Part shown: in pieces, positions 1-64,000 of the stretch | How positions within the stretch are numbered: position 1 is the stretch's first letter | Layout: each line of letters starts with the position of its first letter | DNA from: Dehalococcoidia bacterium | GTDB taxonomy: Bacteria > Chloroflexota > Dehalococcoidia > Lucifugimonadales > JAGWBF01 | NCBI GenBank assembly: GCA_965116325.1 | Contig: OZ220675.1 | Span: forward strand, 385,138-449,137 | Direction of reading: 5' to 3' | Length of the DNA: 64,000 nt | The notes under the pieces: model-generated | Database searches by the model: none | What the model saw: only the letters and a program-made list of their open reading frames with translations | What the model was told of the DNA's origin: nothing | Translations under genes and position numbers: made by a program

Positions 1-97
1 TTGAAGTAGGGGTCTCCGTCGGTGAGGCCCCGCCGCATGAAACCACCGCCAGGATCGCCAAGGCGGCCAGGAAAGACGTAGCGGCTAGTCTGAGCAT
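1..97 (-). CDS. 5' end of a lipoprotein or secreted-protein gene running off the left edge (signal peptide only)
   Basis: A reverse-strand ATG at 95-97 is followed by MLRLAATSFLAALAILAVVSCGGASPTE, a hydrophobic core plus a lipobox-like Cys. Only about 32 codons are visible. Confidence 0.35.
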   Translation of the reverse strand, partial: MLRLAATSFLAALAILAVVSCGGASPTETPTS

Positions 98-283
98 GGG
101 GCCATTATAGTTGCAGGGTGGTGCAATGTCATCCCAAGGCAGCCTTAGGGCCTGAGCATCGGGGATTGACCGCCAAAGTCCCCTGAAGCTACACTTCTAC
201 CGACGCCCCCATCCCCTGCCGGATGAAGGGTTACCACTCCAACTTCCAAGTCCGAACCTGCAAGAGACCAACAAGGGGGTCCA

Positions 284-724
284 GTGGACTGTCCAAGATG
301 CACAGTGCCCCTCAAGATTGAAGGCCACAAGGGCATCAACATAGATCGGTGCCCCAAGTGCCAGGGACTATGGCTGGACTACTCGGAACTGGACGAGCTG
401 GAAGACAAGGTGATGGATGAGGACACCGCCAAGGGAGCGATGATGTTCCGGTCCCACGGCGGGGACCTGTTGTGTCCAAAATGCGGCGCTTCCATGGAGT
501 GGTTCCGCTACCGGCACTACGACATGGAGATCGATTTCTGTGTCCAGGAACATGGTTTCTGGTTGGACAAGGGCGAGGAGAAACGGGTTACCGAAATCAT
601 GGAGCAACGGTCCAAGGACCTGAAAAGGTCCGCCAGCGCCGAATTGCAATGGGACAACTTCCTGGCCGGAATGAAGTCCAAGGGCTTCATGTCCAAGGTA
701 CGCGACCTATTCAAGCGTAAATAG
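284..724 (+). CDS. TFIIB-type zinc-ribbon domain protein (two CPxC...CPxC modules)
   Basis: GTG start preceded by AAGGGGG. Two repeats of CPRC..CPKC / CPKC..(C) followed by G(L/F)WLD, typical of the zf-TFIIB family. Confidence 0.75.
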   Translation: MDCPRCTVPLKIEGHKGINIDRCPKCQGLWLDYSELDELEDKVMDEDTAKGAMMFRSHGGDLLCPKCGASMEWFRYRHYDMEIDFCVQEHGFWLDKGEEKRVTEIMEQRSKDLKRSASAELQWDNFLAGMKSKGFMSKVRDLFKRK

Positions 725-807
725 CCCCGTCCTGCGCACGCGGCATCGAGATGCGCCTCAATCGCTCGTAACTCACAAAGACTGGCATAAACTCGGGAGG
801 TAGAAGC

Positions 808-1683
808 ATGGAAAACCCCAAGTTCGTGGATGTCAAAGGAGTTCGTACCAGGTACTTCGAGTCCGGCGAGGGCGATCCCCTGTTGCTTGTGCATGGAGGC
901 GCTTTCGGGGGATTTGACAACGCGGAGGACTGGGAAGTGAACTTCGATTCCCTGGCCGAGCACTTCCACACCTTCGCCATAGACAAGGTCGGACAAGGCT
1001 TCAGCGACCCTCCTTTGTCCGACGAGGAGTACGTGATTGGCGCTCACGTCAATCACATCTACGATTTCTTGTCGGCAGTGGGGATCGAAAGCGCCCATCT
1101 TGCCGGGCACTCCCGGGGAGGCTATGCGGTAACCCGAGTCGCCCTGGAGCACCCCGAGGTGGTCAGGACCCTGACTATTATTGACAGTTCCACGCTGATG
1201 ACGCCTCCGAACCCCATCTACGACGAGTGGGCCAGGCAGGCCGCCAACATCCCCGACCCCCGAGAGCAGATCAGGTTTCAGGTCGGCGCCAACTCTTTCA
1301 GGGCCGATCACGTTAGCGAGCGCCAGATTGACGTTGCCCTGGAGATACTGGACCTTCAAAAGACCAAGGACGTCATAAGACGCATGAACGACGGGCTTCG
1401 CGAGCAGTTCAAGACCGACCTCGTCGCCCGCCAGCCGGAAACCCACGCCTGGATCAGGGAAGGAGGAATCAAGTGCCCCACCCTGGTGATCTGGGCTTTC
1501 AACGACCCATCAGCCACCATGGAGCACTGCGGGATACCGTGCATGGAGCTGATCTTGCCGTCGGTGCCCAACTCCCAGATGCACATCGTCAACGAGGCGG
1601 GCCACTACTGCTATCGAGAGCAGCCCGAGGCCTTTGAGGATGTCCTGATTACCTTCATCAAGAAGAACTCGGGAGAGGGCTAA
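808..1683 (+). CDS. Alpha/beta hydrolase (meta-cleavage-product hydrolase-like)
   Basis: Carries HGG oxyanion motif, nucleophile elbow GHSRGG and C-terminal NEAGHY..EQPE. Confidence 0.85.
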   Translation: MENPKFVDVKGVRTRYFESGEGDPLLLVHGGAFGGFDNAEDWEVNFDSLAEHFHTFAIDKVGQGFSDPPLSDEEYVIGAHVNHIYDFLSAVGIESAHLAGHSRGGYAVTRVALEHPEVVRTLTIIDSSTLMTPPNPIYDEWARQAANIPDPREQIRFQVGANSFRADHVSERQIDVALEILDLQKTKDVIRRMNDGLREQFKTDLVARQPETHAWIREGGIKCPTLVIWAFNDPSATMEHCGIPCMELILPSVPNSQMHIVNEAGHYCYREQPEAFEDVLITFIKKNSGEG

Positions 1684-1686
1684 GCC

Positions 1687-2199
1687 ATGCCTTACACTCT
1701 GACGGACCTGGATGCCATGACCATCGAGCAGGCCCAAGCTCTGCCATTCGCCGACAGGGATGCCCTCCTGGACCTGATAATTGCCGATGGGCGCAAGCGG
1801 TCCACCGCCGATGTATCCCACCGGATAGGCCTGTACAGCGACTATTTCGACGAAGACCTGACCAGGATGCTTAAGGTCAACGCCGTCAGGGTGCTCTGTC
1901 GTGGGACCACTGAGTCTGGATTCGACGGGGTTATCGTGGGCGACACCGATGAGGAGCACTACAGGGCAGCCTTCCGCCACCTCGAGACGACTCTAAAGGC
2001 CGCCGGCACAAGCTACGACCGGGTGGTTACGATGATGGTGTTCCTGAAGAACATGGACAACTGGCCCATGCTGAACGAGGTGTACAAGGAGTTCGTCCAC
2101 AGCCAGCCATGCCGGGCGGTGATAGGTACGACAGGACTGGCCGAAAAACCCCTGATAATCGAAATCGTGGAGTGCCTGGCATACCGGGTGAATCCCTAG
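1687..2199 (+). CDS. RidA/YjgF/L-PSP family protein with N-terminal extension
   Basis: The C-terminal half (VVTMMVFLKNM...CRAVIGTTGLA..LIIEIVECLA) matches the RidA fold signature. It starts 4 nt after the preceding gene. Confidence 0.7.
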   Translation: MPYTLTDLDAMTIEQAQALPFADRDALLDLIIADGRKRSTADVSHRIGLYSDYFDEDLTRMLKVNAVRVLCRGTTESGFDGVIVGDTDEEHYRAAFRHLETTLKAAGTSYDRVVTMMVFLKNMDNWPMLNEVYKEFVHSQPCRAVIGTTGLAEKPLIIEIVECLAYRVNP

Positions 2200-2239
2200 T
2201 TTAAACCCGCTGCCCGGTGACACATAAACATGGCCACGC

Positions 2240-3343
2240 CTAGGGCCGGGGCCACACCACCTTTTTCGTCCCGTCCCTCCACTGCACCATAGGCACCGTC
2301 CTCCCCACTTGGGCGCCGCTGGCCGGGTCAATCTCGAAGGGGCCATAGAAGGTGGCGAACCGCAACCGCCTTACGGCCTCCATGAGGTCCGCGCTGTGCA
2401 GGCTCCCGGCTTCCATCACACAGCTCTCCACTGCCAGCCCAGCAGCATAGGCCTGGGCCATGGTGTAGTCCGCCTCCATCGTTCGGAACCCGGCGTGCCT
2501 GCTCTGAAGCTCAGCCGTCGTTGGCCCGTAGTCAGGCGCGTAGTCCAGGGCCGGCTCCCACTGGCTGGGGCCCATGAAGCCTTCCGCCATGGCTCCCATC
2601 TCTCTACCGAACAAGGATACTCCCGCCGCGACCACCACCAGCGCCTCCGCGTCCAGGGTTGCCGTTGCCAGTTCCTTCGCCAGGCCTATGTCATCCTGGA
2701 TGCGCCCCACACCGACCACAACGTCGGGGGAGCCCTCCTTGATGCGACTCGCAGCCTGTCTGAAGTCAGGAAGGTGCGGCTCGTAGGTTTCGTTGAAAAT
2801 GATCTCCCAGCCACGCTGGACGGCCCGCTCCACGAAACCCTCGGCCACAGCGCTCGGAAACGATCCCCGGGATGACCGTAGGACGGCCACTTTGCGGGGA
2901 ATGGCGTCCCTGTCCATCAGAAGGTCCACTACCCCCCATAGGTACTTGGAGGCGGGGGCTAGAATGCTGACGACCCAGCTAAAGCCGCCGTATTGCACAG
3001 CATCGGATGCGCCTCCGTGGTTCCACATCACCACGCCCAGCTCCTCGCATACGTGGGCGCAGGCCAGGCTGAGAGAGCTGGAGTAGGGCCCGAGCAGGAT
3101 GTCCGCCCGGTCTTCTTCAATCAGCCTGCGGGTTATGGAAGAGGCCGTTGCGGGCCTGCTCTCGTCATCGTAGTGAAGGAGATGTACTGGCAGAGGATCT
3201 GAGTGGCCGGTCAATCGTATTCCGCCTGCAGCGTTGCAGTCCTCGACCCAGTACCTTACGCCTTCGAAGGCCCGCGTTCCCTGGCTGCTGAACTGGCCCG
3301 TGAGGGAGATGGGAAGGCCAACCTTGATGGAGGTCCTGCTCAA
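2240..3343 (-). CDS. LivK-like (type 1 periplasmic-binding fold) ligand-binding protein with no visible signal peptide
   Basis: The N-terminus IKVGLPISLTGQFSSQG and the overall pattern are typical of branched-chain amino-acid binding proteins. The ORF starts directly at the mature-domain motif. Confidence 0.75.
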   Translation of the reverse strand: MSRTSIKVGLPISLTGQFSSQGTRAFEGVRYWVEDCNAAGGIRLTGHSDPLPVHLLHYDDESRPATASSITRRLIEEDRADILLGPYSSSLSLACAHVCEELGVVMWNHGGASDAVQYGGFSWVVSILAPASKYLWGVVDLLMDRDAIPRKVAVLRSSRGSFPSAVAEGFVERAVQRGWEIIFNETYEPHLPDFRQAASRIKEGSPDVVVGVGRIQDDIGLAKELATATLDAEALVVVAAGVSLFGREMGAMAEGFMGPSQWEPALDYAPDYGPTTAELQSRHAGFRTMEADYTMAQAYAAGLAVESCVMEAGSLHSADLMEAVRRLRFATFYGPFEIDPASGAQVGRTVPMVQWRDGTKKVVWPRP

Positions 3344-3374
3344 GCGCAGTCCGAAAAAGGCCCTGTTTGGGCGC

Positions 3375-4565
3375 TTACTCGCCGCTCAGGGGGCGGAATA
3401 TGCCAAAGGAGCTGGTGTAGCCGTGAAGGTAGGTCGATCCCGCCACAGGCCCGATCTCCCCGTTGCAGAAGAACCCCCCGAGGGGGACGTAGCCGATGGT
3501 GTCGACAAAGAGGCCGGTGTCGTGGTCGGGACGCCCGTACAGGTATTCGCCCCTGCCAAGGCAGGAGAAAAGCAGCGCGCCCGACGTATCCGTGGCCCGC
3601 TCTTCCTCGGCGTACCTGGCAAGGAGAGCGGACAGATCTTCGGCCGAGGTGATAGCATCCCGGAGATGAAACTGCACCCTCTGACCCTCCCGCAGCATCT
3701 CACCTATGGCGATAGCGCCACCCTCGGACTCAACTCCCATAACGTTGCGTATCAGGAAATCCCCCTGCTGGGGATTGTCGATGAAATCGTCCATCACAAT
3801 TCCAAGGAACAGGGAGTTCTGCATGAGGGACTGGTCACGCTCGCTTGAACGCACGAAGATCTCCTTCAGCACCTCTAGGGGAGGACGTTCGTCCAAGGCG
3901 ACTAGCATGTTGTTGCGGCTCTCGGTTATGCACATCAGGTCGCCGATAGGACGGCAGCCCTGAGCCACAACTGTGTCGATCACAATGTTGCCCTTCAGCG
4001 CCAGTCCGATGGCGCCCGAGCGGTGTATCTCGTCCCCCAGGAACAAGGCATTCTGGCCGGGCTGCTGGCCGCCGCTGGCCAGACCTCCGATCTTGGTGCT
4101 GTTCCTGTAGGCGTAGTCGATACCTTCAATAAATGCCTGGGCGGGGAAGCTGTAGGGGTCCGCCACCAGCATGAAGTAGGGGTAGTCGTCAGCGGGCACG
4201 CCCAGAGCCTCCTCCCACCTGGAAGGACTGGCATCCTGGTCGGGAACGTCGCTGCCTACCAGGTGAAAGGCTTTTACATCTACGCCGGGCATGGAAGCTA
4301 CCGTCAAGGATACCCCCGGGCTGTGCTCTACCTCCCTGGAACCTCCGATTACGCCTCCCGCCGAGCACCCGAACACCAGGACGTTTCCCAAGTGCTCCCG
4401 CACAAGCGAAGGCACGCGGCTGTACTCCCCGGCGAAATGCTGGGACACGAAGACTACTGCGACATCCCCTTGCTCACCCTGCAGCTGCTCCTTTACCTGG
4501 GTAGCGCAGATGGCGAGAGCTTCATCCAGGGACTCCTTGTCGGACACGGTGGAAGACCATTTCAT
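3375..4565 (-). CDS. FIST (N+C) domain sensory protein
   Basis: 396 aa with the FIST_N/FIST_C pattern (..VVFVSQHF.., GGLASGG, FFCNGEIGP). Confidence 0.75.
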   Translation of the reverse strand: MKWSSTVSDKESLDEALAICATQVKEQLQGEQGDVAVVFVSQHFAGEYSRVPSLVREHLGNVLVFGCSAGGVIGGSREVEHSPGVSLTVASMPGVDVKAFHLVGSDVPDQDASPSRWEEALGVPADDYPYFMLVADPYSFPAQAFIEGIDYAYRNSTKIGGLASGGQQPGQNALFLGDEIHRSGAIGLALKGNIVIDTVVAQGCRPIGDLMCITESRNNMLVALDERPPLEVLKEIFVRSSERDQSLMQNSLFLGIVMDDFIDNPQQGDFLIRNVMGVESEGGAIAIGEMLREGQRVQFHLRDAITSAEDLSALLARYAEEERATDTSGALLFSCLGRGEYLYGRPDHDTGLFVDTIGYVPLGGFFCNGEIGPVAGSTYLHGYTSSFGIFRPLSGE

Positions 4566-4794
4566 TACGCCACATCTCCAGCCCGAAATTGGTTCTATCA
4601 GCTATAACCTCGGGCGCATCTGACTACTGCCAGTATAGCAGGCCAAGGTTGCCCTTTCATCTTGGCCTCCAGGGGCAGCGTGGGCCGATGAGCCGAAATG
4701 TAGCTTTTCCCGGCCTCATGGGCCACAATAGGCCCACCGGCCCGGGCCCACGCACACCAGGCCTGCCAACCTTGACGAAGACGCGAGAGGTGCA

Positions 4795-6840
4795 TTGATG
4801 CCCAACCATCTCATCAACGAGACCAGCCCCTACCTGCTACAGCACGCCAACAACCCTGTGGACTGGTACCCGTGGGGCGAAGAAGCCCTCTCCAAGGCCC
4901 AAAGTGAGGACAAGCCCATCCTATTGAGCATCGGATACTCGGCCTGCCACTGGTGTCACGTCATGGAGCGGGAGTCCTTCGAAGACCCCGGCATAGCCCG
5001 GATAATGAACGACAACTATGTCTGCATCAAGGTTGACCGGGAGGAGAGGCCGGACCTGGATAGCATTTACATGAACGCAGTCCAAGCCCTTACCGGAGGC
5101 GGAGGCTGGCCCATGACCGTCTTCCTCACTCCCGATGCCCGTCCCTTCTACGGTGGCACCTATTTTCCGCCCGAGGACCGGGGGGGCATGGTGGGCTTTC
5201 CCAAGCTGTTGACCAGGGTAGCCGAGGCCTTCAGGACCCGCCGGGGAGAGGTCATGCAGACCACCAATGAGCTGCTCAACCATATCCAGCCCCAACCCCC
5301 TGCTCGAGGCGCCAACCCCCTGAGCGCCGAAGTCCTCCACGATGCAATGGCGACCCTCGTCCAGGGGTTCGACTTCGACAACGGCGGCTTCGGCTCCGCC
5401 CCCAAGTTCCCCCAGCCCATGATTTACGATTTCCTTCTCCACTATCACCACATAAACAAGGACCCCTTTGCCTTGCAGATGGTGGAGATGTCGGCGGAGA
5501 GAATGGGACGCGGCGGGATGTACGACCAGATCGGGGGAGGATTCCACAGATACTCCACCGATGCCCAATGGCTGGTGCCCCACTTCGAAAAAATGCTCTA
5601 CGACAATGCCCTGCTGAGCCGCCTTTACCTGCACCTCTTCCAGGCAACGGGCAACGGCTGGTACCAGCGCATCGCTGAGGAGACCATGGACTACGTGCTG
5701 CGGGAGATGACGGACCCGGCCGGGGGCTTCTACTCCACCCAGGACGCCGACAGCGAAGGTGTCGAGGGCAAGTTCTTCGTATGGTCCGTGGACGAGATCG
5801 TGGGCCTGCTGGGGCCGGAGGACGGCCCCGTCGTGGCCGGCTACCTAGGGGCCACCGTGGAAGGCAACTTCGAGGGGCGCAACATCCTGCACCTGCCCGA
5901 GGCTACGGGCCCTTACGCCGAAAAACACGGTCTGTCTATTGAGGAGCTGATAGACAAGGTGCAGCGGGGAAAGAACCTTCTCCTCGAGGAACGGGAGACG
6001 CGCATACACCTGGCCCGGGACGATAAGGTGCTCACGGCATGGAACGGGTTGATGATTCGCAGCTTTGCCGAGGCCGCCTCTATCCTGGAGCGGGACGACT
6101 ACAGGCAGGCAGCCATAAACAGCGCCACGTTCATCCTGGACAATCTCCGAAGGGACGGACGCCTCCTCCGCACATACAAAGATGGCCACGCGAAGCTGAA
6201 CGGCTACCTGGAGGACTACTCCTTCATGGCCCACGGCCTGCTGGCCCTGTATGAGGCGACCTTCGATTCCCGGTGGTTCGATGAAGCCAACTCCCTGGGA
6301 AGGGACATGATTGACCTGTTCTGGGATGAGGCCCAGGGCATCTTCTACGACACCAGCCGGGACCATGAAGCCCTCGTGGTGCGCCCCCGGGACTTCTTCG
6401 ACAATGCGACACCCTGCGGGGGCTCGGTGGCCACCAGCGTCCTGCTCCAACTTGGCGTACTGACCGGGGACGGCGAATACTCCCGGCGGGCGTCGGTCGC
6501 CATGCACGCAGTCCAGCAGCACCTTGCGCGGATCGCCCAGGGGATGGGCCGATGGCTGGCCAACGTGTGCTTCTACACCTCAGCCCCCAAGGAGATCGCC
6601 ATCATCGGCGACCCATCGTCGGCAGACAGCCGTGCCCTGATTAGGGAGGTCTATCGGCGTTACCTTCCCAACAAAGTGGTAGCCGGCGCCTCCAGCCCTG
6701 TGCCCGACGACCCTGCGATGCCCTTGCTCAATGAGCGGGGCATGATCGACGGCAGGCCCACAGCCTACGTCTGCGAGAACTACTCCTGCCAGCTTCCCGT
6801 GACCACACCCGAAGAGCTGGCCTCCCAGCTGGAGCAGTAG
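4795..6840 (+). CDS. Thioredoxin-domain protein of the DUF255/YyaL family
   Basis: Carries [29 protein letters not shown], the CHWCHVME motif and a long (alpha/alpha)6-like C-terminal part. Confidence 0.9.
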
Positions 6841-6866
6841 GCGGTTCACTAACCTCGCCTTTCGTC

Positions 6867-6886
6867 ATTGCAGGTAAGGCCGCAAT
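6867..6886. repeat. Degenerate copy of the palindromic REP-like element attgcggc-NNNN-gccgcaat
   Basis: The sequence attgcaggtaaggccgcaat, with flanks gtc...c, resembles the copies at 53278, 53389 and 57351. Confidence 0.4.
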
Positions 6887-6959
6887 CCGAGACGGAGCAC
6901 TGTCGGCTTCTATGTTGGCTGCAACATCCCAGTGGCCATTGCAGTGGGCATCCCCGGGC

Positions 6960-6998
6960 TGTCCGTTCGCACTGAGAGAAATCGAAGGGGAACGGACA
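6960..6998 (-). repeat. Copy of the dispersed 'tccccttcgatttc' element inside a 9-bp inverted repeat
   Basis: tgtccgttc...gaacggaca flanks gagaaatcgaagggga, which is the reverse complement of tccccttcgatttctc. The same core occurs at 53187 and 57128. Confidence 0.5.
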
Positions 6999-7104
6999 GG
7001 CGAGGCGAGCCTGCTTTTGGGAAAGAGGCCAGGTACTCACCACACCCTACATCACAAGTGCAGCGGCTTGGGCCGCCTTGCTACCCACACCTGCCCGTTG
7101 GATG

Positions 7105-7110
7105 TATAAT
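7105..7110 (+). promoter_or_regulatory. Possible -10 box (TATAAT) upstream of the icd-family gene
   Basis: Perfect TATAAT 74 nt upstream of the ATG at 7184. No good -35 at 17 nt (TTGCTA lies 21 nt away). Confidence 0.25.
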
Positions 7111-7183
7111 TGGGCAGACTTCCAGGGAGCGCCTCAGCTACGTGCCTCCCGGGGAGCCCCACACCACGCTTTTGGAGAGATTC

Positions 7184-8389
7184 ATGGCTGACAACCAGGT
7201 TATTGAAGCCGCCAAAGAGAAGTTTGGCGCAGTGCTTGAGCAGCAGCTTGAGAGGGTCGAGCGCCTCAAGGCCGAACTGGACTGGACCGACTACAGCAAA
7301 GTCAGTCCCATCGTCGTCGGCACCATCGGAGGGGACGGCATCGGACCATACATCGCCGCCGAGGCCCAGCGGGTGCTGGAGTTCCTGCTTCGCGACGAGG
7401 TGGCTTCGGGCAAGGTCGTCTTCAAGACTATCGAAGGACTGACCATCGAGAACCGGGCCGCTAACCTAAAGAGCATACCCGACGATGTACTGGCGGAGAT
7501 CAAGACCTGCCACGTCACCCTGAAGGGACCCACCCATACACCGGAGCAAGGCGACGGCTGGCCCAACCTGGAGAGCGCCAACGTCTCCATGCGCAAAGAG
7601 CTGGACTTATTCGCCAACGTCCGGCCCGTGCGCATCCCTCAGCAGGGCATAGACTGGACCTTCTTCCGAGAGAACACCGAGGATATGTACGCAGTGGGAA
7701 GCCAGGGCGTCAACGTTACCGAGGACCTGGGCATAGACTTCCGGGTCATCACCAGCCAGGGCTCGGAGCGCATTATCGAGGCAGCCTTTGCCCATGCCAA
7801 GCGCACCGGCAAGGACAACGTGACCGTCGTCACCAAGGCGAACGTAGTAAAGACCACCGACGGGAAGTTCCTGGACATCGCCAGGAAGGTATCCGAAAGG
7901 TACCCTGGGATCACCTGGGAGGGCTGGTACATCGACCTCATGACCGCCGCCCTGATTAACCCCGCCCGCCAGAAGCAATTCCAGGTACTGGTGCTGCCCA
8001 ACCTGTACGGTGACATCCTCACTGACGAAGCCGCCCAGATCCAGGGCGGTATCGGCACCGCCGGGAGCGCCAACATGGGCAAGGCGTACGCCATGTTCGA
8101 AGCCATCCACGGGAGCGCCCCCCGCATGGTCAACGAAGGTCGGGCCCAGTACGCCGATCCCAGCTCCATGATGAGGGCAGGGGCGATGATGTTGACCCAC
8201 CTGGGATTCGAAGAGAAGGGCGACAAACTTCACAAAGCCCTGGAAATATGCGGGCAGTACGAGCGCAGCGTAGTGATGACAGGACGGAGCAACGGCGCCA
8301 CCGGCGAGGAGTTCGGCAACTACCTGATGAACACCATAGAGGATGCCCGGCTGGAGGAACGCTGGGAGCAGTACGTCCAGGAAGCTTAG
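7184..8389 (+). CDS. icd: Isocitrate/isopropylmalate dehydrogenase family enzyme (NAD-IDH-like) with about 55-aa N-terminal extension
   Basis: Family motifs GDGIGPYI, NLYGDILTDEAAQIQGGIG and EAIHGSAP. The ATG at 7184 was chosen because the longer ORF (from 6932) runs through intergenic repeats. Confidence 0.85.
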   Translation: MADNQVIEAAKEKFGAVLEQQLERVERLKAELDWTDYSKVSPIVVGTIGGDGIGPYIAAEAQRVLEFLLRDEVASGKVVFKTIEGLTIENRAANLKSIPDDVLAEIKTCHVTLKGPTHTPEQGDGWPNLESANVSMRKELDLFANVRPVRIPQQGIDWTFFRENTEDMYAVGSQGVNVTEDLGIDFRVITSQGSERIIEAAFAHAKRTGKDNVTVVTKANVVKTTDGKFLDIARKVSERYPGITWEGWYIDLMTAALINPARQKQFQVLVLPNLYGDILTDEAAQIQGGIGTAGSANMGKAYAMFEAIHGSAPRMVNEGRAQYADPSSMMRAGAMMLTHLGFEEKGDKLHKALEICGQYERSVVMTGRSNGATGEEFGNYLMNTIEDARLEERWEQYVQEA

Positions 8390-8475
8390 AGCGAAGTGCA
8401 GCATAGGCGAAAACACTAAGAGAACGAAAACTCTTCTCGTTCCCTTAGAGAACAACCTCAAGAAAGGCAGCATAA

Positions 8476-9411
8476 ATGACCAGGAGCAAAGTCACAGTCG
8501 TTGGGGCGGGAAATGTCGGCGCTACCACCGCCCAGCGAATTCACGGGTTGGGTATCGCCGACGTAGTCCTGGTGGATGTGGTTGAAGACCTGCCCCAGGG
8601 CAAGGGCCTCGATATGCTGGAGTCGGGGCCCGTCTTGGGCTCCGACGCCCAGATCGTGGGTAGCAATGGCCACGAGGCTACGGCAGGCTCGGACCTTGCC
8701 ATCGTCACGGCAGGCATCGCCCGCAGGCCAGGCATGAGCCGGGATGACCTGCTTCTGACCAACATGAAGATCATCGGTGACGTCACCCGCGCGGTGGTGG
8801 AGCACTCCCCTGACTGCGTGCTGATGGTGGTCACCAACCCCCTGGATGCCATGGTTCAGCATGCCTACGAGGTGAGCGGTTTTCCCCGCCACCGGGTGTT
8901 CGGCATGGCGGGGGTGCTGGATACAGCCAGGTTCCGCACCTTCATCGCCCGGGAGTTGGATGTGTCGGTAGAGGATATCCAGGCTGTGGTACTGGGCAGC
9001 CACGGGGACGACATGGTCCCCCTGGTGCGCTACACATCCGTCGGGGGAATTCCACTGACGGACCTCCTGCCCGCCGAGAGGATCGAGCAGCTTGTGCAGA
9101 GGACCCGCCAGGGAGGCGGTGAAATAGTTGCGCTCCTGAAGGCCGGAAGCGCCTACTATGCTCCCTCGGCGGCTGTGGCCCAGATGGCTGAGGCGGTGCT
9201 TCTGGACAAGAAGCGCATCCTCCCCTGTTCCGTTTACCTGGATGGCGAGTACGGCATCCAGGGCCTCTATATGGGCGTGCCCGTAAAGCTGGGCGCCAAC
9301 GGCGTGGAAGAGATCATCCAGGTAGACCTGACCCAGGAGGAGAGGGATGCCCTCAATCTTTCCGCCAACAACGTCAAAGAGCTACTTGAGGTTATGAAGA
9401 ACGCTGCGTAA
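8476..9411 (+). CDS. mdh: Malate dehydrogenase (LDH-like MDH)
   Basis: Carries [34 protein letters not shown] and GSHGD. Confidence 0.95.
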
Positions 9412-9463
9412 ACTTTGCAGTGTAGGCTTATGTTGAGCCTAACCTGGCCCGGAGGAAGGTCAC

Positions 9464-10765
9464 ATGCCGAATCGCACCGATGCTGAGAGGGAGCTGCTGG
9501 AGAAGGCTGCCCAGTATATGCCTGGGGCTTCCACGGGCAACATGAAGGTCGATCCCGAACACCTTTTCCTGATAAAGGAGGGAAGGGGATCGAAGGTCTG
9601 GGATGTCAGCGGCAACGAGTACATAGACTACCTGATGGGTTCTGGCCCGATGGTCCTGGGGCACGCCCACCCATCGGTGGTCGCCGCTGTCAAGGAAGCC
9701 GTGGACCAGGGAAGCACCTTCTTTGCCACCAACGAGCGGGCCGTGCATCTGGCCGAAGCGATCGCTAAGGCCGTCCCCAGCGCAGACAAGGTGCGTTTCA
9801 CCACCAGCGGCACCGACGCCGACTTCCAGGCAATGCGCATCGCCCGGGCCTACCGGAAGCGGGATGTGGTGCTCAAGTTCGAGGGCGGCTACCACGGCAC
9901 CAGCGACTACGCTGTGATGAACGTTACTCCCAGCGGAGCTTCGTTGAAAGACTATCCCACACCTGCTCCCAACACCGCCGGCGTGCCCAAGGCCATCCTG
10001 GAGACCATGCTGATTGCGCCATACAACGACATCGAGACCGCTGCGGCCATCATCGAGCAGAACCATGACGACCTTGCCGCCGTCATTCTCGAGCCCATGC
10101 AGCGCGTGATTGCCCCGAAGCCCGGCTTCCTCCAGGGCCTGCGCGATGTGACCGCCCACTTCGAGATTCCCCTCATATTCGATGAGGTGGTCACCGGCTT
10201 CCGCCTTGCCTACGGGGGCGCCCAGGAGTACTACGGCGTCCAGCCCGACCTGACCACCATGGGCAAGATTGTCGGCGGGGGCTACCCCCTGGGAGCTGTT
10301 GCCGGACGGGAAGAGCTGATGTCGGTTCTCGACCCGCAGCGGGCCGATTCCGACACCTTCGTCTCCCAGGTCGGCACCCTCAACGCCAACCCCGTGGCCT
10401 GCGCTGCGGGGCTTGCCACCCTGAACGAGCTGGCCAAGCCCGGCATATATGACCGGCTCCACGCCATCGGCAAGCAGGTCAGAGATGGAATAGAGCGTGT
10501 CTGCCGAGATGCAGACGTGCCTATGCAGCCGTCGGGTGAGGACCCCATATTCGGGTTCTATTTCACCGACGAGCCCATCGAGAACTACCGCTCGACCCTC
10601 AATGCAGACGCCTCGAAGATGGCGCGGTTCAACATCCTGCTCCTGGACGAAGGCGTGCTGAAGAGCTGGCCAGACAAGTTCTACCCCTCCCTGGCCCACT
10701 CGTCGGAAGATATAGAAGCAACCACTGAAGCCTTTGCCAAGGTGATCGACCAGATCAAGGGCTAA
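9464..10765 (+). CDS. Class-III PLP aminotransferase (glutamate-1-semialdehyde aminomutase-like)
   Basis: Carries DEVVTGFR and TTMGKIVGGGYPLGA (PLP lysine), with a GSA-AT-like overall pattern. Confidence 0.85.
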   Translation: MPNRTDAERELLEKAAQYMPGASTGNMKVDPEHLFLIKEGRGSKVWDVSGNEYIDYLMGSGPMVLGHAHPSVVAAVKEAVDQGSTFFATNERAVHLAEAIAKAVPSADKVRFTTSGTDADFQAMRIARAYRKRDVVLKFEGGYHGTSDYAVMNVTPSGASLKDYPTPAPNTAGVPKAILETMLIAPYNDIETAAAIIEQNHDDLAAVILEPMQRVIAPKPGFLQGLRDVTAHFEIPLIFDEVVTGFRLAYGGAQEYYGVQPDLTTMGKIVGGGYPLGAVAGREELMSVLDPQRADSDTFVSQVGTLNANPVACAAGLATLNELAKPGIYDRLHAIGKQVRDGIERVCRDADVPMQPSGEDPIFGFYFTDEPIENYRSTLNADASKMARFNILLLDEGVLKSWPDKFYPSLAHSSEDIEATTEAFAKVIDQIKG

Positions 10766-10777
10766 CGCCGGGGTGAC

Positions 10778-11818
10778 ATGAAGTATCCTTGGGCCAACGT
10801 GCTCATCCTCTTCCTGGCGGGCGTAGGGGTGGTCACCGGATTTCTGGCCCTTCTTTCCGACGGTCCCCTGACCCTTGTGTCCCTTTGGGTCCACCGGATT
10901 TCAGGCTATGCCCTGATCTTCCTGCTGGCCTGGAAGCTCCAGAACATCCTCCAGCCCCTTCTGGACAAGCATCTCTGGAGCTACACACCCCTCCTGCACC
11001 TTGCGTCCATCGGGCTGCTGCTCCTGCTGTTCACGGCGTTGGCCCTCGGGGCTGTCTGGAGCACGGCGGGATATTTCACCTACTGGGGGATCAGCGGTGT
11101 CAGCTGGCACATTTACGTGGCCCTGCTTCTGCTTCCCCTTCTGCTGGTCCACCTACGGAGGCACCGGCGGATGCTGCGCCCCCGATACTGGGCAGACCGG
11201 CGCACTCTGCTGCGGACGGCGGGGCTGGCAGTGGCGGGATTCGTCTTGTGGCGGGCCGTAGAGGTCATGGCCGACGGCCTGGACCTTCCAGGGCAAGACC
11301 GGAGGTTCACAGGCTCCTACGAGCGAGGCAGCTTCTCCGGGAATGACTTTCCATCCACCTCATGGTTGAACGACAAGACTCCCAAGGTCGACTCGAGCCA
11401 GTGGCAGCTCCAGATAAAGGGCAGGGTTGCACGACCCGTGACGTTCTCTTACGACGAGCTGATGGAGATGGACTCCTGTATGGAAGCCACCCTGGACTGC
11501 ACAGGCGGGTGGTACTCGACCCAAGAGTGGCAGGGAGCATCGCTCAAGGGCATCCTGGAAAAGGCTGAGCCAACGTCCGATGCAGCCAGCATCACAGTCC
11601 GCTCGCTGACAGGATACTACCGCCGGTTCTCCCTGGGAGAGGCCGAAGACTACCTGCTGGCAGTGCGCGTCGGGGGAGAGGTGCTGGAGCCACGGCACGG
11701 CTTCCCCGCCAGGCTGGTTTCGCCGGGCAAGAGGGGGTACGACTGGGTGAAGTGGGTGGACTACATCGAGGTCAACAACACCAGCAAGTGGTGGCAGCCT
11801 CCCCTGCCCGTAACGTAA
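10778..11818 (+). CDS. Membrane-anchored molybdopterin-dependent oxidoreductase (sulfite-oxidase/YedY-fold domain fused to a 5-TM His-rich domain)
   Basis: The N-terminal part has about 5 hydrophobic helices with conserved-looking His. The C-terminal part (FPSTSWLND...[11 protein letters not shown]...[21 protein letters not shown]) matches the Mo-binding domain. Confidence 0.75.
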
Positions 11819-11912
11819 ACATCAACGGGCGTGGGCCAAACCAGTCCGGGGCAAACACGCCGTCGCGCTATCCTATAACGTCCCACACAGCGAGAAACGA
11901 AGGGAGAGCAAC

Positions 11913-12284
11913 ATGGAACTAGGCGCCTTTTCCATTAGCCTTGCCGTGGAAGACCTGGAAGCGTCCAGGGCCTTCTACGAGAAGTTCGGGTTCGAAGTGG
12001 TCGGAGGCGATGCCTCGGAAAGCTGGCTGATCCTGCGCAACGGCTATTGCACACTGGGACTGTTCCAGGGGATGTTCGACAAGAACATCATCACCTTCAA
12101 CCCAGGCTGGGACGACAAGGCGCAGCCCGTGGGGGATTTCACGGATGTGCGTGACCTGCAGCGTGAGCTAAAGAGTAAGGGTGTGAGCTTCCTCACCGAG
12201 GCTGACGAGGGAGGCACAGGCCCCGCCAGCTTCGTCGTCCTGGACCCCGACGGCAACCCCATCTTGGTCGATCAGCACGTGTGA
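11913..12284 (+). CDS. VOC/glyoxalase family protein
   Basis: 123 aa, with [20 protein letters not shown] ... [10 protein letters not shown] typical of the glyoxalase fold. Confidence 0.8.
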
Positions 12285-12342
12285 TCCTGTCTGTGGAAAC
12301 GCTGATGTTGTGCGAAGGCGTCTCCGAGCAGAGGCAACAGGA

Positions 12343-13227
12343 CTACGCGGGGACCGCCTTTGACACCAGGTCGCCGGTGGGGATGATGTGCTTCTGCAGC
12401 CCCAGCTCGTCCGGGTCAAGACCCATCGCCAGCCCCATTAGCTGGGGTAAATGCAGTATGGGCAAGTTGGTCTTCCTCTGGGACTGAGCCATGGCCTTGG
12501 GCTGGTAGCCGTCCAGGTTAAGGTGGCAGAGGGGGCATGGCGTAACCATCGCGTCGGCGCCCATGTCCGCTGCCTCGGAGGTGTGTTTGCCTACCATGGC
12601 CACCGAGTTAGCCTCGTTGATGGTCAGGATGGGAAACCCGCAGCACCTGCTCTTGCCCGAGAAGTCCACAACCTCGCCGCCGATGGCCTCGATCAGCTCT
12701 TCCAAGGAGGTCTCCCTGCCGGGATGGTCCTTGAATCCGAGGGCGTTGCTGGGGCGCAGGATGTAGCAGCCGTAGAAGGGGGCCACCTTGAGATGGGTCA
12801 GGGGGTTCCTGACGTAGGTCTTGAGGGTCTCAACCCCGATATCCTCGATGATGATCCAGAGAAGGTGCTTTACCACCGTGGTGCCCTTGTACTCCAGGTA
12901 TTCCTCGGCCAGTTCGGCGTTGACCTTGGCCAGATAGTCGGGGTCGTCGGTTAGCCTCTTGTTTGCTTGGGACATCACGCCCTGGCAAGTGCTGCAGATG
13001 GTCATGATAGGCAGGCCCATCCACTCTGCCATGGCGAAGGTGCGAGCGTTCAAGACATCGCCCAGGAACTGGTTCTTTTCCTGGAGCACACCGGCTCCGG
13101 TGCAGGATGCTCCAACCATCTCGTCCAGCTCGATTCCCAGGCGACGGCAGACCTGCATCGCGGCAGGGTACAGCTCGGGGCAGCCACCCCGGGATACGCA
13201 GCCTGGGAAAAACGCATACTTTGGCAT
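12343..13227 (-). CDS. HdrB-like CCG-domain subunit (SdhE-type subunit of a non-classical succinate dehydrogenase/fumarate reductase)
   Basis: Carries MPKYAFFPGC.., two Cys-rich CCG-type motifs (..CTGAG.., CCGFP..) and PCPLCHLNLD. It lies directly downstream of sdhB. Confidence 0.8.
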   Translation of the reverse strand: MPKYAFFPGCVSRGGCPELYPAAMQVCRRLGIELDEMVGASCTGAGVLQEKNQFLGDVLNARTFAMAEWMGLPIMTICSTCQGVMSQANKRLTDDPDYLAKVNAELAEEYLEYKGTTVVKHLLWIIIEDIGVETLKTYVRNPLTHLKVAPFYGCYILRPSNALGFKDHPGRETSLEELIEAIGGEVVDFSGKSRCCGFPILTINEANSVAMVGKHTSEAADMGADAMVTPCPLCHLNLDGYQPKAMAQSQRKTNLPILHLPQLMGLAMGLDPDELGLQKHIIPTGDLVSKAVPA

Positions 13228-13266
13228 TTACCTTCTACCTCAAGTAACTCAGGTTTGGAAACAGAT

Positions 13267-14223
13267 CTATTTCTTCGGTTCCAGCTTGCGGAATATTCGC
13301 CGGACGTTCTCCACGTTGGGCACCATCTTGTGGAAGATGGGGGGCATCTTGCCCCGCACGAGGGCACGCAAGCCGACGGGCGCAAAGCTCTGCATAGCGC
13401 GGATGTTGAACATCCCTACCGTCTTTACCGGCAGCTTCAGCTCATCCAGCCGTCCGCTATGGGAAACCAGCTCGACGAAGGCGTCGGTGTGGCGGGCCCC
13501 AATCTCCTTGTCGAACCCTGCGTTCATGGCCCGGTCCCGCATCGCCATGATGCGGTCCATAGGCGCCACTCCCTTGGGGCACACCTGGACGCACTCCATG
13601 CAGCGGGTGCAGTCCCATATGCCGGAGTACTGGCGCAGGCTGTCCAGCCGTGACTTCTCCTCGGCATCCCGGGGATCTGCCACGAATCGGTAAGCCTTGG
13701 CCAGGGCGGCAGGCCCCAGGAAGTTCGAGTCCACTTCGAGCACCGTGCAGTCGGAGACGCAGGCGCCGCACAGAATGCAGCCCATGACTCCGGCCAGGTG
13801 CAGCATGTCTTCATTGGGGGCCAGGTACTCGCCCTCGGGCTCGGGACCCTCTGGCTGAAGCCACGGGTCGACGGCCTTCACCTTATCCCAGAACGGAGTC
13901 ATGTCAACTACAAGGTCCTTCACCACTTCCATGTTGCCCATGGGTTCAACCGTGACGCTCCCGCCGTTGGGGGCGATCTCGATCACCCTGGTCTTGCAAG
14001 CAAGCTGGGCATGGCCATTGACTCTCATGGAACAGGAACCGCAGATGGCGCTTCTGCAGGAGCACCGCAGAGAGAGGGTGCCGTCGATGTCTTCCCTGAT
14101 GTTGATAAGGGTATCCAGGACGGTGGTGTACTCATCCACCTCAACCTTGTACTCCGACCAGTAGGAGGCAGGTTCTTCGGCTTCCGGATCGTATCGTCGT
14201 ACCTTTACGGCCAGCTCCATCAA
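13267..14223 (-). CDS. sdhB: Succinate dehydrogenase/fumarate reductase iron-sulfur subunit with C-terminal extension
   Basis: Carries a 2Fe-2S motif ([14 protein letters not shown]), 4Fe-4S motifs ([23 protein letters not shown]) and an ATGA overlap with sdhA. Confidence 0.9.
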
Positions 14224-15899
14224 TATTTCCTTTCCTCAGGCGTCCACTGGGTGATCACCACCGGGCTGTAGGAGATTTCCGGGCCTGCGGGAGTCGATGT
14301 TACCAGGATGTGCTTGAGCCAGTCGGCATCGTTCCTCTCAGCGAAGTCCGTGCGGGAGTGAGCCCCCCTGCTCTCTTTTCGTTCCAGGGCGCTGACGGCA
14401 ATAGCTTCTGCGCAGTCCAGCATCAGGCCCAGCTCAAGGTCAAACACCATGTCGGTGTTGAAGGTGCGCCCCTTGTCTTCCACAGGTACGGTCGCGTACC
14501 TGTCTTTGAGCTGCTGTATGGTGTCCAGGGCTTCCTTCATGCCGTTCTCATCCCGGTACACACCCAGGTGGTCATTCATGGTAGTGCCCATATCCAGGCG
14601 GATCTTGGCGACACGGTCGCCGTTAGCATCCCTTGACATCATCTCCGCCAGGCGCTTCTCTTCCTGTTCCACCAGTCCCTCGACATCCAAGGCCTCATGC
14701 TCTGCGCCGCGGTATGTCTCGGCGGCATGGTTTCCGGCACGGTGTCCAAACACCACGGTGTCCAGCAGCGAGTTGGCGCCCAGGCGATTACCCCCGTGAA
14801 CGCTGACACAGGCGCATTCGCCGGCAGCATAGATACCGGGGACGCTGGTTAGGCCGTCAACGTCGGTCTTGATCCCGCCCATCTGGTAGTGCATTCCCGG
14901 CTGAACAGGAATGGGCTCCTGGGTTATGTCAATTCCCAACAGATCCAAGCCTATGTCGTAAATCTGGGAGAGTTTCTCCTTGATGAGCTTCTCTCCCAGG
15001 TGCCGGCAGTCCAGCAGCACGGAGCCGTTGACGCCGTTGCCCTCGGCAATCTCTATGGTTTCGGAGCGGGACACTACGTCCCTGGATGCCAGCTCCATCA
15101 TGTTGGGAGCGTACCTCTCCATGAACCGCTCACCGTCCTTGTTGAGCAGGTAAGCTCCCTCACCCCGCGCTCCTTCGGTGATGAGCACTCCGCTGCCCTT
15201 GAGCGTTGTCGGGTGATACTGGACCATCTCCATGTCCATGAGGGGCACCCCGGCCCTGTAAGCCAGGGCTATGCCATCGCCGGTGACGATCAGCGCATTG
15301 GTGCTGGGTTCGAACACGCGGCCCAGCCCTCCAGTGCACAGGATCACGCTCTTGGCCTTGATCAGGTACACCCGGCCGGTGCGGATTTCCATGGCCAGGA
15401 CCCCGCAGCACTTGCCCTCCTGCATGACCAGGGAGGTTACGAACCACTCTTCGTAGCTGGTGACGTCCGACTTGAGAAGCTGCTCGTAGAGCACATGAAG
15501 GATTGCCTGGCCGGTAAAGTCGGCCACGAAGAAGGTGCGCGCCCGCCTTTGGCCCCCGAAGGCTCTGGTGCCCAGGCGTCCCTCATCATCCCTGTTGAAA
15601 ATCACGCCCATGTGCTCGAGGGCTATAAGCTCCTCGCCCGCAACCTGGCACATCAGCTCGATGGAGTCCTGGTCTCCCAGGTAGTCGCTGCCCTTTACTG
15701 TGTCGTAGGCGTGCTCTTCCCAAGCGTCGCCGCGGTCCACCAGGGCTGCGTTTATGCCGCCCTGGGCGGCATTAGAGTGGCTGCGCACGGGATACACCTT
15801 GCTGATGATCCCCGTGTTGGCTCCCATCTGCTGGGCAGCCAGGGCCGCTCTCATTCCTGCCAGGCCGGCGCCCACTACCAGCACATCATGCTCAAGCAT
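14220..15899 (-). CDS. sdhA: Succinate dehydrogenase/fumarate reductase flavoprotein subunit
   Basis: Carries the [12 protein letters not shown] dinucleotide fold, [13 protein letters not shown] (FAD histidine), HPT..., and RGEGAYL. Confidence 0.95.
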
Positions 15900-15979
15900 A
15901 CTCTATCGGTCCTACCTTACTGCTTTGTTGATAAGCACCCGGGAGGCCAACTCCCTTTGTCTTTAGAGGCCGCTGCGGG

Positions 15980-16528
15980 TCAGCCCGCATCACGCAAATG
16001 CATCGCCATCATCAGCGCAGCGATGCTCTTCGCATCCTTGATGGTACCTTCTTTGATCAGCCCTGGCACCTTGGCCAAAGCTACGTGTTCGACCCGGATA
16101 TCTTCATCCTCGTCCGCCGGAAGGGAGCTGGGGAATAGGCCGGTCGCCGTATAGGCGTGCATCAGCTCCGTGCTGAAGCCTGGGCTGATCCAGAACCTGG
16201 ACAGCAACTCCAGATGGGTTGCCGAGTACCCAGTCTCTTCCTGGAGCTCCCTCAGGACCGTCTCCTCGGAGAGCTCCCCATCCTCCACATTTCCCGCGGG
16301 AATCTCCAGCAGTACCTGTTCTACCGCTTTGCGGTACTGGCGCACCATGACAATATTCCGTTCGTCTTCATAGGGAACGATGCACACGCAGGGGCGATGC
16401 TCTACGATCTCTCGGACGCTCTGACCGCCCCGCCCAAGGCTGACGTCATCTACCCGTACGTTGAATATCCTTCCCTGGAAGGCCATGCGGCTGGTCAAGG
16501 TGAGCTCGGGCTGGAGTTCGGACGTCAT
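15980..16528 (-). CDS. NUDIX hydrolase (ADP-ribose pyrophosphatase-like)
   Basis: Carries the Nudix box GNVEDGELSEETVLRELQEETGY. Confidence 0.85.
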   Translation of the reverse strand: MTSELQPELTLTSRMAFQGRIFNVRVDDVSLGRGGQSVREIVEHRPCVCIVPYEDERNIVMVRQYRKAVEQVLLEIPAGNVEDGELSEETVLRELQEETGYSATHLELLSRFWISPGFSTELMHAYTATGLFPSSLPADEDEDIRVEHVALAKVPGLIKEGTIKDAKSIAALMMAMHLRDAG

Positions 16529-16533
16529 CGTAC

Positions 16534-17427
16534 CTAGTACTGGATAGCCCTTGTGGTGCTTGCGCCTTCGCCGAAACCCAGCCGTTGGGTCAGGGTTTCA
16601 AAGAAGTGAATCGGCGGATTAGCCCGGAGAAACAGGGCTGCCCGGGAGCTTGCTTGTACCTCTACGGAAGCTCCTGCTGGAAGGTCGGCGTCTACGTAGC
16701 CGTCCACGCTCAGCGTGGCGCTGTGGTCGGTCTGGACGACCAGGTCGATGGTGGAGGACGCTGGCAGCACCATGGCCGATGCCATTCCGACGTGGGGCGC
16801 TATGGGCTTCAGGACCATCTCGTCAGCGAGGGGCCACAGGATCGGACCGCCTACCGAAAGGTTGTATCCTGTGCTTCCCGTCGCTGTGGAGACGATCACC
16901 GCATCTGCACGGAACTCGGTAATGAAGGCGCTGTTAATGTAGGTGGCGATGGAAACGAGCCGGGACACGGCTCCTCGCCCGACGACCACATCGTTCAAGG
17001 CATGACATTTTTGCTGTCCTGCCATCGAAAGATAGTTGCTGCCTCCCCTACCATCGGACAGGGTACGCACCTGCAGCATGCACCTTTCTTCCACCCGCAT
17101 GTCCCCTTCGAGAAACTGGGGTACCTTATCGAAAGCTTCGTGGGCTTCGATCTCCGTCATAAAGCCCAACCTGCCCATGTTGATACCCAGTATGGGGATT
17201 CGGTTGGGAACGGCCACCCTGGCGGCGCGGATTATGGTGCCATCTCCGCCTATGGTGATAATGAGGTCAGTTTCTTCGGCACTCGTCAGGTCTTCGTCGG
17301 CCTCAGTTGCGGCACACTGCCAGGACCTGTCGCCAAGGTCCAAGCGTTCGACCAGGGCGTTTGCCATTTCGCGGGCTTCTGATATGCGGTCGTTGTAGAT
17401 GAAACCGATGGTCTGAAGAGAGGCCAT
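16534..17427 (-). CDS. nadK: NAD kinase
   Basis: Carries the GGDGT motif (ITIGGDGTIIRAAR) and the NadK-type C-terminal domain (STGSTGYNLS). Confidence 0.9.
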   Translation of the reverse strand: MASLQTIGFIYNDRISEAREMANALVERLDLGDRSWQCAATEADEDLTSAEETDLIITIGGDGTIIRAARVAVPNRIPILGINMGRLGFMTEIEAHEAFDKVPQFLEGDMRVEERCMLQVRTLSDGRGGSNYLSMAGQQKCHALNDVVVGRGAVSRLVSIATYINSAFITEFRADAVIVSTATGSTGYNLSVGGPILWPLADEMVLKPIAPHVGMASAMVLPASSTIDLVVQTDHSATLSVDGYVDADLPAGASVEVQASSRAALFLRANPPIHFFETLTQRLGFGEGASTTRAIQY

Positions 17428-17483
17428 TTACCGCTTCCGGGGGAGCGATTTCCCCAGGGCAATGCTAGCTAATTGACTACGGA

Positions 17484-17512
17484 AGTCTAGCATTGGCCTA
17501 CGTAAGTGTCAA
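17484..17512 (-). promoter_or_regulatory. Sigma70-like promoter for nadK and the NUDIX gene
   Basis: On the reverse strand, TTGACA (17507-17512), a 17-nt spacer and TAGACT (17484-17489), about 55 nt upstream of the nadK ATG. Confidence 0.4.
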
Positions 17513-17553
17513 TAAAGTTTGACCCTCTCAGGCGCTCCATAGTCCCTGGCCGA

Positions 17554-19077
17554 TCAGCCAATTGGGAGAAGCCCGACATACTCAACCACCGCGGTGCCGA
17601 GGGTCTCAGAAGACAGTTCAACCAGCCTCAGAAGCGGTCCCGGCAGAAAGCCGAAGACCAGCACACCCAAGGCGGACACCCCCAAGGCCAGCTTCAGGGA
17701 CGGGGATGTGGGCACGCCTTCTTCGGACGTAGGCGGGTCCAGGTACATGGTCCTTACGACCCTCAGATAGTAGTAGGCCGAAACTACTGTGTTGGCTACC
17801 CCCACCACCACCAACCAGAGCAGCCCACTCTCCAGGGCCGAGCCGAAGATGTAAAGCTTGGCAATGAATATGCCAGTCGGTGGCACGCCAATTAGGGCAA
17901 CCAGGGACAACGCCAGCGCAAAGGCCAGCACAGGAGCCCTGCGGCTGATCCCGCCAAAGTCCGAAATCTGATCGCTGCCGACCTTGTTGGCAATGGCCAT
18001 AACGGCGAAGAAGGCAGCGAGGTTGGTTGCAGCATAGGCGCCCAGATAGTAGAGCACGCTGCTCGGGCCGGAGGTATCGCCATCAGCCGTAGTAGGTGCG
18101 ATGGCCGCCAAACCCACCAGCAAGTATCCTGCATGGGCAATAGTGCTGTAGGCCAGCAGCCTCTTTACGCTGCTCTGCGCAATGGCCACAAGGTTGCCTA
18201 TCGTCATGGATGCGGTGGCCATGGCGGCCAAGAGCAACTGCCAGTCAAGCTGGAACACCTCGAAACCGACGTAGAGCACCCTTAAGAGCACCGCAAAACC
18301 GGCGGCCTTGCTGGCCACGGACAGATAGGCCGTCACTGGGGTTGGAGCGCCCTCGTACACATCGGGTACCCACATGTGGAAGGGCGCCGCCGATATCTTG
18401 AAGCCCAAGCCGGCGATGATCAGCACTACTCCCAGCAGGAGGGCCGAACTGCCTCCGAATATCTGCCCAGGCTCCGTCAGGGAGGTAGCCTGGCGGGCGA
18501 TCTCACCCAGGAAGGTGGTCCCTGTGTACCCGTACACCAGGGCGATGCCGTACAGGAGCAGGGCGGAGCTAGTGGCGCTCAGGACAAGGAACTTGAGCCC
18601 CGATTCGCTGGAGCGGGATGTCTTGAGAAAGGCCGCAAGGGCTATCAGGGGAAGGGTAGTCAGCTCCAGGGCTACGTAGATCGTTATGAGTTCTTCAGTA
18701 GCCGCCAGAAGCATCATCCCCGTGGCGGAGAACAGCAGCAGGCCGTAGTACTCACCCCGGTGTTCCCTCATGTACCTGGCATAGTCCGACGACGCCAGCA
18801 CCACCAGGGCGGCCACACCCAGCACAAGGAACTTGAAGAACAGGGCGAACCGGTCCACGACCAGGGTGCCAAATATGCCCACCAGCCTGTTGTCGGGCTG
18901 GTCGGCAACATCCATCCACAACCAGAGGCTCAGGCCCAACGGGAGCATAAGGCCGACTGCGGCGATTATCCCTAGGAGGCCCTTCTGCTTCACGAAAAGG
19001 TCAAGAGCGATAACCAGCAGGGCCAAGCCAACGAGAGCTATCTCCGGTGAAAGAAGGCGGACATCTTCGGTGGTCAT
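17554..19077 (-). CDS. nuoN: NADH-quinone oxidoreductase subunit N
   Basis: A polytopic antiporter-like protein with the NuoN pattern. It is the last gene of the nuo operon and overlaps nuoM by 4 nt. Confidence 0.93.
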   Translation of the reverse strand: MTTEDVRLLSPEIALVGLALLVIALDLFVKQKGLLGIIAAVGLMLPLGLSLWLWMDVADQPDNRLVGIFGTLVVDRFALFFKFLVLGVAALVVLASSDYARYMREHRGEYYGLLLFSATGMMLLAATEELITIYVALELTTLPLIALAAFLKTSRSSESGLKFLVLSATSSALLLYGIALVYGYTGTTFLGEIARQATSLTEPGQIFGGSSALLLGVVLIIAGLGFKISAAPFHMWVPDVYEGAPTPVTAYLSVASKAAGFAVLLRVLYVGFEVFQLDWQLLLAAMATASMTIGNLVAIAQSSVKRLLAYSTIAHAGYLLVGLAAIAPTTADGDTSGPSSVLYYLGAYAATNLAAFFAVMAIANKVGSDQISDFGGISRRAPVLAFALALSLVALIGVPPTGIFIAKLYIFGSALESGLLWLVVVGVANTVVSAYYYLRVVRTMYLDPPTSEEGVPTSPSLKLALGVSALGVLVFGFLPGPLLRLVELSSETLGTAVVEYVGLLPIG

Positions 19078-20636
19078 TTGCCCGCACTCACAAGGTCAGT
19101 TACTTGAGAAAGCTGGGCAATGCCAGCGCCAAAGTAGTCCGTAAGGAGAGACGGATACACTCCGATCACAATTATGCTTGCGGTCAGCATCACCGCCGGC
19201 GCAGCCTCCAGGATGCTGGCATCGGTGATCGTGTCGAATCGCTCCTTCCGCGGGCCGAAGAGCACTCGCTCCAGCATCCACAGGATGTAGCCCGCGGCTA
19301 TGACTATTCCGACCGCGGCCAGGGCTGTAGGCCATGCAAAGGCCTTGAAGCTCCCGAGGAACACCATCACCTCCGCCACGAAGCCGCTCAGCCCGGGCAG
19401 TCCGAGAGACGCCAGTCCCGCAACGAGGAACCCACAGGCGACAAGAGGCATCCTGCCGGCAAGCCCACCCAGGTCCGGGATGTATCGGGTGTGGGCTTTC
19501 TCGTACACCAATCCCACCAACAGGAAGAGCAGCCCCGTTATGGTGCCGTGGGTGAACATCTGCATGCTGGCCCCGGCCAAGGCCAGATCAGCTACGTTCT
19601 CCGAGTCGGAACCGAAAAGGGCTCCGCCTCCGACACCTACGGCAACGCCCAACAGCACCAGCCCCATGTGGCTCACGCTGCTGTAGGCGATCAGGCGCTT
19701 CAGGTCGGTCTGGCGCAGGGTCACGATGGCCCCGTAAAGGACGCCAATCACCGCCAGCACCGCCAGCACCCAAGCGTAGGTCTGGGCATGCTCCAGCTCG
19801 GGGAACATTCCCACACACACCCTGATGAGTCCATACCCACCCATCTTAAGCAGCACCCCGGCCAGCATGACGCTGACCGCTGTGGGCGCATCGGTATGGG
19901 CGTCGGGCAGCCATGTGTGCACCGGCCACACCGGGAGCTTTATTGCGAAGGCGACGACGAAGAACCAGAAAATAAAGCCCACAGGGACTACCGATGAGCT
20001 GCTGATCCCCATCAAGGACAGCTGGGTCATGTCAAAGGTGGCCACATCCGAGGTGAGGGCTACCGCCACGATACCCACCAGCATGAAAGCCCCGCCCAGG
20101 ATGGTGAAGATGAGAAACTTCATCGCGGAGTACTCTTTGCGCCCGGTGCCCCACACGGAGATGAGCATATACATGGGTACCAGCTCCAGCTCCCAGAAGA
20201 GGAAGAACAGCAGGAAGTCCTGGGCTGTGAATACGCCCATGACCGCCGTCTGCAATATCAACAGCCAGAAGAAGTACTCTTTGACCCTGGTCTGGATGCT
20301 CCAGGACGCAAGCACTGCCGCCAAGCCTAGGAGCCCCGTCAGCAGCACCAGCGGGGCGCTCAGACCATCCACTGCCAGGTGATAGCTGGCCGTGAAGGAT
20401 GCATCTCCAAAGATCGAGCCTTCGCCGAACCAGTTGAACCGATCGATCATCTGGAACCGCTCGGCGCCTCCCCGGTCATAAAGGGATAGCACCAGCCCCG
20501 ACAGCACAAGGTCCGCCAGGAGCACCAGGGTGGCAAATACGCGCACCTTCCCACTGCCCCTCAGGAGTGCAGCGATCACTATCGCTCCCACCATGGGCAG
20601 GAAGACGGTCGCTGTCAAAAGGCCGTTAAATTCCAA
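19074..20636 (-). CDS. nuoM: NADH-quinone oxidoreductase subunit M
   Basis: An antiporter-like subunit carrying WLPDAHTDAPTAVSVMLAGVLLKMGGYG. Confidence 0.95.
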   Translation of the reverse strand: MEFNGLLTATVFLPMVGAIVIAALLRGSGKVRVFATLVLLADLVLSGLVLSLYDRGGAERFQMIDRFNWFGEGSIFGDASFTASYHLAVDGLSAPLVLLTGLLGLAAVLASWSIQTRVKEYFFWLLILQTAVMGVFTAQDFLLFFLFWELELVPMYMLISVWGTGRKEYSAMKFLIFTILGGAFMLVGIVAVALTSDVATFDMTQLSLMGISSSSVVPVGFIFWFFVVAFAIKLPVWPVHTWLPDAHTDAPTAVSVMLAGVLLKMGGYGLIRVCVGMFPELEHAQTYAWVLAVLAVIGVLYGAIVTLRQTDLKRLIAYSSVSHMGLVLLGVAVGVGGGALFGSDSENVADLALAGASMQMFTHGTITGLLFLLVGLVYEKAHTRYIPDLGGLAGRMPLVACGFLVAGLASLGLPGLSGFVAEVMVFLGSFKAFAWPTALAAVGIVIAAGYILWMLERVLFGPRKERFDTITDASILEAAPAVMLTASIIVIGVYPSLLTDYFGAGIAQLSQVTDLVSAGK

Positions 20637-20662
20637 TTACAACCACCAGATTGCCATTTCCC

Positions 20663-22630
20663 CTAAATCCGCATGAAGGCAAAGAATACCCCTCCGATGA
20701 CTATCGCCCCTAAGGTGACAACCACCACGTAACCCTGGGCTTGACCCGTCTGAAGCAGGGCCACTACCCGCCCGAAATTCCTGGAAGACCAGCCAATAGT
20801 CTCGGCAAAGTTGTCGACGATCTTCCGGTCGATCCAGTCCAGGGTTCCACACACGACGCCGTAGAAACCGCGCCGAGTGACTGCTCCTTCGAACAGCTCA
20901 TCCATGTAGTACTTGCGGGCAAGCAGGTTGTGTACAGCTCTGAAGGGTGCGCCCAACAGTCCCGGCAGAAGGTTCGGGACTATGAACAGGAAGGCTGCAA
21001 CGCATATTCCCAAGACCGCCACGGCGATGGAGATCACCGCCAGCAGGAAAATAACGTCGGACTTGCCTCCCAGGAAATCCGCAAACCAGTGGGCAGGGAT
21101 ACCCAGGATGCCTACGACGGGGTTAACCAGGCCCCCTACCACCACCGAGGCCACGGCAAGGAGGCCCATGGGCAGCACCATAACCCAGGGAGACTCGGCC
21201 AGATGAACGCTGTGCCCCGCATCCGGCGAGGCAGTGCCGGCATTCTGTTCCTCAGCCTCTACGCCCCCACGGAACTCCCCGTGGAAGGTCATGAACACCA
21301 TCCTGAAGATGTAGAAGGCGGTCATGGGGACAGCGGCGAAGAGGAGCCAGAACACCACCATGTCAACCGTGGAGCCGCCGGTCCAGGCGTGGGCCAGAAT
21401 CTCATCCTTGCTCCAGAAACCGGACAAGGGGAAGATCCCTGCCAAGCTCAGCGAACCGATAATCACGAGGACGTAGGTCCAGGGCATGTATTTGCGGAGA
21501 CCACCCATGTAGCGCATGTCAAAGGTGCCGCTGGCATGGTTCACGCTGCCGGCGCCCATGAACAGCAGGGCCTTGAAGAAGGCGTGGGTGAACAGGTGGA
21601 AGATTGCGGGGACGTAAGCGCCGACCCCCAGGGCCGCGACCATGTACCCAAGCTGGCTGATGGTGGAGTAGGCCAGGACCCGCTTGATGTCGTTCATCAC
21701 CAAGCCCATGGTGGCCGCGAATATGGCGGTTACCGCCCCGACCACGGCAATGATCTGCATAGCATCAACTGACGCCTCGACCACGGGGAAGAAGCGCGCT
21801 ATCAGGAACACGCCCGCAGCAACCATCGTGGCTGCGTGGATAAGAGCGCTGACGGGCGTAGGACCTTCCATTGCATCAGGCAGCCATATGTGGAGCGGGA
21901 ACTGGGCCGACTTGCCCGCCGCACCGGCGAATATCCCCATTACCATCAAGGTGAGGGCCGTCCCCGCAATCAGACCTAGCTGCACGCCAGCAGATATGTC
22001 GGCAATCTCCAGGGCGTTCAGCCCGTTTTCGGCAAAGGCGGAGGTGTTGAAGAACAGGTAGAGGATGGCAATCAAGAAGCCCAGGTCCCCGATACGGGTA
22101 ACAATAAAGGCCTTCTTGGCTGCCGCGGCGGCCGCGGGCCTGGTGAACCAGAACCCGATAAGGAGATATGAGCACACTCCGACAAGCTCCCAGAACACGT
22201 ACAGCTGCACCACATTGCTGGCGATCACCAGCCCAATCATGGAAGCTGTAAACAGGGACATAAGGGCGTAGTACCGGGCGAACCCCGGGTCGCCCTTCAT
22301 GTAGCCGAGGGAGTACACCTGCACCATCAGGCTTACCCCGGTAACCACAACCAGCATAATTGCGGTCAGGGGGTCCAGGATGATGCCCAGGTTAATCTGC
22401 AGTGAGCCTAAGGCCAGCCATTCGTGGGGCGTGAAGAATACCTCGCCATTCTCAATGACGGAGCCCAGGGCCATCAGCGACAGGGCGAACGAAGCGCCAA
22501 TGGTCGTGATTGTAGTAAGGGCGGCCAGTTGGGAGAACCGGTTAAGAAATGGCCGGATTAACAGCGCAATTGCTACAAAGGAGCCCAGCGGCAGAAGGAA
22601 TATAGCCCAGACGGCTGCCTCTTGGATCAT
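20663..22630 (-). CDS. nuoL: NADH-quinone oxidoreductase subunit L
   Basis: 655 aa carrying WLPDAMEGPTPVSALIHAATMV, with a long C-terminal amphipathic/TM extension typical of NuoL. Confidence 0.95.
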   Translation of the reverse strand: MIQEAAVWAIFLLPLGSFVAIALLIRPFLNRFSQLAALTTITTIGASFALSLMALGSVIENGEVFFTPHEWLALGSLQINLGIILDPLTAIMLVVVTGVSLMVQVYSLGYMKGDPGFARYYALMSLFTASMIGLVIASNVVQLYVFWELVGVCSYLLIGFWFTRPAAAAAAKKAFIVTRIGDLGFLIAILYLFFNTSAFAENGLNALEIADISAGVQLGLIAGTALTLMVMGIFAGAAGKSAQFPLHIWLPDAMEGPTPVSALIHAATMVAAGVFLIARFFPVVEASVDAMQIIAVVGAVTAIFAATMGLVMNDIKRVLAYSTISQLGYMVAALGVGAYVPAIFHLFTHAFFKALLFMGAGSVNHASGTFDMRYMGGLRKYMPWTYVLVIIGSLSLAGIFPLSGFWSKDEILAHAWTGGSTVDMVVFWLLFAAVPMTAFYIFRMVFMTFHGEFRGGVEAEEQNAGTASPDAGHSVHLAESPWVMVLPMGLLAVASVVVGGLVNPVVGILGIPAHWFADFLGGKSDVIFLLAVISIAVAVLGICVAAFLFIVPNLLPGLLGAPFRAVHNLLARKYYMDELFEGAVTRRGFYGVVCGTLDWIDRKIVDNFAETIGWSSRNFGRVVALLQTGQAQGYVVVVTLGAIVIGGVFFAFMRI

Positions 22631-22631
22631 C

Positions 22632-22826
22632 TTACAGCTTCCTCAGTATCTCCTCTGCTACATGTTCCCTGCCCTTGGGCACCATGATCCGGAAAGGTGT
22701 CCGATCAGCCCAATCGAGGATGTCCCCTTCGGGCAGGATGCGCGTAGGCAGGCCCTCTCCCTCCAAGACTTCCTTCCACATCTCGGCTGTCATCAGGTTG
22801 GACACCTTCTTGAACTCGGTCCACAT
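22632..22826 (-). CDS. Small DUF2007-like protein encoded between nuoK and nuoL
   Basis: 64 aa. GGGAAGG lies 4 nt upstream of the ATG, and the stop is 1 nt from the nuoL ATG. The pattern (..AEMWKEVLEGEGLP..ILPEG....FRIMVPKGREHVAEEIL) resembles the DUF2007 fold family. Confidence 0.6.
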   Translation of the reverse strand: MWTEFKKVSNLMTAEMWKEVLEGEGLPTRILPEGDILDWADRTPFRIMVPKGREHVAEEILRKL

Positions 22827-22854
22827 ACTGCCTTCCCGCTACTCTTGTTCTCGT

Positions 22855-23184
22855 TCAGCGCCGCATCAAGCTGGCTTCAGTAATGTCAACCGTCTCCCGG
22901 TTTCGATACAGGGCAATGACTATAGCCAAGCCTAAAGCTATCTCCGCAGCGGCAACGGTTATGATGAACACCACGAACATCTGGCCCGTCAGAAGCCTTC
23001 CCAGGTGGTCCTGCACTCCTAGAGGGACGATGTACTTCGCGAAGGCCACCATCGCCACGTTAACCGCGTTGAACATCAGCTCCAGGGACATTAGAACGGT
23101 AATCGCATTGCGCCGGGCCATCGTGCCGTACAACCCGATACAGAAGAGGATGCCCGAGAGTATCAGTAAGCGCTCCAGGTCCAT
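22855..23184 (-). CDS. nuoK: NADH-quinone oxidoreductase subunit K
   Basis: About 100 aa with 3 TM helices, carrying LMSLELMFNAVN and AAAEIALGLAI. Confidence 0.95.
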   Translation of the reverse strand: MDLERLLILSGILFCIGLYGTMARRNAITVLMSLELMFNAVNVAMVAFAKYIVPLGVQDHLGRLLTGQMFVVFIITVAAAEIALGLAIVIALYRNRETVDITEASLMRR

Positions 23185-23186
23185 CC

Positions 23187-24275
23187 CTACCGCTCCCTCG
23201 TGATTACAAGCGCCCCGATGATGGTGGCCAGCAGGAGCACCGCTGCCACCTCAAAGGGCAGCACATAGTCGTTGATCAGCAGGTCTCCGATTCCGGTCCG
23301 CTCCTCGGCTTTCTCAAATCGTCCTTCGAAGATGTTCAGTACGGGGAAATTCTCAACGGTCACGTTCTGCCCATTGACGGACAGGGTACCGCTCGCCTGC
23401 CCCGGCACAACCGAGTATTTCAGGTCCCCGTCGGGACCAACCAACCACCATCTGTCCTGGCCTTGCAAGTCCCCGTCAGGCCCAACCCACCACGATACGT
23501 TCCCCTGGACCTTCGGGCGTATCTCAACAACATCTTGTACCGGAGAATCGGGAGCATTCAATGCGCTCAGCAGGTCCTCGGACGGGGCCGTCGGCTCCGT
23601 GACCGCCTGGAATTCATCGATAAACGCGGGATGCAGCCTCGCCACCAGTTGACCCTGCTCGAGGAGAATCAGTTCGGCTTGCAGAAGCTGGGCTTCCGTC
23701 TCAAACTCGGTCACTACCCTGGTTGGTTCATCACTACTGCGCCCCTCGAGGATGGACGGGATTTCGCCGATTCGTTCCTGGATATGCCTCTCCACGCCAT
23801 CTTCCCAATCGGCAGGAAGACCTCCCACGGTGTTGGACTGCACCGCTTCAGTCACCCAACCCAGACCTCGGGCATCCAGGCGGTCCTGGACAAGCTGCTC
23901 CTGGCCGGGCTGAATCTTACTCAGCTCCACCTGCTGGTTCCAGTCAGTGTCCAGCACCACGAAAACCAGGGCCGCCAGCAGCAGGGCAGTAAGGACGCCT
24001 GCGGGAAGATGAAGTCGGTTCGGCAGGTTACCCTGCTGCACCTCCCTGGTGAGCATGATGGCAAATACGATGAGTATGGCCACGGCGCCCACATAGATAA
24101 GCAGCTGGACGACGGCCAGAAATTCGGCGCTCATCAGGACGAAGAGACCCGCCACCGTCATAAAGACAAGGACAAGGAGGAGGGCTGCCCGGAACACATC
24201 CCTGACCAGCACAACGCCCAAGGCCCCGCCAACCCCTGCGGCCGACAGCGCCCAGAATGCTATCTCCTGAAACAA
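23187..24275 (-). CDS. nuoJ: NADH-quinone oxidoreductase subunit J with a roughly 225-aa insertion between TM4 and TM5
   Basis: The N-terminal 108 aa (AEFLAVVQLLIYVGAVAILIVFAIML) and the C-terminal helix (YVLPFEVAAVLLLATIIGA) are canonical NuoJ. The middle part is hydrophilic. Confidence 0.9.
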   Translation of the reverse strand: MFQEIAFWALSAAGVGGALGVVLVRDVFRAALLLVLVFMTVAGLFVLMSAEFLAVVQLLIYVGAVAILIVFAIMLTREVQQGNLPNRLHLPAGVLTALLLAALVFVVLDTDWNQQVELSKIQPGQEQLVQDRLDARGLGWVTEAVQSNTVGGLPADWEDGVERHIQERIGEIPSILEGRSSDEPTRVVTEFETEAQLLQAELILLEQGQLVARLHPAFIDEFQAVTEPTAPSEDLLSALNAPDSPVQDVVEIRPKVQGNVSWWVGPDGDLQGQDRWWLVGPDGDLKYSVVPGQASGTLSVNGQNVTVENFPVLNIFEGRFEKAEERTGIGDLLINDYVLPFEVAAVLLLATIIGALVITRER

Positions 24276-24381
24276 CAGATCTCCTGTGTCTTCCCAAACA
24301 TACGTTGGGGCAATGAAACGGCTATTCTGGAAATCACCGCGATTTTCGTAGCCCTCGCTCTTGTGATGCGGGTATCAACCT

Positions 24382-24984
24382 TTAGGCCGTACCTGAGGGT
24401 TCGTTGGATGACGAGGCGCCTTCGCCGATGTCGGCTTTCTCTATTCTCGCGCCCGATTTCTCGTGCTGATGCCACCGGTTTTGCTCACGCCCCACTTCCC
24501 TCCAGGACAGGGGCTGCCCATCGTGGGGACTATAGCCTGCGTTCTCGAGCTGGGGACGGAACCAGGTGCTGGGCCTTTTCTCTGCTTGCCGGAGTTCATC
24601 TATGCCGATAACCAGCTCGTTGCGAGCATAGCGACCCCGCTCAAACCCGCTGCCCATGAACAGCGCATCGTAGGGGCATGCTTCGACGCAAAGGCCACAG
24701 AACATGCACCGCCCGATGTCGATGTCGAATACTTCCAGGTTGTACTTGTCGCCTTGGGCTTTGGCGGTGCCGCTGGGGGAAGTGACGATCTTGATAATCC
24801 CCAGGGGGCAGTACTTGGCGCAGGACGCACATCCCGTACATCGCTCTTCGTACCAGCCAAACTCTTCACCCCGGAACCTGGCATGTTGGGAAACCCTTTC
24901 CTCGGGGTACTGGACCGTAAAGGGTTTCCTCGTAAGGTTCTTCAAGGTGACCATCAGGCCCTTGGCAAGTCCTAGACCGTACAT
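24382..24984 (-). CDS. nuoI: NADH-quinone oxidoreductase subunit I (2x[4Fe-4S]) with C-terminal tail
   Basis: Carries CTGCASCAKYCP and CMFCGLCVEACP. The start was set at MYGLGLAKG (24984); an alternative ATG at 24996 overlaps nuoH. Confidence 0.9.
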   Translation of the reverse strand: MYGLGLAKGLMVTLKNLTRKPFTVQYPEERVSQHARFRGEEFGWYEERCTGCASCAKYCPLGIIKIVTSPSGTAKAQGDKYNLEVFDIDIGRCMFCGLCVEACPYDALFMGSGFERGRYARNELVIGIDELRQAEKRPSTWFRPQLENAGYSPHDGQPLSWREVGREQNRWHQHEKSGARIEKADIGEGASSSNEPSGTA

Positions 24985-24985
24985 G

Positions 24986-26239
24986 CTATGCCCCATCTCC
25001 CTGCCCGGCAGCGGGCAACGTGGTTCTGGAAGGCCATGCGCCAGCCCCGAAAGTGCTTCTGGGCGGGCGTACCTTGTCTCGCACAAGGGTTCCAAAGGCG
25101 GCGACGGTTACTATCGCCAGGGGAATGTTGATCGCGGCCATGAGGCCCAGGTCACCCCTGGAAAGGGCTCCGGTCGCGTCTCGCAGCCAGTACACCTGCA
25201 GAGTGGTTGCGATGATGTTGATCAGGCTCATGGGGAACAGGAACTTCCACGCGAAGGCCATAATCTGGTCGATGCGCAGCCTGGGGAAGGTTGCCCTGAT
25301 CCAGATAAACAGGAACACGAAGAACCCCAGCTTGATCAGGAACCAGAGGGCCCCTAACTGGCCAGACAGGAATGGGCCGCTCCATCCGCCCATAAACAGG
25401 GTGGATGCAACGGCCGACGCCGCGACGACGCCCCCGAACTCCGCCATCTGTACCAGGGCAAACTTGATGCCGCTGTACTCGGTGTGATACCCGGCTACCA
25501 GCTCCGACTCAGCCTCTACGATATCGAAGGGGGTGCGGTTCAGCTCCGCCGAAATTCCCAGCATGAATACCAGTATGCCCAGGGGCTGGACCACGATGAA
25601 AGGCACCTGCTGGGCATTGACGACATCCACCAAGCTCATGGATCCGGCCAAGAGCACGATGCCGACTAAGGAGAGAACGGTGGGTATCTCGTAGCTGATC
25701 AGCATCGCCACGCCCCGCATCGCGCCGAACATTGCGTAGCGGTTCCCAGAAGACCAGCCAGCCATGAATATTCCCAGGGTGCTCAGCCCGGTGATCGCCA
25801 CCAAGTACAGCACCCCGATGTTCAGGTCCGCCAGGAAGGTATTCTTGGCGATGGGAATCACCGCCAACCCGGCCAAGAGAGGAAACACAACCACTATGGG
25901 CACCATCAGGAAGGCTATGCGGTCCGCTCCCTGGGGCACCAGGTCTTCCTTGGTCAATAGCTTCACTAGGTCGGCTATGGGCTGCAGCAGGCCGAAAGGC
26001 CCCCAGCGGTTGGGGCCCAGGCGGTTCTGCATCCTTCCCAGTACCCGGCGCTCCAGCCATACGTAAAGGGCGGCGCCCAGGAGCACACCATTGACCAGGA
26101 TAAGAATGATCAGGAAACCGGATATGATGTGGTCAAGCCAGCACAGCGAGCTCGGCATGACCTCGCCGATGGCGTTGTATATGTGCCTGTACAGCACATT
26201 GTCATGGAACAAGCTGCCGGCGCCGATGCTGCAGTTCAC
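24986..26239 (-). CDS. nuoH: NADH-quinone oxidoreductase subunit H
   Basis: Carries ERRVLGRMQNRLGPNRWGPFGLLQPIADL and the PFDIVEAESELVAGYHTEYSG motif. The GTG start overlaps the nuoD stop; the true start may be the internal Met. Confidence 0.93.
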   Translation of the reverse strand: MNCSIGAGSLFHDNVLYRHIYNAIGEVMPSSLCWLDHIISGFLIILILVNGVLLGAALYVWLERRVLGRMQNRLGPNRWGPFGLLQPIADLVKLLTKEDLVPQGADRIAFLMVPIVVVFPLLAGLAVIPIAKNTFLADLNIGVLYLVAITGLSTLGIFMAGWSSGNRYAMFGAMRGVAMLISYEIPTVLSLVGIVLLAGSMSLVDVVNAQQVPFIVVQPLGILVFMLGISAELNRTPFDIVEAESELVAGYHTEYSGIKFALVQMAEFGGVVAASAVASTLFMGGWSGPFLSGQLGALWFLIKLGFFVFLFIWIRATFPRLRIDQIMAFAWKFLFPMSLINIIATTLQVYWLRDATGALSRGDLGLMAAINIPLAIVTVAAFGTLVRDKVRPPRSTFGAGAWPSRTTLPAAGQGDGA

Positions 26240-27342
26240 CGATCAACCTCACCCATGTTTATGTCGATGCTTCCCAGGTTGACGATCATGTCCGCCAACT
26301 TCCAACCGATCAACAAATCCTTGATGATGGTCAGGTTCAACAGGGAGGGGGAGCGTATCTTGCACCTGTAGGGGGATATCCCGCCGTCGCTTACCAGGTA
26401 GAAGCCCAGCTCGCCCTTGGGGGACTCCACGCGCCCGTAGGACTCAGCCCCCTTGGGTGGGCGAAGCACCAGGGGAAGCTCCGCCCGTACCGGGCCGTCG
26501 GGCATCTGCTCTACGCACTGCCGCACGATCCTCAGGCTCTGGCGCATCTCCTGCATTCGCACCCAGAACCTGTCCAGGTTGTCGCCATTGGCGCCAACAG
26601 GCACATCGAACTCCAGCCCGTCGTACACATCGTAGGGGTCCGTCTTTCGCCAGTCCCAAGCCAGCCCACTGGCCCGCAGAATGGGGCCGCTGGCCGAGCA
26701 GGCAATGAGCCTGTCCAGGGGCAGAACGCCCACGTTCCGCACCCTAACCAGGATGATCTCGTTCTCAGCCAATAGCTGCTCCAGCTCGTCCAGGTAGGAG
26801 GGCATATAGTCCAGGAAGCGGCTGAGGGCTGGCCAGAAATCGTCAGGAGCATCGTAGTAAACGCCCCCGGGCCTCATGTAGCTCACCGTAATCCGGGCAC
26901 CGCACAGCATTTCGAAGAGGTCGAGGATGCGTTCCCGTTCGCGAAAGCAGTACATCAGAGGTGTACCCAACGCCCCCAGATCCTGGAGCAGGAAGCCCGT
27001 GGCCACCAGGTGGCTGGCGATACGCTGAAGCTCAGCGGCCATGACCCTGAGGTATTGTCCTCTGATGGGCACCTCTATGCCCATCAGGCGCTCGACGGCC
27101 AGGCAATAGGCCTGGTTGTTGGTCATGGATGCCACGTAGTCCAGCCGGTCCGTCAGGGTAACGATCTGGGTGTAGTTGCGCTCTTCGGCCAGCTTTTCGG
27201 TGCCTCGATGAAGGTACCCGAATACGGGCTCCACATCCACGATCATCTCGCCGTCAAAGGTCACCCTAAGGCGAAAGACCCCGTGGGTGCTGGGATGCTG
27301 GGGCCCGATGTTGACGGTAATGGGCTCGGTGCGAATAGGCAT
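26236..27342 (-). CDS. nuoD: NADH-quinone oxidoreductase subunit D
   Basis: Carries NIGPQHPSTHGVFR and LDYV...; the C-terminal LGSIDINMGEVDR is the classic NuoD ending. Confidence 0.95.
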   Translation of the reverse strand: MPIRTEPITVNIGPQHPSTHGVFRLRVTFDGEMIVDVEPVFGYLHRGTEKLAEERNYTQIVTLTDRLDYVASMTNNQAYCLAVERLMGIEVPIRGQYLRVMAAELQRIASHLVATGFLLQDLGALGTPLMYCFRERERILDLFEMLCGARITVSYMRPGGVYYDAPDDFWPALSRFLDYMPSYLDELEQLLAENEIILVRVRNVGVLPLDRLIACSASGPILRASGLAWDWRKTDPYDVYDGLEFDVPVGANGDNLDRFWVRMQEMRQSLRIVRQCVEQMPDGPVRAELPLVLRPPKGAESYGRVESPKGELGFYLVSDGGISPYRCKIRSPSLLNLTIIKDLLIGWKLADMIVNLGSIDINMGEVDR

Positions 27343-27349
27343 GGCCGGA

Positions 27350-27808
27350 CTAGTACTCTACCGTGTCCTGGAAGTCTTTGCGCAGTGGATGCCCCGGAAA
27401 GCCTTCCCATAGAAGGATGCGCTTCATGTTGGGATGCCCGTCGAACCGGACTCCCATCAGGTCCCAGATCTCCCGCTCCTGGTAGTCGGCGCCAGGCCAT
27501 ATGCCAATGACCGACGGGACCTCAGGTTCCCCCCTGCCGGGCACCCTGGCCCGCAAGAAAACGCTGTGGTTGAACTCGAAGGAGGTCATCAGGTAGATAA
27601 GCTCGAAGTGGTCAATGTAGTCCACAGCCGAGATGGAGTTCAGGTACTCCAGCTTCAGTTCCGGCTCTTCCTTGAGATACCTGCAAACGTCCGCGATGAG
27701 GGGAGCCTTTATCCACAGATGGGATGCTGTCTGATCTTCTACCGAGTCGGGATAAGCTGCCTGAATGTGCCGGGCCAGTTCCCCCACATCAAGGAAGCTG
27801 GTCATCAT
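27350..27808 (-). CDS. nuoC: NADH-quinone oxidoreductase subunit C
   Basis: Carries the signature [19 protein letters not shown]. Confidence 0.93.
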
Positions 27809-28422
27809 TCACCTGCAACTTCGCCCCGCAGACTATAGCGCTTGATCTTCTCGTGGAGCTGCATGATCCCGTAGAGAAGGGCATCTGGCCGGGGCGGGCA
27901 GCCGGGCACGTACACATCCACAGGGACGATGTGATTGACACCGGGCACCACGCTGTAGCAGGAGTAGTAAGGCCCCCCGCTGGTGGCGCACACACCCATG
28001 GAGATGACCCATTTCGGTTCGCCCATCTGGTCGTAAATCCGGCGTATGGCAGGCGCCATCTTCCAGGTGACCGTGCCCGCGACAATCATCAGGTCAGCCT
28101 GCCTGGGAGTGGCCCTGAAGGCCTCCATGCCAAAACGGGCGATGTCGAACCGCCCCATGGCTGTGGCCATCATCTCGAAAGCACAGCATGCCAAGCCGAA
28201 GGCCACCGGCCACAAGGCGGACTTGCGCCCCCAGTTCAGCAGGGCATCCACCGAGGTGACCATCACGTTGCGGGACAGGTCCTCGGGTACCTGGATAAGG
28301 GGTTCGGGATAGGGTTGGGCGTTGGTGCGGCGCATGTCGCCGACCACTTGTCCTTCCTCCAGGTCCAAGCTCCAGGTACGGGAGCTCAGGGGGCCAGCGC
28401 CTTCTTGTATCTCCTGGGTCAT
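27805..28422 (-). CDS. nuoB: NADH-quinone oxidoreductase subunit B
   Basis: Carries [21 protein letters not shown] and GCPPRP. The start was set at the ATG at 28422, just after the nuoA stop; the longer ORF overlaps nuoA by 31 nt. Confidence 0.93.
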
Positions 28423-28424
28423 GC

Positions 28425-28808
28425 CTATCTCCACTCCAGGTCCTGTTTTCGCCAAGCGTAAACCCAGCCGAGAGCCAATATGGAAATGAATACCATCATT
28501 GCAATCAGGGCAAACAGGCCGAGCTGGTTAAACTTGACGGCCCAGGGGTAGATGAAGACCACGCCAACGTCGAAGATGATGAAGAGAAGGGCATACAGGT
28601 AAAAGCGGAAGTTGAATTGTCCCCATTTGCCCCCGATGGTCTGCATTCCGCACTCATAGACCTCGGACTTGACGGCGCTCGGCTTCTGGGGACGTATCTT
28701 GACTTTGGAAGCGGCCCACGACAGCATCAACATGCTGGTGGGAACTATGACGGCTACTATGCCGAGAATCGCAACAAGGCCGTACTGACGCAGATAATCG
28801 TCGACCAT
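28425..28808 (-). CDS. nuoA: NADH-quinone oxidoreductase subunit A
   Basis: 3 TM helices, carrying YECGM....G....F...[17 protein letters not shown]. Confidence 0.93.
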
Positions 28809-28843
28809 GCTCCCCTAAAACACACCCTGCATTTGGCCTAGGG

Positions 28844-28872
28844 AATATATCATAGGCCGCCCCCAGGCGCAA
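28844..28872 (-). promoter_or_regulatory. Candidate sigma70-like promoter of the nuo operon
   Basis: On the reverse strand, TTGCGC (28867-28872), a 17-nt spacer and TATATT (28844-28849), about 36 nt upstream of the nuoA ATG, which has an AGGGGAG RBS. Confidence 0.35.
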
Positions 28873-28888
28873 GGAAGCGGGACGCAGC

Positions 28889-30382
28889 CTACACCCCCTT
28901 TGCCAGGGTGTCCAGGGCGCCCCTGATGCGCCGGACGCAGCGCTCCTTGCCAAGCAGCTCCATGGTCTCGAAGAGGGGCGGGGAAGCTGTCCTGCCCGTG
29001 AGCACCATCCGCAGCATGCCGAAGTAGCGGCTGGCAGAGAGCCCCATTTCCGATGCGGCCGCCCGCAGCTCCTCTTCCAGCGCATCGTGGGCAAGCTCCC
29101 CGGCTCGGTCCAGGACATCCAGGGTGCGATTGAAGGCGGTCACGGCCGTCTCAGGCTCTCTCACCCTATCCAGTATCTCCTCGACGCTGGGGTTCACGTT
29201 CTCAATGAAGAAGTAGCTGGCCGTCTCGGCCACGCTCCCCGGGCTGTGCAACCCTCCACCCAGCGTCCTTACCCGCTCCTGCAGCAGGGGGACGAGCTTC
29301 AGCAGGTAGTCGCGGTCCACGGGGAGGCACTCCCGAGGCAGGTCCGTCTCCAGGTAGGGCAAGACCGCGTCGGCCAGCTCCTCGTTGGACATCTGCCGGA
29401 TGTACACGCCGTTCATCCATTGGAGCTTCTCCATGTCGAAGATGGCCGCCGATCGGACGATGCGGTCGGCAGTGAAACCCTGCACCAGCATCCCCCGGGA
29501 CATGACCTCCGTCTTGTCATCCAGGGACCAGCCCAGCAGGGCCATGAAGTTGACAATGGCCTCGGGCAGGAATCCGTCGGACCTGTACTGAAGGGCCGAT
29601 ACGGCGCCGTGTCGCTTGGAGAGCTTGGACCTGTCGGGCCCCAGGATTATGGGCAGGTGGGCAAACAATGGAGGCTGATATCCCAGGGCACTGTAGAGCT
29701 GTATGTGACGGGGGGTGCTGGACAGCCACTCTTCGGCCCGCATCGCATGGCTGATATCCATTAGGTAGTCATCGACAACGTTGGCCAGGTGGTAGGTCGG
29801 ATAACCGTCCGACTTCAACAGGACATGATCGTCCAGCAGGTCGTTCCGCCAAACGACATCGCCCCGTATGATGTCATGAAAGCGGGTCTCTCCCTCCCTG
29901 GCCATCTTGAAACGGACCGTAGGGACGATGCCCTTAGCCTCGGCTTGGCTTCGCTCAGAGGCCGTCAGGTCCCGACAGAGGCCATCGTAGCCTCTTGCGC
30001 CTTTAGATCCCCTCTTGGACCGTCTCAGCTCCTCCAGGCGGTCCGGGGAGCAGTAGCAGAAGTAGGCGCTCCCTTCCTCCACCAGTCGTTGGGCCGTCTC
30101 CTTGTATATGTCCAGCCTCTGCGACTGGAAGTAGGGAGCGTGGGGGCCCCCCACATCGGGGCCCTCGTCCCAGTCCAGTCCCAGCCAGCGCAGCGAGTCC
30201 TGTATCTTCCCCAATGCCCCCACCGAGTAGCGCTTCTGGTCCGTGTCTTCCACTCGCAGGATGAAAGACCCTCCGTGATGACGGGCAAAAAGCCAGTTGA
30301 AGAGGGCGGTGCGCAGGTTGCCTATGTGGGGGTCCCCCGTGGGACTGGGTGCGAATCGCACCCTTACGCCGCTTCCAGGCAC
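28889..30382 (-). CDS. gltX: Glutamate--tRNA ligase
   Basis: Carries RFAPSPTGDPHIGNLRTALFN (HIGH) and KLSKRHG (KMSKS). Confidence 0.95.
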   Translation of the reverse strand: MPGSGVRVRFAPSPTGDPHIGNLRTALFNWLFARHHGGSFILRVEDTDQKRYSVGALGKIQDSLRWLGLDWDEGPDVGGPHAPYFQSQRLDIYKETAQRLVEEGSAYFCYCSPDRLEELRRSKRGSKGARGYDGLCRDLTASERSQAEAKGIVPTVRFKMAREGETRFHDIIRGDVVWRNDLLDDHVLLKSDGYPTYHLANVVDDYLMDISHAMRAEEWLSSTPRHIQLYSALGYQPPLFAHLPIILGPDRSKLSKRHGAVSALQYRSDGFLPEAIVNFMALLGWSLDDKTEVMSRGMLVQGFTADRIVRSAAIFDMEKLQWMNGVYIRQMSNEELADAVLPYLETDLPRECLPVDRDYLLKLVPLLQERVRTLGGGLHSPGSVAETASYFFIENVNPSVEEILDRVREPETAVTAFNRTLDVLDRAGELAHDALEEELRAAASEMGLSASRYFGMLRMVLTGRTASPPLFETMELLGKERCVRRIRGALDTLAKGV

Positions 30383-31269
30383 CTTATCACCTCATTCATA
30401 TCCTCGGGCAAGGGTGCGGTGAAGGTCATCTTCTCGCCGGTGCTGGGGTGCGCAAAGCCGAGGCTGTAAGCATGGAGGAACTGCCTCGGAAGCAGAGGGC
30501 TCTTCTTACCATAGAGCTCATCTCCCAACAGGGGATGTCCGATGGCTGCGAAGTGCACGCGTATCTGGTGGGTCCGACCCGTCAGGGGAAACACGTTCAG
30601 CAGGGAGCATCCGCCGATGGTACGCATTACCTCGTAGCCGGTTATCGATTCCCGGCCCCCTTCCACCACCGCCATGCGCTTGCGATTGGCCCGGTCTCTG
30701 CCTATTGGGTACCGCAGGGCCCCAGTGGCGGGGAAAACCTCACCCACGGCCAGGGCCCGGTAGGTTTTGGACATGCTCCTGGTGGCAAGCTGCCTGGCCA
30801 GGTGGTGGTGGGCCGCCGTGGTCTTGGCCGCCACCATCACGCCGGAGGTGTCCTTGTCCAAGCGGTGTACGATCCCCGGCCGGACGGTGTCACCGATCCC
30901 CGCGATGTCCGGGCATATGGCCAGCAAAGCGTTAACCAGCGTCCCAGTCGGATGCCCCGGGCCGGGATGGACAGAGAGGCCCGCCGGCTTGTCAACCACA
31001 GCTAGGTCCGCGTCCTGGTAGAGTATGTTGACAGCGATGTTTTCGGGCTGGAGGTCCGCTGGCTGGGGCTCGGGAAGGCTGACCTGTACCTGATCCCCTG
31101 CCTTGAGCTTCTGCCCCGGTTTGGACGCGGTGCCGTTCACCAGCACATAGCCATTCCCGATCAGATGACGGACCTGGGATCTAGTCAGCGCCGGCCTCTG
31201 GGAGACCAGGTAGATGTCCAGCCTCTCCTGACGGGATGGGACCTCCAATGCAAAAGCCTCCGAGTTCAT
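30364..31269 (-). CDS. rluD: RluA-family 23S rRNA pseudouridine synthase (RluD-like, S4 domain + catalytic domain)
   Basis: Carries RLDIYL.. (S4-like) and HRLDKDTSGVMV (catalytic Asp). The start was set at the ATG at 31269, which forms an ATGA overlap with the lspA stop. Confidence 0.9.
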   Translation of the reverse strand: MNSEAFALEVPSRQERLDIYLVSQRPALTRSQVRHLIGNGYVLVNGTASKPGQKLKAGDQVQVSLPEPQPADLQPENIAVNILYQDADLAVVDKPAGLSVHPGPGHPTGTLVNALLAICPDIAGIGDTVRPGIVHRLDKDTSGVMVAAKTTAAHHHLARQLATRSMSKTYRALAVGEVFPATGALRYPIGRDRANRKRMAVVEGGRESITGYEVMRTIGGCSLLNVFPLTGRTHQIRVHFAAIGHPLLGDELYGKKSPLLPRQFLHAYSLGFAHPSTGEKMTFTAPLPEDMNEVIRCLEAA

Positions 31270-31934
31270 CGGGACCCTCGGTCTCCGTAGGTCACACCGC
31301 ACCCCGGGCACAACCATGCCCCTCCGGTGTAGACGATCTCAGTGGAACACAGAGAGCACCCCATCTGTTGTCCCGGCCTCCGGGAAGCATAATCGACTCC
31401 TGCGTCTCCCCCCCGAAGGGGCAAGACTGCTCCATCCGAGCCGATAGGCAGCGCCTGGCCGGCGCTCTCCCGCTTGCTGGGGGACAGAATCAGGAACAGC
31501 AGCAGAAGGATTCCCACCACTATGGATGCGTCCGCTACGTTGAAGATGGGCCATGGCCCAACATCGATGAAGTCCGTGACTGCACCCAACCTTATCCTGT
31601 CCACCAAGTTGCCCAAGGCCCCCCCAAGCTGCAGGCCCAAGCTGAGGCGAAGCAGGGGACTGGACAGGGCGTGGCTGCGATACAGGAAGAAGAGGATTCC
31701 TATGGCAACAAAGGAAGCCAGCACCAGCGCCATGGTCTGATCGGGAAAAAGCCCGAAGGCCCCTCCGGTATTGTGAGTCAGGGTAATCCGGAAGAAACCA
31801 TCGTAGGGCACCGACTGGCCAAAGTAGAGGCGGTTGGCGACTATAGCCTTGGTTACCTGGTCCAAGCTGAAGGCCGAACTGGCAGCCAGAACAAAGAAGG
31901 GGTCTTTCGCCCAGGACACCCAACCTGGATTCAA
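31266..31934 (-). CDS. lspA: Lipoprotein signal peptidase II with a C-terminal CxxC...CxxC tail
   Basis: Carries NTGGAFG, GGALGNLVDR and FNVADASI. The start is uncertain (TTG at 31934 or GTG at 31919); the long ORF to 32138 overlaps the upstream gene. Confidence 0.85.
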   Translation of the reverse strand: MNPGWVSWAKDPFFVLAASSAFSLDQVTKAIVANRLYFGQSVPYDGFFRITLTHNTGGAFGLFPDQTMALVLASFVAIGILFFLYRSHALSSPLLRLSLGLQLGGALGNLVDRIRLGAVTDFIDVGPWPIFNVADASIVVGILLLLFLILSPSKRESAGQALPIGSDGAVLPLRGGDAGVDYASRRPGQQMGCSLCSTEIVYTGGAWLCPGCGVTYGDRGSR

Positions 31935-31983
31935 GGGCGGCTCCTTGAGAAACCGGGAGGCGTAAATAGGGGGACTCGCAAGC

Positions 31984-32631
31984 CTAGCCGACCAAGTGAG
32001 GAGCAAGAAATCGGGCAACCTCGTCGGCGGCGCTGCTCTCAAGGCCGACCCACACATGGTTAGCTCCTGGAATGATCTTGAGCTGGGCGCCCTCCAGCTT
32101 CGCAGGCACCGCTTCCCCCAGAGCCTCGCTATCCACAACCTGGTCCCTGTCGCCGCTGACCACCAGCTTGGGCACCCCGGGCTTACTTTCCTTCAGGCCC
32201 TCAAAGGCTCTTAGCGGAGGCGAAACCAGGGCCATGGCCCTGATGCGCCCGTACTTCCCCAGCCCCGCCAGGGACACCACGGCGCCGAAGGAGTACCCAA
32301 CGAGGCCCAGCCGTTTGCCGTTGACGCCGGGAAGCTTGCCCATCACCTGCAGGGCGGCGGCCGCATCGTCCTTTTCCCCTTCACCCTCGTCGTATGTCCC
32401 CTCGCTCTTTCCCACCCCTCGAAAGTTGAACCTCAAGGTCGAGATGCCATGCTCCAGCAGGGAATGGGACACGGCCAGCACCACAGCATTGTCCATGGTG
32501 CCTCCCATGAGGGGATGGGGGTGACACAGGACGACCCCAGGGCATGCAGTCGCTGCATCGCCTGGAGATGCAAGGACACCCTCCAAGGTGAGGTTGCCGG
32601 ACCGGAATGAAAGCGCTGTCTGTCGCATCAC
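31984..32631 (-). CDS. Alpha/beta hydrolase (dienelactone-hydrolase-like, about 215 aa)
   Basis: Carries HPHPLMGGTMDN and the nucleophile elbow GYSFGA. The compact hydrolase fold pattern fits. Confidence 0.8.
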   Translation of the reverse strand: MMRQTALSFRSGNLTLEGVLASPGDAATACPGVVLCHPHPLMGGTMDNAVVLAVSHSLLEHGISTLRFNFRGVGKSEGTYDEGEGEKDDAAAALQVMGKLPGVNGKRLGLVGYSFGAVVSLAGLGKYGRIRAMALVSPPLRAFEGLKESKPGVPKLVVSGDRDQVVDSEALGEAVPAKLEGAQLKIIPGANHVWVGLESSAADEVARFLAPHLVG

Positions 32632-32730
32632 TTACTTGGCTGACGCCAGACTCATCATACTAGATTTCGCCCTAGTGTTTGGCAAGAAGTGTTGCTAGAA
32701 TATTGCCCAATCCACGCCCCGGAGGCCCAA

Positions 32731-33789
32731 ATGCCTGTCATCGATCTGCGAAGCGACACCGTCACCAAGCCCACTGAAGAGATGAGGGCCGCCATGGCCA
32801 AGGCTGAGGTCGGCGACGACGTTATGGGTGAGGACCCCACCGTCAACCGGCTGGAGCAAATGGCGGCGGAGGTGCTGGGCAAGGAGGCAGGCCTGCTGAC
32901 CTCTAGCGGCACCATGAGCAACCTGATCGCCGCCCTGTCCCACTGCAGGCGGGGCGATGAGGTGATCATGGGGAGCGAGGGCCACATGTTCTGGAACGAG
33001 GTGGGTGGGGCTGCCACACTGGCGGCGGTGCAGGTGCGGACCGTGCCCAACGATTTCCAGGGTCGCATGGACCCGGCGGATGTGGAAGCATCCATCAGGC
33101 CCCCCGGCAATATCCATTTCCCCAGGACATCACTCCTCTGCCTGGAGAACACCCACAACCGGTGCAACGGCGGAGTTCTCACTCCTGAAGACACCCGAAG
33201 CGTGTGCGAGGTCGCCCACGCCAACGGCGTGGCGGTCCACCTGGACGGCGCCCGGGTGTTCAACGCGGCAATAGCCCTTGAGGTGCCCGCCAAGGACCTG
33301 GTGGCCGACGTTGACGATGTGTCATTCTGCCTCTCCAAGGGACTTAGCGCTCCGGTGGGCTCCGTCCTGTGCGGCAGCCAGGAGTTCGTGGAGCAGGCCC
33401 GCAAGTGGCGCAAGATGCTGGGCGGCGGGATGCGCCAAGCCGGCGTTATTGCCGCAGCCGGGGTCGTTGCCTTGGAAACGATGGTTGAACGCTTGGCGGA
33501 GGACCATTCCAATGCCAGCCGACTGGCTTCGGGCCTGTCCCAGGTGCCGGGCATACGCCTTGACCCGGCATCTTTCCACACCAACATCGTCTTCCTGGAG
33601 CTAGAACCTGAGCTGGGAAGCGTTCCCGAGTTCATATCCCGCTTGAACCAGCAAGGACTCAAGGTGTCTTATCCAGGAGGACGCCGTATACGGCTGGTGA
33701 CTCACCGGCACATAAGCCCCGGTGATGTGGACCAAGCCATCGACATCGTCGCCCAGGTTGCCAAGGAGCAGCGGGGCCCGGCGGCCTAA
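32731..33789 (+). CDS. ltaE: Low-specificity L-threonine aldolase
   Basis: Carries IDLRSDTVTKPT, GTMSNL and the SFCLSKGLSAPVGS PLP-lysine motif. GGAGG lies 5 nt upstream of the ATG at 32731. Confidence 0.9.
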   Translation: MPVIDLRSDTVTKPTEEMRAAMAKAEVGDDVMGEDPTVNRLEQMAAEVLGKEAGLLTSSGTMSNLIAALSHCRRGDEVIMGSEGHMFWNEVGGAATLAAVQVRTVPNDFQGRMDPADVEASIRPPGNIHFPRTSLLCLENTHNRCNGGVLTPEDTRSVCEVAHANGVAVHLDGARVFNAAIALEVPAKDLVADVDDVSFCLSKGLSAPVGSVLCGSQEFVEQARKWRKMLGGGMRQAGVIAAAGVVALETMVERLAEDHSNASRLASGLSQVPGIRLDPASFHTNIVFLELEPELGSVPEFISRLNQQGLKVSYPGGRRIRLVTHRHISPGDVDQAIDIVAQVAKEQRGPAA

Positions 33790-33915
33790 CAGAGGCTCCC
33801 ACCACGTCCGCGCTTCAGGGATGGCCATTTGTGCGCATGGGAGCGGGATGGCTTATAATACGGGGCGTTCGCTCAGCGGACCGATCTTCATAGACATGAT
33901 TCGGGAGGAGGCAGC

Positions 33916-34233
33916 ATGCCCGCAGACTTCGTGAAGGTGGCCCAGACTTCTGACCTGGCTCCGGGGCAGATGAAGCAGGTGCAGGCCGGCGACGAGCTGA
34001 TACTGCTAATCAACCTCGACGGGGAATACTACGCCATGGACGACATCTGCTCCCATGCGTACGCCCCCCTGACCCAGGGCGACCTGAACGGCGAAGAGGT
34101 GGAGTGCCCCCTGCATGGCAGCGCCTTCAATGTGAAGACCGGGGAAGTGCTGTGTCCCCCCGCCAACCAGTCCCTGGAGACATTTGCGGTTAGGATTGAA
34201 GGGGACGACATCCTGATCGGTCCCAAGAGCTAG
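33916..34233 (+). CDS. Rieske [2Fe-2S] ferredoxin-type protein
   Basis: Carries the Rieske ligand motifs CSHAY...(17 aa)...CPLHGSAF. Confidence 0.9.
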   Translation: MPADFVKVAQTSDLAPGQMKQVQAGDELILLINLDGEYYAMDDICSHAYAPLTQGDLNGEEVECPLHGSAFNVKTGEVLCPPANQSLETFAVRIEGDDILIGPKS

Positions 34234-34282
34234 GTGCTGGGGGCGGGAAACCGTTCCCCAAGATGGGCCGATTATGTGGCAG

Positions 34283-35020
34283 TTACCGGCCCCTGGTATC
34301 TCCCCACAGGTAGATGTGCAGGCGGGGGCTGAACCTCAGGTTCTCGTTCACGCAAAGCTGGCTGAGCCACGCGCTCCGCTCCTGGAGCACTGACGGGGTT
34401 CGACCCTCGGGCGAGAGGAGCACCCGCTCCCTGGGAATGGCCAGTTCTTCGACTAGCCTGCGCACCTCTTCCATGTCGGACTCTCTCGTAACCACGAACT
34501 TGAAGAAGGCCTGCGGCATGGCAGCGAAGGTCCTTAATGCCCCCGGAACGTAGCGCTTCTCCAGGGTGTTTCCCGACGTTGCCAGCTTGGGGGAGACGTT
34601 CCATTGGTCGATGTACGTGGCCATCTCAGTCGTTGGTGCAATGGTGCCGTTGGTCTCAACCTCGAAGGTGAACCCCCGGCGTTTTAAGGAGCCAATCAGT
34701 CCAGCCATCTGCTCTTGCTGCATCAATGGCTCGCCCCCGGTGACCACCATATGGGAACAGCCGTAACGCAGCACCTCGCGCTCCACATCCTCAGCGGAAA
34801 TATCCACCACCTCTTTGTCGTAGTCGTAGTTCTTCCAGTCCCACGTGTACTTGGTGTCGCACCAGGTGCAGGCCAGGTTGCACTGGGCCAAGCGCAGAAA
34901 CACTGCAGGAATCCCGGCCAAGGTGCCCTCGCCCTGGAGGGTGTGGAAAATCTCCGGCCTTCCGTCGGCCCCGCGGCTTACTTTGAGGGACGTGGTCGAG
35001 TTTCGGACATCTGCATTCAT
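34283..35020 (-). CDS. queE: 7-carboxy-7-deazaguanine synthase (radical SAM)
   Basis: Carries QGEG..AG.P.VFLRLAQCNLACTWCDTKYTW, with operon context alongside queC/D/F. Confidence 0.9.
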   Translation of the reverse strand: MNADVRNSTTSLKVSRGADGRPEIFHTLQGEGTLAGIPAVFLRLAQCNLACTWCDTKYTWDWKNYDYDKEVVDISAEDVEREVLRYGCSHMVVTGGEPLMQQEQMAGLIGSLKRRGFTFEVETNGTIAPTTEMATYIDQWNVSPKLATSGNTLEKRYVPGALRTFAAMPQAFFKFVVTRESDMEEVRRLVEELAIPRERVLLSPEGRTPSVLQERSAWLSQLCVNENLRFSPRLHIYLWGDTRGR

Positions 35021-35766
35021 TCCGACCCGCCCTTCAGCCTGACCAGCAGGGGGTCGGGATACCCCGCCTCTTCAAAGCCCTTGGCCCGCAGGATGCAGCT
35101 GTCGCAGGAACCGCAGGGCTCAGAACCTCCCTGGTAGCAGCTCCAGGTGTTGGCGAGGGGAGCGTCCAGCTCCATGGCCCACTGGACAATCTCCGCCTTT
35201 GACATGTGGATGATGGGCGTCTCGATTTCCATGGGGACGCTGTACTCACTCCACAGCTTGCTCCCGTATTTCAGGACCTCCTTCATTTTCTCGAAGAACT
35301 CGGGCCGGCAATCGGGATACCCGCTGTAGTCGATGGCGTTGGGGGCCATAAAGAGAGTGGCCTGCAGCTCATCGGCCATAACCTTCTCTTGCTCTATGGC
35401 CCACAGCGCCTGGCTCTCCAGGTAGGCCGCCCCAACGGTGATGAAGTAGGTGTTGCGCAGGGGCACGTAGGAGCTGGGAATGGACTGGCCCATCAGACTG
35501 GCATCCCGCTCTTCGGGCAGGGAGACTACGTCCGGGCTGGTCAGGGCCGAGTACCAAGCGACCTTCCCGAAGGAGGACACATCCACCAGCTCATGGCGGA
35601 TGCCCAGGGATGCGCTGACCTGGCGGGCGCTGTCCAGCTCGGTGCTGTGGGTCTGGCCGTAGTAGAAGGTGAGGGCACTCAACCGGTCAGTCCTGCCTTT
35701 GGCAAAAGCAGAGACAGTGGTGGAGTCCAGCCCGCCGGAGAGGAGGGTGACGCCAATGCTGACCAT
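35017..35766 (-). CDS. queC: 7-cyano-7-deazaguanine synthase
   Basis: Carries the LLSGGLDSTT PP-loop and the C-terminal Zn motif CYQG...CGSCDSC. Confidence 0.93.
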   Translation of the reverse strand: MVSIGVTLLSGGLDSTTVSAFAKGRTDRLSALTFYYGQTHSTELDSARQVSASLGIRHELVDVSSFGKVAWYSALTSPDVVSLPEERDASLMGQSIPSSYVPLRNTYFITVGAAYLESQALWAIEQEKVMADELQATLFMAPNAIDYSGYPDCRPEFFEKMKEVLKYGSKLWSEYSVPMEIETPIIHMSKAEIVQWAMELDAPLANTWSCYQGGSEPCGSCDSCILRAKGFEEAGYPDPLLVRLKGGSE

Positions 35767-36194
35767 TAGGGAGCCGATCGATATTCAGCGTATTGCGTGG
35801 GGGACTCCCACATTCGGACCGCTGCCGGCTCGATTCCACAAAGCTCCCTGGTCTTGTGGTATATCTCCCGGGCCATCACTTCAGCCGATGGGTTTACCCC
35901 GTCGAAAAGGTACAGAAACTGCTCCTTGACTCCCTTCAGGGCTTCGAGAAGCTCTCCGTCCCCGCTGTTCAACAAGAAGGCGTGGTCCCAGTTCATCTCT
36001 ATCCAGGCGGACACCTTCCGCTTCAGCTCACTGAAATCCACGACGAATCCGACGCTGTCCAGGGCATTGGAGGATACGAAGATTTCGACCTTGTAGTTGT
36101 GGCCGTGGGGGTGGATGCACTTGCCGTCGTGGTCCAGGAGCCGGTGGCCGGCGGAGAACTCCAGCTCCACCCGCACCTGGAAGTCATCCTTCAT
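35766..36194 (-). CDS. queD: 6-carboxy-5,6,7,8-tetrahydropterin synthase
   Basis: Carries FSAGHRL....KC...HGHNY. Confidence 0.9.
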   Translation of the reverse strand: MKDDFQVRVELEFSAGHRLLDHDGKCIHPHGHNYKVEIFVSSNALDSVGFVVDFSELKRKVSAWIEMNWDHAFLLNSGDGELLEALKGVKEQFLYLFDGVNPSAEVMAREIYHKTRELCGIEPAAVRMWESPTQYAEYRSAP

Positions 36195-36652
36195 GGTCGC
36201 TGCTCGGTGAGCGCCCTCTCGCGAGGCAGACCCTCAGCCGGATACCTGGCAGTAACGGTTGTGTGCAGACCGCCCCGGACCTTGTAGTCCAGGACTACCT
36301 CCATCCGATGGGGTTTGCAGGCGCCCACCAGGTCGTCCAGAATGCGGTTTGCGGCGCTTTCCTGAACAATGCCCACGTCCCTGTAGGAAAGCAAGTAGTA
36401 CTTGAGGGACTTGAGCTCGATACATAGCTTGTGAGGCTCATAGGTGATGCTCAGGGTCCCGTAGTCCGGGAGGCCCGTCCAGGGACACACGGCGGTGAAT
36501 TCGTCGGTCTCTATATGGACCTCGGAGTCTCCGCAAGAAGGCTCGTAGTCGAAGGACATCAGGATTGCGCTGTCGATGGACGCCTCGGGCCCTCCCTCGA
36601 TGCGCCGATCCAGGTTCTCGTAGCGATCTTTCAGCGATGCTATAGATGCCAT
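36191..36652 (-). CDS. queF: NADPH-dependent 7-cyano-7-deazaguanine reductase (type I)
   Basis: Carries EFTAVCPWTGLPDYGTLSITY and SLKYYLLSYR. Confidence 0.9.
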   Translation of the reverse strand: MASIASLKDRYENLDRRIEGGPEASIDSAILMSFDYEPSCGDSEVHIETDEFTAVCPWTGLPDYGTLSITYEPHKLCIELKSLKYYLLSYRDVGIVQESAANRILDDLVGACKPHRMEVVLDYKVRGGLHTTVTARYPAEGLPRERALTEQRP

Positions 36653-36716
36653 GTCTGTAACTTATCCCCTGTCTGCCGGGATATGCACTCCGGATGGCAG
36701 ACGAGTGGCTTATTCA

Positions 36717-36745
36717 ATGATAGGTTAAGGCCCAATAGGTGTCAA
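36717..36745 (-). promoter_or_regulatory. Sigma70-like promoter of the queFDCE operon
   Basis: On the reverse strand, TTGACA (36740-36745), a 17-nt spacer and TATCAT (36717-36722), with a leader of about 60 nt. Confidence 0.5.
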
Positions 36746-37245
36746 AACCCACGGACGGCCCCCTCCTCTCTCCTTGTCATTCCTATAGTGCTGGGGTATC
36801 CTTGTTGTATCTGCCAGGTACGGGAGGGCCCTTGGCCCACGCAGGGGAAGAGGCGTTGAAAGACCAGTCCACAACAGACAAACTCGCCGGCGCCGAGCTG
36901 CTCGAATCCCCAGCAGAACTGGAAGAGATACAGGTGCTGCTGAAAGAGGCGGTCGCTTCGGAGCCTTCCCTTCGACTGCTGCCCAAGTTCGCTATGGCGC
37001 GAGCCGGAAACCCCGACTTCCACCGGGTCTACTTCGCCATCCATTGCACATGTGGGACTGCGGGCCTCGTCTGCGTCGAAACAGCCAAGTCCAAGACCCT
37101 GCCCCAGGTTGAGAATGCTCTGCCTACCCTCGCACAGCACCTGTTGAGCAGGGCAAGGCAGTTTGCCAGCATGCCCTGCTCAATGCACACAAGCATGCGC
37201 TCTATGGGCATCCAGGCTTCGAAGCAAGCTGGTGAGGGGAGCTGA
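36739..37245 (+). CDS. Hypothetical Cys-containing protein, start uncertain, stop 1 nt before the FTR-like gene
   Basis: The open frame ends at TGA 37243-37245 and the next ATG is at 37247. I recognise no family. In-frame TTG candidates lie at 36832 and 36856. An antisense ORF of similar length exists. Confidence 0.35.
   Translation: MSKPTDGPLLSPCHSYSAGVSLLYLPGTGGPLAHAGEEALKDQSTTDKLAGAELLESPAELEEIQVLLKEAVASEPSLRLLPKFAMARAGNPDFHRVYFAIHCTCGTAGLVCVETAKSKTLPQVENALPTLAQHLLSRARQFASMPCSMHTSMRSMGIQASKQAGEGS
36775..36803 (+). promoter_or_regulatory. Possible promoter for the selenoprotein operon
   Basis: TTGTCA (36775-36780), a 17-nt spacer and TATCCT (36798-36803). The -10 is weak. If it is real, the ORF start at 36739 is not used. 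Confidence 0.2.
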
Positions 37246-37246
37246 T

Positions 37247-37663
37247 ATGCCAAAGAAGATCGACCCGGAAAAGGCGATGGAGGGCGCCATCCGCTTTTCG
37301 GAAAAGTACGTAGAGAAGAGCGGGTACAAGTTCTTCCCCGACCAGGAAGTGGTACGCCTCGTGCAGGAAGGCCTGGCCCGCAACCAGGTGGAGTACGGGT
37401 ACCGCTACTGCCCCTGAATGCCCCTCAGCGGCGATCCCGTCGAGGACCGCAAGAAGATTTGCCCCTGCGACCGGCACCATGAGGACATAGAACGGGATGG
37501 TTTCTGTATTTGAATGTTCTTCGTAAGCGAAGAGTTTCTTCGCCAACAGGAACAAGGAAACGACATCGAGCAGACCATAGGTGAGGCAGTTAAGCCCGGT
37601 GAAGGCCTGTTCGACCAGCCATATAAGTCGAAAGCAGACCAGAAGGGCAGCCAGAGTACGTAG
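37247..37663 (+). CDS. Ferredoxin:thioredoxin reductase catalytic-subunit homolog, predicted selenoprotein with two Sec (UGA at 37415-37417 and 37511-37513)
   Basis: GAGGGGA RBS. The read-through translation is MPKK..FSEKYVEKSGYKFFPDQEVVRLVQEGLARNQVEYGYRYCP-U-MPLSGDPVEDRKKICPCDRHHEDIERDGFCI-U-MFFVSEEF... It aligns to the FTR motifs CPC / CPC / CHCMLF, and both UGAs sit on the second Cys of motifs 1 and 3. The frame stays open to TAG 37661. Confidence 0.75.
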
Positions 37664-37678
37664 AGGAGCTGAGAAGCT

Positions 37679-37915
37679 GTGAGCATAACCGTTTACACAT
37701 CTGTTGGTTGAGGCCCCTGCCACATGGTGAAAGTGTATCTTTCACAGAAGGGGCTCGAGTTCACCGAACGAAACGTATCGCTGGACGAAAATGCCAGAGA
37801 AGACCTGCTCTCCCTGGGATATCGCAGCACACCCGTGACTGTGATAAACGACGAGAAGGTCGTAGGTTACAGTCCTCCCAAGCTGGAAGAAGCCCTGCAG
37901 ACAGCCGGGATCTAG
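37679..37915 (+). CDS. NrdH/glutaredoxin-like redoxin, predicted selenoprotein (UGA at 37709-37711; active site U-G-P-C)
   Basis: GTG start 10 nt after GAGGAG. The translation (M)SITVYTSVG-U-GPCHMVKVYLSQKGLEFTERNVSLDENAREDLLSLGYRSTPVTVINDEKVVGYSP fits the Grx/NrdH fold. The tracked ORF (37724-) lacks strand 1 and the CxxC motif. Confidence 0.8.
37713..37754 (+). promoter_or_regulatory. SECIS-like stem-loop 3' of the redoxin UGA
   Basis: Lower stem GCCCCU/AGGGGC (37713-18 / 37749-54), upper stem GUGAAAG/CUUUCAC (37727-33 / 37739-45) and apical loop UGUAU, about 23 nt after the UGA. Confidence 0.5.
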
Positions 37916-37969
37916 ACACACGCAACCGGCGAGAAGGCTTTCTGTCGCTGCTCTATGGCGGAAGTTGGG

Positions 37970-38872
37970 CTACTTGCCCAGGAGCTTCATCAGTAGAGCC
38001 ATCCTGACGTACAAGCCGTTCTCCGCTTGACGATAGCCGGCCCAGCGGGGGTCGCCAGTCTCCTCGATCACCAGATCGCTGCGTTGCATAGGGTCGAGGA
38101 TCACACACCCGGGTTTTAGGGCCGCCAGCAGCTCATTGTCAACCTTGGCTTCCGCTATGTTGCGGCTTCTCACCAGCTCCGCATGGCCCGGGGTGCTTGC
38201 GCCGTTGACGTACACCGCATCTAGGGATCCGGCCAGATCCATCAAAGATGTGCCCTGGGTGAATGCGATGCCCGCCCCGGTGCTGTAGTCGATGGTGTCC
38301 TGGTCAGCCTGTCCCGTTACAGGGAACAGGTGCACCTTGATGTTCTCGTACATGGCGAGGGCCGTCAAAAGGGCGTTCACGTTTCTATGATCGAGCCTGC
38401 CCAGGAAGGCGATGTTCAGCCCATCGACACTCCCCAACTCCCGCTTGAGTGTGTACAAGTCCAGGAGCGCCTGGGTAGGGTGGTCTTCGGGGCTGCCCCC
38501 ATTGATGACCGCCAGGCCTCCGGCCTCGGCAGCTTGCTCCGCCGCCCCCGTCTGCTGAGACCTTAAGACGACCACGTCGAAGTGCAGACTGCCCAGGAAC
38601 CTCATTGTGTTCTCTATGAAAGTGGTTGTTCTGACGGGGAAGAACTGGGATGCATCCTCGGTGTGCTGGGCATCGCCCCCGAGTAGGGCCATCGCCCGCT
38701 CGAAGGATGCCCGGGTTAGAAAGCTGGGCTCGTAAAACAGGCAGTACAGGGACCGTCCCTGCAACGCCTGTGCAACGGGAGCGCCGTCTCGAATGCGGTC
38801 GCACAGGGGAAACAGATCCTCTTCGATCCATTGACGCTCCATGTCCCTGGTCCGTATCAGATGATTCGGCAA
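37970..38872 (-). CDS. Aspartate/ornithine carbamoyltransferase-family protein with degenerate carbamoyl-phosphate motifs
   Basis: HPTQALLD is present. The STRTR motif reads SFLTR, and the HP(L/A)P region reads DPMQ. Confidence 0.75.
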   Translation of the reverse strand: MPNHLIRTRDMERQWIEEDLFPLCDRIRDGAPVAQALQGRSLYCLFYEPSFLTRASFERAMALLGGDAQHTEDASQFFPVRTTTFIENTMRFLGSLHFDVVVLRSQQTGAAEQAAEAGGLAVINGGSPEDHPTQALLDLYTLKRELGSVDGLNIAFLGRLDHRNVNALLTALAMYENIKVHLFPVTGQADQDTIDYSTGAGIAFTQGTSLMDLAGSLDAVYVNGASTPGHAELVRSRNIAEAKVDNELLAALKPGCVILDPMQRSDLVIEETGDPRWAGYRQAENGLYVRMALLMKLLGK

Positions 38873-39065
38873 AGCAAGTCCTCGGTGTATCTTTAGGTCG
38901 TTCCGGTCGCTGGCAGAGGGCCATCCCTGAAGGCGCCCTCACGTTAGATTCTCGGCACCGGTGAGAATATAACCGGGCCATGTTACACTATAGCCCGCTT
39001 CATCGCCAAGCTGGATCAAAGCTGAGGCATATGGGTCCCGGGACACTCTTGTAGGAGAAGCAGGT

Positions 39066-40100
39066 TTGGACAACATACTGGTAACCGGCGGTGCGGGATT
39101 CCTGGGAATGACCCTTGTGAAGAGCTTGGTTGGCTTTGGGGTCCGCCCGCGGGTGCTGGATATCAACATCCCCGGACACCCCGACCTGGAGTCCAACATG
39201 GAGTTCATCCACGGGGACATCCGCAATCCCGACACCGTCCACAGGGCTGTGCGGGGAATGGATGTGGTGTTTCACCTGGCAGCAGCCGTGCTGCCCACCA
39301 GGGGCAAGCGGGCGTACACATCCACCAACACCGAGGGCACACGGAACCTGCTCCAAGCATCCCTCGACCATAACGTCAGGCAGGTAGTGCACGTATCCAC
39401 CAGCGCCATATACGGCATTCCCCGCGAGCTACCGGTCACCGAGGAGTCCGAGCTTCGTCCCATGGGCTACTACGGGAACGCCAAATACCAGGGAGAGCTG
39501 TTGGTGCGGGAGTACCGCGGCCGGGGTCTTAGAGTGTGCGTCCTCAGACCACGGACCATCATCGGCACCGAACGCCTGGGAATATTCCACATCCTCTTCG
39601 ACTGGATCAAAGAGGGAAAGAGAGTCCCCATCATCGGCAAGGGCGACAACCTATTCCAGTTTGTGAGCGCCCGGGACTGCGTGTCCGCTTGCTTCAAGGC
39701 AGTGGATGCCGAAAGCAACGATGACTTCAACCTGGGGGCGGAGGAGTTCTCCACGGTTAAGGGGGACTTGGAAGGGCTGACCGCCCACGCAAATACGGGT
39801 TCCCGCGTCGCCCCCGTTCCCGCTCCCATGGTGAAGGCACCTCTCCAGGTCCTGGACCTGCTCAGGCTATCCCCCCTCATGGACTGGCAGTACAAGGTGG
39901 CCGACAAGCCCTTTTACTTCGACATCACCAAGGCCAAGACAGACCTGGGATGGCAGCCCAGGGACAGCAACCTCAGCATGTTCACCGACTCCTACGATTG
40001 GTACACAAACAATTATGTCGATACCGCCGAAGCTTACGGGTCAACCCATCGCCAAGCTGTGCGCCAACGCTTTCTCCGCTTGCTCAAGGGCGTGTTCTAA
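39066..40100 (+). CDS. NAD-dependent epimerase/dehydratase (extended SDR)
   Basis: Carries VTGGAGFLG and a YGNAK catalytic YxxxK. TTG start. Confidence 0.88.
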   Translation: MDNILVTGGAGFLGMTLVKSLVGFGVRPRVLDINIPGHPDLESNMEFIHGDIRNPDTVHRAVRGMDVVFHLAAAVLPTRGKRAYTSTNTEGTRNLLQASLDHNVRQVVHVSTSAIYGIPRELPVTEESELRPMGYYGNAKYQGELLVREYRGRGLRVCVLRPRTIIGTERLGIFHILFDWIKEGKRVPIIGKGDNLFQFVSARDCVSACFKAVDAESNDDFNLGAEEFSTVKGDLEGLTAHANTGSRVAPVPAPMVKAPLQVLDLLRLSPLMDWQYKVADKPFYFDITKAKTDLGWQPRDSNLSMFTDSYDWYTNNYVDTAEAYGSTHRQAVRQRFLRLLKGVF

Positions 40101-40149
40101 CACTCGATGACCCAACACACAGCCCGCAAGGCACTGGCCAAGCTAAACC

Positions 40150-40842
40150 ATGACTGAAATGCCCGGTGATACCCCGGAGTTGGAGCTTCCCGGGTGGGCA
40201 TTCGGCAGGGGCGACGGAAAAAGCCGGTCCGGCTACCTGCTGAAACGTCCCTGGGATGTGGTAGTGGGTATTATCGGAATGATGATCGCCATGCCCCTCT
40301 GGGTGGTCTTCTTTATCGCCATTAAGCTGGAAGACCGGGGACCCTTCTTCTTCACTCAGGAGCGCTGGGGCAAGGACAAGACCAGGTTCCGAGTGTATAA
40401 GGTACGCACAATGGTGCCCAACGCAGAGGAGATATTCGGCAACATCCAGGCCCAGGAAAACGACCCAAGGGTTACGCGGGTGGGGAGGTTCCTCAGGGCA
40501 ACCAGCCTGGACGAGTCTCCCCAGCTCATAAACATAGTCAGGGGCGACATGAGCTGGGTAGGTCCCAGGGCCCTGCCCATCAACGAGGTGCAGGCCCAGG
40601 AAGCCGAGGGGGACTTGCCCGACGAAGCAATCGAGGGGTTCGAAGCCCGCTCCAAGCTCCGGCCCGGGCTAACGGGCATCGCCCAGGTGTACGCGCCGCG
40701 GGACATAGCCAGGGAGCAGAAGTACAGGTACGATGCGGTCTATGCCTACAGCCAGAGCCTGCTGACGGACATCAGGCTTATCCTGGCTTCCCTGTGGATA
40801 ACCTTCAGGGGTAAGTGGGAGTCCCGGGAGCGCAAGCTGTAA
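40150..40842 (+). CDS. Polyprenyl-phosphate sugar phosphotransferase (bacterial sugar transferase family)
   Basis: Carries KRPWD, a single TM helix, FFTQERWG, PQL.NI..GDMS.VGPRA and PGLTGIAQV. Confidence 0.88.
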   Translation: MTEMPGDTPELELPGWAFGRGDGKSRSGYLLKRPWDVVVGIIGMMIAMPLWVVFFIAIKLEDRGPFFFTQERWGKDKTRFRVYKVRTMVPNAEEIFGNIQAQENDPRVTRVGRFLRATSLDESPQLINIVRGDMSWVGPRALPINEVQAQEAEGDLPDEAIEGFEARSKLRPGLTGIAQVYAPRDIAREQKYRYDAVYAYSQSLLTDIRLILASLWITFRGKWESRERKL

Positions 40843-40846
40843 CCAG

Positions 40847-41827
40847 CTAGGCGTGGTCGATGTCCATGACCACCTTGATGATGTTGTCCTCTCGGTTCTC
40901 GTACATGCGGTAGGCCTCGTTGATGTCGTGCTCGTCAAAGCCCCGCCGGTGGGTAACCATCTGGGCTGGGTCGATCCAGCCCCGCTCTCTCAGCTCCACT
41001 ATCTCCCGAATCTGGCTGATCGGGTCGCCGCTGCGGGCGCCCGTCGTGGGGATTATGGTGGGCTGATTGTCCATCCAGGTGCGGGTGTCTACGGGAACGA
41101 TATCATCGCCCTGGATGCCGAAGATTATCACAGTGCCGAAGCGCCGGATCATCCTGAACACCAAATCCAGGGTGTCCGGGTAGCCGGCGGCTTCGACAGT
41201 CACATCGGCGCCCACCCCACCAGTCAGCTCCTGCACCCTCTCCAGAAGGTCTTCCTTGGAGGGGTTGATGGTGTGGGTTGCTCCGAACTTGCGCGAGTAC
41301 TCCAGGCGATAGTCCAGCAGGTCCACGGCTATCACCTTACTGGCGCCCTGTCGGGCCGTCAGCATGGTAAATGAGAGGCCGATGGCTCCCTGCCCCATGA
41401 TGACCACGTTCTTGCCCATGATGTTGCCCATTCGCTTGCAGGCGTAGAACACCGTCCCCGTCGGCTGGCACATGACCCACTCGGACAGGGGGCCGTGGTC
41501 GGGCAGGCCCACCATGCGCCCTGGATTGGACACCAGGTACTCGCTCAGCCCGCCCATTTCCAGGGTAGGGATGACTATCACCCGCTGGCCCTCGCGGAAC
41601 TCCTCGCTTCGGCTTTCCACAACTGTGCCCGCGCACTCATGGCACGGCCTCCCCAAGGCCAGGGGGTACTCCTCCTCGGGCATAACGGGGCCGTAGCCGT
41701 GGCGAATGTCGCTGCCGCAAATAGACACGCTGTCCAGGCGCACCAGGCATTCTCCCTCCTGCGCTGTGGGAACATCAGAATCGAACACGACGAAACGCTT
41801 GGGACCCACCAGCTGAGCAACCTTCAT
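40847..41827 (-). CDS. Zinc-dependent alcohol/polyol dehydrogenase (MDR family)
   Basis: Carries the catalytic Zn region CGSDIRH, ..CHECAG.. and GQGAIG Rossmann motifs. Confidence 0.88.
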   Translation of the reverse strand: MKVAQLVGPKRFVVFDSDVPTAQEGECLVRLDSVSICGSDIRHGYGPVMPEEEYPLALGRPCHECAGTVVESRSEEFREGQRVIVIPTLEMGGLSEYLVSNPGRMVGLPDHGPLSEWVMCQPTGTVFYACKRMGNIMGKNVVIMGQGAIGLSFTMLTARQGASKVIAVDLLDYRLEYSRKFGATHTINPSKEDLLERVQELTGGVGADVTVEAAGYPDTLDLVFRMIRRFGTVIIFGIQGDDIVPVDTRTWMDNQPTIIPTTGARSGDPISQIREIVELRERGWIDPAQMVTHRRGFDEHDINEAYRMYENREDNIIKVVMDIDHA

Positions 41828-41945
41828 AGCCTAACCCTGCCCCCTTACTGCTGTTCTAGCGGCGGGGCTAATGCCCGCCTCTAATCGTAGCTAACAGTAC
41901 ATTACAGGGGGGATACCCGCAAGCCCTGATGAGTCGTTGACACCC

Positions 41946-41974
41946 CTACACTCCGGGCATACAATCCCGCTACA
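41946..41974 (+). promoter_or_regulatory. Sigma70-like promoter of the gatC-like/amidase pair
   Basis: TTGACA (41946-41951), a 17-nt spacer and TACAAT (41969-41974), about 50 nt upstream of the ATG at 42026. Confidence 0.5.
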
Positions 41975-42025
41975 GCAAGGGCCCGCTGCGACCAGGACAC
42001 CTAACCTTCCCCAAGGGGTGCGTCC

Positions 42026-42220
42026 ATGGACATCGACCGCAAGACCCTCCGAGATATGCTCCAACTCTACGAGGGCATTGAACTGTCAGACGAAGAGTTC
42101 GACCTTATAGAACCGGAGCTTCAGAGCTACTTCGATATCGTGGAGAAGATGAAGGAGCTGGACCTGTCAGATGTTCCGTCAGGACGCCTTCTCAGAGCTT
42201 CCGAGGGAGGGGGGATCTAA
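42026..42220 (+). CDS. GatC-like small protein (AtzG-like partner of the downstream amidase)
   Basis: 64 aa with the pattern ..ELSDEEFDLIEPELQSYFDIVEKMKELDLSDV, as in GatC. It overlaps the amidase start by TAATG. Confidence 0.6.
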   Translation: MDIDRKTLRDMLQLYEGIELSDEEFDLIEPELQSYFDIVEKMKELDLSDVPSGRLLRASEGGGI

Positions 42221-43644
42221 TGGCGTACAACGAACTCCTCGATACCACCATTTCCGACCTTGCGCCCCTCATCAGGGACCGCAAGGTGTCGCCCGTAGAG
42301 GTGACCGAGGCTGCCCTTGCCCGAGCGGAGGAGCTGCAGCCAAAGCTCAACTCCTTCATCACCATCCTGAACGACAGGGCCATGGACGAGGCCAGGGAGC
42401 AGGAGCGAGCGATAGCATCAGGCAACTATCTCGGCCCTCTCCAGGGCATACCCATAGGCATAAAGGACAACATCGCCACCGCCGGCATACGCACCACCCT
42501 GGGAAGCAAGGTGCTCGCCGACCATGTGCCCGATGAAGATGCCCACGTTGTTACCCTGTGCAGACAGGCCGGGGCCATTCTTCTTGGGAAGGAAAATTTG
42601 GAGGAGTTCGCCGCCGGCGCAACCTCCAACAACCCCCACTACGGGGCCGTCCACAACCCCTGGAAGCTGGACCGCATACCCGGAGGCTCCAGCGGCGGAG
42701 GCGGCGCCAACGTGGCCGCTGGAGTGACCTTCGCCTCCCTGGGAACCGACCTGGGGGGCTCTGTGAGGATACCTGGTTCCCTCTGCGGTGTGGTGGGCCT
42801 GAAACAGACCTTCGGCAGGGTCAGCCAGCGCGGCCTGATGGTAACCAGCTTTAACGGAGACCACATCGGCCCCATGACTCGCTCGGCCAGGGACGCCTCC
42901 CTGGTGCTGCAGGCCATCGCGGGTTACGACCCCCTAGACCCCAGCACGGTGCCTGTGCCTGTGGACAGCTACTCCGAGAGCCTGGACAAGGGCTTGACGG
43001 GGCTGAAGATGGGCATACCCACAGACCATTTCTTCGACCTGCTGGAGCCAGAGGTTGCGAGCGCTGTGGAAAAGGCCATCGCCGCCATGGAAGAGCTGGG
43101 AGCGACGCCGGTGAAGGTGGCCCTGCCCACGATGAAGTACTCGGCGGCCCTGCGCATCCCTGGGATGGCTGACGGCATCGTCACCCATGAGCCGTACCTG
43201 CACAGCAACCGGCAGGACTACGGGCCGGACACCCTGTACAGGACCTTGGCGGGCCAATTTGTTCTTGGGCGGGACTACTCCAAGGCCATGAAGGTGCAGA
43301 GGCTGATCAAAGAGGAGTTTGCCCGGGTGCTTCAGCAGGTGGACTTCCTGGCAGCCCCCACTTGCCCCGTCGTGGCGCCCCCCATCGGCGCAAAGTTCGT
43401 CAGCATGGGAGGCAAGGAGTTCTCAACCCGGGGACCCGGGGCGGGATACCTAGCCCGCAACACCAGCCCCAGCAACTCAACAGGCCTGCCGGCCGTATCG
43501 GTGCCCTGCGGCCACGATAGTGAAGAATTGCCCGTAGGCCTGCAGATCATAGGTCGCCCCTTCGATGAGGCGACCATCCTGCGCGTCGCCCACACTTACG
43601 AAGGGGTGTCCCCCGCACAGGGACGAAGCCCCAGCCTGAACTAA
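42220..43644 (+). CDS. Amidase-signature enzyme (GatA/AtzE-like)
   Basis: Carries GIPIGIKDNI (catalytic Lys region) and GGSSGGGGANVAAG (the AS signature Ser-cisSer). Confidence 0.9.
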   Translation: MAYNELLDTTISDLAPLIRDRKVSPVEVTEAALARAEELQPKLNSFITILNDRAMDEAREQERAIASGNYLGPLQGIPIGIKDNIATAGIRTTLGSKVLADHVPDEDAHVVTLCRQAGAILLGKENLEEFAAGATSNNPHYGAVHNPWKLDRIPGGSSGGGGANVAAGVTFASLGTDLGGSVRIPGSLCGVVGLKQTFGRVSQRGLMVTSFNGDHIGPMTRSARDASLVLQAIAGYDPLDPSTVPVPVDSYSESLDKGLTGLKMGIPTDHFFDLLEPEVASAVEKAIAAMEELGATPVKVALPTMKYSAALRIPGMADGIVTHEPYLHSNRQDYGPDTLYRTLAGQFVLGRDYSKAMKVQRLIKEEFARVLQQVDFLAAPTCPVVAPPIGAKFVSMGGKEFSTRGPGAGYLARNTSPSNSTGLPAVSVPCGHDSEELPVGLQIIGRPFDEATILRVAHTYEGVSPAQGRSPSLN

Positions 43645-43647
43645 GCC

Positions 43648-43692
43648 CCGCTTTCCCCCTCTCTTGAGGGAGAGGGTTGGGGTGAGGGTGAT
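43648..43692. repeat. G/C-rich hairpin repeat of the ccctctc...gagaggg type
   Basis: The ccctctc/gagaggg stem lies at 43657-43676, followed by ttggggtgagggtg. A related perfect 9-bp hairpin lies at 56866-56888. Confidence 0.5.
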
Positions 43693-43705
43693 GACCAGAA
43701 AAAAG

Positions 43706-43732
43706 AGAAGGCCGGCGTAACGCCGGCCTTCT
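43706..43732 (-). terminator. Intrinsic terminator between convergent genes, with the U-tract on the minus strand
   Basis: A 12-bp stem (agaaggccggcg taa cgccggccttct) is followed on the reverse strand by CUUUUUUC. It lies 42 nt past the TAG of the extended OsmC-like gene. Confidence 0.75.
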
Positions 43733-43773
43733 AACTGTCGGGTACCAGGATGGGGAGTAAAGCTCCCCGCAGT

Positions 43774-44229
43774 CTAGCCCTTATCGACGATCTTCACATC
43801 CACGGTTACATCCGGGGTCGCCACGGCGACCGCACCATACAGCGGTCAACGGCGTCTATAGGCGGCCACCAGCTCCTGGGCCTGATCGTCGTCGATTCCC
43901 GTAAGCTCGAAGTTCATGTGCATCCCGTTGAATACCGAGACTTCCTCGTAGAGGGGCGCCGCCTCGTTGTCCCGCACCGACTCAGCGGTGACGTTCACCC
44001 ACTGGAGGGGAACCTGGGACTCCCTGGCCAAGCGCTCCACCATGTTCACGGCGCAGGAAACGATGCCGGCCAGGAAAGCTTCGCCTGAGCCTATCTCCTC
44101 GCCGGGGGAGCCGGCGTAGCTGGGGCCATCCACGACAAAGTGATGGTTGCGGGCATTGACCAGCGCCCGCCCTGGAGTGCCGGTGCTGTAGGAACGTACC
44201 AGCGTCTTGCTGTACCTGTCAGTTGTCAT
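43774..44229 (-). CDS. OsmC/Ohr-family peroxiredoxin, predicted selenoprotein (UGA at 43846-43848)
   Basis: The tracked ORF stops at ...ELVAAYRRR-TGA. Read-through gives U-PLYGAVAVATPDVTVDVKIVDKG-TAG, restoring the conserved C-terminal C-P motif and last beta-strands of OsmC. The first conserved Cys (GIVSCAVNM) is present. Confidence 0.8.
43816..43831 (-). promoter_or_regulatory. SECIS-like hairpin 3' of the OsmC UGA
   Basis: On the mRNA, GGUCGC-CGUG-GCGACC begins 14 nt after the UGA (positions 43831 down to 43816). The apical loop contains GU. Confidence 0.45.
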
Positions 44230-44341
44230 AGAGCATCTCCTTAATGATCAAAATTTCTTACGGAGACCCTTCGCGGTTTGTCCCCCATGAGTCGTGATCC
44301 AGCATACCCCATGCCCTAGCCCAGCATCAAGATACCAGCCT

Positions 44342-45187
44342 CTAGCTGGGCGACCAGTTGTAGATTCTCATTAGCGTTTCGCCCATCAGAGTGGACCGCT
44401 CCGATTCGGAGAGCCAGTCGGGCGCCCGGAAAGCCTCGACTCCCTGCTCGTAGGTCAAGAGCCTCACCGCCCTGGTCCAGTCTGTGCCCCACAGGCAGCG
44501 GTCCAGCCCGTAGGCTTGGAAGACGCGCCCCAGGGGCTCCCGGATATCAAGGTACGGGAAGGGTTCGTGGGACAAAGTGCAGGCCCCTGAAATCTTGATG
44601 GCCACGTTGTCCAGGGACGCCGTCTCAAGGACGTTGTCGAGGTCGGCGAATGGTTCGTCCGGGGGCGGCGGGAAGAAGGGCTGGGTGATTCCGACGTGAT
44701 CGATGATGATCTGGGTGTTGGGGTTGCGACGGGCCAGCTCACGCAGCAGAGGCAGCTTGCCTGAAGCCATGACGTTCACCGGAACGCCAGCCCGAGCGCC
44801 TGCGGCAAAGATGGCATTCAGACCCGGGTGGTCTGCTTCGTACTCCTGGGCACCCAGCATTACCCGGGCGCCCACTACTCCTGGCATCGCGGTCCACTGG
44901 GCGATGTCCTCGTCGATGGTCTGCGACTCCGGGTCGAAGGGTCGCACCAGACCAAACTTGTACGGATGCTGAGCATACACATCGAGGACATAGCTAGGAT
45001 CGTACCGGTACAGCGAGTATGGTGAAATCAGGATAGCTCCGTCAACACCCACGGCGTCCATGGCCGCAACCATGTCGTCGCCCGTAACCTCTTCCGGGCC
45101 CTCCAGGTGTCCCTGCCATGGGCGTCCGGGATGATTCCGCTCGAAACAATGTACCTGGCAATCTACGGTAGGGGTACCTTCAGCCAT
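44342..45187 (-). CDS. Amidohydrolase-2 (TIM-barrel metal-dependent hydrolase/decarboxylase) family protein
   Basis: Carries VDCQVHCF (HxH-like), IIIDHVG and WGTDW, typical of PF04909-type enzymes. Confidence 0.8.
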   Translation of the reverse strand: MAEGTPTVDCQVHCFERNHPGRPWQGHLEGPEEVTGDDMVAAMDAVGVDGAILISPYSLYRYDPSYVLDVYAQHPYKFGLVRPFDPESQTIDEDIAQWTAMPGVVGARVMLGAQEYEADHPGLNAIFAAGARAGVPVNVMASGKLPLLRELARRNPNTQIIIDHVGITQPFFPPPPDEPFADLDNVLETASLDNVAIKISGACTLSHEPFPYLDIREPLGRVFQAYGLDRCLWGTDWTRAVRLLTYEQGVEAFRAPDWLSESERSTLMGETLMRIYNWSPS

Positions 45188-45226
45188 GATCTCCCCTTTC
45201 TTCTGTGCTTAGGCTGGAAACGGTGT

Positions 45227-46822
45227 TCAACTCGCCGCGATCCAATCTACCACGCGCTCTCCGATCATGAGGGCTGTGGGATGGAGCCCGCCGGACCTGG
45301 GAATCCTCGGCACCACCGATGCATCGGCGACCCATAGGCCCCGTGCTCCCCTCACCCGGCAGTACTGGTCAACCACCGCCGTCGGGTCCGAGTCCGGCCC
45401 CATCCTACAGGTCCCGGACACATGCCTGGCGGTTCCCACCGTCTGGCGCATCCACAGGTCCAGGGCATCGTCGTCACCCAAGACATCGTCCGTGGGACCG
45501 ATGCGAGATTCCGACACATCCCTGTACGCGTCAGATTGAAGCAGCCTTGCCGCGAATCGCACTCCCTCCCTCACCCGCCGCACATCCTTGGGGTGCTGCA
45601 GGTAGCAATAGTTGAACGAAGGCTGGAGGCTGGGGTCAGCGGAAGCGAGTCGCACGTACCCGGAGCCTTCCGGCAGCCCCAGCGTGCACGTTATGCGGGC
45701 AGCTCGCTCGGGCGAGACGTCCCCAGTGAGGTACCTGGTACGTACGCCGGCGACCCGCTCCTCCCGCTCGTCAACCACGGTGCTGGTCCTGAGCACCATA
45801 TCGTTGACCTCCCTCGATCCGCTGGAGGTGTAGTGCAGGCAGAAGTGGGGCGCATCGAGGCCAGTGGTAAGGCTCCTCCCATCCTTGACCTTGTAAGTAA
45901 CGGGGACACTGAGGTGGTTCCAAAGACTCTGGCCCACACCGGTCAGGTCATAAAGGCAGGGAATCCCGAACTGCCTGAGCTGGTACTGGGGGCCGATCCC
46001 GGACAGCATGAGGAGCTGGGGAGACCTGATGGCTCCGGCGCACAAGACGATCCGTTCTCCCTGCAGTGTGAACACCTCACCACCGCTCTCGGCCTGCACA
46101 CCCACGGCCCTGTCACCCTTGAAGAGTATCGTCTGTACGTGCGCCCGCCCCCGGACTATCAGGTTCATGCGGTGGCGCATCGGGCCAAGGTGAGTCAGGG
46201 CTGAGCTCATCCTGACGCCGTCAAAATTATTGGTGGGGGTTACCCCAACTCCGGTCGGGTTAGGCCCGTTGGTATCCCTGGTAAAGCCGAATCCCGCTTG
46301 AAGACAGGCATTATGGAAGGCCCGCTGGATATCCGGCCAGTCGGCAGACTGGCGGCGCCTTACAGGTATGGGGCCATCAGTCCCATGGAAGTCATCCTGG
46401 ACATCCAGGTCCCTCTCCATTCGTTTGAAGAAGGGCAGTACCTTGGTATAGGACCACTGGTCGTTGCCCATGGAGGACCAGAGGTCGTAATCCTCAGGGA
46501 ACCCCCTCTGCATGGCCTGCCCGTTTATGGACGACCCTCCCCCAATCACCTTCCCCTGGGCTACGTGTATCTGGCCCTGCTCCTCGGTGATGGTACCCCG
46601 CAGCGCCCAGTTGTGTTCGGACTCCGGGGATTCAGCGTACCTGGTGTGGCCGAACCTAATCTCGTCGGGCAGACGTGCAGGATCGGGATAGTCGTTTCCT
46701 GCCTCCAGCAGTAGGACCGACATGTCGGTGTATTCAGCCAGTCTGCCAGCCAGCACCGATCCCGACCCTCCACCACCGACCACAATAACGTCGTAAATCA
46801 TGGGCCCTCCAATGCTGGGCAT
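45227..46822 (-). CDS. GMC-family FAD oxidoreductase (choline-dehydrogenase-like)
   Basis: Carries YDVIVVGGGGSGSVLAGRLAE, the GMC signature GGSSINGQ and the C-terminal HVSGTCRMG. Confidence 0.92.
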   Translation of the reverse strand: MPSIGGPMIYDVIVVGGGGSGSVLAGRLAEYTDMSVLLLEAGNDYPDPARLPDEIRFGHTRYAESPESEHNWALRGTITEEQGQIHVAQGKVIGGGSSINGQAMQRGFPEDYDLWSSMGNDQWSYTKVLPFFKRMERDLDVQDDFHGTDGPIPVRRRQSADWPDIQRAFHNACLQAGFGFTRDTNGPNPTGVGVTPTNNFDGVRMSSALTHLGPMRHRMNLIVRGRAHVQTILFKGDRAVGVQAESGGEVFTLQGERIVLCAGAIRSPQLLMLSGIGPQYQLRQFGIPCLYDLTGVGQSLWNHLSVPVTYKVKDGRSLTTGLDAPHFCLHYTSSGSREVNDMVLRTSTVVDEREERVAGVRTRYLTGDVSPERAARITCTLGLPEGSGYVRLASADPSLQPSFNYCYLQHPKDVRRVREGVRFAARLLQSDAYRDVSESRIGPTDDVLGDDDALDLWMRQTVGTARHVSGTCRMGPDSDPTAVVDQYCRVRGARGLWVADASVVPRIPRSGGLHPTALMIGERVVDWIAAS

Positions 46823-47026
46823 CTCGGTCTACTTGGATGCAGGGATTATAGCCCTTGGCCTGCCAAGCATGAAGGCTTGCTCACGATCCAACCAACAGAC
46901 GCAACGGCGAATTGCCACTATATTTCCCGTTTTCCCATTGGATTTAGATAGGAAGGAAGTGATAACATCCGTCGGGAGTTTTGCTCACTGGTTAGAAGTA
47001 GTCTTGGGAAAGGGAAGACGCCTCGA

Positions 47027-49558
47027 ATGAAGAACAGTACCTTGATGGCCATCCCGGCTGTGGAAGCCCGCATACTCATGCTTGCAGCATTGTGCGCGGC
47101 GGCCACTCTATTCATCGCGTTGATCAGCTTGGGATGGTTCGGCACCGTCAGCGCCCAAGAAGGGCCGGCTTGCGAAACCATCGACCTGGGCACCCTCGGC
47201 ACGGAGCCTCAAGCTGTGCTGACCGCAGATGGGCGCTGGACAACCGAGGACTGCGAATCCGGATTCCGGCCGGGCAGCGATGCCCACACCTATCGCTTTT
47301 CGGTAGCCGAAGAGGGCCGTGTCAGAATCGACCTAAAGTCCGCCGAGGGTGATTCCTATCTCTACCTGTTGAATGAAGAAGGTCGTCGCATAGCGGACAA
47401 CGACGACGGGGGCGTGGGTGTCGACGCGCGGGTCGAACGCGATCTGGATCCAGGCACTTACCTGGTTGAGGCAACAACCGTCGGCGGTCGCAAACGCGGG
47501 GCCGCAGATTTCTCCCTCTCGATCAGTTACGTTGCAGGCTGTGATCCGGTCAATCTCGGCTCGCTAACACCCGGGACCGACCTGACTGCATCAGGCTCTT
47601 GGACCATCGATACCTGCGGCTCGCGATTCGTGGTGGAACATCCCGCCCACGGCTACCTGTTTGACCTACCAGAAGACGGCCGAGTACGTATCGACCTGAC
47701 GTCCGAAGACGGAGACCCGGTTCTGTCCCTAGTCTCCCTGACTGAGGGATTGATCTCCGCCAACGATGACGGAGGCGACGGACGAAACTCACGGATAGAG
47801 CGTTTTCTAGAGGCTGGCAGCTACTTGTTGGAGGCCACCACCTACTTGGAGCGGGACTATCAGCCCCTCAGGGCCGACTTCGACCTTGTGGTCCATCTGG
47901 TGGACGAGGATGTAGGGCGGGACATGCCCCTGATCAAGATCGAGGATGTACATACCCCAGAGCATGTGGTGGCCGGCCAGCCCTTCGACGTCCACTATCG
48001 TATTGGCAACGTAGGTGATGGCGGCTTGGCTGACATCGGAGGCAGAGTCTACGTGTACGTGGTAGGTCCCAGAATATTCGAAGGGCCTATCATCATGACC
48101 GGTTCAGGGGAGCGCCTGCAGGCTGGCGCCTCTTACCACACCGGGGAGGAGACCTCGACTGCTCAGAGCGTCGAGGCTAATGCTGTTCAGCCCTTCGAGG
48201 TAACATTTAGTCAGCCTGGACCCACTTGGTTGTTTGTTGCGGTCATAACTGAAGACAGGTCAGAGAATGAGATTGGGTTCTATGGGCTTTGGAAGAACCT
48301 CATGGTGCTGAGCGGCACGACCTTCGACGAGGTAACTGTCCAAGTCGACGATATGGAATACTCGGTCGAAGCTGAGGCAGACGATGAGGGAATCGTTACA
48401 AATACTGTAACTTCGGTCTCCGACGAAGATGCCGAGATCGACCCATCTGTGCAAGCGAAGGCCATCTACACCGCCGGTGTACATACCCAAGTTCTGGATG
48501 GCATCTTCGACGAGCCGGAACTTGCGGGGTTGTCGACGACAGGAAGATCGACAGCGGTCAGCCTGGATGGAGTGTCAACTGCAGCGTTGCTGAAGGGGTT
48601 CGCGGCCGAGTACAAGGGCGCCATTGACGCGTCGGGTCTGGGCGACTCCCTGAATGCAGAGGAAGCCCTGAGCCCGATTGAAGTAGAGGATGTGGTGCTT
48701 GCCAACGCCAACACTGCATCGGCCCACTTTGTCTCCCTGGCTGGAAATTGGACATCCCTGCAAACCAAGACCCTTCTAAGGGAGCCTATAACGTTTGAGG
48801 AGGCCCGCGACCTCCATGCCCAGTTCTCCTACGCTGAGCGCGTCCTGTCCCCCGCTATTGCGGCCGGCGAGGCTGTGGAGGCGGCCCGCGCTGCGGAGTC
48901 GGGCTGGAATGACCCCGATGTCCGGGCCATGGTCGACGACATTACGGGCCGGACTGCCTGCGGGAACAGGGCAGCCAATCTACAGAGCGTCTTCGAGGAG
49001 GCAGGAACAACAGACTTCGCGGGGCTGGCCAGGCTGGATACAGAAATGCGCGCCGCTTCGCCCATATTCGGTCTGAGAAACGACGCCGTCTTGTGTGCTG
49101 TGGGAGAGGCTGATGGCGAGAATATGCGGTTCTTGCAAGGGCTTGCCATAGCCGACAACAACGAGGTCCTGGAGGCCCTCGGATACCCGCAGACAACGGA
49201 ACCCGCGACTGCTCCTCCACATCGGATCAGAATCATAGCCAGGATGGCTGAGGACGGGCGGATCGAGCACGGTATCGAGCTCGCCAGCGGCGTCCAGATG
49301 GTGCCGTCCAAACGCTATCTGCCGGCCAACTCTCCCGCCGGCGAATGGCGAGTCAGCAGCGACGTTACGGCGGACAACGATCCTATCGGCAGGATTCAGT
49401 CGAGGCGCTTGGCCGACGGCAGGGTTGAGGTAGCTTTTGTTACTGCATCGGGCGAGACTATCACTCCCGACCCACGTTTCTTGAACGCCGATATCCCAGC
49501 GGGTGTATGGCTTCGCAGCGGCGAGATTTCCGTGCCCTCGGGGCAGAGCCTGGAGTAG
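47027..49558 (+). CDS. Large secreted or membrane-anchored repeat protein (two PPC-like domains, unknown middle part, two C-terminal ~50-aa repeats)
   Basis: N-terminal hydrophobic segment with ..VSAQE. Two repeats contain D(S/P).L.L......I(A/S)(D/A)NDDGG. The C-terminal repeats are DGR(I/V)E....ASG....P..R(Y/F)L.A..PAG.W. Family assignment is weak. Confidence 0.7.
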   Translation: MKNSTLMAIPAVEARILMLAALCAAATLFIALISLGWFGTVSAQEGPACETIDLGTLGTEPQAVLTADGRWTTEDCESGFRPGSDAHTYRFSVAEEGRVRIDLKSAEGDSYLYLLNEEGRRIADNDDGGVGVDARVERDLDPGTYLVEATTVGGRKRGAADFSLSISYVAGCDPVNLGSLTPGTDLTASGSWTIDTCGSRFVVEHPAHGYLFDLPEDGRVRIDLTSEDGDPVLSLVSLTEGLISANDDGGDGRNSRIERFLEAGSYLLEATTYLERDYQPLRADFDLVVHLVDEDVGRDMPLIKIEDVHTPEHVVAGQPFDVHYRIGNVGDGGLADIGGRVYVYVVGPRIFEGPIIMTGSGERLQAGASYHTGEETSTAQSVEANAVQPFEVTFSQPGPTWLFVAVITEDRSENEIGFYGLWKNLMVLSGTTFDEVTVQVDDMEYSVEAEADDEGIVTNTVTSVSDEDAEIDPSVQAKAIYTAGVHTQVLDGIFDEPELAGLSTTGRSTAVSLDGVSTAALLKGFAAEYKGAIDASGLGDSLNAEEALSPIEVEDVVLANANTASAHFVSLAGNWTSLQTKTLLREPITFEEARDLHAQFSYAERVLSPAIAAGEAVEAARAAESGWNDPDVRAMVDDITGRTACGNRAANLQSVFEEAGTTDFAGLARLDTEMRAASPIFGLRNDAVLCAVGEADGENMRFLQGLAIADNNEVLEALGYPQTTEPATAPPHRIRIIARMAEDGRIEHGIELASGVQMVPSKRYLPANSPAGEWRVSSDVTADNDPIGRIQSRRLADGRVEVAFVTASGETITPDPRFLNADIPAGVWLRSGEISVPSGQSLE

Positions 49559-49627
49559 CAGCGGGCTTCGAGGAATACTGCAGCACCCGGCCAGCCGGGT
49601 GCTGCGAGCATTGGATCCTACCGGGCC

Positions 49628-51412
49628 TTAGCAGAGGTTTCCGTCGCTTTCCTTCCAGCCCTTCGCCTGCTCCAGCATCTCAAGGGCATTGTTGCGGGCT
49701 GCACCCGTACCGGAGCCGAGCATCTGGCTAAGCTCCGCTACCTTGGCTTCGTCAGCCAAGACCTCCACTAAAGTTACGGTCCTATTGTCCGAGGCAAGTT
49801 TTGCGACCTTAATGTGCCGGTCTGCATAGCTCGCAATCTGCGGGAGGTGGGTGACACATAGCACTTGGTGACTCTTGGACAGTCCCCATAGCTTTTGTCC
49901 CAGGACACTTCCGACTCGACCCCCTATGCCTGCATCCACCTCGTCAAACACCAAAACCGGGATCTGGTCCGCTTCACTCAAGACACTCTTTATGGCGAGC
50001 ATCAGCCTGGAGGCCTCGCCGCCGGAGGCGATCCTGGCCAGGGGTCGCGGTGGTTCGCCCAAGTTCAAGGAGATCAAGAACTCCACCGAGTCTATCCCTG
50101 TGGCGCTTAAGGCGAAGCGCCTAGCATCTTCTCCGTTTGAAAGTGTGGCACCCCGGCCTGGGTCGCCAGTCCAAACCGGCACACCATCCTCAGAGGGTGT
50201 TTGATTGATATCCACGTGCACCTGAGCGCGTTCCACGGCCAGGCCGGCGATCTCTCCCTCCACGGCATCAGCCAAGCTCGCGGCTGCTTCGCGCCGTCGC
50301 TTAGAGAGCTGTCCTGCCACCTCGCCAACCTGCCGACGAAGCTCCACCTCTTGAGATTTCAACCCCTCGGCGCGCTCTTCGCTGCGATCCAAGTCATCAA
50401 GGTCTTCGGAAACCTTCTCAGCAAATCCCAGGACTTCCTCGATGGTGCTGCCGTACTTCCTCTTTAGACCCCTGATCAAGTCCAGGCGCCCCTCAAGTTC
50501 CTGAAGACGTTCGGGGTTGTATTCGATGCTGTCGCGATAGCTCCGTAGTGTGCGCCCCAACTCGTCTATTTGGTGGGTCAAGGCGTTTGCCGCCTCAAAT
50601 TCCTGGGTGACCGAGGGGTCCAGTTTCCCCAGCTGTGCTAGATGCTGGGTTACCTGTCCCATCAAGTCAATGACCGAGTCTCGCTGGTCGGGGCTGTCGT
50701 ACAGGGCGCGATATGCTTGGTCGGAGAGCATGATGATTTGTTCTGCGTTCGCCAACCTGTCCCGCTCGAGGGCCAGGTCTTCGTCCTCGCCTTGCCGAAG
50801 GTTAGCGGAACGGATCTCTTCCATCTGATATCTGAGAAAATCCACCCGCTGGGCAAGCTCCCGTCCCTCCACCTGGAGCCGATCCAACTCCCGGCGCACG
50901 TCCGTCAGGTGGCGGACCCCCTCCGTCACCTGGGTATGGAGCTCCCATAGCCCGCCAAACTTGTCCAGGATGTCTATGTGCTCACGGACGCGGAATAAGG
51001 ACAGGTGCTCATTCTGGCCGTGGATGTCCACTAGGTATTCAGCCAGAGCGCTCAACAGCCTGAGAGGCACGATGCGCCCGTTCACTCGACACAAATTGCG
51101 CCCATCCAGGTTGACCTCACGGGCTAGAATCAGCTCCTCCTCACCAGTGTCAATCTCGTATTCACCCAGAGCGCCTCTGATCTTCTGCACAAGGTCGCCG
51201 TTTAGCAGGAAGACGCCCTCTACCCTGGCCTGAAGTGTCCCGGAACGCACATTGCCCGCGTCGGCCCGTCCACCTAATAGCAGGCTCAGCGCATCTACGA
51301 TGATGGACTTGCCAGCCCCGGTTTCCCCGGTTAGAACGTTAAAGCCGGGTTCCAGCTCCATTTCAAGCTGCTCTATCGTTGCGAAGTTGGTGATGCTGAT
51401 GAATCTGAGCAT
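49628..51412 (-). CDS. recN: DNA repair protein RecN
   Basis: Carries MLRFISITNFATIE..., Walker A GETGAGKS, SGGEASR and VLVFDEVDAGIGG. The start was set at the ATG at 51412. Confidence 0.93.
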   Translation of the reverse strand: MLRFISITNFATIEQLEMELEPGFNVLTGETGAGKSIIVDALSLLLGGRADAGNVRSGTLQARVEGVFLLNGDLVQKIRGALGEYEIDTGEEELILAREVNLDGRNLCRVNGRIVPLRLLSALAEYLVDIHGQNEHLSLFRVREHIDILDKFGGLWELHTQVTEGVRHLTDVRRELDRLQVEGRELAQRVDFLRYQMEEIRSANLRQGEDEDLALERDRLANAEQIIMLSDQAYRALYDSPDQRDSVIDLMGQVTQHLAQLGKLDPSVTQEFEAANALTHQIDELGRTLRSYRDSIEYNPERLQELEGRLDLIRGLKRKYGSTIEEVLGFAEKVSEDLDDLDRSEERAEGLKSQEVELRRQVGEVAGQLSKRRREAAASLADAVEGEIAGLAVERAQVHVDINQTPSEDGVPVWTGDPGRGATLSNGEDARRFALSATGIDSVEFLISLNLGEPPRPLARIASGGEASRLMLAIKSVLSEADQIPVLVFDEVDAGIGGRVGSVLGQKLWGLSKSHQVLCVTHLPQIASYADRHIKVAKLASDNRTVTLVEVLADEAKVAELSQMLGSGTGAARNNALEMLEQAKGWKESDGNLC

Positions 51413-51608
51413 GGCAATGTCCGATGGGCCCGCGCGATGCTTGACCACCGCCCGGCCGTTCTACCACCCTTTGAGTTAGTCCTGCAACGTCAAGCTTTAA
51501 GGACTGAGAAACCGAAAACCATCCGGTTTATGTCAAGTCTTTCGAAGGCTAGCCGAATGGTGCGCACTTGGGGCGCTGGATTCCCTCTGAGATCCTGAAT
51601 AGAAAGCC

Positions 51609-52670
51609 CTAGGTGCGGTGGAGTACCGACTGGGAGCCGGAACCGACGTTGGAGCGGTCCCTCGAAACCGGGGACAGGGGTGGGTCCCCCATGAGCACTC
51701 TTCTGACGTTTTCGAAGGCGTATTGCACTGACCGACCAGATCCTTCGGCGCTGGAACCTGCCATGTGGGGACTCAAGACCACATTGTTCAAGGCCAGCAA
51801 CGGATGCTCGGCAGTCATGGGTTCCGACTCGAAGACGTCCAAACCGGCGCCTGCTATTACGCCGTCGTGCAGCACTTCGCAGAGAGCATCCTGGTCTATA
51901 ACCGGACCCCGGCTGGTGTTGATCAAGAAGCTGGAGGGTTTCATCATTGCCAGCTGGTCTTTCCCGATCATCCCTCGAGTCGACGGCGTAAGGGGAACAT
52001 GGAGGGTGACAAAGTCTGACTCCCGCAGCAGCTGCTCCAAGGAGGTCGGCTCGGCAGCCAGCTCCCGCTGAACGTCGACGGCAACCTCTGACCTCGTATG
52101 GTATATCGTCCTAACTTCGAATCCCTTGAGTCGTCTCGCTACTGCCTGACCTGCAAATCCGAACCCAATAATTCCCACAACCTTGCCGTTGATCTCAACT
52201 AGTCGAGAAGGGGTCAGATTCCCATGCCATCGGCCTTCTTTCACTGAGACGTGCATTTCCAGCATTCTTCGGCACAAGGAGATCATCATGCCGATTGTGT
52301 GTTCAGCCATCGTAGGCGCATTTATCCCTGAGTTGTTGGCCACGGGAATGCCCAAGTCGAGGATTCCTTCTATATCCAGGCGGTTGTAACCCGAGGACAG
52401 AGTCTGGACTAGTTTAACCTTGGGACAATCCTCAAGCAGCTTTGCGGGGAACCATGGGGGCGTTGCGATCACCGCGTCTGCCTCCCGGCAAAGGGGGACC
52501 TTTTCCTCGTCTGGCAAGGCCAGATCCACCCAGGTGACATCCATGTCCGGCGGTGCTAAGTCCAGGATGAACTGAGGACGCTGCCTCTCGGGGGCCAAAA
52601 GCGCCACCCTCCATTTGCTCACTTCATGCCTCCTCGCCTGCCCACTGATTCCCCGATTATATTGGCTCAC
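51609..52670 (-). CDS. D-isomer-specific 2-hydroxyacid dehydrogenase (PGDH-like)
   Basis: Carries GIIGFGFAGQAVARRL, the TLHVPLT..T and RG..ID..AL motifs, and PHMAGSS. The exact start is uncertain. Confidence 0.88.
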   Translation of the reverse strand: MSQYNRGISGQARRHEVSKWRVALLAPERQRPQFILDLAPPDMDVTWVDLALPDEEKVPLCREADAVIATPPWFPAKLLEDCPKVKLVQTLSSGYNRLDIEGILDLGIPVANNSGINAPTMAEHTIGMMISLCRRMLEMHVSVKEGRWHGNLTPSRLVEINGKVVGIIGFGFAGQAVARRLKGFEVRTIYHTRSEVAVDVQRELAAEPTSLEQLLRESDFVTLHVPLTPSTRGMIGKDQLAMMKPSSFLINTSRGPVIDQDALCEVLHDGVIAGAGLDVFESEPMTAEHPLLALNNVVLSPHMAGSSAEGSGRSVQYAFENVRRVLMGDPPLSPVSRDRSNVGSGSQSVLHRT

Positions 52671-52777
52671 GGTCCTGTGCTTGCTGCCTGAGGAGAGCTC
52701 TTGGGCCCAACACTAGCTATGGCCGAGAGAACCGGCGCAAGCTTACATACAGAGGCGGGGGATAGTTTTGCTAGGGT

Positions 52778-53109
52778 TGGTGGAGACGGGGGAGGGTCGA
52801 ACTCCCCGTCCAGAAGGCAGCCCAGCTAGATATACTACAGGCTTATCCGGTCCTTAACTCTCGCCCTGCCGTGCTTCACCGGCATAACATGGCAGGCCTC
52901 AGCCGATGTTTCTTGAGCTGCCCTTATCGGCGTCTGGACAACAGCATCCCGGAATTATGGCGCCTGTGACCCAACCTCCGGGCATGGTCGGGGCAGACGA
53001 GCCGCCAGTTTAGGCGGCTAGGGCGAGTTCACGTTCGCCAGTTACTGTTTTGCCACCTGTTTAGCGAGGTGGATGGCACCTCGGCCTGCGATCCTCCAGG
53101 TTGGTCCCC
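52778..53109 (-). ncRNA. ssrA: tmRNA (ssrA), tag reading frame GGC GAA CGU GAA CUC GCC CUA GCC GCC UAA = GERELALAA
   Basis: On the reverse strand, the 5' GGGGACC... pairs with the 3' ...GGGGAGUUCGACCCUCCCCCGUCUCCACCA (tRNA-Ala-like acceptor with G3:U70, T-arm and encoded CCA). The tag ORF lies at 53010-53039. Confidence 0.9.
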
Positions 53110-53186
53110 TGTCGAACCCACGCGTCCCCAGATGTGTGAACACCCATATTATCCCACTTCTCACGCTTCCCCGTCCAGTGCCGAGC

Positions 53187-53209
53187 TGTCCATTCCCCTT
53201 CGATTTCCC
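53187..53209 (+). repeat. Copy of the dispersed 'tccccttcgatttc' element
   Basis: tgtccattccccttcgatttccc shares its core with 6975-6998 (reverse) and 57128-57148. Confidence 0.5.
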
Positions 53210-53277
53210 CCGGCCCGAACCGCCAAGTCGGGAGCACTGGGTCGTCCAAACCTTTCTTAACTGGTTGGATCATCGTC

Positions 53278-53297
53278 ATTGCGGCGGAGGCCGCAAT
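53278..53297. repeat. REP-like palindrome attgcggc-ggag-gccgcaat
   Basis: Perfect 8-bp inverted repeat. It is in inverted orientation relative to the copies at 53389 and 57351, and shares the flanks gtc...ctagga. Confidence 0.7.
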
Positions 53298-53388
53298 CTA
53301 GGACGGAGCGTCTCCGGGTTGCCGGCTGCCTCCAACATAGCGATCGACATGGCAGTAGGGAGTCTGGTTCCATCCCAAGGTATCCTGG

Positions 53389-53408
53389 ATTGCGGCCTCC
53401 GCCGCAAT
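53389..53408. repeat. REP-like palindrome attgcggc-ctcc-gccgcaat
   Basis: Perfect 8-bp inverted repeat within cctggattgcggcctccgccgcaatgacg. Confidence 0.7.
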
Positions 53409-53494
53409 GACGGCAAGGCCTGCCTCTTGCCGTCGTCCTCGCGAAAGCGGGAACCTACCTTGACCTGCAGCACGGTGGGAATGGGGACATAGAC

Positions 53495-53510
53495 TCCCGC
53501 TTTCGCGGGA
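53495..53510. repeat. Second palindromic element tcccgc-tttc-gcggga
   Basis: Perfect 6-bp inverted repeat. A degenerate inverted copy lies at about 53437-53453 (cctcgcgaaagcgggaa). Confidence 0.5.
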
Positions 53511-53620
53511 GTGACGAAAATTCGGCCTTCCCAGTCTTTCGTCGTACCGGCCTCCGTCGCGATGACGACAGGTGGTCGCAATATCGATCGACACCGGTAT
53601 AACAAGACAGACCCTCAGGC

Positions 53621-54532
53621 GTGGTATATTGTCCCTTAGTTCTTAATGCGAGAATCGGAGAAGCGTTGAAGATCACCGAAGCTTGGGAAAACCGGGGCAG
53701 CCGACCGCTGTTCGTGTGCGATTTCTCGCCTCCCCGCTCCGCCGACCCAGCGGTCCTGGAGCAGGCGCGGAGTCTGGACGCCGACTTCATCAGCGTGGCC
53801 TACAGCCCCGGGCGGGCAGTCCGGGCCGACTCGGCCATGCTGGCCGCCGCCATCAGGAACAACCTCCAGAAGGAGGTTATGTTCACCATCGCAACCCGGG
53901 ACATGAACAAGCTGGCCCTCCACAGCCACCTGCTGGGCGCCCGCCTGCTGGGGTTGGAGAACGTGGTGGTGGTGGGGGGAGACCCCCTGAGCGCCAGGGA
54001 CCTCCGCAGGACCCAGGCTGTCAACGACGTCTCCCCCTCGGAGTTCATCGGGTCTATCAGGGACATGAGCGCGGGCACCGATTTTCGAGGCACCAAGCTC
54101 CAGGACAGCATCGACTTGTGCGTAGGCGGCTCCATCGACATTGGTCGCGGGCCAGCCCGGGAGGCCTCCCTTACCTATCGCAAGGTCCAGGCGGGGGTCC
54201 AGTTCTTCCTGGCCCAGCCCGTCTGGTCGGCAGACAGCGTCAAGGAGTTTCTGACCGCCTATCGCCGGGTCGCCGGGGAGGAGCTGCGACAGCCGGTCTT
54301 CTGGGGAGTGCATGTGCTGGAGTACAACAGCGTCGTCTTCGGCGATCTGCCCTTCTGGGTCAGGGAAGAGCTTGACGGCGATCGTTCAGGCACCGACATC
54401 GCCATGGACTTACTGCAAGAGCTCACCGCTGATGGCATCCGGTCCTTCTACCTGGTGCCCCCGGTCTTGCGGGGCGGGGCCAGGAGATACGAGGCCGGTC
54501 AGAAGGTCCTGGCAGCAGCCAGGGACCTGTAG
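53621..54532 (+). CDS. Methylenetetrahydrofolate-reductase-family (MetF-like) protein
   Basis: A TIM-barrel MTHFR-like pattern (FVCDFSPPR, ISVAYSPG, ATRDMN, LGLENVVVVGGDP). The start is more likely the TTG at 53666, which has GGAG 5 nt upstream. Confidence 0.7.
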   Translation: MVYCPLVLNARIGEALKITEAWENRGSRPLFVCDFSPPRSADPAVLEQARSLDADFISVAYSPGRAVRADSAMLAAAIRNNLQKEVMFTIATRDMNKLALHSHLLGARLLGLENVVVVGGDPLSARDLRRTQAVNDVSPSEFIGSIRDMSAGTDFRGTKLQDSIDLCVGGSIDIGRGPAREASLTYRKVQAGVQFFLAQPVWSADSVKEFLTAYRRVAGEELRQPVFWGVHVLEYNSVVFGDLPFWVREELDGDRSGTDIAMDLLQELTADGIRSFYLVPPVLRGGARRYEAGQKVLAAARDL

Positions 54533-54535
54533 CCC

Positions 54536-55546
54536 TTAGCCCTGGGCCGGCGTCTCCCCTTCGTCCTGGGAGGCTTCCGAGGGAGCCTCATCGCCATCAT
54601 CTGCACCCTGCCTTAGCTCGCCGCGGTCCGCCGCCAGGGCTGTCTTCATGGCGTCGATAGCCACCTCTATCTGATCATCGTCGGGAATCCTGGTGGTCAG
54701 GCTCTGGAGCAGGATGCCGGGATAGCCGACAGCCCGGGCGATGGGGTTGGTGAGGTGGGCGCCGTTGAAGCGGATCACCTCGTAGCTGATGGAAGCGATC
54801 ACCGGGACGAAGATGATCCGTGAGGTGACCAGCCACCAGAAGGGTTCCCGCGGGATGAAGGCGAACACCAGAACCGCCACCACAGCCACCGTCAGCAGGA
54901 AGGCGGTGCCGCACCGGGGGTGGGCTGTGGGAAACCGCCGGACGTTCTCCACCTCCAGGGGCAGGTCCGCCTCGTGGGTATGCACAGCCATGTGCTCAGC
55001 CCCGTGGTAGGCGAACACCCTCCGGACATCCTTCATCAGCCCGATGACTGCTATGTATGCAATTAGCACGGCCAGGCGGACGACCCCTTCGATCAGGTTC
55101 ACCAAGGGCTCCGAATCGATCACGTTTTCCAGGGGCGAGGTGGCGAAAAGGGGCATTAAGAAGAACAGGCCGATTCCGGCGGAGAAGCCGATGGCCATGG
55201 TCATGATGGTCATCCAGCGGGGCATCTCCTGCTCCTCGCCCATCTGGTCGGCCATGGCGATGGACGCCGAGCGATTGAGGGCCTTTATGCCCAGCATCAG
55301 GGTCTCGATGAGCACGAGCATGCCCCGAAGCAGGGGCACCCTGCGGATGGGCCCGGAGAATACCTGGGACAGGGGTTCGGCGCTGGACTGGATACGCCCG
55401 CTCTGGCGGCGCACCGAGAGGCTGAAGTGGCGCCGTCCCCGGATCATCACCCCTTCTATGACCGCCTGGCCCCCGTAGAAGAACTGGGGTTCAGCCAAGG
55501 TCAACCCTCCCCGCGACGACTGGGACCCGGCAGGGCCCCGAAACAA
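54536..55546 (-). CDS. DUF1385-family membrane protein
   Basis: Carries the hallmark YGGQAVIEGVMIRG and GAEHM.., with several TM helices. It is adjacent to rpmE, as is often seen. Confidence 0.8.
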   Translation of the reverse strand: MFRGPAGSQSSRGGLTLAEPQFFYGGQAVIEGVMIRGRRHFSLSVRRQSGRIQSSAEPLSQVFSGPIRRVPLLRGMLVLIETLMLGIKALNRSASIAMADQMGEEQEMPRWMTIMTMAIGFSAGIGLFFLMPLFATSPLENVIDSEPLVNLIEGVVRLAVLIAYIAVIGLMKDVRRVFAYHGAEHMAVHTHEADLPLEVENVRRFPTAHPRCGTAFLLTVAVVAVLVFAFIPREPFWWLVTSRIIFVPVIASISYEVIRFNGAHLTNPIARAVGYPGILLQSLTTRIPDDDQIEVAIDAMKTALAADRGELRQGADDGDEAPSEASQDEGETPAQG

Positions 55547-55631
55547 CCCCTGAAATAACGAGGAAGGACTCCCCGTTCAAAGAGTCCTTCCTCAAAAGGT
55601 CTGGCCCCAACAGGTCTGGCATAGAAGCCGG

Positions 55632-55835
55632 TTACTCCAGGTTGAACCGGCGCTTGAGGCGTTCTATCCTGCCCTCGGTGTCCACCACCCTCTGCTGTCC
55701 GGTGAAGAAGGGATGGCACTTGCTGCATATCTCCACTCGCAGGTTTTCCTTGGTTGCCCCCGTTACGAACACGTTCCCACAGGAACAGGTGACGGTGGCG
55801 TTCTCAAAGTAGGCGGGATGTATCTCTTGCTTCAT
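55632..55835 (-). CDS. rpmE: 50S ribosomal protein L31
   Basis: MKQEIHPAY....VTCSCGN......[12 protein letters not shown]. The start was set at the internal ATG at 55835. Confidence 0.93.
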
Positions 55836-55854
55836 ATTCTTCCTACGATGCGGG

Positions 55855-56121
55855 CTATGCCGTCGCTTCCACGGGGTAAACGCTGGCCCTGCGCCTGCCC
55901 TTGGTGGCCCACTCGAACTTGACCTTCCCATCCACCAGGGCGAAGAGGGTGTGGTCCCGGCCGAGGCCCACGTTGCGCCCGGCATGGATGCGGGTGCCCC
56001 GCTGTCGCATGATGATGTTGCCCGTGGTTACCAGCTCGCCGTCATAGCGCTTGACGCCCAGTCGCTTGGAGTTGCTGTCGCGCCCGTTGCGGGAGCTTCC
56101 GCCTGCCTTCTTATGGGCCAT
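55855..56121 (-). CDS. rpmA: 50S ribosomal protein L27
   Basis: [24 protein letters not shown]... Confidence 0.95.
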
Positions 56122-56654
56122 CAGCTAGCCTCCCTTTCCGAATCCTCGGCATCCTCGAGGTCATCGCCCTCCTCGGACTCCTCGACCTCGAGGGTATCTT
56201 CTCCATCATCTTCGTTCAGGAACTCCTCGGAGTCCTCTTCCAGGGCTTCCGGCTCGTCCCCATCAGTGTCCCCATCCAAGAGGACCTCGGCGACGACCTC
56301 TTCGGCCTCCGTGACATCCTCTATGCCTATCTCCTCATCGCCGAGCATGATGCTGGTAACAAGGAGTCGGGTGTACTGCTGGCGGTGGCCCTTCTTGCGC
56401 CGGTAGCGCACCTTGCGCTTGTACTTGAAGACGATGATCTTATCGTCCTGGCCGTGGGCCTCCACCTGGGCGATGACGCTGGCATTGGGCACCAGGGGTT
56501 CGCCGATGACCACGTCGCCCTTGCGGGAGACGGCAAGGACATCGCCGATCTCCACGTAGGAGCCGGTCTCAGCCTGGAGCCGGTCCACATCGATAACAGC
56601 GCCAGGCACCGCCTTGTACTGCTTGCTTCCCGAACGAAATACTGCGTAGTCCAT
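56121..56654 (-). CDS. rplU: 50S ribosomal protein L21 with a roughly 75-aa acidic C-terminal extension
   Basis: [16 protein letters not shown]...[26 protein letters not shown], followed by a D/E-rich tail. Confidence 0.9.
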
Positions 56655-56711
56655 AATAATCCGCAACTGCTGATTCTATGCCGCAGGCTGGCGTGTGTCA
56701 AGGCGAATGGC

Positions 56712-57095
56712 GGGGGAGAGGGGATAATAAATGTCTCCGCCGGCGAAGAGGGGACTGCAGGACGTATCCAATGATCCCCCTTCCCTTGATGGGAGGGGAT
56801 TAAGGGGAGGGTGAAACGCAGAAGAGAGCTTCTTCACGGGCAGTGTATGCTCCCCCTCAGCCTAACCCTCTCCCTCCAGGGGAGAGGGGAGTCAAAATGT
56901 CTCCGCCAGGGGGCGAGGGGACTGCAGGAGGCATCTAATGATTCCTCCCTCCCTTGATGGGAGGGGATTAAGGGGGCGCTGAAACGCAGAAAAGAGCTTC
57001 CTTGCGGGCAGGGGTCCCCCTCCCTCGATGGGAGGGGATTAAGGGGAGGGTGAAACGCAGAAGCGGGCTTCTTTGCGGGCAGGGTGTGTCCCCCT
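56712..57095. repeat. Tandem/nested repeat array (about 166-bp period, containing three copies of a ~72-bp hairpin-rich unit)
   Basis: The unit ..cc(c/t)tc(c)cttgatgggaggggattaaggggagggtgaaacgcagaagagagcttctt.cgggcag.. occurs at about 56775-56848, 56943-57013 and 57014-57088. The segment aaatgtctccgcc..gaggggactgcagga occurs at 56729 and 56895. A perfect hairpin lies at 56866-56888. Confidence 0.8.
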
Positions 57096-57127
57096 TACCC
57101 TAACCCTCTCCCTCGGCCCGCCTTCTC

Positions 57128-57148
57128 CTTTCCCTTTCGATTTCCCCC
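57128..57148 (+). repeat. Copy of the dispersed 'tccc(c)tttcgatttc' element
   Basis: tttccctttcgatttccccc is followed by ttcgagagcctcaggacaggctcaggacaaacgg. Confidence 0.5.
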
Positions 57149-57350
57149 TTCGAGAGCCTCAGGACAGGCTCAGGACAAACGGATGGCGGGCCAGGGGAGT
57201 ACCTGCCTTGTTCGCCAAGGGGACGGCTAGTACAATGGCCTTGCTGGCCCGCTGAGGCCAACATCCCCCAAGGGGGCCTTTCATCACAGTTAAGACATCG
57301 TCAGGCTGGGCTCTGATGCTGGCTTGCCGGTGGTGAATCCAACTTCCTGG

Positions 57351-57370
57351 ATTGCGGCCTACGCCGCAAT
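57351..57370. repeat. REP-like palindrome attgcggc-ctac-gccgcaat
   Basis: It has the same 8-bp arms and the same flanks (cctgg...gacga) as the copy at 53389. Confidence 0.7.
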
Positions 57371-57406
57371 GACGACCAGGAAGGCCCACTAAGGAGAACC
57401 GCACCC

Positions 57407-58585
57407 ATGGAGTTTGGACTCGCCTACGAGATGCAGCGCCCCACCTTGGACGACCATGCCATGGTGGAGGAAACAATCGAGCAGTGCATCCTGGCCGACG
57501 AGATGGGCTGGGACTACGTCTGGTTCGTGGAGCACCACTTCCTGACGGGGTTCTCCATGTCCCCATGTCCAGAGGTGATATTCGGGGCCCTCAGTCGCCT
57601 CACCAAGCGCATTCGCCTGGGCTTCGGCGTTGTCATCCTCCCCTATCACCACCCCATAAGGGTGGCGGAGCGGGTGGCCATGATCGACCACCTTTCCAAC
57701 GGCCGGGTGGAGTTCGGCACGGGACGCTCGGCGCCCTATGAGCAGACGGGAATGGGCATCGACCCGCGCAACACCCGGGAGATGTGGGACGAGTCCCTCA
57801 CCATGATCCCCAAGATATGGGACTCGGACATGTTCGAGTGGGAGGGCAAGTTCTGGAACGTCCCGCCCCGAAAGGTGCTGCCCAAACCCTACCAGAAGCC
57901 CCATCCGCCCATATGGGTGGCGGCCCTGCAGCCGGCCACCTATGAGATTGCCGCCCAGAAGGGCATCGGGGTGATGGCCCTGGGCGTCAGCGCCCCGTCC
58001 CTGTTGAGCCCCCACATCGACACCTACAAGAAGAACATCTTAAATGCCCAGCCCGTGGGCGGGTTCGTGAACAACAAGTGGCTCAACGCCGTCATGGGCA
58101 TCTGCGGCGAGGATGATGCGGCCACTAAAGAGCTGTCGGCCACGTCCCTCAAGACCTTCTTCGGACCCGACAGGCCCTACCTGGCCGACCAGAAGGACCT
58201 TTACGAGCTGCTGGTGAGGCAGTGGGGCGGGGTGCCCGAGCACCTGACGCAAAACTTCGCACGTTATGTAAAGACGGAGCAGGACGAAGAGACGGGCGAG
58301 GTTACCGAGACCCTGGACCTGTCCGGGGGCGCGGGACTGGCACAGCAGGTGTGGCGTGAGCTGGATGCTGAGACCCTGGCCAGCAGGGGGGTCATCGTGG
58401 CCGGGGACCCGGAGAGCTGCATCGCCGCTGCCAAGCTGCATGAAGCGACGGGGATAGACCAGCTCCAGTTCCTCATGGCGACGGAGACGGTGGACCATGC
58501 GGCGACCATGAAGTCCATCGAGATGTTCGGGAAGTATGTTATCCCCGAGTTCAAAAAGGCCGGACGGGCAGCGTCTGTACTATAA
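57407..58585 (+). CDS. Luciferase-like (LLM class) flavin/F420-dependent oxidoreductase
   Basis: MEFGL......D.MGWDYVWFVEHHF, GVVILPYHHPIRVAE, LSNGRVEFGTGRS. Confidence 0.88.
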   Translation: MEFGLAYEMQRPTLDDHAMVEETIEQCILADEMGWDYVWFVEHHFLTGFSMSPCPEVIFGALSRLTKRIRLGFGVVILPYHHPIRVAERVAMIDHLSNGRVEFGTGRSAPYEQTGMGIDPRNTREMWDESLTMIPKIWDSDMFEWEGKFWNVPPRKVLPKPYQKPHPPIWVAALQPATYEIAAQKGIGVMALGVSAPSLLSPHIDTYKKNILNAQPVGGFVNNKWLNAVMGICGEDDAATKELSATSLKTFFGPDRPYLADQKDLYELLVRQWGGVPEHLTQNFARYVKTEQDEETGEVTETLDLSGGAGLAQQVWRELDAETLASRGVIVAGDPESCIAAAKLHEATGIDQLQFLMATETVDHAATMKSIEMFGKYVIPEFKKAGRAASVL

Positions 58586-58596
58586 TGTAGTCCTGC

Positions 58597-58668
58597 GGGG
58601 CTGTAGCTCAGGGGGAGAGCACCTGCTTTGCACGCAGGGGGTCAGGGGTTCGAATCCCCTCAGCTCCA
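58597..58668 (+). tRNA. tRNA-Ala (anticodon UGC)
   Basis: Cloverleaf: acceptor GGGGCUG/CAGCUCC with G3:U70, D-arm GCUC/GAGC, anticodon loop cuUGCac, T-arm AGGGG-UUCGAAU-CCCCU. CCA is not encoded. Confidence 0.93.
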
Positions 58669-58827
58669 TATCAAGCTCAACTTTTGCGGGAATTGCCCTC
58701 TATAACGAAGGCCAAGCATAACCAAGTTCGATTCCCGCAGCGCCTTGTCGCGGTCCTTGCGGGAAGTACATCGGAGACGAGAACTAGTCCGGCTCTATTC
58801 CATGGCCCCAACATTTCCATGTGAGAC

Positions 58828-59424
58828 GTGAGTATCGCACCTCCAAGGCCCACTCCCTTCTCTTACTGGGTAGTGCCGCACCGGTTTCTTGCCGGCGAGT
58901 ATCCCGGTTCGCTGATAACCCTGAGCCCGAAACGGACCGTCCGGACCATATTCGACAGCGTTCTTGCATTTTTAGTCCACGGTCCCAGGGGTCTGAAAGG
59001 CAATCGGCGCAAGCTTCGGTCGTTGATCCAAGCGGGCGCCACCCTGTTCCTAGATCTCACGGAAGAGGGGGAGTTGCCTCCCTATGAAGGCCTTCTCCGT
59101 GAAGAGGCCCAGAGCTTGGGCGCAAAGGTGGAGTACCAAAGGGTGCCTGTAAAGGACCGGACGACGGCCACCTCAAGACAGATGACAGAAGCCCTCGATT
59201 CGATTGACCGGGCTTTGGACTCCGGAGGCACGGTCTATGTCCACTGCATGCGTGGCATAGGGCGTACCGGCCTGGTTGTCGGCTGCCACCTGGTGCGGGG
59301 GGGCATGACTGGGCAGCAAGCCCTTGACGAGATCGGGAACTTGAGGAAGGGACTTTTGAGCTCCTGGGCGAGGTCTCCGGAGACGGACGCGCAAAGGCAA
59401 ATGGTGCTTGAATGGGAGGAGTGA
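58828..59424 (+). CDS. Dual-specificity/tyrosine protein phosphatase family protein
   Basis: Carries the CX5R P-loop VHCMRGIGRTG. The start is uncertain. Confidence 0.8.
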   Translation: MSIAPPRPTPFSYWVVPHRFLAGEYPGSLITLSPKRTVRTIFDSVLAFLVHGPRGLKGNRRKLRSLIQAGATLFLDLTEEGELPPYEGLLREEAQSLGAKVEYQRVPVKDRTTATSRQMTEALDSIDRALDSGGTVYVHCMRGIGRTGLVVGCHLVRGGMTGQQALDEIGNLRKGLLSSWARSPETDAQRQMVLEWEE

Positions 59425-59769
59425 CCTCGGCCGCCTGGTATGTCTGCCTAGGAGCCACAGAGAGTTGGTCCATATCTATTCCCCATGGCTCCTCCACGCC
59501 TAAACGTCACCAGGGCTGAGCAGTTCAGCGCCATCTCCTGACCGAATATCTTGCTGCGTTGGGCGGTTTGTCTTTTCCCCTCGCTACCCTAGAGTTTCAC
59601 GCAATCTGGCACAGCCCTGTGGTAAGGTATGCGGGACTGATGCCCAGGTGTAGCAGGTTCGTAGCCAGATTTAGCAGGATCATAGATTGCCATTCCCCCA
59701 ACTCCACCACTACTATCCTGGGAGACGCAACAGCCCGCCAAGACGCTTTATCAGCGCACATAGAGTGAG

Positions 59770-60333
59770 ATGACGTTCAAACTAACCGGCCCCCGCGACC
59801 TTAGCCCTATCCCTGCCGTATGCGTCACGGCTTTCCTGGCGTTGGCTATATTTGCCTGGACGGAGCGGACCGTCCTGGTAGACCCCGACGGCATATCCGT
59901 CCCTTACTGGCCTTGGAAGCTGTGGCAGATCGCCCCACTGCTGATGGGGTTAGCCGGAGCTTGGTGGCTCTGGTTGAGCACCGGTCGTGTGCCCTGGGTC
60001 CGCAGCTTGGCGCTCGGAATATTGGCCCTGGTTGTGCTGGCTAACGGCTACAGCGACCTGTTCGGCGACCACTGGGGCAACGTGTGGCGCACGGTCAACC
60101 CGCTGTTCATCGGCAGTTCCGTCGTGGCAGCGGTGGCTATGTGGCGCACCCGCTGCGCCCTGGGGTACGCGGGGGCGGTGGTTTCGGCGGGCCTGGGCGC
60201 GCTGCTGTTCGCCAACGCTTACTTCGTTGACAACGGAGTCTTGTGGCAGGTGCTGAACCCGGTGCGCATGCTCACGGCGCTGGCTTGGGCCACCCTCGCC
60301 TGCCAAGCAGGTCCTGCGGAAGCCGACGAGTAG
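59770..60333 (+). CDS. Hypothetical integral membrane protein (Trp-rich, about 5 TM helices)
   Basis: Hydrophobic helices throughout. I recognise no family. Confidence 0.55.
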   Translation: MTFKLTGPRDLSPIPAVCVTAFLALAIFAWTERTVLVDPDGISVPYWPWKLWQIAPLLMGLAGAWWLWLSTGRVPWVRSLALGILALVVLANGYSDLFGDHWGNVWRTVNPLFIGSSVVAAVAMWRTRCALGYAGAVVSAGLGALLFANAYFVDNGVLWQVLNPVRMLTALAWATLACQAGPAEADE

Positions 60334-60409
60334 CGCTCTCCAATCTTAGGGTCGTACTCCGCAACCGCTCCAACATGGTCGGAACTGACTTCTAACTTAT
60401 AATTCCACC

Positions 60410-61285
60410 ATGAGCGCGCTGGCCCTTGCACTGATCCTGTTTTCCGCCCTGTGCCACTCCGCCTGGAACCTGCTGCTTAAGCGCTCCGGTAACCAGGAGG
60501 TGTTCGTCTGGATGCTCCTGGCTGTTGGGAGCGCCATCCTGGCCCCCCTGGGCTCCATCCTGCTGGTGTTCTTCCGGATCTCCGAGGAGGGTTTCTGGCT
60601 GCTACTGGCATCCATCGTGGCGCACATCCTCTATTTCGCTTTGCTGAGCCGGGCTTATTCCCGAGGAGACCTTTCCCTCGTATACCCCATCGCCCGGGGA
60701 ATCGGACCCATGCTTATCCCCATACTGGCGGTGGTGATACTGGGGGAGAGCATGGCCCTGCCCGCTGCCCTTGGAATCTCATTCATAGTCGCTGGCATCT
60801 TTCTGGTGTCGTGGTGGGGGCGTTTCCGGGCCCTCCTTGCCCGGCCTTTAGACTTGCTTCGGGATGGGGGTGTTCGTTACGCCATCCTCACAGGGCTGAC
60901 CACCACATCCTATACCCTGGTGGACAAGCAGGGAGTGGAACAAATCCAACCCTTCCTCTACATGTACCTGCTTACCCTGGGATCGGCCTTGGGCATGTAT
61001 CCGTACATCCTGAGGAAATATGGAACTGACGTCGTCACCAAGGAGTGGAAGAGAAACAAGGGCGGCATCCTGGCAGCCAGCGTACTGACCTTCCTCGGCT
61101 ACGGGATGGCGCTGACCGCCTTTTCCTTGTCCCAAGTCAGCTATGCAGCCCCAGCCCGGGAGGTCGGCATAGTAGTTGGCGTCCTGATGGGAGTCTTTCT
61201 CTTGAAGGAGCCCTTTGGCAGGGGCCGGATCCTGGGCTCCTCGCTGATCGTCCTCGGGCTGGTATCGCTGGCCCTGTCCCCCTAG
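60410..61285 (+). CDS. EamA/DMT-family transporter
   Basis: 10 predicted TM helices in two EamA-like halves. Confidence 0.85.
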   Translation: MSALALALILFSALCHSAWNLLLKRSGNQEVFVWMLLAVGSAILAPLGSILLVFFRISEEGFWLLLASIVAHILYFALLSRAYSRGDLSLVYPIARGIGPMLIPILAVVILGESMALPAALGISFIVAGIFLVSWWGRFRALLARPLDLLRDGGVRYAILTGLTTTSYTLVDKQGVEQIQPFLYMYLLTLGSALGMYPYILRKYGTDVVTKEWKRNKGGILAASVLTFLGYGMALTAFSLSQVSYAAPAREVGIVVGVLMGVFLLKEPFGRGRILGSSLIVLGLVSLALSP

Positions 61286-61803
61286 ACAGCGCTGGCCACG
61301 GGGACCTGGACCAGGCAGGAGATGTCCCAGAAGCACCCACAGGCGCAGTCGAACCGGTACCAGTGGAAGCCGGGGTCTCCGTTGAGGTAGGAGAGCTCCT
61401 CCTGGTATGGCGAAATCAGTATGCCCTTATAGTCGGCCTTCACCCGCTGCCACTCTATGTGGGTGCCATATCCTACCCGGCCGTCTGCGACACACTCCCT
61501 GGGAGATGTCTCTCCATATTGGGACGTGAACTGTTGCAACTCCTCGGGCGCCGTTAGCACAAGGATATGGTCCGACTGGGCCGGGTCGATGGCGAAATCG
61601 TATTTGTAGCACCAGCGGTCCTTGGTCTTGACCCAGTATGCGCTTCCTTGGAGAACCCGGTCTTGTACGAAGGCCGCCCAGCCGTAACCGGAGTCGTCAC
61701 TTAACCACAGGCCCCCGGGGTTGTGTCCGCTGTCCCTAGGGACGGGATAGTCTGGAGCAAAAGTCTCGTTGGGCTTCCGGCCATAGTGGGAGAGGATCTT
61801 CAT
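61282..61803 (-). CDS. Hypothetical protein (Trp/Tyr-rich, C-terminal CACGC..C cluster)
   Basis: 173-aa ORF with plausible composition and no recognised family. It converges on the EamA gene with overlapping CTAG stops. Confidence 0.5.
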   Translation of the reverse strand: MKILSHYGRKPNETFAPDYPVPRDSGHNPGGLWLSDDSGYGWAAFVQDRVLQGSAYWVKTKDRWCYKYDFAIDPAQSDHILVLTAPEELQQFTSQYGETSPRECVADGRVGYGTHIEWQRVKADYKGILISPYQEELSYLNGDPGFHWYRFDCACGCFWDISCLVQVPVASAV

Positions 61804-61816
61804 CGCCCCTTTTCCG

Positions 61817-62956
61817 TTAGTAGACTCCCGGGAAGATGCGATACTTCACCCGGGACTTGTACTCCGCCCACTTCTCCGCGCCGTATTTCTCTGCGCAATG
61901 CCTGTCGTCATCACGCTGCCTAAAGGTGAACAAGGTGACTATGAAGACGAAGTATGTCCACGCCCACGGGTTGGCAAAGTGGCCGAACACCAGGGCAATG
62001 GACAGAGAGAGGAACCCCTCACCCATGTAGTTGAAGTGACGTGCAACACCCCAAAACCCGCTATGCAGAATCTTGCGTTCGCCGACCTCGATGTACTTGG
62101 GCTCGATAAGTCTCAGGAACTTACGGTCGGGCCATCGCTTGAAGGTGTACTTCTGGAGGTTGGCGCCCCGGGAGATGCTCCAGCCCAACAGAAACAACGA
62201 GGCTGTGCCGATGAGCCAAACGTAGGTCCACGCCGTCGAGAATCCCGGGTCCGGGTGAGCAGCCATGCCCCACAGCGGGAGGATGAACAGCCAGCCGTAC
62301 ACTATCAGGCCTCCCCAGAAAAGCATGAAGCCCAGCCTTTCGTGGATCAGGTCGTAGGTGTAGAGCTGTACCCGCTCGAAGATGAAATAGTCCATTACGT
62401 AGAAGGTGAAGAAGCCGGCATACAGGTAAATCCCCGGGTTTGCAGCGTCGCCGAACCGTTCATGATGGTACGCAGCCCCGGACAGGGCGTTTAGGGCCAG
62501 CATGGACCCACCGACGACATAGAAGTACATCTTGATGTCGAAGCGGTCTCTGAACAGGGATATCTCCCGCGCCCGTCCTGTCCAGAACTCGGCAATGGGA
62601 TTCTTCGAAGCAACTCGCGGCTGGCTGAGCACTGCGATGGCGGCAAATACGGCGGCGAAGAGAGTCCCCCCGGCCACTGCGTATATGGTCGACCGGAAGA
62701 ACCAGTCGCGAGGCATGCCGGTGAGCTCGAACCACCAGACCAGCAAAGCAATGACGTAAACGAGAATCCCGTTTAACCGATAGCTGCGGGGCTCGCCGGT
62801 CTTCTCGTCAATGACGTAGCCGGGTACTCGCCTGGCAGGCAGAATGATCTGGGCCAGGAGGAAGGCAGCGAACACGGCCAGAGGGGTGAAAAACCCTGCT
62901 ATCGCTTCCGTCCGCGAAAGTTCAAATAGATGTTCGATGCCAAGCCATTCGATCAT
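61817..62956 (-). CDS. ERG4/ERG24-like (sterol-reductase family) integral membrane reductase
   Basis: Carries the C-terminal signature SGFWGVARHFNYMGE........R...DD..C..KYG..W..Y...V.YRI.PG.Y and about 8 TM helices. Confidence 0.7.
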   Translation of the reverse strand: MIEWLGIEHLFELSRTEAIAGFFTPLAVFAAFLLAQIILPARRVPGYVIDEKTGEPRSYRLNGILVYVIALLVWWFELTGMPRDWFFRSTIYAVAGGTLFAAVFAAIAVLSQPRVASKNPIAEFWTGRAREISLFRDRFDIKMYFYVVGGSMLALNALSGAAYHHERFGDAANPGIYLYAGFFTFYVMDYFIFERVQLYTYDLIHERLGFMLFWGGLIVYGWLFILPLWGMAAHPDPGFSTAWTYVWLIGTASLFLLGWSISRGANLQKYTFKRWPDRKFLRLIEPKYIEVGERKILHSGFWGVARHFNYMGEGFLSLSIALVFGHFANPWAWTYFVFIVTLFTFRQRDDDRHCAEKYGAEKWAEYKSRVKYRIFPGVY

Positions 62957-63217
62957 GACCGGATACTCCTTCCTCCAGTGACCTACGAGCTAAGCTCACT
63001 TCTGTATGATCGCTCGCAGGTACCCAATCACCAGCTATAAAGGCTAAGTTTGTTCCTCCCTACTGCGGCCGCGCCAGATCATGCGGTCAATGTCAGGAAA
63101 ATCCAGTATCATTCGAGCCTGTGCTGCTTTGCTCCTCCATCTTCCAGGGGAGTATAATTGGTGCAGTGGTGCGAGGCATAGTCCATTCATATTCCAAGAT
63201 AGTACCAGGGGAGGGCG

Positions 63218-64000
63218 TATGAATACGCCGACAAAGGCTCCCTCAACCGACAAGACGGACCATCTCCTAAGTTTGCCCGAAGAGGTCCTCTTGATGCTCC
63301 TCAACGAGGAGAACGGATACTTTTACCAGGTGCCCGGTTGGCACTTGAACTGCGCCATCGTCGGGGCGGTAATCGCCGAGCTTTCACTAATATCTCGCAT
63401 CGACACGGATACCGAATCCCTCTGGGTGATTGACCAGACTGCGACGGGCAACCCAGTCCTAGATCCTATACTGGAAGAAATTGCCGCAGCTTCCACACCC
63501 CATAAGACCCAGTTCTGGATCGAGAGGCTAGCCAACCGCGCAGAAGACATTATCGACATGACCCTGGACCGTCTGGTCGAGCTCAAAGTTCTCAAATATC
63601 ACGACGGTGATTTCTGGACATTGTCCAAGACGGACTGGCAGACGGAACTGTCCGGCGGTACCCCTGACGTCTCTATAGACCAGGACGTCAGGACCCGCAT
63701 TAGCCGGGTGATCTTCAACAACGAGATTCCCGACCCAAGAGATGTCATGACGATATCTCTCATCAATACGTGCGATGTTTTTCGCTTTATATTCGACCTC
63801 GACGACGTAGGGGAAGAGCGCATCCATTTCATCTCAGGGATGGATGTTATCAGCCGGTCCATCGCCGACGCAGTCGCCCAGAACATTGCCGGACCGCTGC
63901 TTAGGCGTTCAGCGTTGTCCAGGAAGATCCCAAAGGTTTCGCTGACACGCTCGGTGTTGAGTCGGCATTTTCGACATGGCAACATTCCAGCTCTCTTCGC
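63218..64000 (+). CDS. GPP34/GOLPH3-family protein, 3' end beyond the window (not in the ORF track because no stop is reached)
   Basis: GGGGAGGG RBS and ATG at 63218. The translation MNTPTKAPSTDKTDHLLSLPEEVLLMLLNEENGYFYQVPGWHLNCAIVGAVIAEL... stays open for 261 codons to the window end. Confidence 0.7.

Follow-up and report, generated by a model that had tools for sequence, protein, structure and literature searches.

Gene content and layout of the locus

Within the 64-kb window (the whole stretch of 64,000 nt that was analysed), a direct reading of the plus strand of this Dehalococcoidia genome reveals three consecutive genes in the order UPS, a homologue of the FTR catalytic subunit, and a small redoxin. 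The genes and associated elements are as follows:

36774-36802, plus strand: weak sigma-70-like promoter match, TTGTCA-17-TATCCT, by consensus match only
36832-37245, plus strand: UPS, 137 aa, TTG start, TGA stop, family unknown; the form called in public data
37202-37723, minus strand: antisense shadow ORF, 173 aa, not a gene; absent from public calls
37247-37663, plus strand: FtrB-family double-selenoprotein (FTR catalytic-subunit homologue), 138 codons; PF02943, NF041072
37415-37417, plus strand: UGA assigned to Sec57 by alignment to solved FTRs
37431-37450, plus strand: SECIS-like hairpin 1, GCG-AU-CC / loop CGUCGA / GG-AC-CGC, from the RNAalifold consensus of 72 distinct sequences
37511-37513, plus strand: UGA assigned by alignment to Sec89, equivalent of the cluster-interacting Cys87
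37527-37543, plus strand: SECIS-like hairpin 2, GCGAAGA-GUU-UCUUCGC, with an extended stem at 37515-37554
37663-37668, plus strand: GAGGAG ribosome-binding site (RBS) of the redoxin gene, by direct reading
37679-37915, plus strand: glutaredoxin/NrdH-like selenoprotein, 78 codons, GTG start, active site U11-G-P-C14; PF00462
37709-37711, plus strand: UGA assigned to Sec11, codon 11 of the redoxin
37727-37745, plus strand: SECIS-like hairpin 3, GUGAAAG-UGUAU-CUUUCAC, from folding and frozen codons

The tight spacing described in the original prediction was reproduced at every point of the sequence: 1 nt separates the UPS TGA (37243-37245) from the FTR ATG at 37247, the final G of the FTR TAG (37661-37663) doubles as the first G of the GAGGAG element, and 10 nt lie between that element and the redoxin GTG at 37679. 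The three-gene unit is confirmed as real, its pattern lying far beyond chance because TGA occupies both FTR sites in 81 of 81 sequences and the redoxin site in 80 of 80, with in-frame conservation continuing after each. The promoter-like match falls in the interval that separates the divergent queF from the UPS TTG start. UPS had initially been opened at GTG 36739, giving a 168-aa long form; the conserved gene itself stands, but not this start, as the conserved and publicly called one is TTG 36832, which we prefer since the residues upstream are not conserved and the promoter-like site falls inside the long form.

The middle gene is, as had been proposed, a homologue of the FTR catalytic subunit: in the alignment its two Sec residues occupy the places of the redox-active Cys pair, and it retains all four cysteines of the cluster. 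It matches PF02943 (FeThRed_B) at 7e-26 (90.7 bits, cut-off 22) and NF041072 at 226.3 bits (curated cut-off 160), and its motifs read C55-P-U57, C72-P-C74 and C87-I-U89, with no Cys beyond residue 89. The in-frame TGAs at codons 57 and 89 align to Cys in the structures 4TPU, 7PWE and 7BZK, and C55, C72, C74 and C87, the four cluster cysteines, are invariant among 81 sequences; all-Cys homologues also exist (P0028, P0029). By homology the protein is a [4Fe-4S] ferredoxin:disulfide reductase of predicted cluster content and activity, with Sec57 equivalent to Cys57 of Synechocystis FTR, the residue that is exposed at the surface and attacks the substrate (PMC2398784).

The third gene encodes a redoxin of the glutaredoxin fold in which Sec replaces the first Cys of the CxxC motif, again in line with the original prediction, and Cys14 is retained in all 80 sequences. 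The protein matches PF00462 at 2e-14 (53.7 bits, cut-off 22.9), while its best NCBIfam match, TIGR02196 (YruB-family), reaches 73.8 bits below a cut-off of 88.55, and TIGR02194 (NrdH) 59.3 bits below a cut-off of 85.75; it also falls under the cut-offs of the UXX-star models NF041212, NF041211 and NF041114 (44, 39.9 and 17.8 bits against 66, 100 and 72). Its nearest solved structures are the glutaredoxin 7C10 and the NrdH proteins 4FIW and 1R7H, and U11-G-P-C14 aligns to the CxxC of 7C10 at the N-terminus of helix 1. From these profile and structure matches we classify it as a Grx-fold, NrdH/YruB-like protein outside every curated subfamily.

Selenocysteine recoding and the antisense frame

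All three TGAs are invariant across 80 species-level Dehalococcoidia/SAR202 genomes, and protein conservation runs on in frame past each of them in these genomes. Judged by this sequence conservation, the TGAs are recoded as Sec and do not serve as termination signals. Hairpins begin 13-15 nt downstream of each UGA, have an apical loop containing G-U, and show almost no synonymous variation in their stems. The loop G lies 23-26 nt from the first UGA base in all three, within the spacing of about 16-37 nt between UGA and loop in the bSECISearch model of bacterial SECIS elements. In hairpin 1, where the loop G is 24 nt past the U of the UGA, the stem codons are frozen (G62 GGC in 76/81, E66 GAG in 78/80 and R68 CGC in 79/81) and third codon positions vary in the loop and bulge. 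Hairpin 2 has a minimum free energy of -16.9 kcal/mol (z = -2.5) and near-fixed codons (S94 AGC in 80/81, E96 GAG and L98 CTT each in 81/81), as does hairpin 3 (V17 GTG in 78/78, V19 GTG in 76/76, L21 CTT in 79/79 and S22 TCA in 78/79). RNAalifold found no compensatory base-pair changes in the hairpins because their sequences hardly vary, and synonymous-site freezing was used as the measure of hairpin conservation in place of covariation. Neither the SECIS family nor any other RNA family of Rfam matches at the locus.

As selA, selB, selD and tRNA-Sec are all absent from the window, Sec decoding in this genome is argued from the recoding signature and from the literature on the class; a tblastn search of the window for SelD with an approximate E. 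coli SelD query likewise returned nothing. The class Dehalococcoidia is selenoprotein-rich, with metagenome-assembled genomes reported to contain 46-49 selenoprotein genes.

The minus-strand frame is, as originally noted, the longest uninterrupted ORF over the locus (173 aa, against 168 aa for the long form of UPS), and it had been expected to be annotated and to mask the selenoprotein genes. It is never called; the public calls are instead truncated plus-strand fragments. Caller output for an identical public contig consists of UPS at 137 aa, an FTR fragment of 56 aa and a redoxin fragment of 63 aa, all on the plus strand, and lists no antisense gene. A set of 15 billion proteins contains both the 56-aa FTR and the 63-aa redoxin fragment but no exact copy of the antisense protein. 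A reading in which the TGAs are ordinary stops of small ORFs or pseudogenes, and the antisense frame is the real gene, would draw on the length of that frame and on related antisense ORFs being open in many relatives, but the comparative data refute it and leave it with practically no probability: in-frame conservation extends through each of the three TGAs in 80 genomes, changes concentrate on the third positions of the sense codons (920, 507 and 2664 substitutions at codon positions 1, 2 and 3, respectively), the antisense frame is broken by stops in 28 of 52 relatives, amino-acid identity is 0.54 in the antisense against 0.80 in the sense frame, and the antisense ORF has no match in Pfam. 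In the public annotation of these abundant bacteria both selenoproteins are systematically cut short, or else UGA is mistranslated as Trp.

Conservation of the trio and properties of UPS

Co-occurrence of the three genes in relatives, on which the original prediction had staked its own refutation, holds almost without exception: 79 of the 80 genome loci found by way of FTR carry UPS, FTR homologue and redoxin together, as do all 13 informative metagenome loci that were reached from UPS alone, with a narrower UPS alignment as query. The FTR homologue itself is present in 198 genomes. The flanking genes vary, other neighbours being common to at most 25 of the 80 loci, and transporter, metal-resistance and RNR genes are not among the conserved ones. 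UPS is in every case the gene immediately upstream of FTR, in the same orientation; the two are no more than 3 nt apart, or overlap, in about 17 loci. The redoxin gene is found either downstream or divergently upstream. The co-location of the three genes is obligate and supports a functional link between them. FTR-like relatives outside the Dehalococcoidia/SAR202 clade occur without UPS, and one all-Cys FTR-like gene adjoins a Trx-fold gene, providing a precedent for reductase-redoxin pairing.

UPS is conserved at the protein level, a check that had been set for it in advance. It has 259 homologues, every one unnamed or 'hypothetical', and a search of 1.84 billion representatives gave 79 clusters at 50% identity. 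Its invariants are C72-x-C74 ... C116-x-x-H119, a Cys3-His motif of the form CxC...CxxH. UPS has no match in Pfam, NCBIfam or the PDB; Pfam scans of 16 diverse members returned only noise, a UPS profile found no match among PDB sequences, and a Foldseek search against the PDB gave a best hit of only E = 0.12 and TM 0.37, which is no fold match. The AF2 model (pLDDT 83) has an alpha-beta-beta-beta-alpha-alpha topology, which is no beta-barrel, unlike the FTR variable subunit. In this predicted topology C72, C74, C116 and H119 map to the tip of a beta-hairpin and to the turn connecting the two C-terminal helices, an arrangement that would place the invariants at one end of the molecule, by our own reading of the topology rather than of coordinates.

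Two further candidate relationships were rejected. UPS is not a diverged FTRC paralogue, since the probability from a profile-profile comparison between UPS and FTR was 0.2%, and apparent in-frame UPS-FTR fusions at three loci (L021, L030 and L042) are artefacts of a tblastn alignment that crossed the UPS stop, as the translations show. No UPS-FTR fusion occurs among the family representatives, so that there is no Rosetta-stone support for an interaction of the two. The original suggestion that UPS could be an accessory or electron-donor subunit is a guess: no relationship of UPS to the FTR variable chain, to FTRC or to solved structures was detected. Such a role is an argument by analogy only, given that neither a family nor a fold known to bind cofactors could be recognised in UPS.

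Known relatives and a proposed selenium relay

The original prediction implied that a selenium FTR is new, a view that does not hold: a double-Sec FTR was reported from GOS reads, as two metagenomic reads with no gene context (Zhang & Gladyshev 2008, PMC2398784), and a curated NCBIfam model exists. The protein described here belongs to that same family, NF041072 'FtrB family double-selenoprotein', in which the Sec pair replaces the redox-active Cys pair, and is no different from it; what is added here is its home in Dehalococcoidia/SAR202 and its fixed partners. Selenocysteine glutaredoxins and a relay from an FTR-like enzyme to NrdH are also already known. Compared with the plant and cyanobacterial FTR (FTRC plus variable subunit; 1DJ7, 2PU9, 7BZK), the catalytic fold, the CPC...CPC...CxC pattern and the placement of a [4Fe-4S] cluster beside the redox-active pair are common to both, whereas the match is distant (E 1e-7 to 1e-8), Sec stands for both active Cys with C-I-U for C-H-C, the C-terminus bears a conserved extension about 40 residues long, and the proposed co-encoded substrate has a glutaredoxin rather than a thioredoxin fold. 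No variable-subunit gene (FeThRed_A, PF02941) is found among the called neighbours at the locus.

The closest solved relative of the FTR-like protein is the Methanosarcina FDR (4TPU, E 5e-15), the match covering the FTR-like part only. The M. barkeri FDR is reported to work with an NrdH-like redoxin that feeds class III RNR (Wei et al. 2015), so that there, too, an FTR-like enzyme is paired with a small redoxin of the NrdH/Grx type; the FDR has Cys only and a rubredoxin domain fused to it, whereas the protein here has no such domain and the system comprises a separate Cys3-His UPS always upstream and three Sec, with RNR not a conserved neighbour. A precedent for a Sec-to-Sec relay is the Sec-glutaredoxin and Sec-MsrA of Clostridium oremlandii, reported as 'tandem use of selenocysteine' (Kim et al. 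2011): there a UxxC glutaredoxin-fold protein exchanges with a Sec partner, but it belongs to another Grx subfamily than the redoxin here (the 4TR0 match is only 3e-5), and that system is glutathione-linked, with the Sec partner a downstream target and not an upstream reductase.

The novelty is one of context and not of the reductase, the family now being placed in Dehalococcoidia/SAR202 and in a near-invariant trio with a Sec-redoxin and an unstudied Cys3-His protein. We found no literature account of the fixed trio or of the UPS family; a mention in Haft & Tolstoy 2025 ('Novel selenoprotein neighborhoods'), Haft & Gwadz 2023 or Wei et al. 2015 is possible, and the fact that NCBIfam release 20 has no model capturing UPS or the redoxin argues against prior notice. 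The trio offers a testable system for asking why selenium is used on both sides of a thiol-disulfide exchange, how a diselenide behaves beside an iron-sulfur cluster, and how FTR-like enzymes are supplied with electrons in non-photosynthetic bacteria.

The best explanation of these data, which as one joint proposition we consider fairly probable, is that the three genes make up a self-contained operon of Dehalococcoidia (Chloroflexota, including SAR202) whose FTR-like reductase, perhaps via UPS, would drive the Sec-redoxin through a Se-Se intermediate. By analogy with the plant/cyanobacterial FTR and the Methanosarcina FDR-NrdH system, from which we infer the electron flow and the part played by UPS, single electrons from a low-potential donor would be passed to the cluster by ferredoxin itself or by way of a UPS metal centre, UPS then being an accessory or electron-entry subunit. 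One electron would open the Sec57-Sec89 diselenide, with Sec89 staying on the cluster, and the Sec57 selenolate would attack the Se of the redoxin Sec11-Cys14 selenenylsulfide to form the intermolecular Se-Se intermediate. A second electron would free Sec89, which would resolve this intermediate and release the reduced redoxin to reduce targets encoded elsewhere. Both the Se-Se intermediate and the redoxin as dedicated substrate would fit the observed co-location and are reasonable to propose. It is possible, and we suggest it tentatively, that UPS, the double-Sec FTR and the Sec-redoxin constitute one dedicated machine, in which UPS would be a Cys3-His metal-centre subunit of a kind not known before that feeds the cluster and replaces the FDR rubredoxin domain or the FTR variable chain, and in which catalysis would be all-selenium, with a cluster-adjacent diselenide, an intermediate bonded through Fe-Se and a Se-Se bond between the two proteins. 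If true, no earlier case of an all-selenium electron relay would be known from nature, and the relay would belong to bacteria that are abundant in the ocean and the subsurface.

UPS might instead be a client or sensor kept reduced by FTR and the redoxin, acting as a zinc-thiolate or dithiol redox switch or as a small regulator. The conserved Cys3-His motif is compatible with this, its CxC...CxxH arrangement presumably recalling the CxC...CxxC zinc centre of Hsp33, as are the lack of similarity to any electron-transfer protein family, the occurrence of UPS as a small stand-alone protein never fused to FTR, and the operation of FTR-like enzymes elsewhere without it. We nevertheless regard such a role as doubtful, as the order and adjacency of UPS and FTR are stricter than the adjacency of FTR and redoxin, some members of the clade show translational coupling of the two, as is more usual for subunits produced in a set ratio, and no DNA-binding or chaperone domain was detected in UPS. 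It is improbable that the three Sec serve mainly as ligands of soft metals or metalloids (e.g. Hg, As, Se) in a detoxification or selenium-trafficking module with no disulfide relay. Several recent bacterial selenoproteins, distant Grx-like ones included, have been proposed to bind metals, according to a review, and the UPS motif is of a metal type; against this, no transporter or metal-resistance gene is conserved nearby, the redoxin misses the UXX-star models, and the Sec positions are exactly those of the catalytic redox Cys in well-understood oxidoreductase folds.

Layout and public annotation of the three-gene locus

[quoted passage not shown]

Reading frames at the locus
36739-37245, plus strand: UPS, longest-ORF form, GTG to TGA (ORF reading)
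from TTG 36832, plus strand: UPS, conserved and publicly called form, 137 aa (homologues, public gene calls)
37247-37663, plus strand: FTR homologue, ATG 37247 to TAG 37661-37663, 138 codons with TGA at codons 57 and 89 (read-through)
from GTG 37679, plus strand: redoxin, 78 codons with TGA at codon 11, motif U-G-P-C (read-through)
37202-37723, antisense strand: 173-aa ORF, the longest at the locus

A single base separates the UPS stop from the FTR ATG at 37247, and a GAGGAG element starts with the G of the FTR TAG, with the redoxin GTG at 37679 ten bases on. The original prediction had described these plus-strand frames, their spacing and TGAs and the longer antisense ORF correctly.

It had also proposed that the antisense ORF masks the selenoprotein genes. 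This ORF shadows the coding strand: a profile search gave it no family match, translation conservation in a comparison of the window with 52 gap-free relatives is 80% in the sense frame versus 54% in the antisense frame, and stops break the latter in 28 of the 52. On a public contig of identical sequence no antisense gene is called, and the plus-strand calls are UPS (137 aa), a 56-aa FTR fragment that the first UGA cuts short and, beginning at an ATG past the UGA, a redoxin fragment of 63 aa; both fragments are present among 15 billion proteins, from which the exact antisense protein is absent. NCBI names the fragment of one relative 'hypothetical protein', and other pipelines render the UGAs as Trp. 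In these public metagenome calls of the FTR family (database proteins P0016-P0024), Trp (CPWM..., FCIWM...) stands at each of the two Sec positions; short contigs were evidently translated with a UGA=Trp code, so that Sec is mistranslated there rather than truncated. Given the plus-strand calls, the absent antisense protein and the Trp translations, the selenoproteins are truncated or mistranslated in public data without any masking by the antisense frame.

Selenocysteine recoding and conservation of the trio

Scanning one genome per species, we detected relatives of the FTR gene in 198 genomes; the best 80 comprise Dehalococcoidia/Chloroflexota MAGs exclusively, and one bears the label SAR202. 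TGA occupies FTR codons 57 and 89 in 81/81 sequences and redoxin codon 11 in 80/80, and the cysteines neighbouring the TGAs are Cys in every one of them. In-frame protein conservation persists beyond each TGA (65-97% identity in FTR, 53-96% in the redoxin), and substitutions between the window and the 52 gap-free relatives fall on sense codon positions 1/2/3 at 920/507/2664. A hairpin with a G-U apical loop follows each UGA after 13-15 nt, and its stem codons show near-zero synonymous variation (FTR has CTT for L98 in 81/81 and CGC for R68 in 79/81; the redoxin has GTG without exception for V17 and V19, CTT for L21 in 79/79 and TCA for S22 in 78/79), whereas at other sites of these genes three to six codons serve for each of these amino acids. 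Because the stems barely vary, the alignment of relatives contains no compensatory covariation in the hairpins; no matching family was found in Rfam. Homologues of the FTR protein include all-Cys forms (P0028, P0029) and a Cys57/Sec89 variant (P0025). As far as comparative data reach, Sec recoding at the three UGAs is established. Dehalococcoidia MAGs have been reported with 46-49 selenoprotein genes; Sec machinery was not found within the 64-kb window.

The codons ahead of the Sec UGAs (37412-37414, 37508-37510 and 37706-37708) are biased among relatives, with Pro56 as CCT in 69/81, Ile88 as ATT or ATA in 76/81 and Gly10 as GGT in 55/78, and an invariant Met directly follows each of the two FTR Sec residues; both features may reflect a context effect on recoding.

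Co-occurrence of the three genes, on which the original prediction had staked its operon-level picture, proved clear. A tblastn search with the three window proteins recovered all of them together at 79 of 80 genome loci, the sole exception being a 2.2-kb contig without flanks, and a metagenome scan via UPS gave 15 loci, 13 with a double-TGA FTR and a TGA redoxin downstream and two that end at UPS. Wherever both are present, UPS immediately precedes FTR in the same orientation; the two genes overlap or are at most 3 nt apart at about 17 loci, and the gap is mostly 20-90 nt at the remainder. The redoxin gene is mostly downstream, and divergent upstream in 11 loci. Ten loci (L030, L037, L042, L046, L050, L059, L065, L067, L068 and L072) form one subclade in which the Sec-redoxin gene has shifted upstream of an intact UPS-FTR pair (minus strand, about 3270-3570), and the UPS proteins of this divergent-redoxin subclade form a separate sequence group.

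Reductase, redoxin and the UPS family

With U written as C, the FTR homologue matches Pfam FeThRed_B (7e-26) and the NCBIfam equivalog NF041072, 'FtrB family double-selenoprotein' (226 bits, cut-off 160). Its nearest solved structures are the Methanosarcina ferredoxin:disulfide reductase (FDR) 4TPU (5e-15) and 7PWE, plant and cyanobacterial FTR catalytic subunits being more distant (1e-7 to 1e-8), and Cys stands opposite both Sec positions in every structure alignment. The redoxin has a glutaredoxin fold (PF00462, 2e-14) and is nearest the YruB and NrdH subfamilies, yet under both NCBIfam cut-offs; among solved structures, Grx 7C10 and NrdH 4FIW/1R7H come closest.

UPS itself has no match in Pfam or NCBIfam. 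Its 259 detectable family members are all unnamed or 'hypothetical', and clustering at 50% identity across 1.84 billion representatives yields only 79 clusters; almost all are small proteins that stand alone (one weak match has 251 aa), and none of the 79 clusters shows signs of being fused to FTR or to any other known domain. The invariant residues are F63, C72, C74, T76, E83, K88, P98, F111, M114, C116 and H119; H64 and H71 look conserved in close relatives and vary in the wider set. A confident AlphaFold2 model from 115 sequences (pLDDT 83, pTM 0.69) has the order alpha-beta-beta-beta-alpha-alpha, with CxC at a beta-hairpin tip and CxxH where the chain turns to enter its final helix. By this predicted topology the two motifs would share one end of the molecule, which makes a Cys3-His metal or redox site plausible. 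No fold or sequence relative was found in the PDB, and profile-profile comparison found no relation to the FTR catalytic subunit.

The best-supported reading, given homology to well-studied folds, exact Sec placement and genetic linkage, is a relay of the FTR/FDR type, in which a ferredoxin-dependent reductase would pass electrons to the redoxin using selenium. In the pattern C55-P-U57 / C72-P-C74 / C87-I-U89 the four cluster ligands are kept and Sec stands in for exactly the redox-active pair; a role of the Sec residues in metal handling is less likely. In this relay the electron donor, the Se-Se intermediate and whatever part UPS plays are inferred; alternatively, the reductase/redoxin system may have UPS as its client or sensor.

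Parts of this arrangement have precedents. A double-Sec FTR homologue was reported in 2008 from two GOS metagenomic reads, its two Sec corresponding to the redox-active Cys pair, as the authors noted (PMC2398784), and the homologue is listed under NF041072 in a 2026 review table; Sec glutaredoxins and Sec-to-Sec 'tandem use' pairing are already known, and a Methanosarcina FTR-like enzyme reduces an NrdH-like redoxin, a pairing that the trio's FTR and redoxin resemble. In a literature search covering recent selenoprotein-neighbourhood work in part, no description was found of the conserved trio, its home in Dehalococcoidia/SAR202, an obligatory Sec pairing of reductase and redoxin, or the UPS family. 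NCBIfam holds no models for UPS or the trio redoxin, which suggests that both are uncurated so far. The locus described in the original prediction is a real feature whose interpretation is supported in part: the central double-Sec reductase is already known, and the operon-level unit with its unknown partner UPS appears to be the new part.

In another lineage, outside the clade, a 205-aa Trx/peroxiredoxin-fold gene is followed 22 nt later by the all-Cys FTR-like gene of P0028 (CPC...CPC...CHC; L082:3361-4306); here too a reductase is paired with a redoxin, and UPS is missing. P0025 (L083:397-840), which belongs to the same FtrB subfamily and naturally has Cys at 57 and TGA at 89 only, lies on a 2.9-kb contig with neither UPS nor redoxin; about 250 nt downstream of it, the opposite strand carries a 47-aa desulforedoxin-like gene (Desulfoferrod_N).

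Flanking genes

Other genes in the window
34283-35020, minus strand: QueE, radical-SAM, likely
35017-35766, minus strand: QueC
35766-36194, minus strand: QueD/PTPS
36191-36652, minus strand: QueF
37970-38872, minus strand: OTCase-family gene (PF02729/PF00185), downstream of the trio
39066-40100, plus strand: NAD-dependent epimerase/dehydratase gene, downstream of the trio
52778-53129, minus strand: tmRNA gene, tag peptide GERELALAA (RNA-gene search)
58597-58668, plus strand: tRNA-Ala(TGC) (RNA-gene search)

No RNA genes other than these two were found in the window. Among the 80 loci there are no conserved neighbours beyond the trio, RidA-like genes occurring at 25. The queuosine-precursor operon (34283-36652, minus strand), whose stops and starts overlap and which diverges from UPS, adjoins the trio in only 12 of the 80 relatives, and the examined flanks contain homologues of the OTCase-family gene at five loci and of the NAD-dependent epimerase/dehydratase gene at 21.

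Follow-up and report, generated by a model that had tools for sequence, protein, structure and literature searches.

The gene at positions 37247–37663 of the stretch of DNA analyzed here (64 kb in length; the window) very probably encodes a selenoprotein of the NF041072 type, in which SelB-type recoding of two in-frame UGA codons would yield a [4Fe-4S] diselenide enzyme resembling ferredoxin:thioredoxin reductase (FTR) and serving a glutaredoxin (Grx) partner. The double-selenocysteine (Sec) FtrB, designated FtrB-UU below, is an already known family, and the finding is real rather than new. The residual novelty is the setting of the gene, a conserved cassette in the order ORF-X, FtrB-UU, Grx-U, together with the orphan status of ORF-X.

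Reading frame, family membership, and active-site columns of FtrB-UU

The FtrB-UU gene lies on the forward strand, as do all parts of the locus given coordinates here, and specifies a 138-residue homolog of the FTR catalytic subunit with Sec57 and Sec89. The frame begins with ATG at 37247, reads through TGA at 37415–37417 (UGA 1, codon 57) and TGA at 37511–37513 (UGA 2, codon 89), and ends with TAG at 37661–37663, leaving 49 open codons beyond the second TGA. These positions and the codon count are exactly those of the preliminary description, which was also correct in placing a Shine-Dalgarno-like GAGGGGA ahead of the start codon (37234–37240, 6 nt before the ATG and within the 3′ end of ORF-X) and in reading the motif pattern C55-P-U57 ... 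C72-P-C74 ... C87-I-U89-M-F-F in the read-through frame. A single base (T at 37246) separates the ORF-X stop codon (37243–37245) from the FtrB ATG, and this narrow gap suggests translational coupling of the two genes. Public gene calls, among them those for contigs identical to the window, shorten FtrB to 56 aa; on one contig of an NCBI assembly (L092) a full-length product of 148 residues has been called at the equivalent position. Two selenoprotein genes of this sequence are cut short by standard calls, one to 56 aa and the other to 63 aa; these calls need correction.

Assignment to the family rests on profile matches and on alignment of individual columns. The read-through product matches NF041072, the "FtrB family double-selenoprotein" (FtrB_double_U), at 226.3 bits against a cutoff of 160 (E=5.5e-68), and the match is full length, with residues 3–123 on model positions 1–121 of 121. 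The trait that characterizes this family, an in-frame UGA in the second-Cys column of both motif 1 and motif 3, is present at codons 57 and 89. When Cys is substituted for each U, residues 13–105 also match PF02943 (FeThRed_B) at 90.7 bits against a gathering score of 22 (E=7.3e-26). Columns were mapped with HMMER alignments to the solved structures of Synechocystis (2PUK and 2PU9) and Arabidopsis (7BZK) FTR and to the archaeal FTR-like protein 4TPU and to 7PWE. In Synechocystis numbering Cys57 and Cys87 are the redox pair, with Cys57 attacking the substrate and Cys87 interacting with the cluster, and Cys55, 74, 76, and 85 are the cluster ligands. U57 aligns with the last cysteine of the CPC motif, which is Cys57 in Synechocystis, and U89 with the last cysteine of C-H/Y-C, which is Cys87 there, as had been proposed from the motifs. 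The earlier reading of all four cluster ligands as Cys codons also holds: C55, C72, C74, and C87 align with the four [4Fe-4S] ligand Cys of FTR and are invariant across the family. The fit of the two UGA codons to the redox Cys columns is far beyond chance. The redox-active Cys57–Cys87 disulfide of FTR catalytic subunits is absent, both positions being Sec codons; Sec/Sec is a substitution on the same functional columns and not a loss of the redox pair.

The three-gene cassette and a proposed electron route

Comparison across loci drew on a set of 86 FtrB loci, namely the window, five Dehalococcoidia genomes, and the best 80 of at least 304 metagenome relatives. The metagenome scan was seeded with the U-free core of FtrB, and the majority of the retained loci were marine; the five Dehalococcoidia MAGs, found in a genome scan, carry the FtrB locus at 91–97% identity. 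Where a locus extends far enough upstream to tell, ORF-X comes before FtrB in 70 cases out of 73; where it extends far enough downstream, the Grx gene comes after FtrB in 50 out of 58 (86%). In the reverse direction, starting from three divergent ORF-X homologs, FtrB fragments and the Grx gene were adjacent in all three cases. Around the cassette no further gene recurs, and neither a ferredoxin gene nor an FTR variable-subunit gene is conserved with it; in the window, no gene for the variable subunit (FeThRed_A) was called within 10 kb on either side of FtrB. The window cassette is flanked on one side by a divergent queF-queD-queC-queE cluster and on the other by an OTCase-like gene. In a few clades a different neighbor is found: the glycine reductase selenoprotein A (GrdA), with a Sec codon of its own, is located 0.5–3.5 kb from FtrB-UU in five divergent loci, and in L081 it stands directly upstream of FtrB in the place of ORF-X. 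This proximity is a hint as to downstream targets.

ORF-X, the first gene of the conserved cassette, occupies 36832–37245 and encodes an orphan protein of 137 aa with a TTG start and a TGA stop. A public gene call (P0016) identical to the window gives the same 137 aa, and a longer mechanical ORF from 36739 is interrupted by stop codons in relatives. Between ORF-X and its divergently oriented neighbor lies a weak sigma-70-like promoter match, TTGTCA-17-TATCCT (36774–36802), which agrees with the consensus at nine of 12 positions and is a candidate by consensus match only, with no evidence of function. Invariant residues of the protein are C72, C74, E83, F111, M114, C116, H119, and R123, a CxC...CxxH pattern. 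No match was found in Pfam, NCBIfam, or PDB sequences. An AlphaFold (AF2) model (pLDDT 83.9, core >93) predicts a helix, three strands, and two long helices, and a Foldseek comparison of this model with the PDB gave no fold match (best E 0.1, TM <0.4). As to a possible identity with the FTR variable subunit, ORF-X has neither a Pfam match nor a PDB fold match, FTRv being present in the PDB. A profile search of 1.84 billion proteins gave 74 representatives of the family, named, where the sources name them, as hypothetical proteins only. No clear fusion occurs among these 74, and all but one are short stand-alone proteins; one 701-aa protein (P0151) is a marginal match to the profile in eight stretches (E=8.8e-4). 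A strong palindrome within ORF-X was considered as a cassette element and rejected, being specific to this lineage. Because ORF-X co-occurs with FtrB and has four invariant potential metal ligands, and because the cassette has no gene for a variable subunit and no rubredoxin domain, ORF-X may, as a conjecture, be an FtrB partner or metal-binding accessory subunit.

The downstream gene (37679–37915) encodes a glutaredoxin-fold selenoprotein of 78 residues, Grx-U, with a GTG start, a TAG stop, and the active site U11-G-P-C14. Its UGA, the third of the cassette (UGA 3, 37709–37711), corresponds to Sec11, and TGA occupies this active-site column in 60 of 60 scorable copies. The product matches Pfam Glutaredoxin (PF00462, E=2.4e-14) and stays under every NCBIfam cutoff, those of the nearest curated families included (TIGR02196, 73.8 vs. 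88.55; TIGR02194, 59.3 vs. 85.75; NF041212, 44 vs. 66). Judged from these profile scores, Grx-U is NrdH/YruB-like, yet outside those families.

A mechanism can be proposed by homology with FTR and FDR; the diselenide, the electron donor, and the roles of Grx-U as substrate and of ORF-X are inferred. FtrB-UU would be a single-domain FTR-like enzyme in which Cys55, Cys72, Cys74, and Cys87 hold a predicted [4Fe-4S] cluster and Sec57 and Sec89, in place of the redox Cys pair, form a diselenide when oxidized. If the enzyme works like FTR and FDR, the Se–Se bond would be reduced via the cluster by a ferredoxin-type donor that has a low potential and gives up single electrons, with Sec89 transiently attached to the cluster while Sec57 attacks the oxidized partner. 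That partner would most likely be the co-transcribed Grx-U, its U-G-P-C center cycling between selenenylsulfide and selenol/thiol and its reducing equivalents being handed on to downstream targets. Adjacency and the U-G-P-C center make Grx-U the probable substrate of FtrB-UU.

The most serious alternative accepts the double-Sec FtrB as real and gives it a substrate or donor other than the ferredoxin-to-Grx route, for example direct reduction of GrdA, reduction of a low-molecular-weight (per)selenide or disulfide, or entry of electrons through ORF-X. Several observations are in keeping with such a role. They include the positions of GrdA described above, the eight of 58 loci that lack an adjacent Grx gene, a C/U variant of FtrB (L088) from which both cassette neighbors are absent, a closest solved relative that is of the FDR type and not a plant FTR, and a cassette without a ferredoxin gene. 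Against it, linkage to GrdA is limited to a few clades and GrdA is absent from the window, whereas the Grx gene directly follows FtrB in most loci and always has Sec in a thioredoxin-type U-G-P-C, the signature expected of a dedicated pair of reductase and redoxin. We regard another substrate or donor as unlikely, though by no means negligible.

The reading of FtrB-UU with Grx-U as its partner can also be extended to the cassette as a whole. The cassette would then be a dedicated, Chloroflexota-specific module of three proteins with FtrB-UU at its core. FtrB-UU would depend on ORF-X as a metal-binding partner or as the subunit at which electrons enter, in the place of the variable subunit of FTR or the rubredoxin domain of FDR, and electrons would pass from the two Sec of FtrB to the one Sec of Grx wholly on selenium. 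This fuller reading is tentative and, on balance, somewhat doubtful; if true, the module could supply reductant of very low potential to targets such as glycine reductase selenoprotein A. The defined three-gene unit in any case provides experimenters with a set of proteins to co-express.

Recoding of the in-frame UGA codons

Both redox columns are TGA/TGA in all 86 FtrB loci examined, with no other stop codon and no frameshift in any of them. Sequencing error was considered as the origin of the TGA codons and rejected. The residues that follow are invariant across the 86 loci (MPLSGDP.EDRKKICPC after UGA 1 and MFFVSEEFL after UGA 2), and a codon-by-codon table places the synonymous codon entropy of the conserved residues 3′ of each UGA near its maximum. 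Conserved amino acids written with nearly free choice of codon indicate selection on the translated protein beyond both UGA codons. In one relative, the L088 variant, column 1 reads TGC and column 2 reads TGA, a natural Sec/Cys pair, and the distant FtrB homologs P0013 and P0014 are Cys/Cys, as are all FTRs in the PDB. Elsewhere TGA acts as an ordinary stop: in the window, 48 non-overlapping ORFs reach 150 aa or more, and TGA terminates 11 of these, among them ORF-X just upstream of FtrB; it is also the true terminator of 22 related FtrB genes.

Each of the three UGA codons is followed by a compact SECIS-like hairpin with a stem of 7 bp. Hairpin 1 (GCGAUCC-CGUCGA-GGACCGC, 37431–37450) and hairpin 2 (GCGAAGA-GUU-UCUUCGC, 37527–37543) follow the FtrB codons, and hairpin 3 (GUGAAAG-UGUAU-CUUUCAC, 37727–37745) follows that of the Grx gene. 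The stems begin 13, 13, and 15 nt past their UGA, respectively, which for the FtrB pair is nucleotide 17 when the U of UGA is counted as 1. The loops are NGUNGA, GUU, and UGUAY, each with the G/U expected in the loop. Pairing is found in 97.7% of cells over 74 distinct sequences for hairpin 1 (vs. 14–47% with slid partners), 99.6% over 67 for hairpin 2, and 100% over 48 for hairpin 3; slid-partner controls over all hairpins ranged from 14 to 71% paired. Support for the hairpins lies mostly in this invariance. A single compensatory change was seen in hairpin 2 (C-G to U-A, in L015, L021, and L043, which are related sequences) and another in hairpin 3 (G-C to U-A, in L013 and L018), and none was seen in hairpin 1 among its 74 sequences.

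Codon usage points to the same elements. In FtrB, codon entropy falls to approximately zero in the stem arms only (GGC GAU ... GAG GAU CGC for hairpin 1 and AGC GAA GAG UUU CUU CGC for hairpin 2), the loop and flanking codons varying freely, and it collapses in the stem of hairpin 3 as well. The window copy of hairpin 1 departs from the consensus GCGAUCC-NGUNGA-GGAUCGC by an A.C mismatch at the fourth pair, which lowers its stability to -5.9 kcal/mol vs. -10.6 for the consensus; unconstrained folding of this region of the window favors an alternative structure (z = -0.76). The region of hairpin 2 in the window gives z = -2.58. Over the cassette, an Rfam scan at gathering thresholds and a permissive scan returned only noise, and Rfam holds no matching bacterial SECIS model. 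In the proposed mechanism SelB-type machinery would recognize the small hairpin 13 nt past each FtrB UGA and insert Sec. Delimitation of the three hairpins should aid heterologous expression.

Taken together, retention of the UGA codons, the hairpins, and the use of TGA as an ordinary stop identify the in-frame UGA codons of FtrB as sites of Sec recoding, and neither decay nor a changed genetic code; we infer from these sequence comparisons that Sec is actually inserted in the source organism. The preliminary description had called the gene a two-Sec homolog of the FTR catalytic subunit, with a likely diselenide next to a [4Fe-4S] cluster, and this proposal is borne out by the active-site columns, the retention of UGA, the downstream conservation, and the hairpins. 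Several of its supporting statements and expectations are confirmed as well, namely that UGA is a normal stop elsewhere in the window, that orthologs retain UGA or have Cys at the same columns (the latter in one relative, at column 1), that sequence 3′ of each UGA is conserved, and that a SECIS-like element follows each FtrB UGA, in the form of the conserved 7-bp hairpin at 13 nt.

Three other accounts of the UGA codons were considered. It is very improbable that they act mainly as regulated terminators or attenuators, with short peptides as the chief product and full-length protein rare or selenium-dependent. Every bacterial selenoprotein gene does face competition between termination and Sec insertion, an mRNA with two Sec codons should give less protein, and hairpin 1 of the window is weakened, all of which speak for such a role; on the other side stands strong purifying selection past both UGA codons, which extends to the fourth ligand Cys87 and to the C-terminal extension and from which it follows that full-length FtrB is the selected product. 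That the gene is decaying, its two TGA codons being inactivating, has next to no chance of being correct: it can appeal to the truncated public gene calls, but it is refuted by 86 loci that have TGA at exactly two columns without scattered stops or frameshifts and by invariant downstream amino acids at saturated synonymous sites; the preliminary description had itself argued against random decay, from the two stops falling on just those columns. General reassignment of UGA in these organisms as Trp, Gly, or Cys is equally close to excluded, since the nine full-length database relatives recovered in the protein search with W at both columns (P0001–P0009) owe this residue to code-4 gene calling on short contigs, TGA is a true stop in the window and in related FtrB genes, and in-frame UGA codons are confined to redox Cys columns, each followed by a conserved hairpin.

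Genes for Sec insertion were sought around the cassette. Six-frame motif searches, ARAGORN, and Rfam gave no selA, selB, or selD signature and no tRNA-Sec in the 64-kb window, and none of these was found in 490 kb of related loci (94 loci). What speaks for Sec competence in this genome is therefore the lineage-level literature, together with the comparative signals described above. Dehalococcoidia MAGs are listed with 46–49 selenoproteins each (BSepDB; PMC13326102), and the source lineage is on this account plausibly Sec-competent. When the window was separately screened, in a generic way, for TGA codons in frame and beside Cys, 121 candidates came up, of which all but the FtrB UGA codons and the Grx UGA were taken as noise.

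Relation to known systems

The preliminary description had suspected that an FTR selenoprotein might be new. This suspicion was mistaken: FTR was among seven new selenoprotein families reported from Global Ocean Sampling data, with two Sec, in a report that for this family rested on two reads only (Zhang and Gladyshev, 2008; PMC2398784), and FtrB-UU passes the NF041072 model. The family has since been tabulated in reviews of 2022 and 2026 (PMC9312934; PMC13188914), the latter with the model NF041072, the motif CxU, and two Sec (PMC13188914). Our search of the literature found no experimental or biochemical study of double-Sec FtrB, an enzyme predicted since 2008. FtrB-UU and the NF041072 family of the 2008 report are the same, with two Sec on the redox columns and a full-length equivalog match, and both occur in marine and environmental metagenomes of the Chloroflexota type. 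Nothing differs in the protein itself; the three-gene context and the delimited hairpins found no mention in the accessible literature on this family.

Among characterized enzymes, classical FTR (1DJ7, 2PUK, 2PU9, 7BZK) shares with FtrB-UU the PF02943 signature, the CPC...CPC...CxC motifs, and the ligand and redox columns. The two differ in several respects. The redox pair of FtrB-UU is Sec/Sec and not Cys/Cys, its cassette includes no variable-subunit gene, its C terminus carries a conserved extension, some 40 residues long, and similarity amounts to only 32–37 bits; its likely partner, moreover, has the Grx fold and is not a canonical WCGPC thioredoxin. The best matches among solved structures are instead the FDR of Methanosarcina acetivorans (4TPU, 58.7 bits) and 7PWE (50.2 bits), which like FtrB-UU stand alone, with no variable subunit. 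The FDRs belong to the Fe-S enzymes that are related to FTRc, and they are reported to have atypical thioredoxin-like proteins as substrates of reduction (PMC6262447). FDR has a fused rubredoxin domain and Cys, whereas FtrB-UU consists of the PF02943 domain and a C-terminal tail only, and has Sec.

For the partner, the closest known systems are the NrdH/YruB-type and the Sec-containing glutaredoxin and thioredoxin families, which share with Grx-U the Glutaredoxin fold and a CxxC-type motif that has Sec in its first, N-terminal position, and from which Grx-U is set apart by its sub-cutoff scores and its thioredoxin-type U-G-P-C active site. A precedent for the natural diselenide redox center proposed for FtrB-UU is SelL, with its UxxU diselenide redox motif (Shchedrina et al., 2007, as cited in PMC2398784). 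SelL has a thioredoxin fold with the two Sec close together in UxxU and no Fe-S cluster, whereas the Sec pair of FtrB-UU is 32 residues apart and flanks a predicted [4Fe-4S] site. A diselenide against a [4Fe-4S] cluster would be an unusual redox center, and the potential and one-electron chemistry of FtrB-UU would reveal how selenium tunes the Fe-S-mediated reduction of disulfides.

The glutaredoxin-fold gene and the setting of the cassette

Immediately 3' of FtrB, the double-Sec homologue of the FTR catalytic subunit, lies a second selenoprotein gene (37679-37915, + strand), which encodes a glutaredoxin-fold protein (Grx) with the active site U-G-P-C and an in-frame TGA at 37709-37711. This gene has its own conserved SECIS-like hairpin (37727-37745), and in public gene calls its start is placed 3' of the UGA, giving a product of 63 aa.

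The three-gene cassette, comprising ORF-X, FtrB and Grx, is found between tRNA-Val(GAC) on its 5' side and tRNA-Asp(GTC) on its 3' side in many marine contigs (for example L008-L049, at locus coordinates of about 3200-4750), flanks that are missing from the window cassette. Here queF, queD (PTPS), queC and queE (radical SAM) are found 5' of the cassette and divergent from it (within 33916-36652, - strand), and a 105-aa Rieske-type ferredoxin is also encoded upstream (33916-34233, + strand). This arrangement (33916-36652) is common to the closest relatives only, and the que and Rieske-type ferredoxin genes therefore do not belong to the conserved unit. For structured RNAs, only two genes were detected across the window, one for tmRNA (tag peptide GERELALAA; 52778-53129, - strand) and one for tRNA-Ala(TGC) (58597-58668, + strand).

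ORF-X and its internal inverted repeat

Double-Sec FtrB is almost always directly preceded by ORF-X, which in the window encodes a protein of 137 aa (36832-37245, + strand). The CxC...CxxH motif is invariant in ORF-X; the protein has no relative in Pfam, NCBIfam or PDB, and its fold, although confidently predicted, is without a match. Within ORF-X, a 12-bp inverted repeat without mismatches, TTGAGCAGGGCA...TGCCCTGCTCAA (37144-37183, + strand), lies about 65 nt 5' of the FtrB start, and the 60-nt segment that contains it has a folding energy of -28 kcal/mol. As the repeat is partially retained in the closest relatives and is missing from the wider family (median -12), it is lineage-specific.

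A natural C/U variant and public mis-annotation

A natural C/U variant of the FtrB family occurs at locus L088 (contig k141_250315, gene 397-663 plus read-through), where the first UGA column is TGC and the second is TGA. Hairpin-1, the SECIS-like hairpin that follows the first FtrB UGA, is still intact in sequence 3' of this Cys codon. Both the ORF-X and Grx neighbours are missing from L088, which lies near a gene encoding a desulfoferrodoxin N-terminal domain.

Mis-annotation of the double-Sec family in public data is of two kinds (database proteins P0001-P0009; gene calls at L086 and L087). In the first, code-4 translation of short contigs has placed Trp at both FtrB Sec positions, while in the second the gene is broken at the UGAs into fragments of 56-58 aa.

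GrdA as a neighbour of FtrB

Glycine reductase selenoprotein A (GrdA) is encoded 0.5-3.5 kb from double-Sec FtrB in five divergent loci (L051, L072, L081, L084 and L091), in each case with the motif CFV-U-TSAG and its TGA in frame. In L081 GrdA is directly 5' of FtrB, at the usual place of ORF-X. GrdA may be a physiological acceptor.

Follow-up and report, generated by a model that had tools for sequence, protein, structure and literature searches.

Selenoprotein glutaredoxins (PF00462, with a UxxC motif) are recorded in prokaryotic catalogues, and a Clostridium glutaredoxin containing selenocysteine (Sec), characterised by Kim et al. 2011, is cited in PMC13188914. The GOS metagenome survey of 2008 lists both "Grx" and "Grx-like" UxxC selenoproteins, and it is also the source, from GOS reads, of the first report of an FTR in which both redox-active positions are Sec (PMC2398784). 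UxxC Sec-glutaredoxins are thereby already known, being catalogued and experimentally supported, and the double-Sec FtrB protein is modelled in NCBIfam. In FTR, four Cys residues bind a [4Fe-4S] cluster, and a nearby disulfide formed by Cys57 and Cys87 reduces thioredoxin. In this reaction a mixed disulfide is formed with the first Cys of the thioredoxin WCGPC motif, the N-terminal one, which is exposed.

The locus described here, located in a 64-kb stretch of DNA (termed the window), places one member of each protein type side by side in a three-gene cassette, orfX-ftrB-grx (Table 1). A literature search for an FtrB-Grx selenoprotein pairing returned no description, whether of the orfX-FtrB(U,U)-Grx(U) cassette or of the three-selenium relay that it implies. 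In the reading that we consider most likely, with a probability of roughly 0.85, the last gene of the cassette encodes a UGPC redoxin whose UGA is recoded by a SECIS element within the ORF and which serves as a dedicated substrate of FtrB.

Table 1. Features of the orfX-ftrB-grx cassette, in window coordinates
Feature	Position	Strand	Remarks and evidence
orfX, conserved uncharacterised protein	36832..37245	+	137 aa as called; present in 76/80 loci; C72, C74, C116 and H119 invariant
Predicted FtrB-family double-selenoprotein, FTR catalytic-subunit homologue	37247..37663	+	CP-U...CPC...CI-U; UGAs at 37415-37417 and 37511-37513
Shine-Dalgarno-like GAGGAG	37663..37668	+	10 nt before GTG 37679; overlaps the FtrB stop codon
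Predicted Sec-containing glutaredoxin-like redoxin gene	37679..37915	+	78 aa; GTG start; UGA as predicted Sec codon 11; TAG stop
In-frame UGA at the N-terminal nucleophilic position of U-G-P-C	37709..37711	+	TGA in 80/80 loci; first CxxC Cys in Grx/NrdH structures and in Cys homologues
Lower stem CCCCU / AGGGG, weaker and variable	37714..37753	+	Encloses the upper stem-loop; in many sequences, not all; outside the consensus
Truncated 63-aa ORF from gene callers, MVKVY... start	37724..37915	+	ORF list; homologue lengths
SECIS-like upper stem-loop GUGAAAG-UGUAU-CUUUCAC	37727..37745	+	7 bp, 5-nt loop, invariant GU; fold, consensus and frozen codons

The redoxin gene reads GTG-AGC-ATA-ACC-GTT-TAC-ACA-TCT-GTT-GGT-TGA(37709)-GGC-CCC-TGC-CAC-ATG(37724) and ends with the residues ...QTAGI and a TAG at 37913-37915. 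The mechanical ORF list holds only the 63-aa product that begins MVKVYLSQKG. The first-pass annotation had proposed that the UGA encodes the nucleophile of a CxxC-type motif, U-G-P-C, hidden behind this truncated ORF call, and the coordinates and residues that it gave were all recovered. It had also taken GTG 37679 to be the only sensible start, which agrees with the layout of the region: an in-frame TGA lies upstream at 37670-37672, GTG 37679 is the sole canonical in-frame start ahead of TGA 37709-37711, and a GAGGAG stands before it. Likewise, its statement that the called ORF is missing both the first strand and the CxxC motif is borne out by Pfam, in which this ORF matches positions 14-58 only of the Glutaredoxin profile.

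With Cys put in place of the UGA-encoded residue, the 78-aa read-through product aligns over the whole of the Pfam Glutaredoxin profile PF00462 (E 2.4e-14, 53.7 bits, gathering cut-off 22.9), with product residues 3-59 covering profile positions 1-58 of 60. Moreover, the glutaredoxin structure 7c10 (E 2e-14) and the NrdH-redoxin structures 4fiw, 1r7h and 1h75 align with it end to end, and the CPHC or CVQC of the solved glutaredoxin and NrdH structures falls on U-G-P-C, with U at the position of the first Cys. Scores against NCBIfam models are lower than their cut-offs throughout: the best, the YruB-family model TIGR02196, scores 73.8 bits against a cut-off of 88.55, the NrdH models TIGR02194 and NF007657 score 59.3 against 85.75 and 40.4 against 131, and the UXX-star selenoprotein models (NF041212 and related) score 44 against 66 bits. 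Thioredoxin (PF00085) is not among the Pfam matches, and other thioredoxin-like models lie under their cut-offs. No nrd genes were found near the redoxin gene, and the linkage to the class Ib ribonucleotide reductase genes nrdI, nrdE and nrdF is not present here. The original label of an NrdH/glutaredoxin-like gene consequently holds for the glutaredoxin domain, and for NrdH it holds at the level of the fold, but not by NCBIfam cut-off or by nrd context. Judged by these alignments, the redoxin is a protein of predicted glutaredoxin fold close to NrdH and YruB and is not a demonstrable member of either. Its xGPC is a motif of the thioredoxin type, and VVGYSPP stands where the GG..D glutathione-site motif would be expected. 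Together, the xGPC motif and the missing GG..D suggest that the reductant is a protein rather than glutathione.

A protein search with the redoxin returned 272 relatives. The best 120 of these are all 62-79 aa long, most of them 63-67, and in none does the alignment reach the N-terminal stretch of the query with the CxxC site; all 25 relatives that were aligned begin at MVK. Product lengths in this range are given by all gene callers and database entries, and the Met at 37724 is invariant, both of which favour a gene that truly starts at this ATG, with a 63-aa CxxC-less fragment as its product and the upstream similarity as a relic. The DNA of the relatives tells otherwise. It was taken from 80 species-level genomes, all of them Dehalococcoidia, SAR202 or other Chloroflexota, and counting back five codons from the conserved Met leads to TGA in 80/80 loci. 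In these loci GPC[HRQ]M comes after the TGA and I-x-V-[YF]-[TS]-S-x-G before it, the latter headed by a start codon and, further upstream, by a stop. Most orthologues have an ATG aligned with GTG 37679, as in ..VMDITVYTS.., and the conserved peptide is thus bracketed by a start codon and an in-frame stop. Within this peptide, V-6, S-3 and G-1 change little or not at all, yet each is encoded by three to four synonymous codons (codon entropy H 1.65 bits at V-6 and 1.60 bits at S-3), a pattern that points to selection on the protein and not on the DNA. The ten codons before the TGA are under such protein-level selection in all 80 genomes, whereas a relic would decay rather than keep its TGA in 80 species; in addition, the 63-aa form would be without the first beta-strand of the fold. 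A start at 37724 is accordingly scarcely credible, and the relatives that begin at MVK without the CxxC part are truncated gene calls. The expectation from the first-pass annotation that the region upstream of Met 37724 be conserved as protein is upheld in this comparison, and orthologues without a CxxC-bearing N-terminus, which would have spoken against it, do not occur at the DNA level. A pseudogene, a sequencing error and a relic N-terminus were each considered and ruled out by the 80/80 TGA and the protein-level conservation.

An exhaustive search for Cys homologues, with the truncated redoxin (P0001) as query, recovered full-length relatives with Cys at the U position and 37-51% identity. 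Their motifs include CGPC in P0146 (SCGPCQMVK), CKPC in P0155 and CAPC in P0202. Both motif forms foreseen for orthologues were found, U-G-P-C in all 80 loci examined and CGPC among Cys homologues such as P0146. One entry of the same family, P0127, has the TGA translated as Trp (W). The gene neighbourhoods of the Cys homologues differ: FtrB is not found beside P0180 or P0197, and the contigs of P0146 and P0202 are too short to tell. P0197 adjoins genes of nucleoside metabolism, and P0180, which belongs to another subfamily, has a NifU-like gene and one of the UGSC family as neighbours. At this marine locus (L084, 2334-3240), P0180 has a CSTC motif and abuts an 81-aa NifU-like CxxC protein, and the UGSC family represented next to it is a known selenoprotein family. 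In a separate observation, many other glutaredoxin representatives of about 65-80 aa (P0138, P0140, P0141 and P0148 among them) start inside or just after the CxxC, for example MFCGRVKEFLSQ. These are probably further truncated Sec-glutaredoxin-like families in which the start was called after the UGA.

Downstream of the UGA, a hairpin is predicted within the coding sequence. A stretch of 52 nt that starts with the UGA folds with -19.8 kcal/mol (z -2.4), the loop UGUAY begins 22 nt after the UGA, and the RNAalifold consensus gives the same 7-bp stem. Codon counts over 80 distinct sequences (the window plus the 80 loci) show that the stem codons from +6 to +11, the Tyr codon excepted, are nearly fixed: GTG in 80/80, AAA in 75 and AAG in 5, GTG in 78/78, CTT in 80/80 and TCA in 78/80. 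CTT (Leu) and TCA (Ser) are each one of six possible codons, and the change from AAA to AAG keeps a G-U pair in the stem. By contrast, the loop Tyr codon at +9 varies freely (TAT 55, TAC 25), and the entropy of codons +6, +7, +8, +10 and +11 is 0-0.34 bits as against 1.5-2.2 bits for other invariant residues. The frozen bases are exactly those of the 7-bp stem; a predicted hairpin lies at the place where the Sec reading would lead one to look, and it is held constant at synonymous sites. No compensatory double changes occur in the stem among the aligned sequences; the variation consists of A-U pairs turned into G-U and of a single break. An invariant stem leaves no covariation to show, and the freeze at synonymous sites serves as evidence instead. 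When 36500-38500 was scanned against Rfam with hits admitted to E 10, chance miRNA and lncRNA matches were all that appeared and no SECIS family was among them, an outcome to which we attach no weight.

Bacterial SECIS elements are sought by bSECISearch as a stem-loop placed shortly 3ʹ of the UGA whose apical loop is located some 16-37 nt downstream and carries a G close to its beginning. Each of these properties appears in the predicted redoxin hairpin. In the SECIS of E. coli fdhF, the loop bases are G23-U24; in the redoxin gene, the invariant loop G-U occupies positions 27-28 counted from the U of the UGA. The position of the hairpin and its loop G-U therefore fit a bacterial SECIS as far as primary sequence and predicted folding can tell.

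Whether the UGA might instead be read as Trp, Cys or Gly, by reassignment of the code or by near-cognate suppression, bears on the genetic code of the organism and on its Sec machinery. In the window, 41 ORFs have a length of 200 aa or more; they end with TAG in 18 cases, TAA in 16 and TGA in 7, at 60% GC, and all but one of the seven TGA stops belong to ATGA, GTGA or TTGA start-stop overlaps. As a stop that stands free of such overlaps TGA appears depleted, and heavy use of Sec might have to do with this. Neither the 64-kb window nor the 80 loci contained a SelA, SelB or SelD motif in a six-frame search; the patterns used were G[C/U]G[CAS]K for SelD, GH[VI]DHGK[TS] for SelB and, around the PLP lysine, GDK..GG[PS]Q for SelA. 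ARAGORN likewise found no tRNA-Sec in either the window or these loci, and a search of the window for other selenoprotein genes, with codon-score and motif filters, gave only noise beyond the three UGAs of the cassette. The rarity of TGA as a stop, the Sec machinery not found in the window and the translation of P0127 with W all lend something to non-Sec read-through. Nevertheless, TGA still terminates seven of the 41 long ORFs, which argues against global reassignment, and the codon stands at the catalytic CxxC Cys, a position at which Trp or Gly would leave the protein inactive. Furthermore, a frozen hairpin with a GU loop lies at SECIS distance, the three UGAs of the cassette all fall on redox-active Cys positions, and the neighbouring FtrB belongs to a curated selenoprotein family. 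The lineage is also documented as Sec-using: BSepDB, which counted only species that carry two or more of the key genes for the Sec pathway (queries SelA, SelB and SelD), includes two MAGs of Dehalococcoidia, for which it gives 46 and 49 selenoprotein genes. Read-through with an amino acid other than Sec is thus highly improbable, and from the agreement of these sequence features we infer insertion of Sec at UGA 37709.

The gene upstream of the redoxin encodes an FtrB protein whose assignment is firm by profile. It scores 226.3 bits against NCBIfam NF041072, "FtrB family double-selenoprotein" (cut-off 160), and matches Pfam FeThRed_B (PF02943) with E 7e-26. Its sequence reads ...YCP-U-MPLSGDPVEDRKKICPCDRHHEDIERDGFCI-U-MFF..., in which the four cluster-ligand Cys residues are retained and both redox-active positions are predicted to be Sec. 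Gene callers report FtrB as a 56-aa fragment. Codons after its second UGA are frozen (AGC GAA GAG TTT CTT CGC), and the frozen sites coincide with a predicted hairpin, GCGAAGA-GUU-UCUUCGC. The FtrB stop TAG at 37661-37663 leaves a 15-nt gap to the redoxin gene. A CP*..CPC..C[IL]* gene lies directly upstream of the redoxin on the same strand in 79/80 loci, and both of its UGAs are conserved in 79/79.

These findings suggest the following mechanism. The SECIS hairpin at 37727-37745, inside the coding sequence, would recode UGA 37709 to Sec. The FtrB-type reductase, with a [4Fe-4S] cluster and both redox-active residues Sec, would then reduce the Sec-Cys selenenylsulfide of the redoxin, probably via an intermolecular Se-Se intermediate, and the reduced redoxin would pass electrons on to disulfides of target proteins. 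To our knowledge, intermolecular Se-Se chemistry is undescribed for any thiol-disulfide relay. FtrB as the reductant, the Se-Se intermediate and the downstream targets are put forward as plausible steps, and for transfer from FtrB to the redoxin the argument is the adjacency of their genes. The redoxin could also be reduced by another enzyme, such as an NADPH-thioredoxin reductase, with the adjacency of FtrB reflecting co-regulation or a shared target. NrdH-redoxins, the closest characterised relatives, use thioredoxin reductase, and Cys homologues of other subfamilies (P0180, for example) are without an FtrB link. Against this stand the FtrB adjacency in 79/80 loci, on the same strand, with a 15-nt gap and a ribosome-binding site that overlaps the FtrB stop, the CGPC-type motif shared with thioredoxins, which are FTR substrates, and the conversion of all three redox-active positions to Sec together. 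We consider a separate reductase unlikely and favour FtrB as the partner of the redoxin.

The first gene of the cassette, orfX, is separated from the start of FtrB by 1 nt. Neither Pfam nor NCBIfam has a match for it, and its 305 relatives are all unnamed or labelled "hypothetical protein", none with a Pfam domain; those with a named source come from Dehalococcoidia, SAR202 or other Chloroflexota. A confident AlphaFold model of orfX has a pLDDT of 83, with the core above 90, and a PDB fold search with this model gave no match (best E 0.1). The protein may be an accessory or electron-input subunit, a third component of the redox module. A bolder version, which we hold to be possible but on the whole doubtful, would make orfX, FtrB(U,U) and Grx(U) an obligate, lineage-specific "all-selenium" relay, in which orfX is a new metal or Fe-S partner that replaces the FTR variable subunit or ferredoxin dock and the FtrB diselenide reduces the redoxin via Se-Se.

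The redoxin neighbourhood comprises orfX, FtrB, the queCDEF genes, a carbamoyltransferase-like gene and an epimerase. Upstream of the cassette lie queFDCE and downstream the carbamoyltransferase-like gene, both on the other strand, and the orfX, FtrB and redoxin genes therefore form a unit of their own, ahead of which a weak promoter-like site is found at 36774-36802. The queE-queC-queD-queF string, for a 7-deazaguanine/queuosine precursor, runs divergently from the cassette at 34283-36652 (-), and at 36745-36717 (-) there is a strong match to a sigma-70-like promoter. In many SAR202-type genomes (L024-L080), the cassette is located between a tRNA-Val(gac) upstream and a tRNA-Asp(gtc) just downstream of the redoxin, as at 1963-2039 and 3296-3373 of L033. 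Elsewhere in the window are a tmRNA gene at 52778-53129 (-), with the tag peptide GERELALAA, and a tRNA-Ala(tgc) at 58597-58668 (+).

General knowledge of selenoproteins is unchanged by the redoxin. Its pairing with FtrB, by comparison, offers a concrete candidate substrate for enzymes that, since 2008, have been known as a family from their sequences only, and suggests a redox relay with selenium at all three exchanging residues. Dehalococcoidia and SAR202 are abundant bacteria of soil and the deep ocean. Across both groups the family is systematically mis-annotated, as is evident from the truncation of the best 120 entries and from the fact that no NCBIfam selenoprotein model reaches its cut-off.

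Compared with the described systems, the redoxin resembles selenoprotein Grx in its Pfam domain, in the N-terminal position of the predicted Sec within a CxxC-type motif, in its candidate bacterial SECIS within the ORF and in the excess of Cys homologues over Sec forms. It differs in its UGPC motif, in having no recognisable glutathione-site motif, in its link to a double-Sec FtrB (79/80 loci) and in the restriction of its subfamily to Dehalococcoidia/SAR202. With NrdH and YruB it shares a length of about 75-80 aa, the fold and the strand 1-CxxC-helix layout, and, like them, it is probably reduced by a protein reductase and not by glutathione. Unlike NrdH, however, it has UGPC in place of CVQC, VVGYSPP in place of WSGFRP and no nrdIEF neighbourhood. 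The UXX-star selenoproteins (NF041212, NF041211 and NF041114) have a distantly similar Grx-like fold, but their Sec lies in a different motif and the redoxin is without their UXX-stop C-terminus. With thioredoxin the redoxin shares only xGPC and not the WCGPC domain match. The arrangement as a whole is like the FTR-thioredoxin system in that a small redoxin of the CGPC type would be the partner of FtrB. It departs from that system in three respects: no variable subunit is present, and an unrelated orfX with three conserved Cys and one His precedes FtrB instead; the partner has a fold of the glutaredoxin/NrdH type; and this partner is itself a predicted selenoprotein.
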